From the sequence record NZ_CP025692.1: 55,589 bases of DNA; one strand, 5' to 3'. The notes below the pieces were generated by a model. That model ran no database searches. It was not told the origin of the DNA and worked only from the letters and a program-made list of their open reading frames with translations. The position numbers and the translations under genes were made by a program. The DNA is from a plasmid. This document shows, one piece after another, positions 1-55,589 of this stretch. Position 1 is the first letter of the stretch, and each line of letters begins with the position of its first letter.

Positions 1-235
1 GATATTTTTGACCAAAGTCCAAATCTTTTCATATGAAATCCTCCATTATCTAAATTGCATCCTTCTAAATCTAATTATAGGCAATTGAATATTTGCATAC
101 AAGTTATTCGATTGTGCCATTCTTTTTAAAATAGGAATTTTTGATTTGCCTTTTTCTCAATTACAGGCGTTAAAGAATAATCGGTTTAGTTATTGCACTT
201 ACAAACAATTTAGCATACGGACTTAAAAAGGAGTT

Positions 236-703
236 TTGATGATGAAAACAAATTTGCAATTTTTTGCTGATCCTAACCCAGAACCTAAGCCAAACGATTC
301 CAACCCAAATCCTGATGGTAAAAATCCAAAGCCAGCTGGCAAGACCTACACACAGGATGATATTGGAAAGATGATGGCCTCTAAGGCTAAAGAAGTAGAG
401 AGCAATCTGCGGGATGATTTTGAAAAGGAGCTTAAGCAAAAGGAACAAGAATGGCTTGAAAAGGGTGAAAAACGAGCCAGCATGAATGCTAGTGAGAAGA
501 CCCAAGCCGATTTAGAAGAGCAACGACAAGCCTTAAAAGAACAGCAAGACCGTCTTCAAGAAAAATTAGATGAAGCTGATCGTAAGGATGCTTTAGCTGC
601 AACTAAAACTGTTCTAACTGACAAGCACATTCCAGCTGAATTTGCGGAGTTTATTAGTGATGTTAAAGAAGATGTTCGTAACAATAACTTAGATAAGTGG
701 TAG
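236..703 (+). pseudogene. N-terminal 155-aa fragment of a phage scaffold-like protein, cut short by the IS30-IR palindrome
   Basis: RBS aaaggag precedes the ATG. The N-terminus MKTNLQFFAD is followed by a Pro/Asn-rich linker and then a coiled coil, as in phage scaffolding proteins I recall. The stop TAG lies inside the IS30 IR at 699-751. Confidence 0.4.
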
Positions 704-752
704 ATTGTAAAATTAATCCGAACAGCGTTCGGATTAATTTTACAATCTACCA
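698..752. repeat. 55-bp perfect palindrome: two inverted copies of the 25-bp ISLpl1-type IS30 terminal IR separated by 3 bp
   Basis: tGGTAGATTGTAAAATTAATCCGAAC-agc-GTTCGGATTAATTTTACAATCTACCa. The same 25-mer is the right IR of the intact IS30 copy at 51300-51324. Confidence 0.85.
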
Positions 753-830
753 CACAACCAAAAAGCCACTCATCTCATCACGGGTTGAAGTGAACCCCCG
801 AGATTGGACAACAATCTCGGGGGTTTTACT

Positions 831-1361
831 ATGACTAAATTTAATTTAGAGTTACGGATTTCTATTGTGACACAATATTTAACGGGTATTAGTTCCATTC
901 AATTGGCCAGAAAATACCATGTTGCCAACAATGAAACGATTCTCCTATGGGTTCATCGCTTTAATCGTTTTGGCATTGCAGGATTAAAACCGAAACCTAT
1001 GAATTTGGAATACTCTAGTGAGTTCAAGATAGAAGTATTAAACTGGAAACAACAGCACAAAGCTTCGCTTCCAGAAACAGCACTACATTTCAACCTCTCT
1101 TCACCAAGTACTATCTGGCAATGGCAAAGAAAGTTTGATTTAGAGGGGCTCAGTAGACTAAATAGAGTGAGAGGAAATCCAAAGACTATGTCTAAACATA
1201 AAAAAGTGACCAAACCCACAACGGCACAAATCCAAGCACGCCACGATAAAGATGAGTTAAAGCAACTCAAGCAAGAAAATAAGATGTTAAGAATCGAGAA
1301 CGAATTTTTAAAAAAACTCGATGCCTTAGATCACGAAAAATCAGCTCACGAGAAACCGTGA
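831..1361 (+). CDS. IS3 transposase OrfA (HTH, leucine zipper)
   Basis: MTKFNLELRISIVTQYL... with a C-terminal coiled coil. ATG at 831 follows the left IR hairpin. Confidence 0.8.
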   Translation: MTKFNLELRISIVTQYLTGISSIQLARKYHVANNETILLWVHRFNRFGIAGLKPKPMNLEYSSEFKIEVLNWKQQHKASLPETALHFNLSSPSTIWQWQRKFDLEGLSRLNRVRGNPKTMSKHKKVTKPTTAQIQARHDKDELKQLKQENKMLRIENEFLKKLDALDHEKSAHEKP

Positions 1362-2245
1362 CCTTAATTGATGATCTGAGGCGGGTCTTCAAAACGTCGA
1401 TTAGTTTTATCCTTAAAGCCGTTAAGGTACCACGTAGCACGTACTATTACACTAAGCACAGTCAGGGACGAAAATATGAGGATGACCAGGTTATCCAAGC
1501 CATTGATGAAATTCGGCAAACAGATGCCAAGTATACTCAAAAATACGGTTACCGTCGCATAACGTTAGTTATGCATGAACAGGGATTTAAAGTTAATCAT
1601 AAACGCGTCCTCCGAATTATGAAGGAGCAAGGCTGGACATGTCAGGCCTTTAATAAGCAAACTCGCAAATATAACTCATACAAAGGAACTGTTGGTAGAA
1701 TCGCCAAAAATAAGTTACACCGTCGATTCAAGACAGATCGACCATATCAAAAACTCGTCGCCGACGTTAGTGAATTTCGATACGGTCAGATGAGTCAAAG
1801 CGAGCGAATCTATTTAGAACCCATCATGGATTTATTTTCGGGTGAAATTTTGGCATTTAACATTAGCGCACACCCAACTCTTGAATTTGCGTTGAAACCA
1901 CTAAAAGAAGCATTAGATGGATTACCTGAGCTTCCTTATAGAACAACGGTACACACAGATCAAGGATTTCAGTATCAACATAAACAGTGGCAAAAAACGC
2001 TTAAAACTCATCATACCTTTCAGAGTATGTCCCGTAAGGCGACTTGCTTAGATAACGCCGCCATGGAATCATTTTTTCATCTCATGAAAGCAGAGATGAT
2101 GGATGAACACTTCGAAAATTCAGAAAGTCTCGCGCAAGCGATGACTGAATGGATTGAATTTTATAATAACCGTAGAATCAGGACCAAACTAAAAGGCAAG
2201 TCACCGGTACAATACCGAGAACTTGCCAATCAGTTAGCAGCTTAA
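1358..2245 (+). CDS. IS3 transposase OrfB (DDE integrase core), presumably made by a -1 frameshift fusion with OrfA
   Basis: Integrase-core motifs (DRPYQKLVADVSEF..., HTDQGFQYQ, CLDNAAMESFF) in the -1 frame after the A7 slippery site. Confidence 0.8.
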   Translation: MTLIDDLRRVFKTSISFILKAVKVPRSTYYYTKHSQGRKYEDDQVIQAIDEIRQTDAKYTQKYGYRRITLVMHEQGFKVNHKRVLRIMKEQGWTCQAFNKQTRKYNSYKGTVGRIAKNKLHRRFKTDRPYQKLVADVSEFRYGQMSQSERIYLEPIMDLFSGEILAFNISAHPTLEFALKPLKEALDGLPELPYRTTVHTDQGFQYQHKQWQKTLKTHHTFQSMSRKATCLDNAAMESFFHLMKAEMMDEHFENSESLAQAMTEWIEFYNNRRIRTKLKGKSPVQYRELANQLAA

Positions 2246-2499
2246 TTTAGTTGTCCAAACTTGTGGGTTCACTTCAGGTGGGTGGCTTTTTTGAGTAAGT
2301 TAAGTGACAGCATTGATTGTTATATGATTGTGTATGTCCTAAATGGACACAAGCAACGCTCCTAAGCAAAGCCTGTATGTAATGATTTCAGAAAAGCCCT
2401 CTATTCCGCATAATAGAGGACTTTTTTGTGTGCATTCTGCTTAATTTAAACGGACAAGTATACATCTAAAAGGTGAACGTGTCGTCTGAGAGTACGTGA

Positions 2500-2868
2500 T
2501 TATTTACTTTTTACTTTGTTAGCATCGCCGGTTTCCAAAGTCTGTATTTGAGTCGTAAGCGTATTTTGTTCAGACTCAGTTAACGATTCAAAAAAAGTTT
2601 TTTGTAATTGGGCTAATCCGTTTTGTTGAGTTGAGCTATACCCTAAAATTACCATAGCTTTCATAAAGTTTTTTAGATGATTGTCAATTCTGAGCGTAGT
2701 ATCAAAAGTAACACCATCTATTTGTTTAGACTTCGTTTTGTTTGATTCGTTTAGAGAAGATATGGAAATTTCTTTTTGGGGCTGGGGCGCCGATTTTCTA
2801 GGAATTATTTTGCTTTTATTTGAGTTAGGATTGTGTAAAAGTTCCACCATGCTAGTCCGCCCTTTCAA
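2500..2868 (-). CDS. small partition-protein candidate (ParG/ParB-like) immediately downstream of parA
   Basis: 122 aa, overlaps the parA stop, basic N-terminus. Position typical for the second gene of a type Ib par operon. No motif recognised. Confidence 0.35.
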   Translation of the reverse strand: MKGRTSMVELLHNPNSNKSKIIPRKSAPQPQKEISISSLNESNKTKSKQIDGVTFDTTLRIDNHLKNFMKAMVILGYSSTQQNGLAQLQKTFFESLTESEQNTLTTQIQTLETGDANKVKSK

Positions 2869-3652
2869 TAATTTCTTGTGCCACAGAATCGTATAATCTA
2901 ATTATTTTTTTATCGAACTGATCTTTTAGAAATACACCTCTGATTGAATATCTTTTGATTCTTTCCATATTACGAATTAGGGTTTTTAACATGTTTTCTT
3001 TCCCAAATTCTTCTTCTGCTACTTCTAATGTGCTGTGATCAACAGGCGCCCCATTCTTTAATAGCACAGGAAGTATACCGAGTAAATTCAAACTAGGTGC
3101 TTCGTATTCATCGATTACCTGTTCCTGTATATATTTTAGAAACGATTCGGCACCCTGAAGACTGTGCTCTTGAGTTTGAAGGATAATCAGAACCCAATCT
3201 GAAGCGTATAAGGCGCTATCAGAAATTAAGGAAATAGTCGGTGGCAAATCAAATACCACAAAATCATATTTTTCTTTTAGTGAAGCAAGTAGCTTGCTAA
3301 AATATGTAACTCTATCTTTATAATTATTTTTAAACTTTTTTTCCATAATCCGTGGGTACAATGAAAAATCTGCGCTTGATGGAATAAAGTCAATGTTTTT
3401 ATCCAAAGTAACCAACGACCTTGATAAGTCCTCTTCTTGGATTGATGCAAGCAAGGTTTGATTAAATTTAATATCATCGTGGCCTAAATTAGCCGCGGTT
3501 TTAAAGTAAATATCTGTAGCGTTTGCTTGAGGATCGAAATCAATTAATAGCGTTTTTTTACCAGCACGAGCTAGTGCCAGGCATGCAAGCGTGGCATTTG
3601 TTGTTTTACCGGTGCCACCTTTAAAATTTCCAAAAGTAATTACTTCACCCAT
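2852..3652 (-). CDS. parA: ParA-family partition ATPase (small, type Ib)
   Basis: Deviant Walker A GNFKGGTGKTT. RBS GGAGG 8 nt before the ATG at 3652. I prefer this over the upstream ATG at 3667. Confidence 0.9.
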   Translation of the reverse strand: MGEVITFGNFKGGTGKTTNATLACLALARAGKKTLLIDFDPQANATDIYFKTAANLGHDDIKFNQTLLASIQEEDLSRSLVTLDKNIDFIPSSADFSLYPRIMEKKFKNNYKDRVTYFSKLLASLKEKYDFVVFDLPPTISLISDSALYASDWVLIILQTQEHSLQGAESFLKYIQEQVIDEYEAPSLNLLGILPVLLKNGAPVDHSTLEVAEEEFGKENMLKTLIRNMERIKRYSIRGVFLKDQFDKKIIRLYDSVAQEIIERAD

Positions 3653-3667
3653 TATACTGACCTCCAA

Positions 3668-3900
3668 TTAAGTATCCTAATATACAAGGATACTTGGATA
3701 CAAGGATGATAACATACAAAGATACTTGGATACAAGGATACAAGGATACATTTCTTCTCAAAAGCCGTTAAATTAAGATTGACTGCAAGTATCCTAATAT
3801 ACTTAGATACAAGGATACAAGGATACTTAGATACAAGGATATGAATATACAAGGATACAAGGATACAAGGATACATAAAAAGAAATGTTGATTTATCACC
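3668..3900. repeat. iteron array: about 20 tandem 10-bp units (GGATACAAGG / GGATACTTAG) in two blocks, candidate parC centromere or origin iterons
   Basis: Contiguous 10-bp direct repeats with no spacers, directly upstream of parA. Each block starts with GTATCCTAATATAC. Confidence 0.6.
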
Positions 3901-3949
3901 AAACAACGAGTAATATTGGTTACATAAAATAGAACATAAAAAAACACCC

Positions 3950-4258
3950 ACCGACGGGAATCGGTGAGCGCCACATAAAAGTCAACTTGTTTAATGACTA
4001 TTATATCATGGCCGGTGCGATTTTTAAAGCCCTAGGGGACAAGCTGGGGTCTAAATCCAAGGGGACACGTTTGCCAGGGCGACTTCAATAAGTCTGGCTA
4101 TACCACAACAAAGCTATCTGTACGGCTGGGTGGTGAATGGTGAGCGCGACCATTAACGGCGCGGGTGGTAAAACGAAGCTTCGGCTTGGTGCCACTGATT
4201 AGTTGGTGATCGAACAAACATAAATACGTATCATCAACGCCTGTTAGGGCGTTTTTTA
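3950..4258 (+). ncRNA. GC-rich ORF-free segment with many local hairpins ending in an intrinsic terminator: candidate structured ncRNA or origin/sso-like element
   Basis: GC content is clearly above the window background and there is no credible ORF. Hairpins include CACCGACGGGAATCGGTG, GAATGGTGAGCGCGACCATTAAC and CGAAGCTTCGG. It ends in AACGCCTGTTAGGGCGTTTTTT (4236-4258). Confidence 0.25.
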
Positions 4259-4518
4259 GTAGGCTAAACCGAAAACGTAGGTTTATAATGAGTGGTGGTA
4301 GCAATACCGCAATTGTACAGACAAGCGACGGGCGTTAACGACCGACGAACTAAGGGGAAACTTTTAGTAGTAGAATTGTACTCTGGTTCAGTTATTCCAA
4401 ATAGCTGATTCCAGGGAACAATTCTGCGCTCAAAACGTCACTCCCTCTAAACTGAATGGAAAACCATAACCCGTCAAGTCAAAACCAACATTAGAATCAA
4501 GAAAGTTGATGATTTAAA

Positions 4519-4797
4519 ATGCTTGATTTAAGAGATTGTGAGATTGCTTTTACCGGACGTCTAACTACCATGACTCGGGATCAAGCTTTTAGTTTGGCGA
4601 AAGTCTTTGGGGCGAAACCACAAAATTGGGTTACGAAACAGACAGATTATTTAGTGGTTGGGTTAATTGAGACGGCTTTAGGTGAGGAGCCCATCACAAA
4701 AAAGTTATTGACGGGAACACCAACGATTTCAGAACGGGATTTTTTGGACTGGTGTCAGGCACGATTGGCGCAATGGTCTAGGAGTTTAGGCGGTTAA
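4519..4797 (+). CDS. stand-alone BRCT-domain protein (92 aa)
   Basis: IAFTGRLTTMTRDQAFSLAKVFGAKPQNWVTKQTDYLVVG matches the BRCT pattern of the LigA C-terminus. The ORF starts right after an in-frame stop, with no upstream coding remnant. Confidence 0.5.
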   Translation: MLDLRDCEIAFTGRLTTMTRDQAFSLAKVFGAKPQNWVTKQTDYLVVGLIETALGEEPITKKLLTGTPTISERDFLDWCQARLAQWSRSLGG

Positions 4798-5094
4798 ATT
4801 CACAAAGTGAGTTTACTGATTTTTTGGGGATTTTTCATCTAGACCACTCCTCTACCGTCAAATTTCACAAAGGCCAAATAACGGATCGTTGTTTTATCAG
4901 GGAGTGAGGGGGTTACTTGGGATAAGCCGCCTTATGTGAAGTAGAAATTGGTATACTAAAAAAGGCTCCCGGTTTAACACCGGAGGCCTTTTTTCTAGGT
5001 TACATATTTTGAGGATGAATGTTTTTATCTTCGTAGCTTTTACTTGGGTGCTGTAACATGACTGCTTAGTTTTTGGTGCCGTACCCCTCAACAG

Positions 5095-5403
5095 ATGCGT
5101 CGCTTCATTGGCATTATCTTAAATGCTAAGTACCGAGTTGAGAAAGATCACAAAGATATTGGCGTCATAATCCCACTTGATGATGAAGAACTTAAACCGC
5201 TAATGACTAAAGCCTTGAGACGCTACTTTAACGTCCTAAGAAGTAATGAGAAGCACATCAAGAACGTGGAAAATTACCTGTACGGCACCATGCAAAACCT
5301 ATTTGGCGTTTGGTGGAATAAACAAGCGGCTAGAGAATATGCGGCCAAACACCCCGAAGAAGAAAAGTCGGCCGACAACGATAACAGTGGGTTGTACTAC
5401 TAG
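5095..5403 (+). CDS. hypothetical protein, possibly a 3' gene remnant
   Basis: The ORF is open upstream to a TTG/GTG, so it may be N-terminally truncated. No family recognised. Confidence 0.3.
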   Translation: MRRFIGIILNAKYRVEKDHKDIGVIIPLDDEELKPLMTKALRRYFNVLRSNEKHIKNVENYLYGTMQNLFGVWWNKQAAREYAAKHPEEEKSADNDNSGLYY

Positions 5404-5622
5404 TCCCAAAAGGCTACAAAATCATTTCTAAGCGGTTTTAAGACTTACTAACCTATTTATACTTAAGTTAGATCTAGATGGCTTAAACAGAAGAATATGG
5501 GCTTTTAAATGAGTGCAGAGCTAACCAGGCTAACCAGCTCAAAATTTCAGCCTTTAGATCAACGCCAAGCTCAAGTGATTTGAGGCCAGGGTTTTATCCG
5601 TAGCCAAGGTAATCGTCGTTAA

Positions 5623-5793
5623 AGAAATGAGTTACACCAATTTTCGGTTATCCCCCAACGGTGGCTCATTGAACGTTCATTTAGTTGGTTGGGAAATTAT
5701 CATCGTTTATGGCGTAACTGTGAGCGTAAGCTCAACACTAGTCTCATGATGGTTTCGTTAGCTTTTATCAGGTTACTTCTCAAAAGATACTAA
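5623..5793 (+). pseudogene. IS5-family (IS427-group) transposase C-terminal remnant
   Basis: [56 protein letters not shown] aligns to the C-terminus of the OrfB at 7399-7737. Confidence 0.75.
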
Positions 5794-5794
5794 A

Positions 5795-6061
5795 CAGTTT
5801 CTCACACCAGTTTTGATCTTTGCCATTTACTATCATGGCAATGAGGCTAAGATTGAAGGATTACTGACGGCATCACAAGTGTTCCTGAGTATTGCTTTAC
5901 CGTTTGCCATCATCCCACTGGTCATGTTCACCAGTAACAAGAAGTTGATGGGTGAGTTCGCCAATCATACTTGGGTCAAGTACGCTGCTTGGTTTGCCAC
6001 CATTGTGCTGGTAACCTTGAACATCTACTTGATTCTCCAGACGGTTGGCTTGCTGAAATAA
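5795..6061 (+). pseudogene. mntH: C-terminal fragment of Nramp-family Mn2+/Fe2+ transporter MntH
   Basis: ...[29 protein letters not shown]... is the last-TMS region of MntH. The frame is open only from the IS remnant boundary. Confidence 0.7.
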
Positions 6062-6217
6062 CCGTTTAAAGACCTTTATAAAAAATAAGTAGGTTTCCGT
6101 TATATTCTTTATAAAAGTGTTTAGCAGTTGGGAGTCGTTGACAATTTAAAAATTTGTCTGCGGCTTCTTTTCTTTTAGTCTAAAATAGAGGTTAATAACT
6201 AACAGGGGGATTACTAA

Positions 6218-7126
6218 ATGATCAAACCCGAAAAGACAATCAATGGAACCAAATGGATTGAAACGATTCAAATCAATGCCGAAGAACGGGCAACCCTCGA
6301 AGATCAGTATGGCATCGATGAAGATATTATTGAGTACGTCACTGATAATGATGAAAGTACTAATTATGTTTATGATATCAATGAGGACGACCAATTATTC
6401 ATCTTTCTGGCGCCGTATGCCCTCGACAAAGATGCGCTGAGATACATTACCCAGCCATTTGGCATGTTGCTCCATAAGGGCGTTTTATTCACGTTTAATC
6501 AAAGCCACATACCTGAAGTCAACACGGCACTTTACTCGGCATTGGATAATCCCGAGGTTAAGAGCGTCGATGCATTTATTCTGGAAACACTGTTTACAGT
6601 TGTTGACAGCTTTATCCCAATTTCTCGCGGCATTACCAAGAAACGCAACTATTTGGATAAAATGTTGAACCGGAAGACGAAGAACAGTGACTTGGTTTCA
6701 CTTTCATATCTTCAACAGACGTTGACCTTTTTGTCCAGCGCGGTCCAAACCAATCTCAGTGAACTCGATCGTTTGCCAAAGACCCATTTTGGTGTCGGTG
6801 CTGAACAAGATAAAATTGATTTATTCGAAGACGTGCAAATTGAAGGAGAACAGGTCCAACGGATGTTTGAGATTGAAACCCAAGTCGTTGACCGAATCGA
6901 TCATACCTTCAACAGCCTTGCTAATAACAACCTGAACGATACAATGAAATTTTTGACAATTTGGTCACTGACCATGGCTGTGCCAACGATCATTACCGGA
7001 TTCTATGGGATGAACGTGAAACTCCCGTTAGCCGGGATGCAATATGCTTGGATGCTGACTTTGGGGATTTCTGTCGCCTTGATTGTGGCGATGCTGATTA
7101 TGCTGAAGGTCTGGCGGAAGATGTGA
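6218..7126 (+). CDS. corA: CorA-family Mg2+/Co2+ transporter
   Basis: C-terminal two TMS with the YGMN motif (GFYGMNVKLP), 302 aa. Confidence 0.85.
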   Translation: MIKPEKTINGTKWIETIQINAEERATLEDQYGIDEDIIEYVTDNDESTNYVYDINEDDQLFIFLAPYALDKDALRYITQPFGMLLHKGVLFTFNQSHIPEVNTALYSALDNPEVKSVDAFILETLFTVVDSFIPISRGITKKRNYLDKMLNRKTKNSDLVSLSYLQQTLTFLSSAVQTNLSELDRLPKTHFGVGAEQDKIDLFEDVQIEGEQVQRMFEIETQVVDRIDHTFNSLANNNLNDTMKFLTIWSLTMAVPTIITGFYGMNVKLPLAGMQYAWMLTLGISVALIVAMLIMLKVWRKM

Positions 7127-7238
7127 TGGGTGAGGGACTTTTTTTGGAATGTGTATAGTTGAGCAGTTATGCTATTTTGAGCACCCTTCGGCTTCTGAAA
7201 TACGCTCCGACGACCCTGACCCCGGCCACATAAGACAA

Positions 7239-7279
7239 AAAATCCAGTAACGAACGGTTTTTGTTCGTTACTGGATTTT
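7239..7279. terminator. bidirectional intrinsic terminator
   Basis: AAAATCCAGTAACGAAC-ggttttt-GTTCGTTACTGGATTTT, a 17-bp perfect stem flanked by A/T runs. Confidence 0.6.
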
Positions 7280-7387
7280 CTGCCTTATGCTCTGGGGTCA
7301 ACCCGGGTCTTGTCGCGCTCTTATTTTTTACCATTTCTTTACCCAATCAATACCAAGCAAAAACATTACCCTTCTATACTAAAAGTG

Positions 7388-8248
7388 TTAGAAGCTGTCT
7401 AAAATCTCTTAAGTAATAGTGCTAAAAATGCTAAAACGACCATTTTCAGACTGGTGGTTAATTGACGCTCACAATTTTTCCAAAGTCGCCGACAATTCTC
7501 TAGCCAACTAAAAGATCGTTCGACTACCCAACGTTGGGGCATGACTTCGAATCGATGCAACTCATTGCGCTTCGCAACCTGCACGGTTGCGTTTAAATTA
7601 CTGGCTACATCGAGCTGAAAATTAACGCCTGAATAACCACCATCAACTAAGACATTTTGAACCTGGCGTAAATGCATGGCATGTAAAGCGATCATTGCAC
7701 TGGCCCCGTCTCGATCAGAGACGTTCGCTCGCATCATGTGAATGGCCTACGGAAAGCCATTGATATCAACTGCCAGATGGCGCTTAATCCCCGAGATTTT
7801 CTTACCAGCGTCGTAACCTTTGTTTTCAGCAGTAGCGGTGTTTTTGACGCTCTGAGCGTCAACGATAATAAAGGAAGTTAAAGCTGAACGTCCTTGGTAA
7901 GTTCGCCGAGCAATGACAATTTTTTTAAAACTTGTTCCAATAAAGAATCAGCGGTTGGTTCAACTTTAGTTGACCAAATTTTGTAATAGTTGTAAACTGA
8001 CCGCCATTCTGGGAAATCACCGGGGACTTGACGCCATTGGCAACCGGTTTTCAAGACATATAGGACCGCACAGAAGACCTCGTAGAGGTCATATTTTCGA
8101 GGCTTAGTTCGCTTACGAAAATTTTCTAAAGCTGGTCGAATTAATTCAAATTATTGCCGAGTAATATTGCTGGGATAATTTTTCATAGCTTAAACTCGCT
8201 TTTTACATAGAAGTATATCAAAAATCATAGATCTTGGACAGCTTCTAA
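7388..8248 (-). mobile_element. IS5-family IS427-group element, copy A (861 bp), orfA inactivated
   Basis: 20-bp IRs TTAGAAGCTGTCTAAAATCT and AGATCTTGGACAGCTTCTAA. OrfB at 7399-7737. orfA codon 12 is TAA here but CAA in copy B. Confidence 0.8.
7399..7737 (-). CDS. IS427-group transposase OrfB (C-terminal DDE part)
   Basis: ...QRWVVERSFSWLENCRRLWKNCERQL... The same protein occurs in copy B. Confidence 0.75.
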   Translation of the reverse strand: MMRANVSDRDGASAMIALHAMHLRQVQNVLVDGGYSGVNFQLDVASNLNATVQVAKRNELHRFEVMPQRWVVERSFSWLENCRRLWKNCERQLTTSLKMVVLAFLALLLKRF

Positions 8249-8301
8249 ACACAATCCAGAAATTAAGCCAAAAAACAATCCTGAAAATAAAAACGATCGG
8301 C

Positions 8302-8580
8302 CTAGTTATTAGGTTGATCGTTTTTTAATTTATCCGGTTTATGGGCGTTAACATAGTCAGCAAATGTTTTTAAAAGTTCTTCGGTTTGTTCGACCGAGAG
8401 GTTATTAGCTTGAAAGTACTTTTCTAATAAAGCCCCTTTTTGAATTAATCGGCGAGAACGGGCTTTGCGGGCTTGCCGATTTTCATAGTATTTAGATTGC
8501 CGTAATTTAAAATCTTCCCGCTCAATTTTTTGTTTTAAACGCGCTTGCTGCTCGACTAGTTTTTCATATTGATTAGACAT
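8302..8580 (-). CDS. small basic coiled-coil protein, putative mobilisation accessory protein
   Basis: 92 aa, highly charged. Located in a two-gene unit transcribed away from oriT and the relaxase gene. Confidence 0.3.
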   Translation of the reverse strand: MSNQYEKLVEQQARLKQKIEREDFKLRQSKYYENRQARKARSRRLIQKGALLEKYFQANNLSVEQTEELLKTFADYVNAHKPDKLKNDQPNN

Positions 8581-8602
8581 GGAATTTCCCCATCTCGTAT
8601 GG

Positions 8603-8845
8603 CTAATTATCTACGGACTTTACCTTTAAAAATTCAGAAAATTGATTGGCTAAAATCTTAATCTGATCGTTAGACAAATTAGCATAATCTAAATTGGCTT
8701 GACTGATGATTTGTTTACCTAGCCGTTGTTCAATCTTATTTTTTTCGTCCTTAATTTTTTGATTAAGGGCTTTTAATTTAGCTTCTTGTTTTTCTAAGTT
8801 ACTTTGAGACATAACGATCCCTCCAATCATATTAGAAATAATCAC
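8603..8845 (-). CDS. small protein in a MobC-like position (divergent from the relaxase gene across oriT)
   Basis: 80 aa. Its arrangement mirrors RSF1010 mobC-oriT-mobA. Confidence 0.35.
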   Translation of the reverse strand: MIISNMIGGIVMSQSNLEKQEAKLKALNQKIKDEKNKIEQRLGKQIISQANLDYANLSNDQIKILANQFSEFLKVKSVDN

Positions 8846-8939
8846 CGAAACTATATCATATAAGAAACGTTAAGTCAAAGTATAAAATTTGAAATAGCGA
8901 AGCGGAAGGCATACACTAAGTTAAAGTTAAGAGAATCAG

Positions 8940-8990
8940 CAGACCGAGTGAAACGAGGTCAATGCGCACTTACACATAGAATAAATTCTA
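8940..8990 (-). promoter_or_regulatory. candidate oriT with RSF1010-type nic core
   Basis: On the minus strand, TGTGTAAGTGCGCATTGACC contains TAAGTGCGC (9 of 12 matches to the MOBQ nic consensus TAAGTGCGCCCT). It lies between the divergent accessory and relaxase genes. Confidence 0.4.
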
Positions 8991-9081
8991 TGTTATGCTA
9001 ACCCCCAAAAACCTGTATTAGAAGTCGCCGATGGCGACAACAAAGTCAAGCCCATAGAATCAAAGTAAAGAGGTGACTAAC

Positions 9082-11142
9082 ATGGCAATATTTCATATGA
9101 GTTTTAGTAATATTAGTGCTGGAAAAGGACGAAGTGCCATTGCCAGTGCCGCTTATCGAAGTGGTGAAAAATTATTTGATGATAAAGAAGGCCGCCACTA
9201 TTTTTATGCCCGCTCGGTTATGCCAGAAAGCTTTATTTTAACTCCAAAAAATGCACCAGAATGGGCCAGTAATCGAGAACAATTATGGAATGAAGTTGAA
9301 AAGAAAGATCGTAAATCAAACTCACGGTATGCAAAAGAATTTAACGTAGCTTTACCGGTAGAATTAAGTGAATCTGAACAGAAAGAATTACTGACAAAAT
9401 ATGTTCAAGAAAATTTTGTCGATCAAGGTATGGTGGCTGATGTGGCAATTCATCGCGATCACCAAGATAATCCGCACGCACATGTGATGTTAACTAACCG
9501 CCCATTTACCCCCGATGGTAGTTGGGGATTAAAAGCAAAGACGCAGTACATTAAAGATGAAAATGGCAAGCAACTTTTAACCAAAAGCGGGTTTCCAAAA
9601 CAAAGAAAAATTTGGTTAGTTGATTGGGATAAAAGGGAAAAAATTAATGAGTGGCGAAAAAATTGGGCGTTGAGTGTTAATCAGTTCTTAGCACAAAAAA
9701 ATATTTCGGATCGGATTAGTGAAAAATCGTTTGTCGATCAAGGGATTCAAGAGACACCTACCCAACACGAAGGCATTAACAGCCAGAGAAAAAATCGAAA
9801 AGCATTTAATCAACAAGTTAGAGCTCAAAGAAACGCTCAAGCTAAATATCATAATCTTGACGAAAAGATAAGAAATCATGAACATTTTGACGCGTTAACT
9901 GACGAGCTATCGTTCTCTGAAAAACACACAATTGGTCATCTAAGTCAGCAACTGAAAACCTATGTCGATTTAGAACATTTAGATGATAAACAGCGCATGC
10001 TGTTTAATTGGAAAAACAGCTTATTAATTAAACATACCGTTGGTGAAGATGTAACCAAACAACTGCTGACTATTGACCAGCAAACGACATCGCTAGCACA
10101 AGCTAACCAGTTGTTAAATAAAGTGGTGGAACGAGCAACGAAAAAGCTTTATCCGGAACTTGATTTTGAACAGACAACCGCGGCTGAACGTCGGGAACTG
10201 ATTAAAGAAACTAATAGTGAACAAACGATTTTCAAAGGTAGCGAATTGGCAGAACGGTTAGCGGATATTCGAAACGACTTATTAACCCAGCAATTATTGA
10301 CGTTTACCAAGCGGCCATATACCAGTTGGCAGTTAGTTAATCAGCAAGCCCAAACAATTGAGAAGCAATTAACCACGGTGCTAGCCAAACATGGTCACCA
10401 GTTAGACGATTTGAAGCATACTGATCGGGGCATGCTAGCCGCTTATCAACCTAACGAACTCGAATTCATTTCTAAAGCGGTGAAAGATTTACGGGTCATG
10501 CGGGAAGTTAAAGCCGTGGTGCAAACCCAATACGACAGCATTCTAACGACTGCTTTTCCGGACAGTGACCTGGATAAGCTAGAGACGATTGACAAGGAGC
10601 AAATTTATACGGCTGTGGTTTACTATGATCCAGAATTAAAGCCATTAGATGCAAACCAGCTTAGTCAATTACAACAGCAGCCACCGGTAGTCTTTACTAG
10701 TCAGCAACACCAAGCTGGTTTGAATTACCTGTTAGGTAAAATGGAATTAAAAGATATTCAGGATCATCGACTGCAACGGGTCTTAAAACATGATGGCACC
10801 CGGCAACTGTTTCTCGGTGAATGTGGCCAAGATCCTAAGCTTGATCAAAAACAAATTGAAATGGTACAAACCCGTTTGAAACAACAGGCAATGCGGTTTG
10901 ATCAATATAAGCAAGCTCAAGTTAAGGACTATCAGGCCATTAATTACCACCCAACTAGCCCGAAAAATTACCTGATGAATATTTTGGACGAAGCCTTAAT
11001 GACCACTTTATATGCGAAAAATACAGACTATCTAAGAAAACAGCAACTACGTGGACTAAATGATACCGAGTGGGCAATGACGAAAAAGCAGCGGCAACAC
11101 CAAACTCGAAACCGGCATGAAGATGGGGGCATGCACTTGTAA
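9082..11142 (+). CDS. mobA: MOBQ-type relaxase (MobA/MobL family)
   Basis: [29 protein letters not shown] and the 3-His motif [29 protein letters not shown] precedes the ATG at 9082. Confidence 0.9.
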
Positions 11143-11225
11143 TCTAAATGTAAAATTAAAAGTGCACCAACGTGCTCATTTAATGGCACAATGAACCCAT
11201 AATATAGGGAAAGGAGTATTCACAT

Positions 11226-11537
11226 GTGACAAAGAAACAGGAATGGTTTAGCTTAGCTCAAGCTAGTCTCAAGCTTGAACGAGGTAGTACGTACGTGAGT
11301 GTTTGGTTAAGACGGCACCCTAACGAGTTGCCAAGTGAAATGCTCATGGAAACGGGCAAAGTTAAATTAATATCTGAAGATGGCATTGAATGGATTAAAA
11401 ACCACATAAAAAAAGAGGGCGTTCTCGTAAACAGTGAAGTTGCTAACGGGGATCAGCACCTGGAAGTTACGATTCTAGGTGTCACCCTCCTAACAATCCA
11501 TTTTACCGGGCGGGTTAGGGGAAAGCTAGTTGTTTAG
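11226..11537 (+). CDS. hypothetical protein (GTG start), probably truncated at the ISL3 end
   Basis: 103-aa ORF ending exactly at the ISL3 terminal IR. The last roughly 30 residues look like read-through. Confidence 0.3.
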   Translation: MTKKQEWFSLAQASLKLERGSTYVSVWLRRHPNELPSEMLMETGKVKLISEDGIEWIKNHIKKEGVLVNSEVANGDQHLEVTILGVTLLTIHFTGRVRGKLVV

Positions 11538-11991
11538 GCTCTTCGTCAAGTAGAGTTGATAGATCTTTTGTGAAGCATCTAGGCCTTAATTGGTCTAGGT
11601 GCTTTTATTATGCTGCTGCCTTGCTGCTCTTAGCTCTGAACCTAACCCGTTCCAGGAATATACGATTGATGAAATTGTTCCAATTCGTATAGCCGTACGC
11701 AGTGTTCTTAATCTTCTTGATGATGCCGTTAATACCCTCAAGGAAGCCATTTGAGTACTCATAGCGTAATGCATTGATGACTTGTCTCTTGTACTTCTTT
11801 AACGTTTTGATAGACTGATCCATTCGGTTTCCTAATGATCGATAGCTCTCTAGTGCGGCTGCGAGTGCTGACGCATCACGCTTTCTAACCGCTCCTATAA
11901 TCTCCTGGTAGACTTCATATGCTGCCCGGAACTCCGGGCTCAGGTCTAAGCTCTTGGCGACCAGATTTATAGACTTACTTGTAAGGGACAT
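11538..11991 (-). pseudogene. ISL3-family transposase C-terminal remnant with terminal IR
   Basis: ...GFLEGINGIIKKIKNTAYGYTNWNNFINRI... is an ISL3 C-terminus. The IR GGCTCTTCGTCAAGTAGAGTTGATAGA is at 11538. Confidence 0.7.
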
Positions 11992-12133
11992 TACACAAAC
12001 TCCTATTCTCTATTCTTTGGTCGGGACAGTGAACGAGCAGAAAGTGTAATGTCCTTTTTGCGCGTTCAAATATAGAAATGGTATAGAAAAAGGAGTTGGT
12101 AGGCAAGCTACCTATCAACTCCAAATATCGTAG

Positions 12134-12462
12134 CGCCCTTTTAATGGTCCGGTGCACAGCTTTACTGTGGACCGTGGCACTGAGTTTAGTGGGCTAGTAT
12201 CACTTGAATCACAATATGGTATTAAGACCTATTACTGCCATGCTTATACGCCAGCTGAACGTGGTAGTAATGAACGCTGTAATCGGAATTTACGTTATTT
12301 TTATCCTAAAGGGACTCGTTTTGAGCACATTAGTGCTCAAGATTTAACGACGACGTTACTCCAAATTAACCAGCGACCGCTTAAAATACTCGACTGGCAA
12401 ACACCGTATCAGGTTATGCTGACAAATTTGTCCAAAAATTCGGATTAAATTTGCAATCTACC
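12134..12462 (+). pseudogene. right-hand ~330-bp remnant of an ISLpl1-type IS30 element, including the terminal IR
   Basis: The 98-aa ORF is near-identical to the C-terminus of the transposase at 50296-51225. It ends in TAAATTTGCAATCTACC. Confidence 0.8.
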
Positions 12463-12542
12463 TAACACCAATTAACACACTGGCTAAAAGTGATACTGGT
12501 ACGGTCTCACTCATTCCCAAATAGACAAAGGAGGATTTTAAA

Positions 12543-13382
12543 ATGACAGAAATTATTCAATCAGCTATTTCACACTTTTTCGAATGGCTACTGTCTGGTT
12601 TGTTAGATGGTTTATTCAACATCTGTAAGGCAATCATTGACCAAGCCAATCAAAGTTTGCCAATTGTTAAAACGTGGTATGCCATCTTCCTGTCCTTTGC
12701 GACATCGTTAGTCGTTGTGGTTGTTCTTGGGCGTATTGTGATGACAATTATAAAAGAGGCGGACGAAAGTACCGATGTGACTTGGGCTAATATCATCATG
12801 GACGGGATTAAATCAGCGGCCGTGATTCCGGTTTTCGTGTTTTTACAGGGCTTTATTCAAGGTTCAATTACCTTGCCCCTGCTAAAGTATATGTTTAGTT
12901 CTGATCAGAAATTCACTGCTAAATCAATTACCGGCATGAATAAAGTTCCTGGGCTAAAAGATGTTGGCATTTCGCTACCCTTACAGATTTTGTTTCTTCT
13001 AATCTTCACTGTCGTAACCGTCGTGTTCTTTATCAAGATGTGTGTGTTTGTGGCTGATATGGCTTGGTATAACCTGACAATTCCTTTAGCTGCAATGAGC
13101 ATGGCGACCGAAAGCTTTGATTACAGTGGCACGTGGTGGAAGAAGTACATTTATTACAATGCTTCTATTATTAGCCAGGTGCTTTGTATGTCACTATCAG
13201 TATGGTGTTTCACTAATATGGCTAAATACGGGTTTATTGCTTTTATTGCTTCAATCGGATTCGGTTTTCTGGTGGTCAAAACACCTGACGCCGTTAAAGA
13301 CTTTTGGGCTTCAACCGGTGTGACTAAAAGTGCTGGTATGGGTGCCATGAGAATGTTTCAAAATTATTTCCGTAGCCACTAG
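12543..13382 (+). CDS. polytopic membrane protein, VirB6/TrbL-like conjugative channel candidate
   Basis: 279 aa with about 6 TMS and a large loop. It sits in a conjugation-gene context next to the topoisomerase III gene. Confidence 0.35.
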   Translation: MTEIIQSAISHFFEWLLSGLLDGLFNICKAIIDQANQSLPIVKTWYAIFLSFATSLVVVVVLGRIVMTIIKEADESTDVTWANIIMDGIKSAAVIPVFVFLQGFIQGSITLPLLKYMFSSDQKFTAKSITGMNKVPGLKDVGISLPLQILFLLIFTVVTVVFFIKMCVFVADMAWYNLTIPLAAMSMATESFDYSGTWWKKYIYYNASIISQVLCMSLSVWCFTNMAKYGFIAFIASIGFGFLVVKTPDAVKDFWASTGVTKSAGMGAMRMFQNYFRSH

Positions 13383-13397
13383 AAGGGAGAAATAGTT

Positions 13398-13808
13398 ATG
13401 AAGAAAATCGCACACTGGTTATTGGAAAAAGCCAAAAAAGATATGCGAACCGACCCTTTTACAACACCTTCCCGGCGGACTAAGCTGTCTTACTATTTTG
13501 ATACCTTAGTTAGTATGATCTTCTATTTAATGGGAATTTACCTCCTATTAACGGATTTATACCAAGAGTTTTTCACGTCAAACCAAACCGATTTTTTAGG
13601 AACAGCGCTAATGGCCTTAGTTTTACTGCTTGGGGGCCTATTGTTTCGCTGGTCAGCCATTGCAGATCTCAAAGCCATCAAACGGTATCAACAATATTTG
13701 AAACAACAATCGATAGACCAGCAACAAGAATTGCGCCGTGAAGTTTGGTTAAATGCAGCTGAACAAGGTAAAACAGAATTAGAACAGAAACTTAATCACA
13801 AGGAGTGA
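13398..13808 (+). CDS. membrane / coiled-coil protein of unknown function
   Basis: Two TMS followed by a Gln/Glu-rich coiled coil. RBS GGGAG precedes the ATG. Confidence 0.4.
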   Translation: MKKIAHWLLEKAKKDMRTDPFTTPSRRTKLSYYFDTLVSMIFYLMGIYLLLTDLYQEFFTSNQTDFLGTALMALVLLLGGLLFRWSAIADLKAIKRYQQYLKQQSIDQQQELRREVWLNAAEQGKTELEQKLNHKE

Positions 13809-13814
13809 ACGAAC

Positions 13815-15950
13815 ATGACCACTGTTATCTTAGCTGAAAAACCCAGTCAAGCCCGTTCATACGTCCAAGCCTTTCAAAAGAGCACAAAAAAACAGGGTTA
13901 CTATACGGTTAGCGACCCTGTTTTGCCCGCAAATACGCTTGTCACGTATGGTCTCGGACATTTAGTTGAACTAGCCACACCGGATAAATATGATCAGAAA
14001 TATCAGCAATGGGCCCTATCTAATTTACCGATTTTCCCCAACAAATACAAGTTTGAAGTGTCAGCTAGCAAAAGAACGCAATTCAAGATCGTTAAAGACC
14101 TGTTAACGAAGGCCGATACCATTATTGTTGCCACCGATAGTGGCCGAGAGGGTTCTAATATTGCCTGGTCGATCATGAGCCAAGCCCAGATTGACGTTAA
14201 AAAGAAGACCATTAAGCGGCTATGGTTGAATAGCCTAGAAAAAGACGCGATTATTACCGGATTCAAAAATCTTGGTGATTGGCACAAAGATTATTTGGCT
14301 TATAAAGAAGCCCAAACTCGTCAAATTAGCGATTGGCTGATCGGTATGAATGGTAGTCCCTTATATACTTTATTGTTGAGACAAAATGGGGTGCGCGGGG
14401 TGTATTCAATTGGCCGAGTGCAGACGCCAACCTTGTATATGGTTTATCAAAGGGACCAGGCAATCAAAAACTTTAAGCCAGAACCTTATTTTGAACTAAA
14501 TGCGGAAATTTTAGCTAATCAGCAAAAATTTGTCGCAAAATTAGACCCCTATCAGCGATTTAAAGACGAAACAGGGCTAATGACATTCATGCAGGCTAAA
14601 CACGTTCAGAAAGGCTCACAGGGCGGTTTTATCAAGGACGTCCAAAAACAAGGCAAAAAGCGTGCTAGTCCCCAACTATTCTCGCTATCCAGTCTCCAGA
14701 GTGCCATGAATAAACGTTATCACGCTAGCGCCAGCCAAACCTTAGCGGCCATTCAAAGTTTATATGAAGCCAAGTTGCTGAGTTATCCCCGAACGGATTG
14801 TGCTTATATCACTGATGAAGAATTTGATTATTTAGTGGCTAATCTGACGAAGTATCTGGGTTTGGTCTCTAAGCCAGTCGCTTTAACCAATACCACTCCG
14901 AATAAACGCTATGTTGATGGGAAAAAAGTTGAAGAACACTATGCCATTATTATGACTAAAGTCGTCCCGACGAAAGAGAAGCTGGCCAGCTTGCCTAAAT
15001 TACAGCAACAAGTCTACGACCTGGTTTTAAGAACAACGTTAGCGATGTTTGCTGATCCGTACGAGTACGAAGAAACCACCATTATTACCCAGGTCGGCGA
15101 TGCTAATTTTAAAGCAACCGGTAAGGTCCCAACTAAGCAAGGTTGGCAAGCTTTATTTGATGAAACCAAAACCGAGCAGCAAGAAGTAGCAACTTTACCG
15201 CTCGTTCACCAAGGCGATCAAGTCCAAGCAAATCTGCAAACACCGCAAAAAGAAACGACACCACCGGTGCCCTTTACCGAAGGTACCTTAATTACGGCAA
15301 TGAAGACGGCCGGTAAAACACTTGATGATGAAGAAGCCCAAGCGATTCTTAAAGATGTGCAAGGCATTGGAACGAGTGCAACCCGGGCCAATGTGCTGGA
15401 AGTGTTAAAGAAGCGCGGCTATTTAGTTACTGAAAAGAACAAGCTCCACGTCAGTGAAGCGGGGATTACTTTATGTAAAGCGGTTGAACTCGAACCCTTG
15501 TTAACTAGCCCAGAGATGACAGCAAAATGGGAGCAAGCGTTACAACAAATCAGTACCGAAGAACGCACCCCGGATAACTTTTTGAACCAAATCAAAAAGT
15601 TCGTGGAAAAATTGATTGCTGATGTTCCCACGCAATTAACTGGCAGTGCAGCCATTAAACAACAAATTGATCATCAACAGCAAGCGCAAAAAGTTGCCGA
15701 GGTGTTCTTAGAAACACCACAAGTAACTGTCATAAATAAACAAAAGTTTTACATTGTGAAACCCAAGCAAGGCGAGGACTTTACCCTACCCAAGAAATGG
15801 AGTAGCAAGACGCTTGGTAAGACCGCAATTAAAGCGCTGGTCACCAAGGGGGAAACCAGCAAATTAAAGGGTTTCAAGAGTAAAAAAGGAAAGTCGTTTG
15901 ACGCCAAGTTAAAGCTTGACGGCCATAAATTAAGTTTTGATTTTGATTAG
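13815..15950 (+). CDS. topB: DNA topoisomerase III (type IA), TraI/TopB-like conjugation-associated
   Basis: Toprim start MTTVILAEKPSQA plus Topo IA core motifs, 711 aa. Confidence 0.9.
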   Translation: MTTVILAEKPSQARSYVQAFQKSTKKQGYYTVSDPVLPANTLVTYGLGHLVELATPDKYDQKYQQWALSNLPIFPNKYKFEVSASKRTQFKIVKDLLTKADTIIVATDSGREGSNIAWSIMSQAQIDVKKKTIKRLWLNSLEKDAIITGFKNLGDWHKDYLAYKEAQTRQISDWLIGMNGSPLYTLLLRQNGVRGVYSIGRVQTPTLYMVYQRDQAIKNFKPEPYFELNAEILANQQKFVAKLDPYQRFKDETGLMTFMQAKHVQKGSQGGFIKDVQKQGKKRASPQLFSLSSLQSAMNKRYHASASQTLAAIQSLYEAKLLSYPRTDCAYITDEEFDYLVANLTKYLGLVSKPVALTNTTPNKRYVDGKKVEEHYAIIMTKVVPTKEKLASLPKLQQQVYDLVLRTTLAMFADPYEYEETTIITQVGDANFKATGKVPTKQGWQALFDETKTEQQEVATLPLVHQGDQVQANLQTPQKETTPPVPFTEGTLITAMKTAGKTLDDEEAQAILKDVQGIGTSATRANVLEVLKKRGYLVTEKNKLHVSEAGITLCKAVELEPLLTSPEMTAKWEQALQQISTEERTPDNFLNQIKKFVEKLIADVPTQLTGSAAIKQQIDHQQQAQKVAEVFLETPQVTVINKQKFYIVKPKQGEDFTLPKKWSSKTLGKTAIKALVTKGETSKLKGFKSKKGKSFDAKLKLDGHKLSFDFD

Positions 15951-16071
15951 AACCTGCCTACCGCCCTACACTACGTTCCGGTTGGTGAACCCGTTGTTTA
16001 GGTTCACTTTTATAAAGCAAAAAGTAAACCTGAACAACGGGTGAGATTAACAAAGCAAAGGAGATCATAAA

Positions 16072-16287
16072 ATGAACAACGAATTAGCAGTTTTAGCCAG
16101 TGAATTACCCGTTTTGCAGGCTAAAGGAACCTACAAGTATTTAAAAGAAATCACTGGTAACGGCGCTTATTATCAAGTGGCCTGGCAAAAATTGTCTGAC
16201 GGTTACGTTGCCCTTTATGGCACGACCCCGATTCAAATAAGATCATTGCCAACATTGAATGATATTTTTGAAGATGAGGAGGGGTAA
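16072..16287 (+). CDS. hypothetical small protein upstream of ardC
   Basis: 71 aa, translationally coupled to the next gene. Confidence 0.4.
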   Translation: MNNELAVLASELPVLQAKGTYKYLKEITGNGAYYQVAWQKLSDGYVALYGTTPIQIRSLPTLNDIFEDEEG

Positions 16288-16290
16288 CTT

Positions 16291-17415
16291 ATGCCAAATA
16301 AAGCAGATGTTAAGGCTTGGAAAGCACAATTAGTCGCCCAGGCTGAACAGCAAATCCTAAAATTAACTGATAGTGACCAATTTAAAAAGTATCTCAATAC
16401 CCTGGCTAAATTTCATCGTTATAGCGCCAGAAACATTGATTTAATTTATGCGCAAAATCCTCAATCCACTCAAGTCGCCGGTTTTAAGCAATGGCAGAAG
16501 GCTTTTAACCGCACCGTCAACCGGGGCGCAAAAGCGATTCGGATTGCGGCTCCGATCATTAAGAAGCTAACACCAGCCGAACAGAAGCATCTTGATACCA
16601 CCGATGAGCGCGCCATTGTCGGTTATCGCTATCTACCCGTCTTTGATGTGGCACAAACTAGCGGTGAACCAGTGTTAAGTGCCAAGGATTTTGTCAAAGA
16701 AAATTTGGCCGATCATCAGAATGTGACAAGCTTGTATAACGCATTCAAGGACTATCTAAACCAGCAAACCGACCTTAAAGTCAGTGAAGTGCCTTTAGCG
16801 ACGCTAAATGGGGCTAAGGGGTATTTTCAACCCAGCACTAATGAAATCGTCATTGGTGGCGATGAGCCCGATAATGCTTTAAAATTGAAGACGTTATATC
16901 ATGAATATGCGCATAGCCAGCTACACGGATTAAAATCAGCCTTTAAAGATCGGCCACGAGCCTATCAGGAAACCCAAGCCGAAGCGATCGCGTATGTTGC
17001 CATGCAAAATATTGGCGTTGATACCAGCAACTACTCACTCGGTTACGTGGCCACCTGGGCCAAAGATAAAGCCGTAATCCATAGCGCTTTAAGTGAGATT
17101 CAGCAAGTGAGCAACAAAGTGATTGAACTTAGCGATGGCTTAACCAAACAATTAGGCTTACAAGAAGCCCCAAAAGAGCCTGAGCATGATCTAAAAAAGC
17201 TATCAGCCCATGATCTTAATAAGTCCTATCAAGGCTTGCAAAAACAAGTTCAGCAAGCAACTAGTCCACAACAAAAAGCGCAATTAAAAAATCAGTTAAA
17301 CGATGTGCACCAAGAAATTAGTGATCGAACTCAAAAACAACTGAAAGCATTTGCTGAAGAAAATCCGGAAATCAAACAACCTGATCCTGAATACGATCAA
17401 AGTCTGAAACGTTAG
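16291..17415 (+). CDS. ardC: ArdC-like antirestriction protein (N-terminal ssDNA-binding domain plus C-terminal HExxH metalloprotease-like domain)
   Basis: ArdC N-domain-like start and HEYAHSQLH zincin motif. Confidence 0.8.
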   Translation: MPNKADVKAWKAQLVAQAEQQILKLTDSDQFKKYLNTLAKFHRYSARNIDLIYAQNPQSTQVAGFKQWQKAFNRTVNRGAKAIRIAAPIIKKLTPAEQKHLDTTDERAIVGYRYLPVFDVAQTSGEPVLSAKDFVKENLADHQNVTSLYNAFKDYLNQQTDLKVSEVPLATLNGAKGYFQPSTNEIVIGGDEPDNALKLKTLYHEYAHSQLHGLKSAFKDRPRAYQETQAEAIAYVAMQNIGVDTSNYSLGYVATWAKDKAVIHSALSEIQQVSNKVIELSDGLTKQLGLQEAPKEPEHDLKKLSAHDLNKSYQGLQKQVQQATSPQQKAQLKNQLNDVHQEISDRTQKQLKAFAEENPEIKQPDPEYDQSLKR

Positions 17416-17447
17416 CCAGCTTTTAAAGGACATGCTATAATGGAAAC

Positions 17448-17578
17448 AGAAAAGGAAGCCCCGCCGAAAACAGGACTTCCCACACAAGCCGCTTCAAAGG
17501 CGGTGGCATTAGTTAAAAAATGATAGTTGAGTCACCCTGTAACCTAGCCAAAGTTACGCAGGGCGGCTTTTTTATTTG
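17448..17578 (+). ncRNA. candidate antitoxin sRNA of Fst-like type I TA module, copy 1
   Basis: Extended -10 promoter aTGcTATAAT (17432-17441), two conserved hairpins, and an intrinsic terminator CCCTGTAACCTAGCCAAAGTTACGCAGGGCGGCTTTTTT shared with the convergent toxin gene. Confidence 0.45.
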
Positions 17579-17661
17579 TTCCTTTTGTCGATGTATGTTA
17601 GCAACGCTAAAATAAACATTGCAAACAGCAACATCAACGAGAGTGTCTGGAAGACGCTCAT
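17572..17661 (-). CDS. Fst/Ldr-like type I toxin peptide (29 aa: MSVFQTLSLMLLFAMFILALLTYIDKRNK)
   Basis: Single TMS plus charged tail. SD AGGAAGG lies upstream. The reading frame is conserved in copies 2 and 3 with conservative substitutions. Confidence 0.55.
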   Translation of the reverse strand: MSVFQTLSLMLLFAMFILALLTYIDKRNK

Positions 17662-18008
17662 TGACTGTGAAACCTTCCTGAAGATTATTCCATGTTCCCA
17701 TGGGCCTCACCTCGCAAGGGAAAAGACAGCCACCGCCCTTAAAACATTCTAAGCTTTATAGTGAATCGATTATCCGACGGGATAGTTGATTCACTATTTT
17801 AGTTTTGTTCTAAACTTTAAATAGTGGTGAAACTATATGCCGTAAGAAGTTTAGACGCTTGACGTCGTCCTTAAAACAGGCAGTTTTACTTAGTAGTTAG
17901 TATTCTCTTCGAAGAATGTCGACACTTGATGTCCAGTTTAGAAAATTAGAAATAATTACCTTAGTAAATACGTTCCAACCACTAACAGCTATTTAGGAGG
18001 GTTTAAAA

Positions 18009-19235
18009 ATGAGCATTGTCTTTGGCATAGATGTAAGTAGTCGTGATTCCAGTGTTTGTGTACTTCAGAGTGGCGTCACACGAGAATATAAGATCACTAA
18101 CGATACTATCGGCTTTAAAACTCTATTGATAGATCTAAAAGAATACGCCGAACATCCACAAATCATCTTAGAAGCAACTGGAATTTATTCACGCAGAATT
18201 ACTAGATTTTTAGATGAATACGATTATGATTATGTTCTTCTTAATCCTTTAAAGGCTAAGAAAGAAATTAATCAGGGCTTACGTCGCAATAAAACCGATC
18301 GCAATGATGCTTACCATTTGGCACTAGCTCAAGATCGAAATCAGCATCAACCTAATCGAAAAGAGCCTGAGGCTTATCATCAATTGCAATCTTTAAGTCG
18401 GGCTTATGAAGAATTAACTCACGATATTGTTTCTTCCAAGAATCGACTTCATAAATATTTACAGTTAACTTTTCCAGAATTAGAAACCATTTTCAATAAC
18501 TCTAGAGGAGTTAATTACTGGTATTTAGTTGAGCTCTTTCCACACTGCCAAGATGTTAGAAATCTTGACGTATCAACCATCGCTAAGCAAATTAAAGATT
18601 TTAAAGGTTATGGTATTAACCGTGCTCAAAAACTAGCTATTAAACTTAAGCATCTCGCGGATTTAGCTTATCCAGCAGTCGATCAAGACGACCCAGAGCG
18701 TGATGAAGTGGTTTATTACGCCAATAGATTATTACGGCTTACAGCTGATCGCGAGCGGAGATCAGAGGCAATGATTAAATTAGCTAAGACTTTGCCTAAT
18801 CGTGATCTAGAAATCTTAATGAGTATTCCTGGTATCGCTGAAATAACTGCCGTCCGAATTCTAGCCGAATTAGGCGACATTAGAAGATTCAGTAATCCAA
18901 ACAAGATAAATGCTTTTGTTGGTATTGATCCAGGTAGATATCAATCAGGGGAAAAAGATTCTAGTTTAAGGATCTCTAAGCACGGCAATGCTGTTGCGCG
19001 GAAGATTCTTTATCGTGCAATTGGACAAATCGATCTAGCGGCTAAGACTAGTCCATGTCATATAGCAGATTACTATGAACGAAAAAAGCAATTTTCTCAA
19101 ACAAAGGGGTTCAAGAAAATTGCCATTGCTTCAATCCATAAATTGCTTAGAACGGTCTACATTTTGATTATCACTGATCAAATGTATGATTACAACGTAG
19201 CCAACAATAATCAAAAAGACTTTTGTCGTAATTAA
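18009..19235 (+). CDS. IS110-family transposase (DEDD)
   Basis: MSIVFGIDVSS... N-terminus and IPGIAEITAVRILAELGDIRRF C-domain, 408 aa. Confidence 0.9.
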   Translation: MSIVFGIDVSSRDSSVCVLQSGVTREYKITNDTIGFKTLLIDLKEYAEHPQIILEATGIYSRRITRFLDEYDYDYVLLNPLKAKKEINQGLRRNKTDRNDAYHLALAQDRNQHQPNRKEPEAYHQLQSLSRAYEELTHDIVSSKNRLHKYLQLTFPELETIFNNSRGVNYWYLVELFPHCQDVRNLDVSTIAKQIKDFKGYGINRAQKLAIKLKHLADLAYPAVDQDDPERDEVVYYANRLLRLTADRERRSEAMIKLAKTLPNRDLEILMSIPGIAEITAVRILAELGDIRRFSNPNKINAFVGIDPGRYQSGEKDSSLRISKHGNAVARKILYRAIGQIDLAAKTSPCHIADYYERKKQFSQTKGFKKIAIASIHKLLRTVYILIITDQMYDYNVANNNQKDFCRN

Positions 19236-19616
19236 TTGATCATGTTCATTATAGCCTAGGTTAACTTCAAAGAAGTAATTTCTTTGAAGCCTTTTGTGAT
19301 GCTCCAAATTTAGGAATAAAACGCCCCGATTAAAGCAATGATGTCAAATATGTCAGAAATTAAGACTTTAGAGTCCTAATATACTTGACTTTACGTAGAA
19401 AACTTCCTGCTTAATCTATTATACAGAAACTTTGACGAGGAAACCAAATTTCATCTTAATATTGTTATCAACTGTTTCAGTGAAAGTTGCGCTTAATAAG
19501 GTATTTTTGTTTAATACTACGATCAAAGTTTAGCAGCAACTAAAAACAGCTTAAAATCTCTTTGTCGGTAGCAACCAGAGCTTATTTGTATAATTCTTTA
19601 AGCTTTTTTATTTAAT

Positions 19617-20771
19617 TCAACTTTTAACAACTTCAAATATCTCTGCCAACCATTCTTTAGCAATTTTTTCTCTGTCGTTTTCATTTAATTCAACAATTCC
19701 CTGATTTTCTTCACCTGAAATGTCTTTTTGTAGTATAACTGCCATTTCAGCCTGTGTTAATTGGACGTAGGAAGCTAATGTTGATATAGAGTATGTGAAA
19801 TTAATTGCGTTCCCTGAATTTGCTAGAATAACAGTCCTATTGCTTTTAGTTTTTAAAATTTTATACCCACCATTGTGTCCATAGTGGGGTAATTTGTTGA
19901 TCATTTGACTATTTTTAAAAGTATCGTCCGCTGAAGTTACAGAAAAGCTATATAAAGTATGTTTCAAATCCAATTTTTTTAGTTGAAGAGTATCAATAGA
20001 CTTCTCTCCATTAGCTATATACACAATATCAACGTCAATTAGCTCAGTATATATATCATTAGTTATTTGGTACCCATGGGCTAATGCGTTAGCTAATCGT
20101 ATTGCCCTTTTATCAGCAACTATGACTATTGCACCACGTTTTCTTAAATTACCCGCTATACTGGAGCCAACTTTACCATAGCCAATAACTAGTACTTTCT
20201 TGCCTAAAAGCGTCGTTCCATAATCTGCTAAAAAGATTTCGGATTTGACTACAATCTCATGTCCAACCAAAAAATCTTCCTCAATTTTTAAAGAACTTCT
20301 TGCCACTGATAGTATTGGGACTGATATTGAATTATTGGACAGCTTATCTTCATACTTTTGGTAGCCATTTTCCGTATCCTCGATTATTTTAACCAATTGA
20401 CCTTTAAACTGTTTCTGAATGTCACTTAATCTTGGTACAAAATACCCACCAATATCAATAATTGCAAACGTGTCCTGTCCGACAATTTCCTTTATCAAGT
20501 TAGGTGTATCAGCGCCTGCTAATTCTTTCCTAGAAACATCTAATATTGTACAAGTCTTTGATAAATGTTTAAGGACTTTACGATCAATACTTTTGGGCTT
20601 GGGTATAAAGTACACTTCGTAGTGTTCACATAAATAGTCTATAAAATCCAAACTGTTAATCACGGCGTGCTCTACGACAAGGATTTTTTGGGGATCAGAC
20701 TGCCCTTTATTAAAAAGCGCAGCGACTTTTTCGAAATACGATTTATCTAATAGATACTCATTATGTCTCAT
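19617..20771 (-). CDS. divergent S-adenosyl-L-homocysteine hydrolase-fold protein (NAD-binding domain retained)
   Basis: VLVIGYGKVGSSIAGNLRKRGAIVIVADKRAIRLANALAHGYQI aligns to SAHH GYGDVGKG...[22 protein letters not shown]. The substrate-domain His (VVEHAV) is present. DDGGD is replaced by DIGGY and TTTG by TENG. Confidence 0.6.
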   Translation of the reverse strand: MRHNEYLLDKSYFEKVAALFNKGQSDPQKILVVEHAVINSLDFIDYLCEHYEVYFIPKPKSIDRKVLKHLSKTCTILDVSRKELAGADTPNLIKEIVGQDTFAIIDIGGYFVPRLSDIQKQFKGQLVKIIEDTENGYQKYEDKLSNNSISVPILSVARSSLKIEEDFLVGHEIVVKSEIFLADYGTTLLGKKVLVIGYGKVGSSIAGNLRKRGAIVIVADKRAIRLANALAHGYQITNDIYTELIDVDIVYIANGEKSIDTLQLKKLDLKHTLYSFSVTSADDTFKNSQMINKLPHYGHNGGYKILKTKSNRTVILANSGNAINFTYSISTLASYVQLTQAEMAVILQKDISGEENQGIVELNENDREKIAKEWLAEIFEVVKS

Positions 20772-21423
20772 CTTTTACACCTGTTTCCATTTGGAATTCA
20801 GATAAGAAATCACGCATATACTTTGTTCGACGACTGGCTTCTTGCTTTCCCGTTCTGGTATTCATTGAACTTGCTAATTTCAGTAGCTTTTCATAAAAGT
20901 GATTGATGGTTGTACTTTTGTGATGGCGATAATCATCGTGTGTTTTGATTTCCTTCACTGATATTTTGGGATCGTATATTTCCTGTCCAGCGTGCCCGCC
21001 GTAAGCAAATGCACGTGCTATGCCGATTGCACCTAGTGCATCAAGTCTATCAGCGTCCTGAACACATTTACCTTCGTTAGAAAGCTGGTAATGGTGTTCA
21101 ATGTTGTCAGAATATGACATATGTTGGATAATATCTAAAATGTCTTCTCTAGCCGGAGTTGCAATATTCTCATGGCTAAGTATAATTCGTACTTCTCTCA
21201 GTCTATTCTTTTTATCTGCAGTGACTTTTTCGTCTATGGTGTCATGCAAATAGCTAGCTGCTTTCACAACATACACACCAATATCAGTTTCATCTTTTTT
21301 AAAATCTTCTGTATATATTTTCTGAGCTAACTTAGCCACTCTTTGGGCATGAAGAAAATCATGCCCAGTTGGATCAAAGGCCATATTTTCTTTAGAAAAT
21401 GATTTTATATCATCTAAACTCAT
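20761..21423 (-). CDS. HD-domain phosphohydrolase (YpgQ/YedJ-like)
   Basis: H..RVAKLA, YLHDTID and DADRLDALGAIGIAR motifs, 220 aa. Confidence 0.7.
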   Translation of the reverse strand: MSLDDIKSFSKENMAFDPTGHDFLHAQRVAKLAQKIYTEDFKKDETDIGVYVVKAASYLHDTIDEKVTADKKNRLREVRIILSHENIATPAREDILDIIQHMSYSDNIEHHYQLSNEGKCVQDADRLDALGAIGIARAFAYGGHAGQEIYDPKISVKEIKTHDDYRHHKSTTINHFYEKLLKLASSMNTRTGKQEASRRTKYMRDFLSEFQMETGVKDET

Positions 21424-22823
21424 TACTCTTTATCTCCTTTAATTACTTTATTTCGTAAAGCTATCAAGCATAGAGAAATTGTGAATACGGCAACAAAAAA
21501 CAAAATCAAGAAATTGATTGCTAACCCCCATTTTGTCCCTGAAATTACACTCCCTTGTTGTTTCTGCAATAAAGAAACAATAGAGGACGATATTGCAATT
21601 CCAACTGCTCCTGAATAAGCTTGAACCGTCATATAAATCGAATTACCATCATTTACTAACCCAGCAGGTAATTGAGACAAACTATAGGTCATGATGTTAC
21701 TGTAGCTAAAGCTCAATCCCACCATAAAAAGCATATATATTAAAACCAGCCCGCCAATACTTGGTTTAAATAGGTTGGCGCCCAAAAAGGTCAGTCCAAT
21801 GATTATACAGCCACTTATAATGGGTAAGCGGGGTGCAGTTTTATCGTAAATAATACCAGCAACCACCGATAGCACTGCATCAATCACAGCGGCAGGAGCA
21901 ATTAGAAAACCTACCAAACCAGGTGACTGGGCAAAAAGTATTTGTAGCACATTAGGGATTAAGTATGACATACTCAAAGAACTGAATTGCAATAGAAAAA
22001 AAGCACTTAACAACTGCAAAAAGCGTTTGTTTTTAAAGAGACTTAATTCCAACAATTTATGGCTCTTATGCTTCTCATTAAGAAGGAAAAGTAAGCCACT
22101 AAAAAAAGCTGTTCCTAGTAAAAATAAATACAATTTAAAAGAGCTACTGTTAGCAGTCAAGTTAACAATAAACATCAACGTCGTTGTCAAAAAAATGGCC
22201 AAGAAAATGCCCCCACGGACATCAAAGGGAACGTAATGAACCGGTGAACTTTGTTCAATGCTAAGCTCACCAAGCAGCCAGGTAACCATAATAATTGGTA
22301 TTAAAATTATAAATAGAAAATGCCAATTGAATGTGTCCTGAATTATGCCACCATATATGGGACCCACTGCTGGTGCAAAGGCAATAACTAAGCTACCTAG
22401 CCCCATAAAAGTGCCAACTTTTTTCTTTGGCACTTGATCTAGTATGACAGCAAACATCAACGGTAACGCGATTCCATCAGCAATGCCTTGACATAAGCGG
22501 CCTAGCAAAACTAAATTAAAGCTGTTGGAAAAGCTTGCAATCAACGTACCGACTAAAAAGCTTAAGCACGAAACTCTAAATAAAGTTACCACACGAAACC
22601 GTCTTAAAAAGAATGAACCCAATGGAATCAAACTAGTTGAGACTAGCATATATCCAGTAGTCAACCATTGAACTTGACTGATAGGTATAGAAAAATACGT
22701 TGTTAATTGTGGGAAGGTTATGTTTAACGCTGTTTCAACCACTATTCCTAAAAAGCTTAAAAGACCAATCGAAATTATTGCGCTCAATAGTTTGTTGTGT
22801 TTCTCTTGAACCAAGAATTGCAC
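21423..22823 (-). CDS. MFS transporter, 14-TMS DHA2-like efflux type
   Basis: 466 aa, about 14 hydrophobic segments. Its stop overlaps the HD gene start, indicating an operon. Confidence 0.8.
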   Translation of the reverse strand: MQFLVQEKHNKLLSAIISIGLLSFLGIVVETALNITFPQLTTYFSIPISQVQWLTTGYMLVSTSLIPLGSFFLRRFRVVTLFRVSCLSFLVGTLIASFSNSFNLVLLGRLCQGIADGIALPLMFAVILDQVPKKKVGTFMGLGSLVIAFAPAVGPIYGGIIQDTFNWHFLFIILIPIIMVTWLLGELSIEQSSPVHYVPFDVRGGIFLAIFLTTTLMFIVNLTANSSSFKLYLFLLGTAFFSGLLFLLNEKHKSHKLLELSLFKNKRFLQLLSAFFLLQFSSLSMSYLIPNVLQILFAQSPGLVGFLIAPAAVIDAVLSVVAGIIYDKTAPRLPIISGCIIIGLTFLGANLFKPSIGGLVLIYMLFMVGLSFSYSNIMTYSLSQLPAGLVNDGNSIYMTVQAYSGAVGIAISSSIVSLLQKQQGSVISGTKWGLAINFLILFFVAVFTISLCLIALRNKVIKGDKE

Positions 22824-23006
22824 CTTCCAAACACTACATATAGTTTTTATTACATATTATACCACTATATATGGTTATTAGGCCGTTGCTCCTACATATT
22901 TTCAAGAACGAACAATAGTTTCTCTAGCCTTTGAGAAACTACACTTAAAATAGTCGCAAGTCCGTTATAGCCATGCTATAATGTAAACAGAAAAAGGAAG
23001 CCCCGC

Positions 23007-23112
23007 TAGAACAGGGCTTCCCATGTAGAGCCGTTTAAGACGGTGGCAAAGTTTAATAATAGATTAAATAATCCGTTAGCCCTGCCAAAAGCTAAGACGG
23101 ATTATTTTTTTT
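23007..23112 (+). ncRNA. candidate antitoxin sRNA, copy 3 (diverged)
   Basis: The same aTGcTATAAT promoter (22991-23000), hairpins with compensatory changes (CCGT...ACGG vs CCGC...GCGG), and a terminator followed by a T8 run. Confidence 0.4.
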
Positions 23113-23206
23113 GCTGACTTTTGATCAGCTCAACAATTAATGCAATCAAGGCCACGATAAATGTACCGAAAGCTAGCATTAATTGTAAAGCGTCCGAAAC
23201 GGACAC
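23102..23206 (-). CDS. Fst-like toxin peptide, copy 3 (34 aa, GTG start: MSVSDALQLMLAFGTFIVALIALIVELIKSQQKK)
   Basis: RBS AGGAG 8 nt upstream of the GTG. Hydrophobic core plus charged tail. Confidence 0.45.
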   Translation of the reverse strand: MSVSDALQLMLAFGTFIVALIALIVELIKSQQKK

Positions 23207-23484
23207 TTAGGCTACTCCTTTCGTTAGGATTTATGGGCTTTAAAGGTTTAACACCATAAGCACCGCCTCCGATCGGAAATAGCCACCGCCTTAACTTCTC
23301 TACTTGATTCATTATACAGAGATATAATTCTTTTAGAAACATATTTTTAAATCAGTAGTGTACTTCATTCTAACCTGGATTAGTGTATTAACGTAAGTCA
23401 TCTTAGTAAGAACATTGAGCATAAAAATACGGTAATTGATTCATTTTATCAGAGTGCTTGCTTATATCTATAGGAGGTTCTATT

Positions 23485-24564
23485 TTGAATATTCAATCTG
23501 TAAATAGTTTTTTAAGCAAAAAAGCAGAATCCCTAAAGTCTATAAAAGCTAATGTAACAGTTGATGGAAGAGGTTTGCTACCACGATTTTTCTATAGAGG
23601 ACAGTCAAATGACTTCAAAAGTAGTAATAACGTTGCTAGCATCTTTAGACAAAAAGAGCTCTCCGGATATACCCATGAATATTCATTTACTAATGAGTAC
23701 ATGCGTAGGTACGCAAACGATTTTAACAATTTAGAAAACAATTTTTCTCGCCTGTCTTATATGCAACATTTTGGCTTGCCAACTAGGTTATTAGATGTAA
23801 CGACCAATGCTCTTGTCGCTCTTTATTTTGCCTGTCAATCTCATCTTGATTCTGAAGGACATGAAACAGACGGGATAGTTACCATGTTTTTTTCTAACAA
23901 GACACAAAATATTGATGATTTCACATACTATAGTAGTCGCAGTGACACCGTGGAAGTCTTATCAACATTAGCATTGATGGACGAAGAAAAAAAGAAAAGT
24001 ATTTATAGAAAAATATCTTCTTTCAACAAAAATATTGATGATTTGTTGAAAGAAGATGAAAATCATTTATACCCAAGTTGGTACATGGATCTGGTCAAGC
24101 AGTTCCCAGAGGGCTATTATGAACAACTTTCTGAGGAAAACCAAAAAGTATATGACTCACTAAATGATTTCTATAAAGAAATAAATCAGTCTTATGAAAT
24201 GCAATGCCTGTATCATGACATTAAAAGAGATACTGGTTATTTTGCTGATCTAATCAACTTTAGAACTTTACTTCACCCATTTTTCGTCGAACCTTCAATT
24301 AATAATGAACGCTTACGAGCTCAAAGTGGTTTTTTCCTTTTTGAACCTTATGATGGTACATCATGTAGCTTGGAAAATATTCATGATGATATTGATAACA
24401 AAGTATCTCTGTACAATGGACACAATGAGCCAATTAGATTAGTAATTCCTGGTGAAAAAAAGCAACAAATTTTAAACGAATTAAATCAATCATTGGAAAT
24501 AAACCAGGCTACTTTATTTCCAGACAAAGAAAATGTGGCTAGTTATATAAAAAATAATTTTTAA
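23485..24564 (+). CDS. FRG-domain protein
   Basis: FYRGQS, YMQHFGLPTRLLDVT and RLRAQSGFF match the FRG signature. AGGAGG RBS with a TTG start at 23485, which I prefer over 23458. Confidence 0.7.
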   Translation: MNIQSVNSFLSKKAESLKSIKANVTVDGRGLLPRFFYRGQSNDFKSSNNVASIFRQKELSGYTHEYSFTNEYMRRYANDFNNLENNFSRLSYMQHFGLPTRLLDVTTNALVALYFACQSHLDSEGHETDGIVTMFFSNKTQNIDDFTYYSSRSDTVEVLSTLALMDEEKKKSIYRKISSFNKNIDDLLKEDENHLYPSWYMDLVKQFPEGYYEQLSEENQKVYDSLNDFYKEINQSYEMQCLYHDIKRDTGYFADLINFRTLLHPFFVEPSINNERLRAQSGFFLFEPYDGTSCSLENIHDDIDNKVSLYNGHNEPIRLVIPGEKKQQILNELNQSLEINQATLFPDKENVASYIKNNF

Positions 24565-24589
24565 TAAAAAATGTTTAAAGGCCATTAGG

Positions 24590-25067
24590 GCATATTCAAA
24601 CGAAGCGTAATGGCTGGTGTTACTTATCAACCATCATGGATCTGCACTCAAGACGAATTATCGGCTATTCATTCTCAAAAAAGATGGCTACTGATTTAGT
24701 CTTAAAGACCCTGGAAAGCGCGGTTAAAAATCGAACCATTACTGGGGACCTGATTATCCACATAGACTTAGGATCACAGTACACCAGCGATGATTACAAC
24801 CAACGGTTAACAGAACTACATATCCGCCACTCTTACAGCCGTAAGGGGTGTCCATACGATAATGCACCAATGGAATCTTTTCATGCTTCCCTCAAAAAGG
24901 AATGTGTTTATCCAGTGCCGGTCTTTGAGAATTATGAAACTGCCGCTGCTGTCCTTTTTGAATATGTGCATGCTTTCTACAATAGGAAGAGAATTCATAG
25001 TTCACTGGGCTACCAGACCCCCTTACAAGTTGAAATTGCAACACTTACGAGCCAAATGGCCGCCTGA
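24590..25067 (+). pseudogene. IS3-family OrfB 3' remnant (a different IS3 member)
   Basis: ...KRNGWCYLSTIMDLHSRRIIGYSFS... through the C-terminus. No orfA and no left end. Confidence 0.8.
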
Positions 25068-25337
25068 TTTAATGCTTTCCAGGGTTCAAATAAGTTATTA
25101 ATCGCGATTAATGATTTATTTGAGCTGTGGAAGGTAAACGCGGTTCTGAATGTCTCTTAAAATCTGTCTCAAATATTGACTTCAATCCAATATAGCGAGC
25201 GGAAGCTAAATAAACGTTTCGAATCAAATCAAGGTGCTTAATGGAAAGTTGCTACGGTAGGCATCAGACTCATTTGATCCTCCCTACTCACTTTTTTGTT
25301 ATAATAAAGTTATACAAACAAATGGAGCGTGACATAA

Positions 25338-26396
25338 ATGACAAAACTAATTACACTGAAAAACTTGCCGAAGACACTGACTCCGAATGAAGATGTACTC
25401 ACCTTGAGTATTAATTTAAATAAATTAAAATACCAACAAGATGAGCGTCTGCACTTAAAGAGTGCGCTTACAGAAATTAAAAAATATTCTATGGAACACC
25501 CTGAATTAAACTATAAAGAGCTTGAACGTCAGGTAGACAACTTAATTGATCAGAACCTACCATACCAAGGGATAACGTTATTCATTCAAGGTAATACTTT
25601 AGAGTTGTTCGTTTTACCACGGACAACTGTTGACGAAGTAAAGTTAACAATTAGCAAATCTCCCGACTTACTATCTATTTTACGTGAGCAACCAAACAAG
25701 ATGTATTACTTGTTAGCGTTAGAGGGAACATCATTCAGACTATTCAAAATTGTTGATAAAACAGTTGCACCCGTGAAATTAGATGCAGACGCCCCAACCG
25801 ACCTAGTGGAAACATTAGGATCAGAAAAACGTGGTGGTGAACTTAACTTTATTGGTCAAGGTGGTTCAACAACTTTCCATGGCCACAATGAAACAAGCAA
25901 GGAAAAACAGATTGATTTAGAGCGTTACTACCGCGAAATCAATAAGTATCTGGTTGAAACTATTGACTTAACTGTTCCAATCGTCTTAATGGGATTACCT
26001 AAAAATCTGTCATTATTCAAACGAATTTCAGAAAAGCTGTCTCTATCTGAAATTCAAATTAGCAAATCCCCAACGGACTTAACAAATGCCCAAATTGAAA
26101 AGACCACTAGCAACGAAATCAGTGAACAAGAGGTTGAAACAATCACTGACGATGTTGCTGCCATTAATAACAAGCGGGTATTAACTGACACAGCTGAAAT
26201 TGACCAAGCAATTGATACAAACCAACTAAACAAGCTGATTGTTAACGTTGGTAACCTATCCAATAGCGTCGATGACCACCTATACAATGACATCAACCGA
26301 ATTATCTCTCGTGCCTTAAAGATTAACAGTCAGGTGGTTGTTCTTAAACAAGAAGAACCACAATCACCAGCCTTATTGGAAGCAACAACTTATTAA
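25338..26396 (+). CDS. protein with an eRF1 domain-2-like core (bacterial eRF1/Vms1-like, baeRF candidate)
   Basis: YYLLALEGTSFRLFKI...RGGELNFIGQGGSTTFHGH...ERYYREINKYLVE follows the pattern of the eRF1 central domain (the vvDrseatia...rGGqSa.RF.R...ylrkvae layout). The canonical GGQ is altered. Confidence 0.4.
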   Translation: MTKLITLKNLPKTLTPNEDVLTLSINLNKLKYQQDERLHLKSALTEIKKYSMEHPELNYKELERQVDNLIDQNLPYQGITLFIQGNTLELFVLPRTTVDEVKLTISKSPDLLSILREQPNKMYYLLALEGTSFRLFKIVDKTVAPVKLDADAPTDLVETLGSEKRGGELNFIGQGGSTTFHGHNETSKEKQIDLERYYREINKYLVETIDLTVPIVLMGLPKNLSLFKRISEKLSLSEIQISKSPTDLTNAQIEKTTSNEISEQEVETITDDVAAINNKRVLTDTAEIDQAIDTNQLNKLIVNVGNLSNSVDDHLYNDINRIISRALKINSQVVVLKQEEPQSPALLEATTY

Positions 26397-26399
26397 TCG

Positions 26400-26446
26400 A
26401 AAAGCTCACAGAGCACGCCTAAACGGGGCTGTTCTGTGAGCTTTTT
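26400..26446. terminator. bidirectional intrinsic terminator
   Basis: AAAAGCTCACAGAGCACGCCTAAACGGGGCTGTTCTGTGAGCTTTTT. Confidence 0.6.
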
Positions 26447-26511
26447 GATGATTTGCGAAAACCACCAAAAAATAATAAACTAAGGGTCTATTATTTTTTG
26501 GAGAGTCGATA

Positions 26512-26805
26512 ATGAAAAAGCTGATATTTTCAATCTGGGCAATTGCCCTGTTAATCATCGCAGGTACCCTAACTGTACTCGCAAGTAAAACAAATTCCGA
26601 CACTCAGTCTAACCAACAATTAGCACCCCAAACTCAAACCAAGCTAATCAATATCGCAGATAAAGCATTAACAAAACGCGAGGCAAAGCAAACTCGAATC
26701 GTCTATGTTGGCAAAGTAGTCAGACATCACCAGAAGTTCTATTTACTTGCTGGGATCAAACGCCAGACTGGTAAACGTGTCTCAACAAAACCAGATTCAA
26801 TTTGA
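26512..26805 (+). CDS. small secreted or membrane-anchored protein of unknown function
   Basis: Signal peptide or anchor MKKLIFSIWAIALLIIAGTLTVLASK. 97 aa, basic C-terminus. Confidence 0.5.
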   Translation: MKKLIFSIWAIALLIIAGTLTVLASKTNSDTQSNQQLAPQTQTKLINIADKALTKREAKQTRIVYVGKVVRHHQKFYLLAGIKRQTGKRVSTKPDSI

Positions 26806-26853
26806 AATTTCTTTATCAACGAAAGTTTTAATCTTAAAGGCGGTCAGGGAGTC

Positions 26854-28298
26854 TTAGAAGCTGTCTAAAATCTCTTAAGTAATAGTGCTAAAAACGCTAA
26901 AACGACCATTTGCAGACTGGTGGTTAATTGACGCTCACAATTTTTCCAAAGTCGCCGACAATTCTCTAGCCAACTAAAAGATCGTTCGACTACCCAACGT
27001 TGGGGCATGACTTCGAATCGATGCAACTCATTGTGCTTCGCAACCTGCACGGTTGCGTTTAAATTACTGGCTACATCGAGCTGAAAATTAACGCCTGAAT
27101 AACCACCATCAACTAAGACATTTTGAACCTGGCGTAAATGCATGGCATGTAAAGCGATCATTGCACTGGCCCCGTCTCGATCAGAGACGTTCGCTCGCGT
27201 CATGTGAATGGCCTGCGGAAAGCCATTGATATCAACTGCCAGATGGCGCTTAATCCCCGATATTTTCTTACCAGCGTCGTAACCTTTGTTTTCAGCAGTA
27301 GCGGTGTTTTTGACGCTCTGAGCGTCAACGATAATAAAGGAAGTTAAAGCTGAACGTCCTTGGTAAGTTCGCCGAGCAATGACAATTTTTTTAAAACTTG
27401 TTCCAATAAAGAATCAGCCGTAGGCTCAGCTTTAGTTGACCAAATTTTGTAATAGTTGTAAACTGACCGCCATTCTGGAAAATCACCGGGGACTTGACGC
27501 CATTGGCAACCGGTTTTCAAGACATATAGGACCGCACAGAAGACCTCGTAGAGGTCATATTTTCGAGGCTTAGTTCGCTTACGAAAATTTTCTAAAGCTG
27601 GTCGAATTAATTCAAATTGCTTCGCAACCTGCACGGTTGCGTTTAAATTACTGGCTACATCGAGCTGAAAATTAACGCCTGAATAACCACCATCAACTAA
27701 GACATTTTGAACCTGGCGTAAATGCATGGCATGTAAAGCGATCATTGCACTGGCCCCGTCTCGATCAGAGACGTTCGCTCGCGTCATGTGAATGGCCTGC
27801 GGAAAGCCATTGATATCAACTGCCAGATGGCGCTTAATCCCCGATATTTTCTTACCAGCGTCGTAACCTTTGTTTTCAGCAGTAGCGGTGTTTTTGACGC
27901 TCTGAGCGTCAACGATAATAAAGGAAGTTAAAGCTGAACGTCCTTGGTAAGTTCGCCGAGCAATGACAATTTTTTTAAAACTTGTTCCAATAAAGAATCA
28001 GCCGTAGGCTCAGCTTTAGTTGACCAAATTTTGTAATAGTTGTAAACTGACCGCCATTCTGGAAAATCACCGGGGACTTGACGCCATTGGCAACCGGTTT
28101 TCAAGACATATAGGACCGCACAGAAGACCTCGTAGAGGTCATATTTTCGAGGCTTAGTTCGCTTACGAAAATTTTCTAAAGCTGGTCGAATTAATTCAAA
28201 TTGTTGCCGAGTAATATTGCTGGGATAATTTTTCATAGCTTAAACTCGCTTTTTACATAGAAGTATATCAAAAATCATAGATCTTGGACAGCTTCTAA
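26854..28298 (-). mobile_element. IS427-group element copy B with a 571-bp internal tandem duplication (1445 bp)
   Basis: The same 20-bp IRs as copy A. The junction at 27613/27614 joins ...AATTCAAATTG to CTTCGCAACC, with ATTGT microhomology. ORFs 26865-27203, 27344-27787 (a chimera) and 27928-28236. Confidence 0.8.
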
Positions 28299-28704
28299 GG
28301 TTCATCATAGAAAAGAAGAATTACACCAGCCTCAAACAAGAAATCAATGATGTTTTGGTCGCTGCTAGTTTGGATTCCTTGGACCTGATAATATACCTAC
28401 GGTGTCTTTTTAGCTCGGTTATGTATCCAGCATGATTTATAGCTGGAGAAAACGATCCAGATATTTAAAATAGATAAAGAAAATTCAGAAATCACTTTTA
28501 AAGTTGGCGGTGTCTGTGTTTCGAATAAGTAACTAAATGTGACAACTTATCGTTACTTGAATATTTTTGATTAGTTTGCTAGCATATAAGAAGTATTATT
28601 AAAACATGAATAAATAAATCAGTTGACGTAAGCTCAAGGTGTTCTCTTTCAGGGGTGTGTAAGAGGTATCTGGGTTTACGTTTTTTGTATGAGGAGGTTT
28701 TTGT

Positions 28705-29859
28705 TTGGAATTTTTAGGTACCTTGGTGATCATCTTGATTACAACTAGTCTATTTGGCCATCTAGCCTCTAGGGTTGGTATCCCAGCAGTGATCGGTCAA
28801 TTATTTGTTGGAATTATTCTTGGCCCTGCGTTGTTGAATTGGGTTCACGCCAATGATTTCATCCATATTTTTTCAGAGATTGGGGTTATCATCTTAATGT
28901 TTATCGCCGGACTTGAGAGTGATCTTACATTGCTTAAAAAATATTTGCGTCCTAGCATAATTGTCGCGTTGTTAGGAGTTTTGATTCCGATGGTACTGAT
29001 CTATCCAGTTGGTATTGTTTTTGGCTTGACACAATTTGAAAGCTTGTTTTTGAGCGTTATTTTTGCCGCAACGTCGGTTTCAATTTCAGTTGCTGTCATG
29101 AAAGAACTAAATTTACTTGATAGTAAGAGCGGTTCAACAGTCCTCGGTGCCGCGGTGGTTGACGATGTGCTAGCTGTCGTTTTACTTAGCATTATGGTAA
29201 GTTTAATAGGTACAAAGGCTGGTACGGATACCCAGATACCGCTAGCTCTGACTTTTTTAGAGCAGCTAATTTACTTTGCCGCAATTTATTTCGTGATGCG
29301 TTTTATCGCCCCTCTCCTCGCTAGACTAGGCACCAAATTATTGAATCCAGTGGGACCTACTATAATGGCGATGATTTTGTGTTTTGGTATGGCATATATT
29401 GCAAATCTGATTGGACTGAGTGCAGTAATTGGGGCCTTTTTTGCAGGAATTGCGATTGCACAAACTCATGTAGCTCATGAAGTTGATCAAAGTATCGAAC
29501 CAATCGGTTATGCGATTTTCATTCCTGTATTCTTCGTTTCAATTGGTTTAAGTATGTCACTAGCTGGCATAGAACACGATTTGTTATTAATTATCGTATT
29601 GACAATTGTGGCAACACTGACGAAACTATTAGGAGCGGGGAGTGGGGCTAAATGGGCCGGATTCAGTTCGAATGAAGCTTACCTCGTTGGTGCAGGGATG
29701 GTCTCGCGTGGGGAAATGGCCTTGATTATCGCTCAAATAGGCTACCAATCCAAACTAATCAGTGATGATTACTATTCGGCAATTATCACTGCCATTATCC
29801 TAACAACGTTATTAGCACCATTACTACTCAAACATGCGGCTCGTCATATAAACTACTAA
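28705..29859 (+). CDS. cation:proton antiporter (CPA/NhaP-KefB-like)
   Basis: 384 aa, about 11 to 12 TMS. TTG start after GAGGAGG. Confidence 0.7.
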   Translation: MEFLGTLVIILITTSLFGHLASRVGIPAVIGQLFVGIILGPALLNWVHANDFIHIFSEIGVIILMFIAGLESDLTLLKKYLRPSIIVALLGVLIPMVLIYPVGIVFGLTQFESLFLSVIFAATSVSISVAVMKELNLLDSKSGSTVLGAAVVDDVLAVVLLSIMVSLIGTKAGTDTQIPLALTFLEQLIYFAAIYFVMRFIAPLLARLGTKLLNPVGPTIMAMILCFGMAYIANLIGLSAVIGAFFAGIAIAQTHVAHEVDQSIEPIGYAIFIPVFFVSIGLSMSLAGIEHDLLLIIVLTIVATLTKLLGAGSGAKWAGFSSNEAYLVGAGMVSRGEMALIIAQIGYQSKLISDDYYSAIITAIILTTLLAPLLLKHAARHINY

Positions 29860-29981
29860 AACATTTTAGCGGTATGACACCCCTTCTCTGTGAAAAATAA
29901 CTACTAGATTTCATCGAGATATTGCCTAGTTTAATTAAGTACTAAATTATATAATATTGGTTATAATGGAGGATTAGTTAT

Positions 29982-31550
29982 TTGATACAGCTTGTAAAAG
30001 AAAAATTTGACGTTACTCGTTTGCGATTTGTTTTACTCGGCCTGCTTGTGGGTTTAATGAGTGGCACCGTTGTTAGCTTATTTCGCTATTGTATTGAGAT
30101 AGGGCTGCACTATAGTCGATTGGTATATAGATACTTACGAATCGCGCCGTTTGTTTGGTGGGAATGGGCATTGTTGATAGGCATCAACCTTGGTTTAGCG
30201 TTAATTGTGGCTCGACTTCTCAAGAGAGAACCTTATATCGCTGGTTCTGGAATTCCGCAAGTTGAAGGTCAATTGGCTGGTGAATTGGAAATGCACTGGT
30301 GGTCAATTCTTTGGCGAAAATTTATCGGTGGTATTCTGGCATTGGGACCTGGATTATTTCTCGGACGAGAAGGACCAGCGATTCAATTAAGTGCGTCAGT
30401 TGGTCAAGGTTTCGCTTCTGAGTTTAAGTTATCAGGAACTGATCGCCGACTACTAATTGCATCAGGCGCCGCTGCTGGATTAGCAGCAGCGTTTAATGCC
30501 CCCATTGCTGGAACTCTATTTGTCTTAGAAGAGATTTACCATAATTTTTCACCGCTGGTTTGGTTAACAGCATTAGCCGGAGCAATTGGTTCAAATTTTA
30601 TTTCGCTGAATGTTTTCGGACTTGTTCCCGTGTTACATTTAAGTTATTCACGTAGTTTACCAGTATCAAATTATTGGCACTTAATTTTACTCGGCATTGT
30701 TTTGGGATTATTTGGTTACTTATATCAACGGGTCTTGTTAGTTATGCCTAGGTGGTATCATCAATTGACACATTTGCCACGCCCAATACAAGGTATCGTA
30801 CCATTTCTGCTGGTAATTTTAGTTGGTTACTTTTCGCCAAATTTACTCGGTGGTGGTAATGGCTTAATTTTGGGATTTGGCCAGCATGTTCCACCTTTGT
30901 TTGTACTAATTGCAATTTTTATTATACGATTCGTCTTTTCAATGATTTCATATGGTTCCGGATTACCTGGCGGTATTTTCTTGCCGATTCTTTCTTTAGG
31001 TGCTGTGATTGGTGCGGTTTATGGCGTCTTAATGAATCAATTAGGATTATTATCGCATGTCTATATCATGAACCTAATCATTTTTTCCATGGCCGGTTAC
31101 TTTGCTGGAATCGGAAAAGCTCCCTTCACAGCTATCTTGCTGGTAACAGAAATGGTTGGCAATTTAACACATTTAATGCCATTAGCAGTCATATCGTTAA
31201 CTGCTTACCTTGTTGTTGATTTATTAGGCGGTGCACCAATCTATGAAGCATTGCTTAAGCAGATGACAATGCCTAAAACTGTTCAGCAACTTCATCGACC
31301 TGATCATTTGGAAATACCGGTTTTCTTTGGCAGTCCCTTAAACGGCAAAATGGTCCGAGACATGCCATGGCCTAAAGAAGCACTGCTCATTGGAATCCGG
31401 CGTGGCGAACAAGAAGTGATTCCACATGGTGACACCTTGATTCATGAAGGTGATACGTTAGTACTGTTAACTGATACAACCCAACGACCCCAAGTTAAAC
31501 AACGGATTGATGCATTATTAGCAACCTTAGAAAAAAAGCACCAAGACTAA
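29982..31550 (+). CDS. ClC-family chloride channel / H+-Cl- antiporter with C-terminal TrkA-C domain
   Basis: GSGIPQ, GREGP and GIFLP selectivity motifs. The C-terminal roughly 80 aa are TrkA-C-like. Confidence 0.9.
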   Translation: MIQLVKEKFDVTRLRFVLLGLLVGLMSGTVVSLFRYCIEIGLHYSRLVYRYLRIAPFVWWEWALLIGINLGLALIVARLLKREPYIAGSGIPQVEGQLAGELEMHWWSILWRKFIGGILALGPGLFLGREGPAIQLSASVGQGFASEFKLSGTDRRLLIASGAAAGLAAAFNAPIAGTLFVLEEIYHNFSPLVWLTALAGAIGSNFISLNVFGLVPVLHLSYSRSLPVSNYWHLILLGIVLGLFGYLYQRVLLVMPRWYHQLTHLPRPIQGIVPFLLVILVGYFSPNLLGGGNGLILGFGQHVPPLFVLIAIFIIRFVFSMISYGSGLPGGIFLPILSLGAVIGAVYGVLMNQLGLLSHVYIMNLIIFSMAGYFAGIGKAPFTAILLVTEMVGNLTHLMPLAVISLTAYLVVDLLGGAPIYEALLKQMTMPKTVQQLHRPDHLEIPVFFGSPLNGKMVRDMPWPKEALLIGIRRGEQEVIPHGDTLIHEGDTLVLLTDTTQRPQVKQRIDALLATLEKKHQD

Positions 31551-31765
31551 GTTAATAGGTAAATTGGTTTATCATAATGGTAGGTATCAGATTAAGTGGG
31601 TCCGTTGGCAGACATAAACATATTGGAAAACTATATACAAATACGGTGAAGTACGAAAAACGCTGAAACAGAATTAGTTGAACCTATTTTGAAAAATACA
31701 AAGATAAATAATATGCCGAAAATGCCTTGCTACCCAATTTTTCATAGTCATGCTATAATGTAGAC

Positions 31766-31888
31766 AGAAAAGGAAGCCTTGCGCTAACAAGACTTCCTAC
31801 GCAAGCCGCTTCAAAGGCGGTGGCGAAGTTAATAAGACAGCATTAAGCTACCCTGTAACCTACCAAAGTTACGCAGGGCGGCTTTTTT
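31766..31888 (+). ncRNA. candidate antitoxin sRNA, copy 2
   Basis: aTGcTATAAT promoter at 31750-31759. Hairpins and terminator nearly identical to copy 1. Confidence 0.45.
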
Positions 31889-31976
31889 ATTTGTGGTGCT
31901 TGTCGATATAGCTGAGTAGCGCGATTAAAAACGTGCCAAACAGCAACATCAACGAGAGTGCCTGGAAGACGCTCAT
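31887..31976 (-). CDS. Fst-like toxin peptide, copy 2 (29 aa: MSVFQALSLMLLFGTFLIALLSYIDKHHK)
   Basis: Same frame as copy 1. All differences are conservative. Confidence 0.55.
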   Translation of the reverse strand: MSVFQALSLMLLFGTFLIALLSYIDKHHK

Positions 31977-32260
31977 TGACTGTGAAACCTTCCTGAAGAT
32001 TATTCCATGTTCCCATGGGCCTCACCTCACAAGGGAAAAGACAGCCACCGCCCTTAAACCTTCCTGCGTAATCTATTATACAGGTGAATTAAGTATTGAC
32101 CAAGCACAATAAAAATAGATCATGGAGTTTCATGGGATCCTAAATTTGATCAAATTAAGAATCAGCAAAACATCTTTTGTAGATACCCTTTTTTGAGTTC
32201 CTGGAGTTTTTCAAGCTTACGCTGATGAAGAGCTATAGTATCGTCTAGCTGTTTGAAAAA

Positions 32261-33292
32261 GGCAAATTCTATAATTAATCCGAACAGAAATTAAAAAGCC
32301 CAAAGCAATCACTTACAATGGTAGTAGCTAATTCCAACCAATATAGGGAGTGATTACTTTGGGTACATCTACTTTATCACGTTTTCAACGTGGCGCACTA
32401 GCACAACTGGTCAATGAGGGAAATAAATCTTACCAAGTAATGGCTGACGCCTTAGGCGTCGCCAAAGCTACGATTAGCTATGAGTTGGACCGGGTTAAAC
32501 CTTATGATCCAGAATTAGCTCAGCAAGATGCAGATCGCAAAAGGCGGAATTGCGGTCGTCGTTCGATGCTGACGGCAGCATTAGCGACTTTAATTACCAA
32601 TCACTTACGATTAACCTGGTCACCAGAAACCATTGCGGCCGCTTATAACTTGAGCACTGCGTCAATTTATAATTGGCTTAATCGTGGCTGGCTCCCCTTC
32701 AAATTGACTGATCTACCCAATCGGAATGTCCGCCAGCACCGAGTGAGCGAAAATCGTGGGAAATTTACAAGTGGGACTTCCATCGAACAACGGCCAACAA
32801 CTGTTAATCAACGGTTAGCTTTTGGTCATTGGGAAGTAGATACGGTGCTTTCTAGTCGAAGTGAGCCACGATCATGTCTGGTTACATTCGTAGAACGTAA
32901 GACCCGACTTCTATGGGCCATCAAAGCCCCTAATAGAACGGCTAAGGCTCTAAACACCGCCTTTGGCAAGTTTATGGGGGCCTTCGGTCCCCAAGTAAAA
33001 TCCATTACTGTTGATCATGGTAAAGAGTTTGCCAATTATCAGGCCTTAGAACAGGATTATCAGATCAAAGTTTATTTTTGCCATCCATATTCACCATGGG
33101 AGCGAGGTTCCAATGAATATTTTAATAGACGGTTACGCTGGTTCTTCCCGAAAAAGACCAATTTTAGCCAAGTAACGACTGATGAGATCCTAGCAGCACT
33201 TGAACTAATTAATCAACGACCATTAAAAATACATCATCAACAGACTGCCATTGAAAGATTCCGGGCTTGTTCGGATTAAACTTGTAATTTGC
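32261..33292 (+). mobile_element. IS30-family element #2 (1032 bp)
   Basis: IRs GGCAAATTCTATAATTAATCCGAAC and GTTCGGATTAAACTTGTAATTTGC. The transposase stop overlaps the right IR. Confidence 0.85.
32350..33279 (+). CDS. IS30-family transposase
   Basis: 309 aa, N-terminal HTH plus DDE core (...CHPYSPWERGSNE...). Confidence 0.9.
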   Translation: MITLGTSTLSRFQRGALAQLVNEGNKSYQVMADALGVAKATISYELDRVKPYDPELAQQDADRKRRNCGRRSMLTAALATLITNHLRLTWSPETIAAAYNLSTASIYNWLNRGWLPFKLTDLPNRNVRQHRVSENRGKFTSGTSIEQRPTTVNQRLAFGHWEVDTVLSSRSEPRSCLVTFVERKTRLLWAIKAPNRTAKALNTAFGKFMGAFGPQVKSITVDHGKEFANYQALEQDYQIKVYFCHPYSPWERGSNEYFNRRLRWFFPKKTNFSQVTTDEILAALELINQRPLKIHHQQTAIERFRACSD

Positions 33293-33572
33293 TAACTGAA
33301 AAATTAATTTTACCTTGACCCAGTTACCTGGTGTGCATCAAATAAGTAGTGATTGAGCACCAAACGAAAAGATTTATTAGATTAATAAGTAAAGCAAACC
33401 CCTGAGTTGGAGTAAATCCAAACTCAGGGGTTTTACTGGTCTAACTGTTTTTCAGACCATTCTCTGTAAACTGCATCTGGCCACTAGGGTATACCCTAGT
33501 GGACGTTTTTGCTTCTGTGCTATACTAGGAATTACAAGTGTTCATTAGAACTGTCCAAAAGGAGAATTGGAA

Positions 33573-34160
33573 ATGGCTAAAATCGGTTATGCGCGTGTGA
33601 GTTCCAAGGAGCAACATTTAGATCGACAGTTAGCGGCTTTAAAAGACGTTGATAAATTATTTACGGATAAATTAAGTGGGGCTAATACTAATCGGCCAGA
33701 ACTGCAAAAAATGCTGGCCTATATTCGTGAGGGTGATATTGTAATGGTCACTGAATTAGATCGCTTAGGCAGAAACAACCAGGATTTAACTAAGATCATG
33801 AACACCATTAAAAATAAGGGTGCCACCCTAGATGTGTTAAATTTGCCGTCCATGACAGGGATTGCTGACCCAAATTTACGTCAACTGATGACCAACTTGA
33901 TTATTGAACTCTATAAGTATCAGGCCGAAAGTGAACGTAAGCGAATCATTGAGCGCCAGCAACAAGGGATTGCCTTAGCTAAGCAGCAGGGTAAATATCA
34001 TGGGCGCAAACCCCAATATGCCAAAGATGATCCCCGTTTGCAACATGCTTTTAAGCTTTATCGAGCTGGCATGAGTGACATTGATGTGTCCCGAAATACA
34101 GGTATTAAACGGACGACCTTTATTCGATACCGTGTGAAATACGGTATTAAAAGAAAATAG
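33573..34160 (+). CDS. small serine recombinase (resolvase/invertase family)
   Basis: MAKIGYARVSSKEQHLDRQ catalytic Ser motif, C-terminal HTH. RBS AAAGGAG. Confidence 0.85.
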   Translation: MAKIGYARVSSKEQHLDRQLAALKDVDKLFTDKLSGANTNRPELQKMLAYIREGDIVMVTELDRLGRNNQDLTKIMNTIKNKGATLDVLNLPSMTGIADPNLRQLMTNLIIELYKYQAESERKRIIERQQQGIALAKQQGKYHGRKPQYAKDDPRLQHAFKLYRAGMSDIDVSRNTGIKRTTFIRYRVKYGIKRK

Positions 34161-34464
34161 GGTCCCCCTTTTGGTTAGCACATGTTAACTGAAAGGGTCC
34201 CTATTTTCTTTACTTAATAAGTCTAATTAAATTAGTGGCCTTGGTCGAAGAAGGCATCAACTATTTTAATCAACTAGATCGTTCACCGGCAAGAAACGAC
34301 CTCACCCCAGCGGAATACTGGAATGAGGCCGTTTAAGCAAAGCAAAACTTATATTATTTCAAATGACAACTTGACAGGGACTAGTACAACTCAGGGGGCT
34401 TTACTTTAATATTTCCTGTAGATATTAGCCTTTTTTTAATTTTAATTATGTCTAGAAGCCTATG

Positions 34465-35415
34465 TTAGAAGTCATAGTCGCCGCTACTCATAGCTTCAGC
34501 ATTACCCATTAGATAGCCAGCACCAACTTGTGAAAAGAAATCATGATTGGCCGTTTCGGTTGAAATTCCGTTCATTACGATTGGGTTGATATCTTTAATC
34601 TCAGCATTGGGGAAGCGGGATTCAAAGCCCATATTTTGGAGCGCCTTGTTGGCGTTGTAGTGAACGAATTGTTTAACGTCTTCCGCTAACCCAATCGGCG
34701 CGTAAACTTCTTCGGTGAACGCAAACTCGTTCTCAAGGAGATCGTCGAGCAACTCATCCATCCACTTTTTGAATGTTTTTTGTTCAGTCGCCGATAGCTC
34801 GTTATATCCCAATTGAAATTTGTAGCCGAGGTAGGTACCATGAACAGATTCATCGCGGATCACCAGTTTGATAACTTCAGAAAGATTTGCCAGCTTATTG
34901 TTACCACGGTACCAAAGTGGGGTAAAAAAGTTGGTGTAGTACAAAATTCCTTCAAGAAAGACGCTTGCAACTTTCTTTTCAAGGTTGTTTCCCGTTTGAT
35001 AAATATCATTGATCCGTTTGGCTTTGTATTGCATTCTGGGATTATTGTTCATCCATTTGAATACTTCGTCAACAGTGGCTTGATCGTTCAAAGATGTCAA
35101 AATAGTGCCGTAGCTTTTGGCATGAATTGACTCCATCATCAAAAAGTCATTGAGGACTGCTGCTTCTTTTCGTGTCCGAACGTCGGGCCGCATCACGTCG
35201 ACTCCTTCTTCAGATTGGAGTGTGTCTAGCAAGGCTAATCCACCCACAACCCGATTGATAACCGATTTTTCGGTGCCAGAGAGTGTCCGCCAGTCCCGTA
35301 AATCATTAGAAACAGGTACTCGCGTATCCAGCCAGTATTGTGCCGTTGCTTTATCCCATACATATTCGTCAAGTTCGTCTTCGATGATGTCCCAATTAAT
35401 TGTTTTATAGCTCAT
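34465..35415 (-). CDS. nrdF: class Ib ribonucleotide reductase beta subunit NrdF (canonical)
   Basis: All six metal ligands are present (D in LLDTLQ, E/H in MMESIHAKSY, E in FLEG, E/H in RDESVHG), with Tyr in ESIHAKSY and a C-terminal DYDF. Confidence 0.9.
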   Translation of the reverse strand: MSYKTINWDIIEDELDEYVWDKATAQYWLDTRVPVSNDLRDWRTLSGTEKSVINRVVGGLALLDTLQSEEGVDVMRPDVRTRKEAAVLNDFLMMESIHAKSYGTILTSLNDQATVDEVFKWMNNNPRMQYKAKRINDIYQTGNNLEKKVASVFLEGILYYTNFFTPLWYRGNNKLANLSEVIKLVIRDESVHGTYLGYKFQLGYNELSATEQKTFKKWMDELLDDLLENEFAFTEEVYAPIGLAEDVKQFVHYNANKALQNMGFESRFPNAEIKDINPIVMNGISTETANHDFFSQVGAGYLMGNAEAMSSGDYDF

Positions 35416-35429
35416 TAGTTGAATACTCC

Positions 35430-36356
35430 TTAAAAGTCGTAGTCGTCATCGGTCATTTTTTCAGTGTCCGATTCATTGTTTGCAGCTGTTACCTGTTGCA
35501 AAAATTGATTTTGGTCAATCATCAGTTCTTTGAGTTGCGCCACTAGTGAAGACGGTTGAACTTCGTAGACAGCGTTAAAGCCAAGTGACATTAATGCATG
35601 ATTGGCACCATAGGAGGCCAGATTGATGGCTTCGGTGGCATCGTCAAGGTTAGCTTCTAAGAAGTTTTTTTCAGTTTGCATGAGTTGATCAAACTGTGTA
35701 TTAATCCAATACTGCAGTTCGGTTTGATCACTTACAGTGAGTTCTTCAAATCTGAGGCGAAATTTGTAACCAATATAAGCACTAAAAAGAGCGCTACCGC
35801 GGAGAATATTAGCCAACATTTGGTAAGTATTGACGAGAGCCTGTGTTTGAAGTATTGTCCAGTATTTACCAAACGAGAGCCCAGTTTCAGTCAGAATAAA
35901 AAGGGCTTTTTTCTGTAAGGCCATATCGCTAGTGCTCATTTGGGCTAGTTGGTCAATTTCAGCTTGCAGATTGGCATTATCATCTGCCCAAGTAAAACTT
36001 TCACCGCCGTTACCCGGAATCAGAGCCCGGAAAATGGTCGTACAGCTTTTGGCATGGACTGATTTCATAAAGGTAATGGTGTTTAATACGGATTCTTCTT
36101 GTTGAGTTCGCCGATCGTGGCGAATAGCAGGGGTGCCAACTTCTGATTGGTAGACGGCTAACATTGATGTACCTGCCAACATACGAGTAATGGCCTGTTG
36201 TTGAGTATCTGATAGCTGTTGCCAAGCCGTTTGATCATTCGTGATGGGAATCCGAATGTCCAACCAAAAGTTAGTGGTGAGTCGTTCCCACATGTATTTA
36301 TCGAAATTATCTTTAATGTCATCCCAGTTAATTGCTTTGTAGTATAAGTAGTCCAT
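35430..36356 (-). CDS. NrdF paralogue lacking most metal ligands and the radical Tyr (pseudo-R2 subunit)
   Basis: Aligned to the neighbouring NrdF: D to A (MLAVYQ), E to K and Y to C (FMKSVHAKSC), E to S and H to F (LRGSALFSAY). The C-terminal DDDYDF tail is retained. Confidence 0.8.
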   Translation of the reverse strand: MDYLYYKAINWDDIKDNFDKYMWERLTTNFWLDIRIPITNDQTAWQQLSDTQQQAITRMLAGTSMLAVYQSEVGTPAIRHDRRTQQEESVLNTITFMKSVHAKSCTTIFRALIPGNGGESFTWADDNANLQAEIDQLAQMSTSDMALQKKALFILTETGLSFGKYWTILQTQALVNTYQMLANILRGSALFSAYIGYKFRLRFEELTVSDQTELQYWINTQFDQLMQTEKNFLEANLDDATEAINLASYGANHALMSLGFNAVYEVQPSSLVAQLKELMIDQNQFLQQVTAANNESDTEKMTDDDYDF

Positions 36357-36462
36357 CGTTATTTGTTCGTCTCCTTAATTAGGATTCATGGGTATATGGG
36401 TCTTGTGACCCAATAACGTATGCCGGTGTGTTAAACGGACGGTAAGACCTCAAGTGAATTTC

Positions 36463-38631
36463 CTAGATCATGCATGATTCACATTCATTTGCCGTTTTAA
36501 TTTCATCGTCTTCTGTAAACGTTCGAATGTAATAAAGTGACTTAATGCCTTTTGTCCAGGCGTAATTCCGTAACCGGTTAAGGTCTCGGGTTGTCATCTT
36601 TAAATTGTTATTGTCCTTCCACTCGTAAAGGTCAGGTTTCAAAACTGAACGCATAAATAGTGTCAGACTCATGCCTTGATCAATGTGCTTTTGAGCTACG
36701 GCATAGGTGTCAATAATTTTTCGTTGATCAATATCATATGCGGGTGTGTAGTAAGGCAAAGTTTCGTTAGACAGGTAAGGTGCTGGATAGAAGATTGAGC
36801 CTACCTTATTTTCCTGACGTTGTTCTACTAATTGTGTGATTGGATGAAGTGATGCACTTGTTTCATTGACGTACGAAATTGACCCGTTCGGTGCCACAGC
36901 GAGTCTATTACGATGATAAAGGCCGCCAGTAATCACAGCTTGCTTGAGTGCCTTCCAATCTGTAACAGATGGTAATTTAATATTTTTGAAGATTTTTGCA
37001 ACTTTGGTACTCTTAAATTTAAAGTCTGCGTTCAAGTATTGATCGAAGTAACTGCCATCAGCGTACTTTGATTGGTCAAATTTAGCGAAGGTTTCGTGGC
37101 GTTCACGGGCAATTCGATTGCTCGTAACGAGTGAATAGTAGTTTAAAGCTAGGAAGTAGGCATCAGTAAATTCAAGGGCCTCTGGTGAGCCATACTCAAT
37201 TTGGTGGCGTGCAAGGGCAGTATGCAGACCCATAGCCCCTAATCCAATCGTGTGGTAAAGTTCGTTACCATGTTTAACAGTCGGTACTTCCTTAACGTCG
37301 GTTGTGTCAGTTACGAGGGTGAGCGCACGAACAGCAACCTCAACTGAGTGACCGAAGTCCGGCGAGTCAATCATATTCATGATATTAGTTGATCCGAGAT
37401 TACATGAAATATCGGTGCCAATTGTCTTGTACGATAGGTCATCATCAAGTTTTGACGGTTCTTGAGGCTGTAAGATCTCACTACAAAGGTTACTCATAAT
37501 AATTTTGCCATCGACAGGGTTAGTTTGGTTGGCCGTATCAATGTTCAAGATGTAAGGATAACCAGATTCTTGTTGGAGTTGAGAAATCTTTTGTTCTAGT
37601 TTCCGCGCGTTAAAAACTGACTTCTTAATATTGGGGTTAGCGACCATGTTGTTATATTCTTTGGTGATATCGATGTAAGCAAATGGCGTACGATATTCAC
37701 GTTCGACATCATAGGGGCTAAAAAGATACATTGGTTCGTTAGTCTTGAGTAATTCATAATATTTATCAGGAACAATCAAACCGAGGGACAAGGTCTTCAC
37801 CCGAATTTTTTCGTCTGCATTTTCCTTTTTGGTATCCAGAAAATGTAAGATGTCAGGATGGAAGACGTTGAGATAAACCACTCCGGCGCCGTTCCGTTGC
37901 CCAAGTTGGTTACTGTAGCTAAATGAGTCTTCAAGTAACTTCATCACTGGTACAACGCCAGACGAGGCGTTGGAAATCTGCTTAATAGGATCACCTGAGG
38001 CGCGCAAGTTTGACAGGTTAACGCCGACGCCCCCACCGATTCGAGATAGTTGAAGGGCAGAATTAACGCCGCGTCCAATTGAGAGCATGGAGTCGGCCAC
38101 ATCGATTAAAAAACATGATACCATTTCACCGCGCCGTTTTTTACCCGCGTTGAGAAACGTGGGGGTGGCAGGCTGATAACGTTGTGAAATCAATTCATCG
38201 GCAACGTCATTGGCAAGTTGTTCATCACCATTAGCGAGATAGAGGGCATTGAAGACGACGCGATCGACAAAGTCTTCCAAAAATTGCTGGCCATCATTAG
38301 TTTTCATGGCATATTGTGTGTAGAACTTGTAGGCACCGAGAAAGCTGCGAAAACGAAAGTGATGGTCTCTCATTTGGTCGAACAAGGACTGCACAAACTT
38401 GTGAGAGTATTGTTCCAGGATACTTGGATCGATATAATCTTCGTCAACCAAGTAATTTAACTTGGCATTTAACGAATCAAATTGCTTGGTCTTCGGTTTA
38501 ACTGTCTCTTCGAAATAAGCCTTTAGGGCTTCTTGATCATAATGTAGCGGAATTTCTCCGTTGCTTGGGATATTTACGAGGTTATTTAAGTAAAAATAGG
38601 TATTTTCCATTTTGGGGGTGCTAGTTACCAT
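36463..38631 (-). CDS. nrdE: class Ib ribonucleotide reductase alpha subunit NrdE
   Basis: 722 aa, conserved RNR catalytic core, C-terminal CESCMI. Confidence 0.9.
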   Translation of the reverse strand: MVTSTPKMENTYFYLNNLVNIPSNGEIPLHYDQEALKAYFEETVKPKTKQFDSLNAKLNYLVDEDYIDPSILEQYSHKFVQSLFDQMRDHHFRFRSFLGAYKFYTQYAMKTNDGQQFLEDFVDRVVFNALYLANGDEQLANDVADELISQRYQPATPTFLNAGKKRRGEMVSCFLIDVADSMLSIGRGVNSALQLSRIGGGVGVNLSNLRASGDPIKQISNASSGVVPVMKLLEDSFSYSNQLGQRNGAGVVYLNVFHPDILHFLDTKKENADEKIRVKTLSLGLIVPDKYYELLKTNEPMYLFSPYDVEREYRTPFAYIDITKEYNNMVANPNIKKSVFNARKLEQKISQLQQESGYPYILNIDTANQTNPVDGKIIMSNLCSEILQPQEPSKLDDDLSYKTIGTDISCNLGSTNIMNMIDSPDFGHSVEVAVRALTLVTDTTDVKEVPTVKHGNELYHTIGLGAMGLHTALARHQIEYGSPEALEFTDAYFLALNYYSLVTSNRIARERHETFAKFDQSKYADGSYFDQYLNADFKFKSTKVAKIFKNIKLPSVTDWKALKQAVITGGLYHRNRLAVAPNGSISYVNETSASLHPITQLVEQRQENKVGSIFYPAPYLSNETLPYYTPAYDIDQRKIIDTYAVAQKHIDQGMSLTLFMRSVLKPDLYEWKDNNNLKMTTRDLNRLRNYAWTKGIKSLYYIRTFTEDDEIKTANECESCMI

Positions 38632-38637
38632 TAGGGA

Positions 38638-39075
38638 TTACTCCTTCGTTGTTTGAAAACAAAATTGATTGCGATAGGTTAAGATGGCATCGGCAATGCG
38701 AGGAATGTCGTGTGCGGTGCCACGTAGCTCAAAATCGGTAATGTAAGGAAAATCGAAGCGTTTAGCATATTGTTTAGCCGTGAGTGCAAACTGCTTATTA
38801 AAATTACGATTACCGCTACCGATAATACCGTAGCAATGCTGGTAATTGCCTTCGTACGCGAGGTAATCTCCCAAAATAGTGGTTAATATTTCAGTATAAC
38901 CGTTATTAACCCCATTACCACCTTTAAGAAAGGCTGGTAGGAAGGTAACAAACGGCTGGTCAAGAGTGGTGAATTCAGGGTGTTCTTTAACATTAATTGA
39001 ACTAACCCGAACATGACGTTCTTTCTCAAAGTATGTTGTCAGTCTGCTAATAAAATATTTCGTGTTGCCACTCAA
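38638..39075 (-). CDS. nrdI: NrdI flavodoxin-like protein (true start probably upstream of the annotated TTG)
   Basis: ...LSGNTKYFISRL FMN-binding loop. The conserved first beta-strand (INILYIS) is encoded in frame upstream, with no ATG/GTG/TTG in between. Confidence 0.8.
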   Translation of the reverse strand: MSGNTKYFISRLTTYFEKERHVRVSSINVKEHPEFTTLDQPFVTFLPAFLKGGNGVNNGYTEILTTILGDYLAYEGNYQHCYGIIGSGNRNFNKQFALTAKQYAKRFDFPYITDFELRGTAHDIPRIADAILTYRNQFCFQTTKE

Positions 39076-39124
39076 ACTGATGTAGAGAATATTTATGGTT
39101 TCCGTAACTAATCATCGTCCTTTT

Positions 39125-39170
39125 TCTATATATAGTGGTTAGGCAATTATAATAGCACTATATGTGGTGT
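39125..39170 (-). promoter_or_regulatory. two NrdR-box-like palindromes flanking the -10 TATAAT of the nrd operon promoter
   Basis: CTATATATAGTGG (39125-39138) and GCACTATATGTGGTGT (39155-39170). On the minus strand they bracket a TATAAT. Confidence 0.5.
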
Positions 39171-39534
39171 CTATGCAAATTGGTGGACGATCTGATTGAT
39201 CTACAAATTGTGTTGAATATAAAGATTCATGCGAGGTGGCTAAAATGGGCCCACCGTTGGTATTTTAAGCTGCACTAAGAGACGATAAACGGGACTTTTA
39301 ATGAATGGAAGCAAGCTCCCAGGACCCAGCTCACAGTTTGCACCAAAGGCCTTGTTATCAATTGAGAAGAGCACACTGTACGGTTCATGATCAAAAAATA
39401 TTTTACAATCTACCAAGTGACTTTGTTTTTAAAAATAAAATTTGAAAAGCTTTCATTTTCTTATTTACTTTTAATATTAACCGTGATAATATTCTATATA
39501 ATTCATGAAAAGAGGAATGAAAATGACCAATTCA

Positions 39535-39594
39535 ACATTTAAATTGAACACCATTATTACCCGCGTAATTATTATTATTTAATGCGCGGGCGAA
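39535..39594 (+). CDS. 19-aa Ile-rich leader peptide MTNSTFKLNTIITRVIIII
   Basis: RBS AAAGAGGAA. Six Ile codons plus one Val. The peptide overlaps the first hairpin of the attenuator. Confidence 0.55.
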
Positions 39595-39681
39595 TTGATG
39601 TGCCCGCAAGCAAGCGGGCAGAATTGGTTATTTAACACCAAGGACTGTCTTAAGGTCCTTGGTGTTTTTTTATTTTTAAGG
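39572..39681 (+). terminator. transcription attenuator: alternative hairpins plus intrinsic terminator upstream of the transporter operon
   Basis: Mutually exclusive stems CCCGCG/CGCGGG, GCGGGC/GCCCGC and GCCCGC/GCGGGC, then the terminator AACACCAAGGACTGTCTTAAGGTCCTTGGTGTTTTTTT. Confidence 0.5.
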
Positions 39682-39764
39682 AAGTGACAAACTTCCCTTA
39701 ATTATGAATGAGACTGCAATTATTGGTAGAATTTACTTGTTTTGATTGAATAGGAGTGGAGCAA

Positions 39765-41090
39765 ATGGAAGAAACATCAAATACATATTCTTTAACAGAA
39801 GCAAAAGTTGCCAAAATGGAACGAGATCCAGTTAAAACTGTCATTATGGCATCTATGATTGGAACCGCAATTGAATTTTTTGACTTTTATGCATACGGTA
39901 CTGCCGCAGCAACATATTTTCCAAACGTCTTTTTCCCATCAGTAACCCCAACAATCGCAATGATCCTTAGTTTACTGACATTCGGAGTTGCGTTTGTAGC
40001 TCGCCCTCTAGGGTCGCTATTATTTGGTCACTTTGGCGATAAGTTAGGTCGTAAGCGGGCATTAGTTGTCTCATTGCTGATGATGGGGCTATCTACCGTT
40101 GTCATTGGTTTTCTTCCCGGTTATAGAACTTTGGGAATGACTGCAATTTTACTTCTATGTTTAGCAAGATTTACTCAGGGCATTGGTCTTGGTGGTGAAT
40201 GGTCAGGGGCCGTTTTAGTTGCCACTGAGAACGCTCCAAAGGGTAAGCGGGCACTATTTGGTTCGTTTACTGAACTGGGTGCTCCAATTGGATTCTTTTT
40301 GAGTAACGGTTTATACGTTATTTTGGAAACCGTATTGACCAAGTCACAGATGGTAGAATTTGGTTGGCGGGTACCATTCGTTGCCTCAGCTGTTCTGGTT
40401 GTCTTCGGACTTTGGGTGAGAAGAAAGATGCAAGAAACTCCATTATTCCGATTGGCTCAAAAACGGGATAACGTCAAAAAAGCACCATTGGCACAGGTAT
40501 TCACTAAGAGCTGGAAACAAATCCTCCAAGGAACATTTATTATGGCTGTTTCCTACACGTTCTTCTTTCTACTTTCAACTTGGTCATTGAGTTATGGAAC
40601 TGCCGTGCTTGGATTTGATAGCCGTGAATTCTTGATGTTATTGATGGGATCAATCGTTGTATTTGCCGGAATGATTGTTTATTCGTCAATTTTGTCAGAC
40701 CGATTTGGCCGCAGAACAGTATTGCTTGCAGGAACTGCAGCCATCTTCGTATTCTCGTTTGTATTTCCATTCTTTTTCCAAGGACACCAAAACGTTGTTG
40801 GAACTTTATTCTTCTTGTTGGTTGGTTTCTTAGCAATGGGAGTTATCTATGGTCCAGTTGGTGCAATGCTGCCTGAACTCTTCCCAACAAGTACAAGGTA
40901 TTCAGGTGCTGGAATTGCTTACAATATGTCCGCTATCGTTGGTGCTGCTTTTGCCCCAACTATTGCATCTTGGTTAGTTGGACAATGGGGGATCCACGCA
41001 GTTGGTTACTACCTTGCATTTATGAGTTTGGTCTCAATCGTTGCTTTACTTTTGACAAAGGAAACCAAATCAGTGGATTACACTAAGTAA
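39765..41090 (+). CDS. MFS transporter of the metabolite:H+ symporter (MHS) family, KgtP (alpha-ketoglutarate permease)-like
   Basis: GWRVPFVASAVLVVFGLWVRR resembles the KgtP/ProP central motif. 12 TMS. ATG at 39765 after TAGGAG. Confidence 0.8.
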   Translation: MEETSNTYSLTEAKVAKMERDPVKTVIMASMIGTAIEFFDFYAYGTAAATYFPNVFFPSVTPTIAMILSLLTFGVAFVARPLGSLLFGHFGDKLGRKRALVVSLLMMGLSTVVIGFLPGYRTLGMTAILLLCLARFTQGIGLGGEWSGAVLVATENAPKGKRALFGSFTELGAPIGFFLSNGLYVILETVLTKSQMVEFGWRVPFVASAVLVVFGLWVRRKMQETPLFRLAQKRDNVKKAPLAQVFTKSWKQILQGTFIMAVSYTFFFLLSTWSLSYGTAVLGFDSREFLMLLMGSIVVFAGMIVYSSILSDRFGRRTVLLAGTAAIFVFSFVFPFFFQGHQNVVGTLFFLLVGFLAMGVIYGPVGAMLPELFPTSTRYSGAGIAYNMSAIVGAAFAPTIASWLVGQWGIHAVGYYLAFMSLVSIVALLLTKETKSVDYTK

Positions 41091-41280
41091 ATATAATTGA
41101 AGAAACGCAATCAAGCAATTTCGGCCTTAAAGGAGGTGGCGGAAATGTCAGATAGCGACATTTCAGGCATTATCAATATTGTGAAAAGTAAAATTAGAAA
41201 ATGGACGTGTCAGTTGTAGTTACAAAGTTAGAATAAGATTTTCATGGTAACGGCAACTGGCCATAATGGAGGGAAAAATT

Positions 41281-42090
41281 ATGACTAATCAAAACGTTAC
41301 CTTAAATACACAACAAAAATCATTTGCCCAAGCACTGTTTAATGCTTATCAAACTAAGCAGCCACTAAAAAGAGCAGACTGGGAAGGGGTTGTAACCGAT
41401 GATGAAACGGCCTATGCGGTTCAAGATTGCGTTGCCCAGTTAAAGCAGTTACCAACCGGCGGCTACAAAGTTTCGCTGACTAGCCAGCAAACTCAGGATA
41501 TGTTTGATGCTGATAGCCCACTGTATGGACAACAAGTTGATTCACACTTTTTACCATCACCAGCGGTCTTATCATTAAAGCGGCAAACAATGGCTCCGTT
41601 ATTAGAAGTTGAATTAGGCTTTCGCGCAACGGAAGACTTATTACCAAGCGATAGTTTAGATGATCTTCGTCATAAGACCACCGTTTGTGGAACCTTGGAG
41701 CTCCCTGACTGTCGGTTTGCTGACTGGTTCCCCGACCTAAATAAATACTGTGTTATGAGTGATTGTGCAGTTGGCGGTTACGTCGTGTATGGCAGTGAGC
41801 GGCCAGCAGATGAAGTATTCTCAACTGTTGATGATGCTGCCAACGTAAGTGCGACTCTCTATCATGATGGACAAAAAGAAGCGACAGGGCAGTCTAGTGA
41901 AGTCCTTGGTAATCCCTTTAAGTCTTTGCAATGGCTAGTCGGTAAACTTGCTGCCCAGGGTAAACGGTTCCGAGCGGGACAGCTAGTTTCATCTGGTACC
42001 TTTCTCTTACCTCCACATTTAACAGCAGGCAAGTGGGAAGCTAAGTTTGACCACGGGTTCGGTGATGTGGTTGTTAATGTCAATGATTAA
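41281..42090 (+). CDS. 2-keto-4-pentenoate hydratase / 4-oxalocrotonate decarboxylase family protein (MhpD-like)
   Basis: AYAVQ...GGYKVSLTS...SPLYG pattern. GGAGGG RBS with ATG at 41281. Confidence 0.55.
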   Translation: MTNQNVTLNTQQKSFAQALFNAYQTKQPLKRADWEGVVTDDETAYAVQDCVAQLKQLPTGGYKVSLTSQQTQDMFDADSPLYGQQVDSHFLPSPAVLSLKRQTMAPLLEVELGFRATEDLLPSDSLDDLRHKTTVCGTLELPDCRFADWFPDLNKYCVMSDCAVGGYVVYGSERPADEVFSTVDDAANVSATLYHDGQKEATGQSSEVLGNPFKSLQWLVGKLAAQGKRFRAGQLVSSGTFLLPPHLTAGKWEAKFDHGFGDVVVNVND

Positions 42091-42122
42091 TTAGCGGGGT
42101 CAATCAGAAAGGAAGTCTTATT

Positions 42123-43067
42123 ATGACTAGGAAAGTAGCAGTTATTGGAATGGGACATGTCGGGGCAACCGTTGCTCATTACCTCGTTGCTTGTGGATTT
42201 ACGGATGATTTAGCACTGTATGACACGAACGAAGCAAAGGTTCGCGCTGATGCGCTTGATTTAAGAGATGCAATGGCAAACCTGCCTTATCATACTAATT
42301 TGACCGTTAACGATGATTCACAATTGGCTGATTGTGATGTGGTGGTTTCGACCCTTGGTAAATCGAAGCTAGTTGATACGCCTGATCATGATCGTTTTGC
42401 AGAATTTAAATTTACCCGTACCCAAGTCCCGTTAGTAGCAAAAAAACTGGTTGATAATGGCTTTCATGGTAAGCTAGTCGACGTAACTAATCCATGTGAT
42501 GTTATTACCTCCATGTATCAAAAACTGACGGGGCTCCCTAAAGAACACGTGCTGGGGACGGGAACCCTGCTAGATTCAGCTCGGATGCGGGCTTGCGTTG
42601 GCGAAGCCTTAAATGTAGATTCCCGATCGGTAGTTGGCTTTAATCTTGGTGAACATGGTAACTCTCAGTTTACCGCCTGGTCGACAGTTCGCGTTTTGGG
42701 CAAGCAGGTGGTTGATCTGGCTAAAGAACGGCATGTGAATTTAGCTGATGTCGAAGAACGTTCGCGACAAGGCGGTTATATGGTTTATAAGGGCAAAAAA
42801 TATACCAATTATGGGGTAGCAACAGCGGCGGTTCGTCTGACTAACGCCTTATTGAGTGATGCCCGAACAGAAATGCCAGTGTCTAATTACCGCGAAGAAT
42901 ATGGCACTTACCTTTCGTACCCGGCAGTAGTTGGCCGCGATGGAGTAGTTGCACAATTGCAGCTCGACTTAACAGCCACTGAACAGGAAAAGTTAGCAAC
43001 TTCAGCTAAGTACATTAAAGACCGGGTTAAGGCTGAAGAACAACGAGCAGCCTCAAATGGCAACTAA
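42123..43067 (+). CDS. L-2-hydroxyacid dehydrogenase of the LDH/MDH family (HicDH/Ldh-like)
   Basis: VIGMGHVGATVA Rossmann loop and catalytic GEHG. 314 aa. Confidence 0.8.
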   Translation: MTRKVAVIGMGHVGATVAHYLVACGFTDDLALYDTNEAKVRADALDLRDAMANLPYHTNLTVNDDSQLADCDVVVSTLGKSKLVDTPDHDRFAEFKFTRTQVPLVAKKLVDNGFHGKLVDVTNPCDVITSMYQKLTGLPKEHVLGTGTLLDSARMRACVGEALNVDSRSVVGFNLGEHGNSQFTAWSTVRVLGKQVVDLAKERHVNLADVEERSRQGGYMVYKGKKYTNYGVATAAVRLTNALLSDARTEMPVSNYREEYGTYLSYPAVVGRDGVVAQLQLDLTATEQEKLATSAKYIKDRVKAEEQRAASNGN

Positions 43068-43152
43068 TGCTATTAAATAACCGCTAGAAGCTGGCCTAAT
43101 TGTCAATTTCTAGCGGTTTTTGTATTATATGTTAATCCTTAAAATAATTAAG

Positions 43153-43202
43153 GAGAGCGTAAAATATCTTGTGTAAATGCATAAAAGATATTTTACGCTC
43201 TC
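43153..43202. repeat. 50-nt perfect hairpin (18-bp stem). Its left half recurs at 47517-47544
   Basis: GAGAGCGTAAAATATCTT-gtgtaaatgcataa-AAGATATTTTACGCTCTC. Confidence 0.6.
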
Positions 43203-43487
43203 AAAATTTTATAATGAAGGGAAACTAAGACTTATAATTAGCATAGAGTGACTAACTCTTTATCAAAATACCCACAAAGGGCCTGCTCAACTAACAATTG
43301 AGCGGGCCTCTTGTAGTTCATATCGAACCCTATCACAACTAATATTATATAGAAAGCTAGTATAATTTAATGCCTCCAATTTCAAAATGAATATTTCTCA
43401 AGACTACTTAAACCAAGCAGTAATCTTTTTAGTAAGCGATTATTTAAGTATTCATGTTTAGGCTAATTTAAGCCATCTTAAATAAAT

Positions 43488-44057
43488 TTAGAAGCTATCT
43501 TTTTCAATTAACTTAAACCGACGCTGCTGCGTGCGTTTACTAATCCCCGTCTTTCGTTCAATCATCTTATAAGTCATGCCTTGTTTTCGCAACTCATAAG
43601 CAAATCTGATCTGTTCATCAGAATACGTTTTCGGTCGCCCTTCCCGAAACAACGGATCATGTTGCTTGGCATACAATTTACCTTCTTGTGTGCGCGTGAC
43701 AATCATATCGCGTTCAAACTGCGCAAAGGCGCTAAATATTGTAAAGACTAATTGGCCAGTCGGCGTATTGTCAATTAAGCCCATATTCAAAATGTTGACT
43801 TTGACATTTTCCTTAAACAACTCTTGGATAATGGCTAATGCCTCGCGCGTGTTCCGCGCAAACCGATCCAACTTAGTGACAATCAAAGTATCGCCTGTTT
43901 TTAGAACGCGCAACAGTTTTTGAAACTCCGGTCGTTCAGTAGTTGTGCCAGTAAACTTTTCCTGAAAGATTTTTTCTGCTCCTGCCAATTTTAGTAACTC
44001 AATTTGATTTGCTAATTTCTGATCAGTGGTACTGACCCGCGCATAGCCATATTTCAT
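43488..44057 (-). CDS. serine recombinase (Hin/resolvase family)
   Basis: [14 protein letters not shown]-terminus, C-terminal HTH, 189 aa. Confidence 0.85.
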
Positions 44058-44432
44058 CTTTTTATCTCCTTACTTATGTCATTAAGTAATGACACGGTTC
44101 TAACCCTTTAATTATACAGTATCAAAAAAGAGGCCACAACTGTTAAGTTGTGACCTGACTTGTTCTATCTAAACACTTTACTCATTATATATTCAAGACG
44201 TCCAAAAAATTGCATCTAATATATCTAAGCCCTTTAACGGGGAGACACTTTGATACTTGCAGCGCTCGATTAATTACTTGGGTATACAAAATAATTATTG
44301 TCACGAGCCAAAAATAATCTTAATGTTTAAATTTGCTTCAATTCAATAAAAGACCGGCCTGCTCAAGCCCAAGGGTTTTAACAGACCGATCTTTATTTAC
44401 ATTAAGGCATCTTTACTTACTTTGAAAAACTT

Positions 44433-44870
44433 TTAATTTATCTTAGCCAGTTGTTGTGACAAAGCTTCCACTTGTTTAGTCAACTTCTCCAGATTGTGAC
44501 TCTGGTCGAAAGTTTTTAAGTTCGCTTGCACTTGCCGAACACCTTCCTGGACCCTTTCTTGGCCATTAACAGTCAAAGATAGCCAAACAATTCGTCGATC
44601 ATTTGGATTCACTTGTGATTGAATTAAATTATCTTGAATCAATCGCCAAGTATTCCTGGAAATTAGTGTGCGCGTAACCATGAACGCATCAGCTAATTCA
44701 CTAGCAGTAGCTTGTCCGTGTTGTTCAAGATAGACTAATATTTCCCACTCACGCATTGAGAACCCAGTTGTGGCCAGCCCTTGCACTAACATCTGGTATG
44801 CCTGTTTCTGAATAGCTTGCAGGGTTGCTAAGCTCTCAAACTGGTTCTTAATTTGCTGCTGATTTAGCAT
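44433..44870 (-). CDS. MarR-family transcriptional regulator
   Basis: 145 aa with a winged-HTH core (ELADAFMVTRTLISRN). Confidence 0.8.
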   Translation of the reverse strand: MLNQQQIKNQFESLATLQAIQKQAYQMLVQGLATTGFSMREWEILVYLEQHGQATASELADAFMVTRTLISRNTWRLIQDNLIQSQVNPNDRRIVWLSLTVNGQERVQEGVRQVQANLKTFDQSHNLEKLTKQVEALSQQLAKIN

Positions 44871-44881
44871 ATAATATCATC

Positions 44882-45064
44882 CTATTCTTTGCGCTGCCGC
44901 TTAGCCATTCCGAAGAGTCCTAACAAACTACTCATGGCTAATAGTAATAAACCACTCAGTGTCATGTGTCGTTGATCAGTTTCATCAGTTTGAGGCAACC
45001 ATTGATCTACAAAATTAGTAGCCTCTGTTTGACCAGCCTGAACCGGCTTAGCAGCATCGTTGAT
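44882..45064 (-). pseudogene. 3' fragment of an LPXTG cell-wall-anchored protein gene
   Basis: ...VDQWLPQTDETDQRHMTLSGLLLLAMSSLLGLFGMAKRQRKE*: LPQTD sorting motif, TMS, basic tail. The frame is closed upstream at 45065. Confidence 0.65.
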
Positions 45065-45067
45065 TGG

Positions 45068-45186
45068 CTCGGGTTAATAGAAACTCTAAAATCTGTCGAT
45101 AAACTATTTATAATTCTTATTATAATAAATTGATTCAAACTCATTATGAACGTTAGAAATATTATTAATATGCATTGAAGGTTAAT
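45068..45186 (-). pseudogene. 5' fragment of an MFS gene paralogous to 51393-52559
   Basis: About 115 bp near-identical to 52443-52552 (the N-terminal coding region of the MFS gene). Confidence 0.7.
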
Positions 45187-45199
45187 TTTACAATCTACC
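45182..45199. mobile_element. isolated 18-bp fragment of the ISLpl1-type IS30 terminal IR
   Basis: TTAATTTTACAATCTACC. Confidence 0.6.
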
Positions 45200-45253
45200 T
45201 AAAACTAAATATAATTTTTCTAACTTAGTTGTTGCACTTAAACTACTGCATAC

Positions 45254-47290
45254 TCATTTTTCAGTCTTACTTAATCTGCCTCGATGATAAATTTTCTTTT
45301 GGATTAAGTATTGATCCTGATCTTGAGTAATAAATAATGGAGAACTTTCTTCTATGACATTGCTAAACTCCAAACCATACCATGAAATAGGTGAGGCCGT
45401 AATTTTCTGCAAGTAGATGCGCCCGCCAATCAATCTTCTATCTAACGAGCTTAACTTATCATTGGCAATTAAATCTGCTGGTTGTTCCTTTATAATAACA
45501 AACTTAAAGTCGCCGACTTTCCGTTGTCGCTCTGTTGAATACGTGGGTATTTGTGGTTCTAAAATACCTTGTTCCACTAGATGATTTACAATTTGATGTA
45601 AATAGACACTAACGGATTGAGATTTCTTAAACCCTAAGTAAAATTGAACGTTAACAACATTATGCGTCTCAAGTAAATCAACTGTATAATTACTTTCATA
45701 AGGTGCATTGGTTTCATTGACTGTAACAAACCAATAAACTTTAGCTCTTTTAGGTTGTCTGTCGAGAATAGAATACATGGTACTACGCTTAATTTGGTAA
45801 TCACCCTTAATTTTAGTCATATACACTAAGTTAGTCGTGAACAAAGGTACTGTATTGTCTGCGCTTAATTTAGAGAGTTGATCACGATAGTCAAGAAGTG
45901 AAACATACTCGCTTTCTTTCTCATAATGTTCTCTTCGTTTATTTCCAAAGTACCAAAGCCACATAATATAAAGAATGCCCAACATGATTGTTAACGTAAC
46001 ATAACCGCCATGAATAAACTTAACCAAACTTGAAATTAGAAAGATTAACTCAATAAAACCAAAAAACAAGGCAATTATAAGTGCTGTTCCCTTAGCCAGG
46101 TGTTTCTTTAAGAATTCATGCAAAAGCACAGTAGTCATAAGCATGGTAATAGTGATCGCTAAACCATACGCGGCCTCCATTTTTTGTGAACTACCAAAGA
46201 ACCAGACTACACTAATTGTTATTATACATAGTATCCAGTTAACAGTTGCAATATAAATTTGATTTTTTATATTACTTGGATGTCTAATAACCATTCTAGG
46301 TAAAAATTTTAAGCCAATTGCTTCATCGGCTAAAGTGTAAGAACCCGTAATCAACGCTTGAGAGGCAATAATTGCAGCGAGTGTGGCTAGCACAATGCCA
46401 ACTAGGCGCCAAGTTCCGGGGAGCATTTCATAAAAGGGATTTAAGTTCGATAAGTTCCTGTAAGCAGTATCACCTGCATGTCTAATTATCCAAGCACCCT
46501 GACCTAAGTAATTTAAAAATAGGGTACTATATACTAGTGGCCATGTTACATAAATATTCTGCTTGCCAACGTGACCCATATCGGAATATAAAGCCTCTGC
46601 TCCTGTGGTTGCCAAAAAGATACTTCCAAGTATAAAGATTCCCACTTTGTTAACTGGACTGAATAGTATCCTAATTGCATAATAAGGAGAAATAGCCTTC
46701 AATATCATTGGATAATTGATTAGATTAACGATTCCAAAGACAGCCAAAAAGCCAAACCATAAAATCATCACTGGTCCAAAGGATTTCCCAATCACACCTG
46801 TTCCAAAACGTTGAATCATAAATAATACGAGTAGAACAACTGTTGTGATAATCAAGACGTTATGTTGAGAATTACTAAACACCACAGGGCCAAGGTGTTG
46901 TTTTTTTAATCCCTCAATGGCTGAAGTCACAGTTACTGCAGGAGTTAATGTTCCATCGGCCAAAATGGCCGCCCCACCAATCAAGGCTGGCCAAATTAAC
47001 CATTTTGAATTTTTTCGAACCAATGCATATAAAGCAAAAATTCCACCCTCACGCTTATTATCGGCTTGCATTGCAATGACAACATACTTCAACGTTGTAA
47101 TGATCATTAATGTCCAAAAAATCAACGAGATCGATCCAATCACGTAATTGGGAGAAATATTTCCCATTTTACCGGCGTCACCAATCAATGCATTCATAAC
47201 ATACAATGGTGAAGTGCCAATATCACCGTACACAATTCCTAAAGTAACAAGTGCCCCCGCAAAAGAAATACGTTCTAGTTGCTTATTCAT
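45254..47290 (-). CDS. kup: KUP/HAK/KT-family potassium transporter
   Basis: ...[13 protein letters not shown]... signature, 678 aa. Confidence 0.9.
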
Positions 47291-47543
47291 ATTTGCTTGC
47301 CCCCAACGCTAATTATTGAAATATAGCACTGCAAAATAGTAAGCCTAAACACGAAGAAAAGCAACTATGCCATATACATCATAATGAAATCACTTTAAAG
47401 AAGCTCATAATTTACGATATACTGATTGAAACCATAAATTATGGGCATTCTATTCTTAACTATCTAGTTGAACCATCTGATAACCGACTCCAATATGTGG
47501 TAGCGTCAAGAATCTTGGAGAGCGTAAAATATCTTGTGTAAAT

Positions 47544-47558
47544 GGTAGATTGTAAAAT
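47544..47558. mobile_element. isolated IS30 IR fragment abutting a half copy of the 43153 hairpin repeat
   Basis: GGTAGATTGTAAAAT follows directly after GGAGAGCGTAAAATATCTTGTGTAAATG (47517-47544). Confidence 0.5.
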
Positions 47559-48393
47559 AGCGCTGCCAATACCGATTAACTAGCTATAAAATCAATAACG
47601 ACAATGATTAAGCGGGGAAACTAATGATGAAAATTAGCCACTTTATCCGATAAAAGTGATCACTTTTGGTCGATTTATGAAAAGTCAACGAGGATTATCG
47701 ATAATTTTAAGTACTTAACTAGTGAATTTTGACGGGTTAATTTGTCGGGAAGTCTGATTACAGTGACACTTAACTAGTCATTTTATTGCTTGGAGACGTG
47801 GCACTGACTAATTATTTTTCGGTAAAGCAGATAATTGATAGAAGTTGCGCATCGTGTAGTCAATTGTGGTCGGTTAACGAAGGCGTCGATTAATTAAGTA
47901 TTACTTATAGTAGGTTTATGCCAAAAGTAGCCCATGACGATCGCTACTAAAACGTTACTGGGTTAGTATTACGCCATAGCTGAATGGTATGTGGTTGTCG
48001 TTGTGGACTAGTCGTCAAACTGTCGGGAGTTCGGGACTGTACTTAGTCAGGAAATTAGTTGGATTTTCTCCGTTAAGGTTGGTGAATTGTTAAATAAAAA
48101 CATGTGGTATTTTGGTTGGGAGAGTGGGTCGTCGATTGGGGGAGACAACTAGCAGGTCTGGATCGTGTCCGTCTTAAAGCGGTTGCTAGAATAAGCATAT
48201 CGCATATCTAAATAACGGGTTGTCAGCATGCTCTAAGGCCCATTATAAAGTCACTTAGCAACTGAGTAACTTTGTAATGGGTATTGGTGGGGGGACACAC
48301 GTGCTTCAGCACGGACTTAATAGTAGAAAAAAAGATTGCGAATCAGAAATGATCCGCAATCTTTGCATTTATTTATTAATTTAAAGTGGCTTT

Positions 48394-49344
48394 TTAGTAC
48401 CAGCCATTAGCAAGCCAGTAACTCTTGGCGTTGCTCCATGAACCATAACGTGAAGCAACATATCTGTTAGCAACACGTTCTTGGTTGGCAGCGGAGTAGT
48501 CACCGTTTAAGTATGAAGCACTTAATTGGTACTTACCGAAGTATTGACCGTTACGAGCAGAATATGAACCACCAGATTCTTTACCAGCAATCCAAGCCTT
48601 AGCAGCACTATCAGAACCATTGTTGCTATAGTTTGATGTTGAAACCAGACGTTGAGTCGTCGTCTGAGCAGCAGGTTTGCTAGTTTGTGTTTGACTTGAT
48701 TGGGTCTGGCTAGCTTGGCTCGGTTGAGTTTGAGTTTGACTAGTCTGAGCTGATAATTGTGTCGTGGTCGTTTGTTGAGTCGTCTGTGTTGAAGTCGTTG
48801 AGGTTGTTGAAGCTGTTGATGATGCAGCTGAGCTAGTAGCACTTGATGAAGCTTGACTAGTGGTTGCAGCAGAACTTGAAGCTTGGCTAGCAGCTGATTG
48901 CGTTGAGCTTGCTGAAGAAGCAGCACTCGTTGCAACACTTGAAGTAGCTTGGCTAGCAGCTGAAGAAGTAGCAGCAGAACTAGTAGCTTGGCTAGCAACT
49001 GATTGTGAAGAAGCACTAGTAGCACTGGCACTCGTTGCAGTTGAAGCAGCTGAAGAAGTAGCTTGGCTAGTTGCTGATTGTGGTGCAGCACTTGTAGCAG
49101 CAGAAGTCGTGGTTGTTGTAGTAGTACCATTGACTTCAAGCTTATCACCAATGAAGATTAAGTTAACATTAGCTAACTTGTTTGCCTTTTCAATGGCTGA
49201 AACTGAAGTGTTGTGAGCTTGGGCAATTGCTGAAACAGTATCGCCGGCCTTAACAGTATAAGTATCAGCGTTGGCAACCGTTGTTGAGATAGCGAATAAA
49301 GCTAATGCAGCAGTTGATGATAATACAAGGTTTTTGATTTTCAT
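48394..49344 (-). CDS. secreted LysM-domain protein with Ser/Thr/Ala/Gln-rich linker and a C-terminal transglycosylase-like domain
   Basis: Signal peptide, LysM ([15 protein letters not shown]...), low-complexity linker, and C-terminal ...[26 protein letters not shown]... Confidence 0.8.
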
Positions 49345-49810
49345 AATAATTAATACACCCTCCTATAATTTGCGTGTGTTCGATTATTTACATATATTTT
49401 CTATTGGTCGAGCAGTTGATGTCTCAACCAATCAACAGTGACTAGTATAACTAGTGAGTGTTTGCAGTGCAATAATCAGAACATTACGTTTTTAGGGGGT
49501 GCTTGTAATATAAGGTCGTTTTTGTAATGAATTGTAATATTTGGTAGATTGTATCAACATTATTAGAATAAAAGTAGCGGGATAAATATTTCACGACCAA
49601 ATAGTATCTAATCTATACGTTCAACACCAAGCAATCACACACCACAACACAGCACACCGTATAGACCCTTTAAAACGTCTTCTAAGCGATTTCAAGGTGC
49701 ATTGCTTATTATAATATATATACCCAAGCATAATAAAACGTCTTAAAACCGATTTTAACGTAATAAAAACCAGCAAGCTACTTAGTGTAATCTGCTGGCC
49801 TATTTTTTAT

Positions 49811-50074
49811 TTAATTACAAAGGCTCATCACTGATTGATAACCTAACAACCTTATTAATTCATCAATTAAATCATTTTTCCTATATCCATGGGCTAAAGA
49901 AGTAGCCAAAGAGCACGGTCTAAAATTTAACTCACGATAAAGTTGTTCTAAAACAGTTAATATTTTTGAATCAATGTTTGAAATACTACTTTTCGGTTGT
50001 CCACCCATAGAAGTAATCATTTTTTGTACTAAATCTTTTGTTATCATTTGCTGTATTGAATTGTCTAATTCCAT
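49811..50074 (-). CDS. hypothetical 87-aa protein
   Basis: Followed by a terminator hairpin at 50106-50138. No family recognised. A bacteriocin-immunity-like role is only a guess. Confidence 0.3.
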   Translation of the reverse strand: MELDNSIQQMITKDLVQKMITSMGGQPKSSISNIDSKILTVLEQLYRELNFRPCSLATSLAHGYRKNDLIDELIRLLGYQSVMSLCN

Positions 50075-50281
50075 AGTAATTCTCCTAAATATTTTTTCAC
50101 TAAAAAAACCGCTTAATATTCACACTAAGCGGTTCCTTACTTAGGAGAATATCAATCTACATTGAAGCACGTTGCAAGGCTTCCCTTGTACGTTGCTGTC
50201 GGGTCATTGTGTGTAGCCACTAACCGAACTCTCGATACTCAAACGATTTCTTTAATTAAAAGTAGTATAACATAGCTATTC

Positions 50282-51324
50282 GGTAGATTGCAAATTTAAT
50301 CCGAATTTTTGGACAAATTTGTCAGCATAACCTGATACGGTGTTTGCCAATCGAGTATTTTAAGCGGTCGCTGGTTAATTTGAAGTAACGTCGTCGTTAA
50401 ATCTTGAGCACTAATGTGCTCAAAACGAGTCCCTTTAGGATAAAAATAACGTAAATTCCGATTAAAGCGTTCATTACTACCACGTTCAGCTGGCGTATAA
50501 GCATGGCAGTAATAGGTCTTAATACCATATTGTGATTCAAGTGATACTAGCCCACTAAACTCAGTGCCACGGTCCACAGTAAAGCTGTGCACCGGACCAT
50601 TAAAAGTGGTTAGGAACTTAGTTAGTGCTTCATTAACAGTCGCTGTCGTCCGATCTTTTAACCGGTATGCCCAAAGGAACCGTGATTTGCGATCGATTAA
50701 AGTTAATAAAACTGCCTTACTATGCCCACGAGGACCAACGACTGTATCTAGTTCAAAATCGCCGATGCGCTTACGTTGATTAATCATCATGGGACGCTGT
50801 TCAATTGATCGCCCCAAAGATTGATTATATTTGGATCGTTGGTCAACGTTACGCCGTTGGCGTACGCCACGTTCAGGTAGATCATTCAAGGAGAAACCAA
50901 TTCTCCCCTGATTTAGCCAATTATAAATAGATTTAGTCGCTAGTTTAAATTCGTGAGCAATCCTTCCTGGTGACCAGCTTAGACGTAAATGGTTGAGAAT
51001 TTTTTGCTTTAACTCATCGCTTAGCTTAGTTTTCCGACCACATCGTGATCGCTTGTATTCGGCATCTGTTTGTGCTAATTCAGCCTGATAAGGTTGACAT
51101 CGAGATAATTCATAAGAAATTGTTGACGGTGATCGGTTCAGCCGAACGCCCATTTGGATATTGGACAGCCCTAGTTCACAAAAGGTTTCGATTTTAATTC
51201 GTTCGGAATAGGTTATACTAGACAAAAGATCAGCTCCTAAAAGATGGGTTTGTGGTAAACACCATTTTAAAGGAAGCTGATCTTTTTTGTCCGAACAGCG
51301 TTCGGATTAATTTTACAATCTACC
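50282..51324 (-). mobile_element. ISLpl1-like IS30-family element #1 (1043 bp)
   Basis: IRs GGTAGATTGCAAATTTAATCCGAAT and GTTCGGATTAATTTTACAATCTACC. A hairpin lies inside the right end. Confidence 0.9.
50296..51225 (-). CDS. IS30-family transposase
   Basis: 309 aa with HTH plus DDE core. Its C-terminus is identical to the remnant at 12152-12448. Confidence 0.9.
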   Translation of the reverse strand: MSSITYSERIKIETFCELGLSNIQMGVRLNRSPSTISYELSRCQPYQAELAQTDAEYKRSRCGRKTKLSDELKQKILNHLRLSWSPGRIAHEFKLATKSIYNWLNQGRIGFSLNDLPERGVRQRRNVDQRSKYNQSLGRSIEQRPMMINQRKRIGDFELDTVVGPRGHSKAVLLTLIDRKSRFLWAYRLKDRTTATVNEALTKFLTTFNGPVHSFTVDRGTEFSGLVSLESQYGIKTYYCHAYTPAERGSNERFNRNLRYFYPKGTRFEHISAQDLTTTLLQINQRPLKILDWQTPYQVMLTNLSKNSD

Positions 51325-51392
51325 ACTTATTCTCTGGTATACTGAACCTGAATAATAGTTGCCAAAATCAGTACAGGCATTAAAAGATCTTA

Positions 51393-52559
51393 TTAATTAT
51401 AGTTATACTTAATTAATATTGTTAGAACACCTATTGTGAAAACACTAAAGACACTACCTGCAATGCCCAAACCGCTTAAGCCTACAGTGGCCACGACATA
51501 TCCTCCAATTGCAGATCCGGTAGCAACTCCAACATTTGAAAAAATTGAATTAAAAGAAGAAGCTAAAACCAATGATTGGGGATAATTTTGTTTGGCAATA
51601 TCCATGTAATACAATTGCATGGGTGAGTTAGAAATAGACATTGTTAAAGCCATTATGAGAATGGCACTGATTTTTAGCCATGTTAAATTTCCACTTATGA
51701 ATATAAGAAAGATACTAATAGCTTGAAGAATAAAAAATTTTTTTAAATTGCGTTTCCATTTCATGTTTGCTACACGCCCACTCACTTGGTTGCTTACCAA
51801 TCCACATAGTCCGTACAAAAATAGAACAATTATGACATTATTGTGGGAGAAACTTAACTCTTTAATTAATATTGGCTTCAAATAGGTATAAATGATATAA
51901 ATGGCACTAAAATTAAAGACCGGGACCAGAATACCCCAGATGATTCTTTTGTCTTTTAAGATAGCTAACTGTTTGAATATATTATGTGTTCCATTTTGTG
52001 TTAAATTATGAGGTAGCAAATAGAAAACTACGATAGTAATAAAGACTGAGGCAAAAAAAATTGTCCAAAAAGTTAATCGCCAGTTAAGGTTATCACTTAT
52101 CCAAGTACCTAAAGGTACGCCAAAAACTGAAGCGATACTGAAGCCTGAGAACACCCAAGATATTAGCCAAGCTCTTTTTCTCTGAGGAGCAATTGCAGCT
52201 GCAAAGGTAACAGCAGTCGACATCAGAGGCCCAGATGATAGGGCTGTTATAATTCTACTCATAAGTAGTACATTAAAATTACTAGCCATAGCTGTCAATA
52301 AGTTTCCAAATGAAAAAATCAGCATAAAAAAGAGCATAACTTTATGCAAAGCGATACTACCAATAGATAAGTTAATTATTGGTGTTGCAACTGCATAAAC
52401 GATTGCAAATATGGTTACGAGTGCCCCAATGTCTGCGATAGAAACTCTAAAATCTGTCGATAAATTATTTATAATTCCTATTATAATAAATTGACTCAAA
52501 CCCATTGTGAACGTTAGAAATGTTAATAATATGCATTGAAGGTTGATTTTCTTTTTCAT
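51393..52559 (-). CDS. MFS transporter (12 TMS)
   Basis: 388 aa. A 5' paralogous fragment is at 45068-45186. Confidence 0.8.
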   Translation of the reverse strand: MKKKINLQCILLTFLTFTMGLSQFIIIGIINNLSTDFRVSIADIGALVTIFAIVYAVATPIINLSIGSIALHKVMLFFMLIFSFGNLLTAMASNFNVLLMSRIITALSSGPLMSTAVTFAAAIAPQRKRAWLISWVFSGFSIASVFGVPLGTWISDNLNWRLTFWTIFFASVFITIVVFYLLPHNLTQNGTHNIFKQLAILKDKRIIWGILVPVFNFSAIYIIYTYLKPILIKELSFSHNNVIIVLFLYGLCGLVSNQVSGRVANMKWKRNLKKFFILQAISIFLIFISGNLTWLKISAILIMALTMSISNSPMQLYYMDIAKQNYPQSLVLASSFNSIFSNVGVATGSAIGGYVVATVGLSGLGIAGSVFSVFTIGVLTILIKYNYN

Positions 52560-52658
52560 ATGACCACCTTATTAAGAGATACACTAAAAAAGTTATATAA
52601 AAAGCCAATTTTTTGATTAACATCAAATGAAAAATGTTATCAAAAAGTTGGCTTTTTC

Positions 52659-53675
52659 CTACCGATTATGTGCAATTAAATCATGTAACTGTTTAAAATC
52701 AGGGATAAGATCATAAGCGTGAGTTTTGGCTTCCATGACCGCGTTTATTTGTTGTTTAATCCTTTCGGTATCTTCCTCATCGGTATAACTAACCCAGTTG
52801 ATATGCTCTAGCCAATCAAAGTAAGCGTGCTTACCTTTCCCATAACTGTTTCCCATTAGTAAACAAGGTGTTCCAGTTAAAACTGAGAATACCATTGCGT
52901 GCCATCGATCAGTAATAATTAACTTTTGACCTGAAAATAGGCTTAATTCTTTTCTGAATAATTTTTCACGGGTATTAGGTGTAATAGTTTTAACCGTATC
53001 TAAAACAGTATCCGTAAATTCAATAGGTTGGTAGGCTCTCAGCAAAGCCTTCATGTTTTGGATAACCTTATCTTTGACGACTTTTTCAGCGTCCCGTCTG
53101 AGAACAAATAGTGACCCTTGACGCTTCAATTTTGGGAATTTCTTAGATTGCATATATAAAACCATATCAGGTGTAAAAATGACTTTATTGTTGAAAGTAG
53201 TCTGCATTCTATGGTAACTTTGTGCATCTCGAGCTACTAGAACTAAATTGGGGTTTTTTTGGTAAGCCTCTTGACTTAACTTTTGTTCATAAAGTCCAGC
53301 TTCATTGTCTTCAAAATGAATAGACTGTGGGAATGAGATGATTAGGTTATCAGTAAAAGTTGAAAATACTTTTCGGCGTGCTCGCTCGTGATTAAGATAA
53401 AGATTTCCCATGTTTCCACCACCAGTAAAGGCAACAATATCTTGTTTAGTTATACATTGCTTAACAACTGGAATAGCCGCATCATCATCTTCCTCTACTA
53501 TTTCAATATATTGGTAATCTGGAAACTCAGCTTCAATATATTTTCGTTCGGCTAATGATATTGCCTGGTCACCAAGATTGGTATAGCTAGGAACACCAAA
53601 CATAAAAAATTTTGGCTGATTATTTTTAGGCAATTCGTGTACAACGTTATTAGGATTGATATAAAAGTTAGCCAT
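52659..53675 (-). CDS. polysaccharide pyruvyl transferase family protein
   Basis: NLGDQAISLAE, FTGGGNMGN and TDRWHAMVFSVLTGTPCL motifs. Confidence 0.65.
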   Translation of the reverse strand: MANFYINPNNVVHELPKNNQPKFFMFGVPSYTNLGDQAISLAERKYIEAEFPDYQYIEIVEEDDDAAIPVVKQCITKQDIVAFTGGGNMGNLYLNHERARRKVFSTFTDNLIISFPQSIHFEDNEAGLYEQKLSQEAYQKNPNLVLVARDAQSYHRMQTTFNNKVIFTPDMVLYMQSKKFPKLKRQGSLFVLRRDAEKVVKDKVIQNMKALLRAYQPIEFTDTVLDTVKTITPNTREKLFRKELSLFSGQKLIITDRWHAMVFSVLTGTPCLLMGNSYGKGKHAYFDWLEHINWVSYTDEEDTERIKQQINAVMEAKTHAYDLIPDFKQLHDLIAHNR

Positions 53676-53696
53676 ATTATTTTCCTCCTTCTAATT

Positions 53697-55067
53697 TTAT
53701 TTGCTGGAACTTTCCTGATAGGATTTTTTCATTTTCTCTTGATTAATAACAGTCAAGGAAAGAAATAAACTGCACCCATTTGTTATGGCAAATACAAAAA
53801 AGACAGTGGCTGTTCCTAAAGCATTAATTAGCAATGGGTAAACTAAGCTAATTGAAAAATTAGTGATCCATGTGGTTGCTGTAGCAATTGACATAAATCT
53901 AGCTTTGACACTATTAGGGAACATTTCTGCCATAATCAACCAAGTAACAGGGCTAACAATACCTTGATGGTTCGCTAGAAATAGGACAAGCATTGCTAGA
54001 ACCAAAGTATTTGTAACTACCTGTGGCAGCATGTTTGTGTGCATAATAACCCCTAACAACGCTAAGAAGATAATATTACCCATTAACCCAATTTTTAACA
54101 TTTTCAGATGGTTGTGATTGGCAATCATTCTGGTTCCAAAGATACTAGCGATGACAGATGTTAAGCCGATTAGTATATTCGCATACAAAGAACCCCGTTC
54201 TCCCATACCAACCTTTTCTAACAAGATAGTGCCATAATACATAACTGTATTAATACCCGATACTTGTTGAATCAAGGCAATAACGATTCCAATCAAGAGT
54301 AAGTAGACTAATCGTTTATTCGAAAAGATTTGGTTCCAAGTGAGCTTTGTCTCTGTTTTGATATTCTTTTTACGCCCATCAATGATCCTGTTAGCAGTTT
54401 GTTTTTTGAATCCTAGTCGATGAGCTAAATTACGTGCTCTTTTTAAATGCCCTCTTTGTACTAACCAGTTAGGACTCCCAGCAATATTGAATGAATTAAT
54501 CCATAAGATAATAGAGGGGACACATGCCATTAAAATCATAACGCGCCAAATTGGATCCCAGTTACCCCATAGACTGCCTAAAAGGGCATTCATAATAAAC
54601 GCTAATAGTTGTCCTAAAACGATAAAAATTGCATTCTTATTGACGTTGCTAGTACGAACTTCTTTTGGGGATATTTCTGCAAGATACATTGGAGAAAGAC
54701 TTGAGGCAGCACCAACAGCTAGTCCCAGGATAAACCTAAATGTGGTCATAAAGATATAATTGAGTGATAATGCGCAACATACAGTTGCCAGTGTAAAGAT
54801 AACTGCAACCCAACGAAGTGTAACCTTTCTGCCATATTTATCAGCATATTTTCCACATAGGAATGCACCAAGGCAAGCCCCTAAGACTAAAGAGCTTGAC
54901 ACGATTCCCTGACGGGAAGGAGTTAGATTTAATTGGCTAGCCTTGCTCATAAAAGCCAAAGCTCCATTGATAACACCAGTATCATACCCAAATAGGAATC
55001 CTCCCAAAGATATGACGTAAACACTGTAATTTAATAATCCATATTTTCTTCCACTTCTATTTTGCAT
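53697..55067 (-). CDS. MFS sugar porter family transporter
   Basis: GFLFGYDTGVINGA sugar-transporter signature. Start taken at MQNRSGRKYG, not the upstream hydrophobic extension at 55187. Confidence 0.85.
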   Translation of the reverse strand: MQNRSGRKYGLLNYSVYVISLGGFLFGYDTGVINGALAFMSKASQLNLTPSRQGIVSSSLVLGACLGAFLCGKYADKYGRKVTLRWVAVIFTLATVCCALSLNYIFMTTFRFILGLAVGAASSLSPMYLAEISPKEVRTSNVNKNAIFIVLGQLLAFIMNALLGSLWGNWDPIWRVMILMACVPSIILWINSFNIAGSPNWLVQRGHLKRARNLAHRLGFKKQTANRIIDGRKKNIKTETKLTWNQIFSNKRLVYLLLIGIVIALIQQVSGINTVMYYGTILLEKVGMGERGSLYANILIGLTSVIASIFGTRMIANHNHLKMLKIGLMGNIIFLALLGVIMHTNMLPQVVTNTLVLAMLVLFLANHQGIVSPVTWLIMAEMFPNSVKARFMSIATATTWITNFSISLVYPLLINALGTATVFFVFAITNGCSLFLSLTVINQEKMKKSYQESSSK

Positions 55068-55234
55068 AGCCAATTTGTCCACTTCTTTCAGCTTGTTAAT
55101 AATTAGAGTGGCTTTACATGAAATTAAAGTAAAACATTTATAAAAAAAGCCAATTACTACAGTAATTGACCAGCCAATAACAACCATGGATTCATTTAAA
55201 AGATTGTTAAAAAGTTTAACATATAGGAAAAAAT

Positions 55235-55483
55235 TTATCTTGTGCTACGACTTAAAAAGAAAGAAACTACTGCAACAACAATTACTGCTCCAATAATTGA
55301 AGGAATAATTGCCATTCCGGCTAATTGAGGGCCCCAAGATCCGAGTATAGCTTCTCCAATAGAGGAACCAACTAATCCGGCAACAATATTAGCAATCCAC
55401 CCCATTGATTTTCCTTTGCTAGTAATTGCTCCAGCAATAGCACCAATGATGGCACCAATAATTAAAACCCATAACCAATGCAT
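55235..55483 (-). CDS. GlsB/YeaQ/YmgE-family small membrane stress protein
   Basis: 82 aa, Gly/Ala-rich TMS (IIGAIIGAIAGAI...). Confidence 0.7.
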   Translation of the reverse strand: MHWLWVLIIGAIIGAIAGAITSKGKSMGWIANIVAGLVGSSIGEAILGSWGPQLAGMAIIPSIIGAVIVVAVVSFFLSRSTR

Positions 55484-55589
55484 AAAACATCATCCTCTCT
55501 TATTTTTCGAAGGATGTTTTTTAGATTTGTTATAGTTTTGAATTTCTTTAAAAATGGCTAATAAAAGTTGAGATATAGAAATGATAATT

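Follow-up and report, generated by a model that had tools for sequence, protein, structure and literature searches.

A mobile plasmid cassette joins an SAHH-fold NAD enzyme to a YpgQ-type hydrolase and an efflux-type transporter, with a tentative role in making and exporting a modified nucleoside

Introduction

What does a protein labelled S-adenosyl-L-homocysteine hydrolase (SAHH) in RefSeq do on a Lactobacillaceae plasmid, where its gene follows those of an MFS transporter and an HD phosphohydrolase? The locus lies at positions 19617-22823 of the window, by which we mean the whole stretch of plasmid DNA analysed (NZ_CP025692.1; 55,589 nt). An earlier interpretation made from the letters alone, termed here the sequence-only reading, recognized three coupled genes, took the last for a divergent SAHH-fold enzyme outside the methyl cycle and the middle one for a YpgQ-type hydrolase, and proposed that together they take phosphate off a nucleotide, oxidise or cleave the nucleoside-like compound so formed and carry it across the membrane. 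Comparative context supports the general idea of such a pathway, with modification at the ribose, short of demonstrating it, and the sections below set out the evidence from the genes, their relatives and their surroundings.

Cassette layout and mobility

The ORF coordinates bear out the arrangement first proposed (Table 1): all three genes lie on the minus strand, MFS and HD genes sharing base 21423 (TAATG, a 1-nt overlap) and HD and SAHH-like genes overlapping by 11 nt (20761-20771). Reading of the sequence also revealed AGGAG 5' of the HD start and AGGTG 5' of the SAHH-like start. The MFS ORF (21423-22823) extends to a GTG at 22823, and the RefSeq start corresponds to the TTG at 22814; a GGAAGG Shine-Dalgarno sequence lies 8 nt upstream of this TTG and overlaps the GTG, and the TTG, rather than the GTG, is most likely the start.

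The cassette is a mobile plasmid unit, a property missed in the sequence-only reading. It is 99.9% identical on plasmids of Pediococcus, Lactiplantibacillus and Lentilactobacillus, with a surrounding backbone that is only 87.5% identical, and these carriers across genera are mobilisable plasmids. A variant of 73% identity and a copy in L. iners also exist, and were used to compare the upstream region. In the window, a PDC-S15 candidate defence gene (PADLOC) adjoins the cassette.

Table 1. Coordinates of the cassette genes and of features upstream of them in the window.
Feature	Coordinates	Strand	Basis or remark
SAHH-fold NAD enzyme, "EDTENG" family, 384 aa	19617..20771	-	profile scores, AF2/Foldseek, family alignment
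YpgQ/YedJ-family HD phosphohydrolase, 220 aa	20761..21423	-	profile and PDB matches; overlaps both neighbours
MFS transporter, nearest DHA2/EmrB-LmrB efflux type	21423..22814	-	profile scores, RefSeq start
Imperfect inverted repeat, 12 nt (ACTACATATAGT / ACTATATATGGT), around -10 box	22833..22875		83% complementary
Putative operon promoter, extended -10 box TGgTATAAT	22856..22864	-	read from sequence
Palindrome of the sequence-only reading (TAGTTTCTC-n8-GAGAAACTA)	22916..22941		9-nt perfect arms

An SAHH fold with an altered active site

The fold of the third gene product had been named beforehand as a point on which the earlier interpretation turned, and it was recovered: the AF2 model (pLDDT 91.8) is confidently assigned the two-domain SAHH fold, the top 50 Foldseek matches in the PDB being SAHH entries without exception (E-values down to 6e-17, TM 0.70-0.78), one of them the SAHH-like domain of human AHCYL2. 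Sequence identity to AhcY/SAHH is 16-20%. In profile searches PF00670 matched the NAD domain only (35 bits), PF05221, the SAHH catalytic domain, gave no match, and the NCBIfam AhcY equivalogs scored far below their cut-offs (NF004005, 52.8 bits versus 275; TIGR00936, 44.4 versus 497.6; NF004009, 41.1 versus 485), which agrees with the initial view that this is no methyl-cycle enzyme. No sequence alignment to SAHH was obtained for the N-terminal 100 residues.

In SAHH, Lys186, Asp190 and Glu156 bind and oxidise the ribose 3'-OH, and Asp131 and His301 serve to abstract the C4' proton and to add water at C5'. Relative to the human enzyme, the window protein keeps K162 (K186), D166 (D190), D132 (E156), N324 (N346), D220 (E243) and the GxGxxG element (G197xG199xxG202), whereas D131 is replaced by I107 and H301 by S280. 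Profile alignments further show DDGGD changed to DIGGY, EETTTG to EDTENG (TTT to TEN) and GYGDVG to GYGKVG. The sequence-only reading had identified DIGGY, TENG and GYGKVG correctly; its statement that HFD has no counterpart did not hold, since this position aligns to T279-S280-A281-D282, so that His301 is replaced by Ser.

These features extend to the family. In an alignment with the window protein as first sequence, the GxGxxG glycines, D220, N324, K162 and D166 are invariant among 27 members, as are H35, K58, D106, Y110, E131-D-T-E-N-G136 and R158; the D131 and H301 equivalents are substituted in every member, position 107 being hydrophobic or Thr throughout. K58, Y110, R158 and E165 are invariants foreign to SAHH; of these, K58 and R158 are basic and might, to judge by position in the sequence, bind phosphate. 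Just after H35, the presumed counterparts of adenine-binding Thr57 and Glu59 vary across the family; compared with SAHH, the adenine-recognition loop is short by about 7 residues and the whole protein by about 50. The enzyme thus keeps its NAD site together with the Lys/Asp pair for oxidation of the 3'-OH, and has lost the residues of SAHH hydrolysis; it is not a real SAH hydrolase.

The HD hydrolase and the transporter

The HD gene product carries the metal motif H...HD...D, read in the sequence as H25, H60-D61 and DADRLD (123-128), and over residues 3-218 matches PDB structures of the YpgQ/YedJ family: 2PJQ (L. plantarum lp_2664; E 4.5e-49), 5DQV (E 4e-25) and 3GW7 (YedJ; E 2.5e-21). Its assignment as YpgQ-type therefore stands on motifs and structure matches alike. 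PF01966 scored 27.7 bits and PRK10119 96.8 bits, the latter below the YedJ equivalog cut-off of 286; the protein differs from its structural relatives in being a plasmid paralogue whose gene overlaps that of the SAHH-like enzyme. Family membership predicts (d)NTP pyrophosphohydrolase activity.

The transporter exceeds the cut-off of MFS_1 (131.8 bits versus 33.4) and falls just short of that of TIGR00711, the DHA2 efflux model (212.2 versus 230.2); LmrB scored 167 bits, and similarity to the uridine transporter UriT is weak (39.8 bits).

Distribution and partners of the EDTENG family

The family with its NUDIX/HD partner is recognised here by (i) invariant H35, K58, DxGGYF, EDTENG, ARSxLKxxED and GNAxNF, and (ii) an adjacent or fused gene of NTP-pyrophosphohydrolase type. 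The window protein has all of these residues, with the HD gene as partner. The EDTENG family turned up in 544 species genomes among about 185,000 (0.3% of species), distributed patchily and on mobile elements among Lactobacillaceae, staphylococci, Streptomyces, Burkholderiales and archaea; our literature search retrieved no paper on it.

Inspection of 90 non-redundant loci revealed a NUDIX and/or YpgQ-type HD hydrolase beside or fused to the SAHH-like enzyme in 78 (a family-specific NUDIX in 62, HD in 9, both in 7), a linkage far beyond chance. The partner genes lie on the same strand as the SAHH-like gene, mostly with a 4-nt overlap, and at least 34 of 252 retrieved family proteins are NUDIX fusions, in both domain orders. 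The NUDIX hydrolase, missed in the sequence-only reading, is the family's main and most widespread partner. YpgQ of B. subtilis is an NTP pyrophosphohydrolase, the reaction class to which NUDIX enzymes also belong, which would explain why HD and NUDIX are interchangeable.

The context survey likewise upheld the proposed linkage to HD and MFS genes. Staphylococcus plasmids carry the whole trio (HD, SAHH-like and MFS proteins 44, 49 and 35% identical to those of the window), and their MFS, which follows the SAHH-like gene, is orthologous to the window MFS (35% over 419 aa; E 2e-74). The S. epidermidis plasmid operon that closes with the trio also contains PyrE-like, LOG-like, SbnI/SbnA-like, HpaB-like and MutT-like genes. 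Exporters recur in the family: an EamA-family membrane protein follows the gene pair in Cupriavidus, Paracidovorax and Acidovorax (Burkholderiales). No adjacent exporter was found in the Streptomyces loci, which form the majority. A Robbsia operon combines NUDIX, SAHH-like and HD genes, its HD being 32% identical to that of the window; other operons include a ribokinase-like PfkB gene (in one) or an IMPase-family phosphatase. Outside these core genes neighbourhoods are heterogeneous, mostly housekeeping and unlike biosynthetic clusters. In Agrobacterium, a plasmid-borne copy has an integrase, a DUF4238 gene and an AAA ATPase in its vicinity, and one AbiH gene occurs among the neighbours.

A second architecture had also been missed. 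In at least five clusters of proteins of about 1150-1260 aa, the SAHH-like domain is N-terminal to AAA_22/NB-ARC/nSTAND and TPR regions, resembling STAND/Avs-type NLR-like proteins; the window protein, unlike these, is a stand-alone enzyme. The fusions contain no NUDIX domain and keep all catalytic invariants, which argues for an endogenous substrate. Our literature search found no described Avs or bNACHT effector of SAHH-like fold.

The upstream region

The extended -10 box upstream of the MFS gene is, from its sequence, the probable operon promoter. A two-hexamer consensus scan did not pick it up; its TATAAT is kept in the L. iners copy and is degenerate (cttgAT) in the 73%-identity variant. 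Both arms of the inverted repeat around it are kept in these two relatives, and this repeat is a better operator candidate than the palindrome for which the sequence-only reading had proposed that role. The palindrome exists, with arms of 9 nt (22916-22924 and 22933-22941, 8 nt apart) rather than the 7 reported, but its service as an operator is unsupported. With up to two mismatches allowed, its pattern occurs at least once in 21 of 100 shuffles and is not statistically striking; its minus-strand score is terminator-like, and a T-rich tail is present; and the L. iners copy keeps it with a single mismatch, whereas the 73%-identity variant lacks it. The upstream neighbour of the cassette is a RatA/TxpA-type (type I) toxin-antitoxin locus, and about 38 nt separate the palindrome from the beginning of the Rfam RatA match; it is situated between the promoter of the RatA antitoxin RNA and that of the MFS gene. 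It is more likely to be a hairpin or terminator where the cassette borders on this locus than an operator.

Discussion

We favour, with a probability of roughly 0.4, the reading that this mobile, self-contained three-gene operon converts an endogenous nucleotide to a ribose-modified nucleoside and exports it. The SAHH-fold enzyme, using tightly bound NAD+, would act at the 3'-OH of a probably phosphorylated ribofuranosyl substrate and oxidise it, and the 3'-keto intermediate would then undergo a redox-neutral change other than SAH hydrolysis, conceivably elimination of the 5'-(poly)phosphate to a 4',5'-ene, 2'- or 4'-epimerisation, or elimination of the base. The YpgQ-type HD protein, whose place in most other lineages would be taken by a NUDIX hydrolase, may remove phosphates, both maturing the product and preventing its nucleotide form from building up, and the MFS pump would provide export and self-protection. 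We infer which substrate is used, by what exact chemistry and in what order of steps, as well as the endogenous origin of the product; the fold, the retained NAD site and Lys/Asp pair, the lost hydrolysis residues, the recurrent linkage to pyrophosphohydrolases and exporters, and the mobility of the cassette, are matters of observation. The Streptomyces loci with no exporter alongside, and the varied neighbourhoods unlike biosynthetic clusters, speak against this reading.

Two described systems offer points of comparison. AgmF of angustmycin biosynthesis is an SAHH-like NAD+-dependent dehydratase that, like the scheme above, dispenses with SAH hydrolysis and runs a self-sufficient NAD+ redox cycle on a nucleoside sugar via a keto intermediate; its H56, D129, K184, D188 and H299 are all essential (PMC8599513). 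AgmF keeps the canonical catalytic set, whereas EDTENG enzymes have the K and D equivalents, with D129 and H299 replaced by I107 and S280, and were not found in an agm-type cluster; by these residues the family does not belong to the AgmF type. The 6-thioguanine operon tgsA-F of coagulase-negative staphylococci encodes modifying enzymes, two NUDIX hydrolases, a phosphatase and an efflux protein, and similarly modifies a nucleotide, strips phosphates, and exports the antimetabolite with protection of the producer (PMC7994395). Its cysteine desulfurase, TtuA-like sulfur transferase and EmrE-like pump are all unrelated to the cassette proteins, and the resemblance is one of analogy, not homology.

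Detoxification of an imported analogue would account equally well for the architecture of the cassette, and resistance to an exogenous nucleoside antimetabolite, the option that the sequence-only reading placed first, is the main rival, possible though on balance unlikely. In that case hydrolysis of the activated analogue triphosphate would fall to the HD or NUDIX enzyme, irreversible inactivation of the nucleoside or nucleotide to the SAHH-like enzyme, and efflux to the MFS. The transporter does come nearest to drug-efflux families (DHA2/EmrB, LmrB); YpgQ-type and MutT-like hydrolases are house-cleaning enzymes; near-identical spread across genera on mobilisable plasmids resembles that of resistance genes; the end of a biosynthesis-like operon, where the Staphylococcus trio sits, is a frequent site of self-resistance modules; and the family is frequent among soil Streptomyces and Burkholderiales, whose habitat is shared with nucleoside-antibiotic producers. 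What weighs against resistance is that the NUDIX-free STAND fusions suggest an abundant endogenous substrate, that tight fusion to a single NUDIX clade across many phyla points to one particular metabolite and not to assorted xenobiotics, and that kimchi, olive and silage niches have no known candidate toxin. A module of biological conflict (anti-phage or abortive infection) seems improbable. Here the SAHH-like enzyme would serve as an effector, toxic or antiviral, by draining a nucleotide pool or making an inhibitory nucleotide, with NUDIX or HD as co-effector or safeguard. Such a role would suit the STAND fusions, in which the domain, its active-site invariants intact, holds the N-terminal position usual for effectors of STAND-type proteins, as well as the patchy distribution on mobile elements, the adjoining PDC-S15 gene and the Agrobacterium and AbiH neighbourhoods. 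Yet PADLOC-DB 2.0 gave no significant defence-model match to the SAHH-like, HD or MFS proteins (weak Rossmann-type E1-E2 matches, 18.9 bits at best, and one spurious JetD; none for the MFS) and only a weak PDC-S07 match to the NUDIX partner; wider neighbourhoods are mostly housekeeping rather than defence islands; dedicated exporters and the Staphylococcus operon misfit a purely intracellular immune effector; and a sensor component is missing from the Lactobacillaceae trio.

A role in salvage or catabolism is very unlikely; the MFS would then import a 5'-substituted or other modified nucleoside from the environment, SAHH-style chemistry would release a usable nucleoside, and HD or NUDIX would adjust the phosphorylation state. 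SAHH-type chemistry does remove 5' substituents, and the PfkB gene and the faint UriT similarity point the same way, but DHA2-like MFS and EamA families are typically exporters, the residues for water addition at C5' are lost, a pyrophosphohydrolase is an odd obligatory partner, and the STAND fusions are left unexplained. Next to no credence attaches to a genuine, divergent methyl-cycle SAH hydrolase: the RefSeq name, the fold and the NAD domain favour it, against which stand the equivalog scores (41-53 bits versus cut-offs of 275-497.6), the unmatched PF05221, the family-wide replacement of D131 and H301, the variable Thr57/Glu59 positions, and a plasmid-borne gene linked to NUDIX and HD partners rather than to methionine-cycle genes.

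A broader and distinctly speculative possibility, to which we give little weight, is that EDTENG enzymes form a new class of nucleotide-targeting effectors with two deployments, as effector domains of NLR-like STAND immune proteins and as cassette enzymes. Their bound NAD+ would serve to convert a canonical nucleotide, ATP or AMP for instance, via the 3'-keto form, to a toxic or antiviral sugar-modified product (perhaps a 4',5'-didehydro, arabino or xylo derivative), or destroy the nucleotide; the cassette, with its sanitising NUDIX/HD hydrolase and exporter, would then be a minimal factory for a secreted antimetabolite on food-fermentation plasmids.

The names "S-adenosyl-L-homocysteine hydrolase" on many plasmids and "adenosylhomocysteinase" in many genomes are very probably wrong. 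The nearly constant coupling of the family to a nucleotide pyrophosphatase points to an unrecognised nucleotide or nucleoside reaction, probably one that forms a modified nucleoside or gets rid of it. Because the cassette consists of three small genes, the question is directly testable. If the STAND fusions are immune proteins, they would represent a new effector chemistry; if the cassette is a resistance module, it would be a mobile determinant against nucleoside drugs; and if a secreted antimetabolite is made, an unnoticed pathway to a bioactive compound would reside on plasmids of lactobacilli that are in wide food and probiotic use.

Gene organization and predicted products

The three overlapping minus-strand genes of the cassette are present as the sequence-only reading had described them, the MFS and HD genes sharing one base (TAATG) and the HD and SAHH-like genes 11 nt, and inspection of the sequence revealed Shine-Dalgarno-like sequences (AGGAG and AGGTG) at both internal starts. 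The MFS gene more probably begins at TTG 22814 than at GTG 22823, since RefSeq annotates the former on an almost identical plasmid and GGAAGG lies 8 nt upstream of 22814 but overlaps the GTG. All three genes are already annotated, the SAHH-like one incorrectly.

By profile scores the MFS protein (MFS_1, 131.8 bits; LmrB, 167 bits) comes closest to DHA2/EmrB-type efflux pumps, its TIGR00711 score of 212 bits lying below the cut-off of 230. The HD protein, from its PDB matches (2PJQ, E 4.5e-49; 5DQV, E 4e-25; 3GW7, E 2.5e-21) and its metal motif (H25, H60-D61, D123/D125), is a clear member of the YpgQ/YedJ family, to which B. subtilis YpgQ, a metal-dependent (d)NTP pyrophosphohydrolase, belongs.

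Features of the cassette and its surroundings in the window
Feature	Coordinates	Strand	Remarks
Insertion relative to pCM-BB2-1	17750-19398		~1.65 kb
408-aa ORF within insertion	18009-19235	+	which we take to be an IS110-type transposase
Block shared with pCM-BB2-1	19399-24508		99.88% identical
SAHH-like gene	19617-20771	-	ORF in window
HD gene	20761-21423	-	ORF in window
MFS gene	21423-22823	-	ORF in window
12-nt inverted repeat	22833-22844 / 22864-22875		brackets extended -10 box
Palindrome, 9-nt arms	22916-22924 / 22933-22941
Type I toxin-antitoxin locus	22979-23325		directly upstream of operon
RatA (Rfam)	22979-23068	+	88 bits
Convergent terminator hairpin	22995-23022		within toxin-antitoxin locus
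34-aa hydrophobic toxin ORF, MSVSDALQLMLAFGTFIVALIALIVELIKSQQKK	23102-23206	-	annotated 'putative holin-like toxin' on related plasmids
rli28 (Rfam)	23140-23325	-	66.7 bits
Gene for 368-aa protein	23458-24564	+	divergent neighbour
143-aa ORF	24636-25067	+	presumably IS3-family transposase C-terminal (integrase-core) part

Fold and active site of the SAHH-like protein

We class the product of the SAHH-like gene as a predicted NAD-dependent enzyme of SAHH fold that would act on nucleoside sugars through a remodelled active site, within a conserved mini-pathway. Its sole domain match is PF00670, the SAHH NAD domain (35 bits). An AlphaFold2 model built from a 27-sequence family alignment (pLDDT 91.8, pTM 0.87) was compared with the PDB by Foldseek, and all of the top 50 matches were SAHH entries, one of them the SAHH-like domain of human AHCYL2, with E-values down to 6e-17, TM-scores of 0.70-0.78 and 16-20% identity; model and search thus agree on the fold first proposed from sequence.

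The active site was mapped by profile alignments to P. aeruginosa SAHH and human SAHH, the human reference sequence being consistent with the motifs in the P. aeruginosa alignment. The N-terminal 100 residues could not be aligned to SAHH by sequence (hmmalign, hhalign), so that the correspondences of H35 with His55 and of K56/K58 with the Cys79 loop follow secondary-structure order only.

Active-site residues of the SAHH-like protein and their human SAHH counterparts
SAHH-like protein	Human SAHH	Status
D106	D130	kept
I107	D131	lost
Y110	D134	changed
E131-D132-T133-E134-N135-G136	E155-E156-T157-T158-T159-G160	partly changed
R158	D182	changed
K162	K186	kept
D166	D190	kept
G197xG199xxG202	G220xG222xxG225	kept
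D220	E243	conservative
T279-S280-A281-D282	G300-H301-F302-D303	H301 lost
N324	N346	kept

In SAHH, binding and oxidation of the ribose 3'-OH depend on K186, D190 and E156, and the steps at C4'/C5' on D131, H301 and H55. The retention of K162, D166 and D132 against the replacement of D131 and H301 indicates that the apparatus for NAD-dependent 3'-oxidation has been kept and that for elimination and hydration replaced. The protein is very probably an NAD enzyme oxidising a ribose 3'-OH, and on this residue pattern it is predicted to be incapable of the second half-reaction of SAHH. In the EDTENG family, comprising this protein and its relatives and named after the motif, the invariant residues (numbered as in the window protein) are H35, K58, D106, G108, Y110, F111, EDTENG, Y140, R158, S159, K162, E165, D166, T279, S280, D283, N324 and F325. 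Compared with the adenine-recognition loop of SAHH, the window protein has some 7 residues fewer in the loop that follows N324. By their position in the sequence, the new basic invariants K58 and R158, together with K56, present in most members, suggest an anionic group on the substrate, for example phosphate.

To our knowledge, AgmF is the one characterised SAHH-like enzyme that performs different chemistry. It is reported to keep H56, D129, K184, D188 and H299 (PMC8599513), whereas the EDTENG family is not AgmF-like in its catalytic set, D129 and H299 being the residues that differ; membership in the AgmF-type dehydratases is ruled out by these catalytic residues.

Distribution and partners of the EDTENG family

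A database search returned 718 relatives, the representative library yielded 136 clusters with a threshold of E<=1e-30 and 595 with one of E<=1e-10, and a scan of one genome per species identified an EDTENG-motif relative in 544 genomes. Streptomyces forms the majority of the 80 loci retained, others including Burkholderiales, Alphaproteobacteria, Bdellovibrionales, Ktedonobacterales, Nanoarchaeota, Methanovirga and, in a chromosomal setting, Lactobacillus iners. A distant stand-alone member (28% identity; L100, 8001-9143) occurs on the conjugative plasmid pAtl-11c of Agrobacterium fabrum among genes for an integrase, a DUF4238 protein, an AAA ATPase and hypothetical proteins, a setting that resembles a defence island. 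A phage origin was rejected, the family being essentially missing from phages: by tblastn none of 50,697 phage records matched, and of 2.9 million viral contigs only 4 did, including one with a sequence identical to the plasmid cassette.

Because greedy gene calling was unreliable in high-GC loci, partners were counted from HMM hits on all ORFs. Among 90 non-redundant loci, 62 carry a family-specific NUDIX gene only, nine a YpgQ-type HD gene only and seven both, in each class on the same strand and usually with a 4-nt overlap; the 12 with neither include two STAND fusions and two loci cut off by the end of a contig. Of 252 retrieved proteins, at least 34 are fusions of NUDIX and SAHH-like domains, in one order or the other, and none is an HD fusion. 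Partnership with predicted NTP/NDP-X pyrophosphohydrolase-type enzymes is all but obligatory. Predicted exporters recur beside EDTENG genes: a membrane protein of the EamA family, 296-314 aa long, comes after the pair in Cupriavidus, Paracidovorax and Acidovorax. Further operons carry a PfkB kinase resembling ribokinase or a phosphatase of the IMPase family. Outside the core genes the neighbourhoods are heterogeneous and largely housekeeping. A full-text literature search found no paper on the EDTENG family, the NUDIX/HD partnership or the STAND fusions.

The linkage to HD and MFS genes postulated for the window persists on Staphylococcus plasmids, where the whole trio is kept in the order HD, SAHH-like, MFS (44%, 49% and 35% identity to the window proteins). 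On S. epidermidis plasmids it forms the end of a longer operon, which in pHD40-5_1 (L099, 1329-11500; likewise loci L002-L005) has eleven genes, encoding DUF523, a LOG-type phosphoribohydrolase (TIGR00730), an SbnI-like O-phosphoserine synthase, an HpaB-like monooxygenase, a MutT-like NUDIX hydrolase, an M24-family protein, an SbnA-like PLP enzyme, a PyrE-like phosphoribosyltransferase, and the HD, SAHH-like and MFS proteins. Homologues of this operon occur in S. cohnii and S. ureilyticus.

Promoter region and flanking elements

The palindrome taken in the sequence-only reading for an operator is real and has longer arms than then given, but its role as operator is not supported. It lies between the RatA start and the MFS promoter, scores as terminator-like on the minus strand right after a stronger terminator (23022-22995), and is absent from a 73%-identity variant of the cassette with a different upstream neighbour; a read-through terminator or part of the toxin-antitoxin module is therefore the more economical reading. 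The 12-nt inverted repeat, kept in all three cassette versions, is a better operator candidate. No regulator gene lies near the operon, as previously noted.

On related plasmids a second 'holin-like toxin' gene stands on the other side of the cassette (~window 17570-17660). Among the PADLOC models, the 368-aa protein hits PDC-S15, a candidate defence family (239.9 bits); its gene shares the 99.9%-identical block with the cassette and stands just before the 143-aa ORF. In the corresponding position of a related plasmid, upstream of the 'holin-like toxin' gene, the annotation gives an FRG-domain protein.

Spread and decay of the cassette

Plasmids of Pediococcus inopinatus, Lactiplantibacillus plantarum, L. 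pentosus, L. paraplantarum and Lentilactobacillus buchneri carry the 3.7-kb cassette region at 99.8-99.9% identity; it matches 292 plasmid records, 40 of which cover at least 80% of it. The near-identity of the block shared with pCM-BB2-1, against only 87.5% in the adjoining backbone, indicates that the cassette is mobile, moving as a recently exchanged block on mobilisable plasmids. The insertion lies exactly at the border of backbone and block.

L. plantarum plasmids also carry diverged cassettes (73%, 72% and 63% protein identity) and decayed ones. Broken copies (H4, on the L. buchneri CD034 plasmid; L097, on the L. plantarum L75a plasmid; and plasmid matches H50 and H56-H59) include one in which IS30 has inserted between MFS and HD, one whose SAHH-like gene is split and which has no MFS listed, and remnants with the first 43 codons only; selection for the cassette is therefore not universal. 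The chromosomal copy of L. iners DSM 13335 (L014, 5349-9883, on a 179-kb scaffold) is permuted (HD, SAHH-like, ~650 bp, MFS, HD), its SAHH-like gene being 95% identical and its HD copies far more diverged than SAHH-like and MFS; the layout resembles what a tandem or circular cassette junction would give.

A proposed pathway and its alternatives

We favor, at a probability of roughly 0.4, a pathway producing and exporting a sugar-modified nucleoside. A cellular nucleotide would be modified on its sugar via a 3'-keto intermediate, the chemistry and direction being conjecture; from the positions that a 3'-ketone activates, the outcome could be elimination of the 5'-(poly)phosphate, leaving a 4',5'-ene, epimerisation of C2' or C4', or release of the base. 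Hydrolysis by HD or NUDIX would then remove the phosphates, and the pump would export the nucleoside. A documented precedent for such an arrangement is the staphylococcal 6-thioguanine operon, where modifying enzymes are joined by two NUDIX hydrolases and a phosphatase, and the efflux protein doubles as protection for the producer (PMC7994395). Resistance to an imported nucleoside analogue, raised earlier as an alternative, would account for the type of pump and the plasmid spread no less well, but the STAND fusions are harder to explain by it, and we hold it doubtful, if plausible.

These fusions (at least five clusters, 1148-1263 aa: P0204, P0215, P0232, P0239, P0251; loci L091, L092) begin with the SAHH-like domain, its catalytic invariants all preserved, and continue with AAA_22/NB-ARC/nSTAND and TPR repeats. 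The N-terminal position is the usual place of the effector in NLR-like proteins, and a SAHH-like domain there argues for an abundant endogenous substrate and a potentially harmful action. A role in conflict or defence is nevertheless unlikely: the EDTENG family is essentially absent from PADLOC defence models, with no match to a known defence system, and 126 neighbours at 26 diverse loci revealed no enrichment of defence islands or biosynthetic clusters, only XRE-type HTH regulators recurring (5). The STAND and conflict-system papers examined mention neither a SAHH-type effector nor an N-terminal SAHH-fold architecture. Import and salvage is improbable, less likely than production and export, resistance or conflict. 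That the protein is a genuine SAHH is for practical purposes excluded; on AhcY equivalog models it reaches 41-53 bits against cut-offs of 275-497.6.

The S. epidermidis operon looks like a nucleoside or nucleobase natural-product pathway in which the trio would supply the last steps or self-protection, and its eleven genes look like an undescribed cluster of skin staphylococci.
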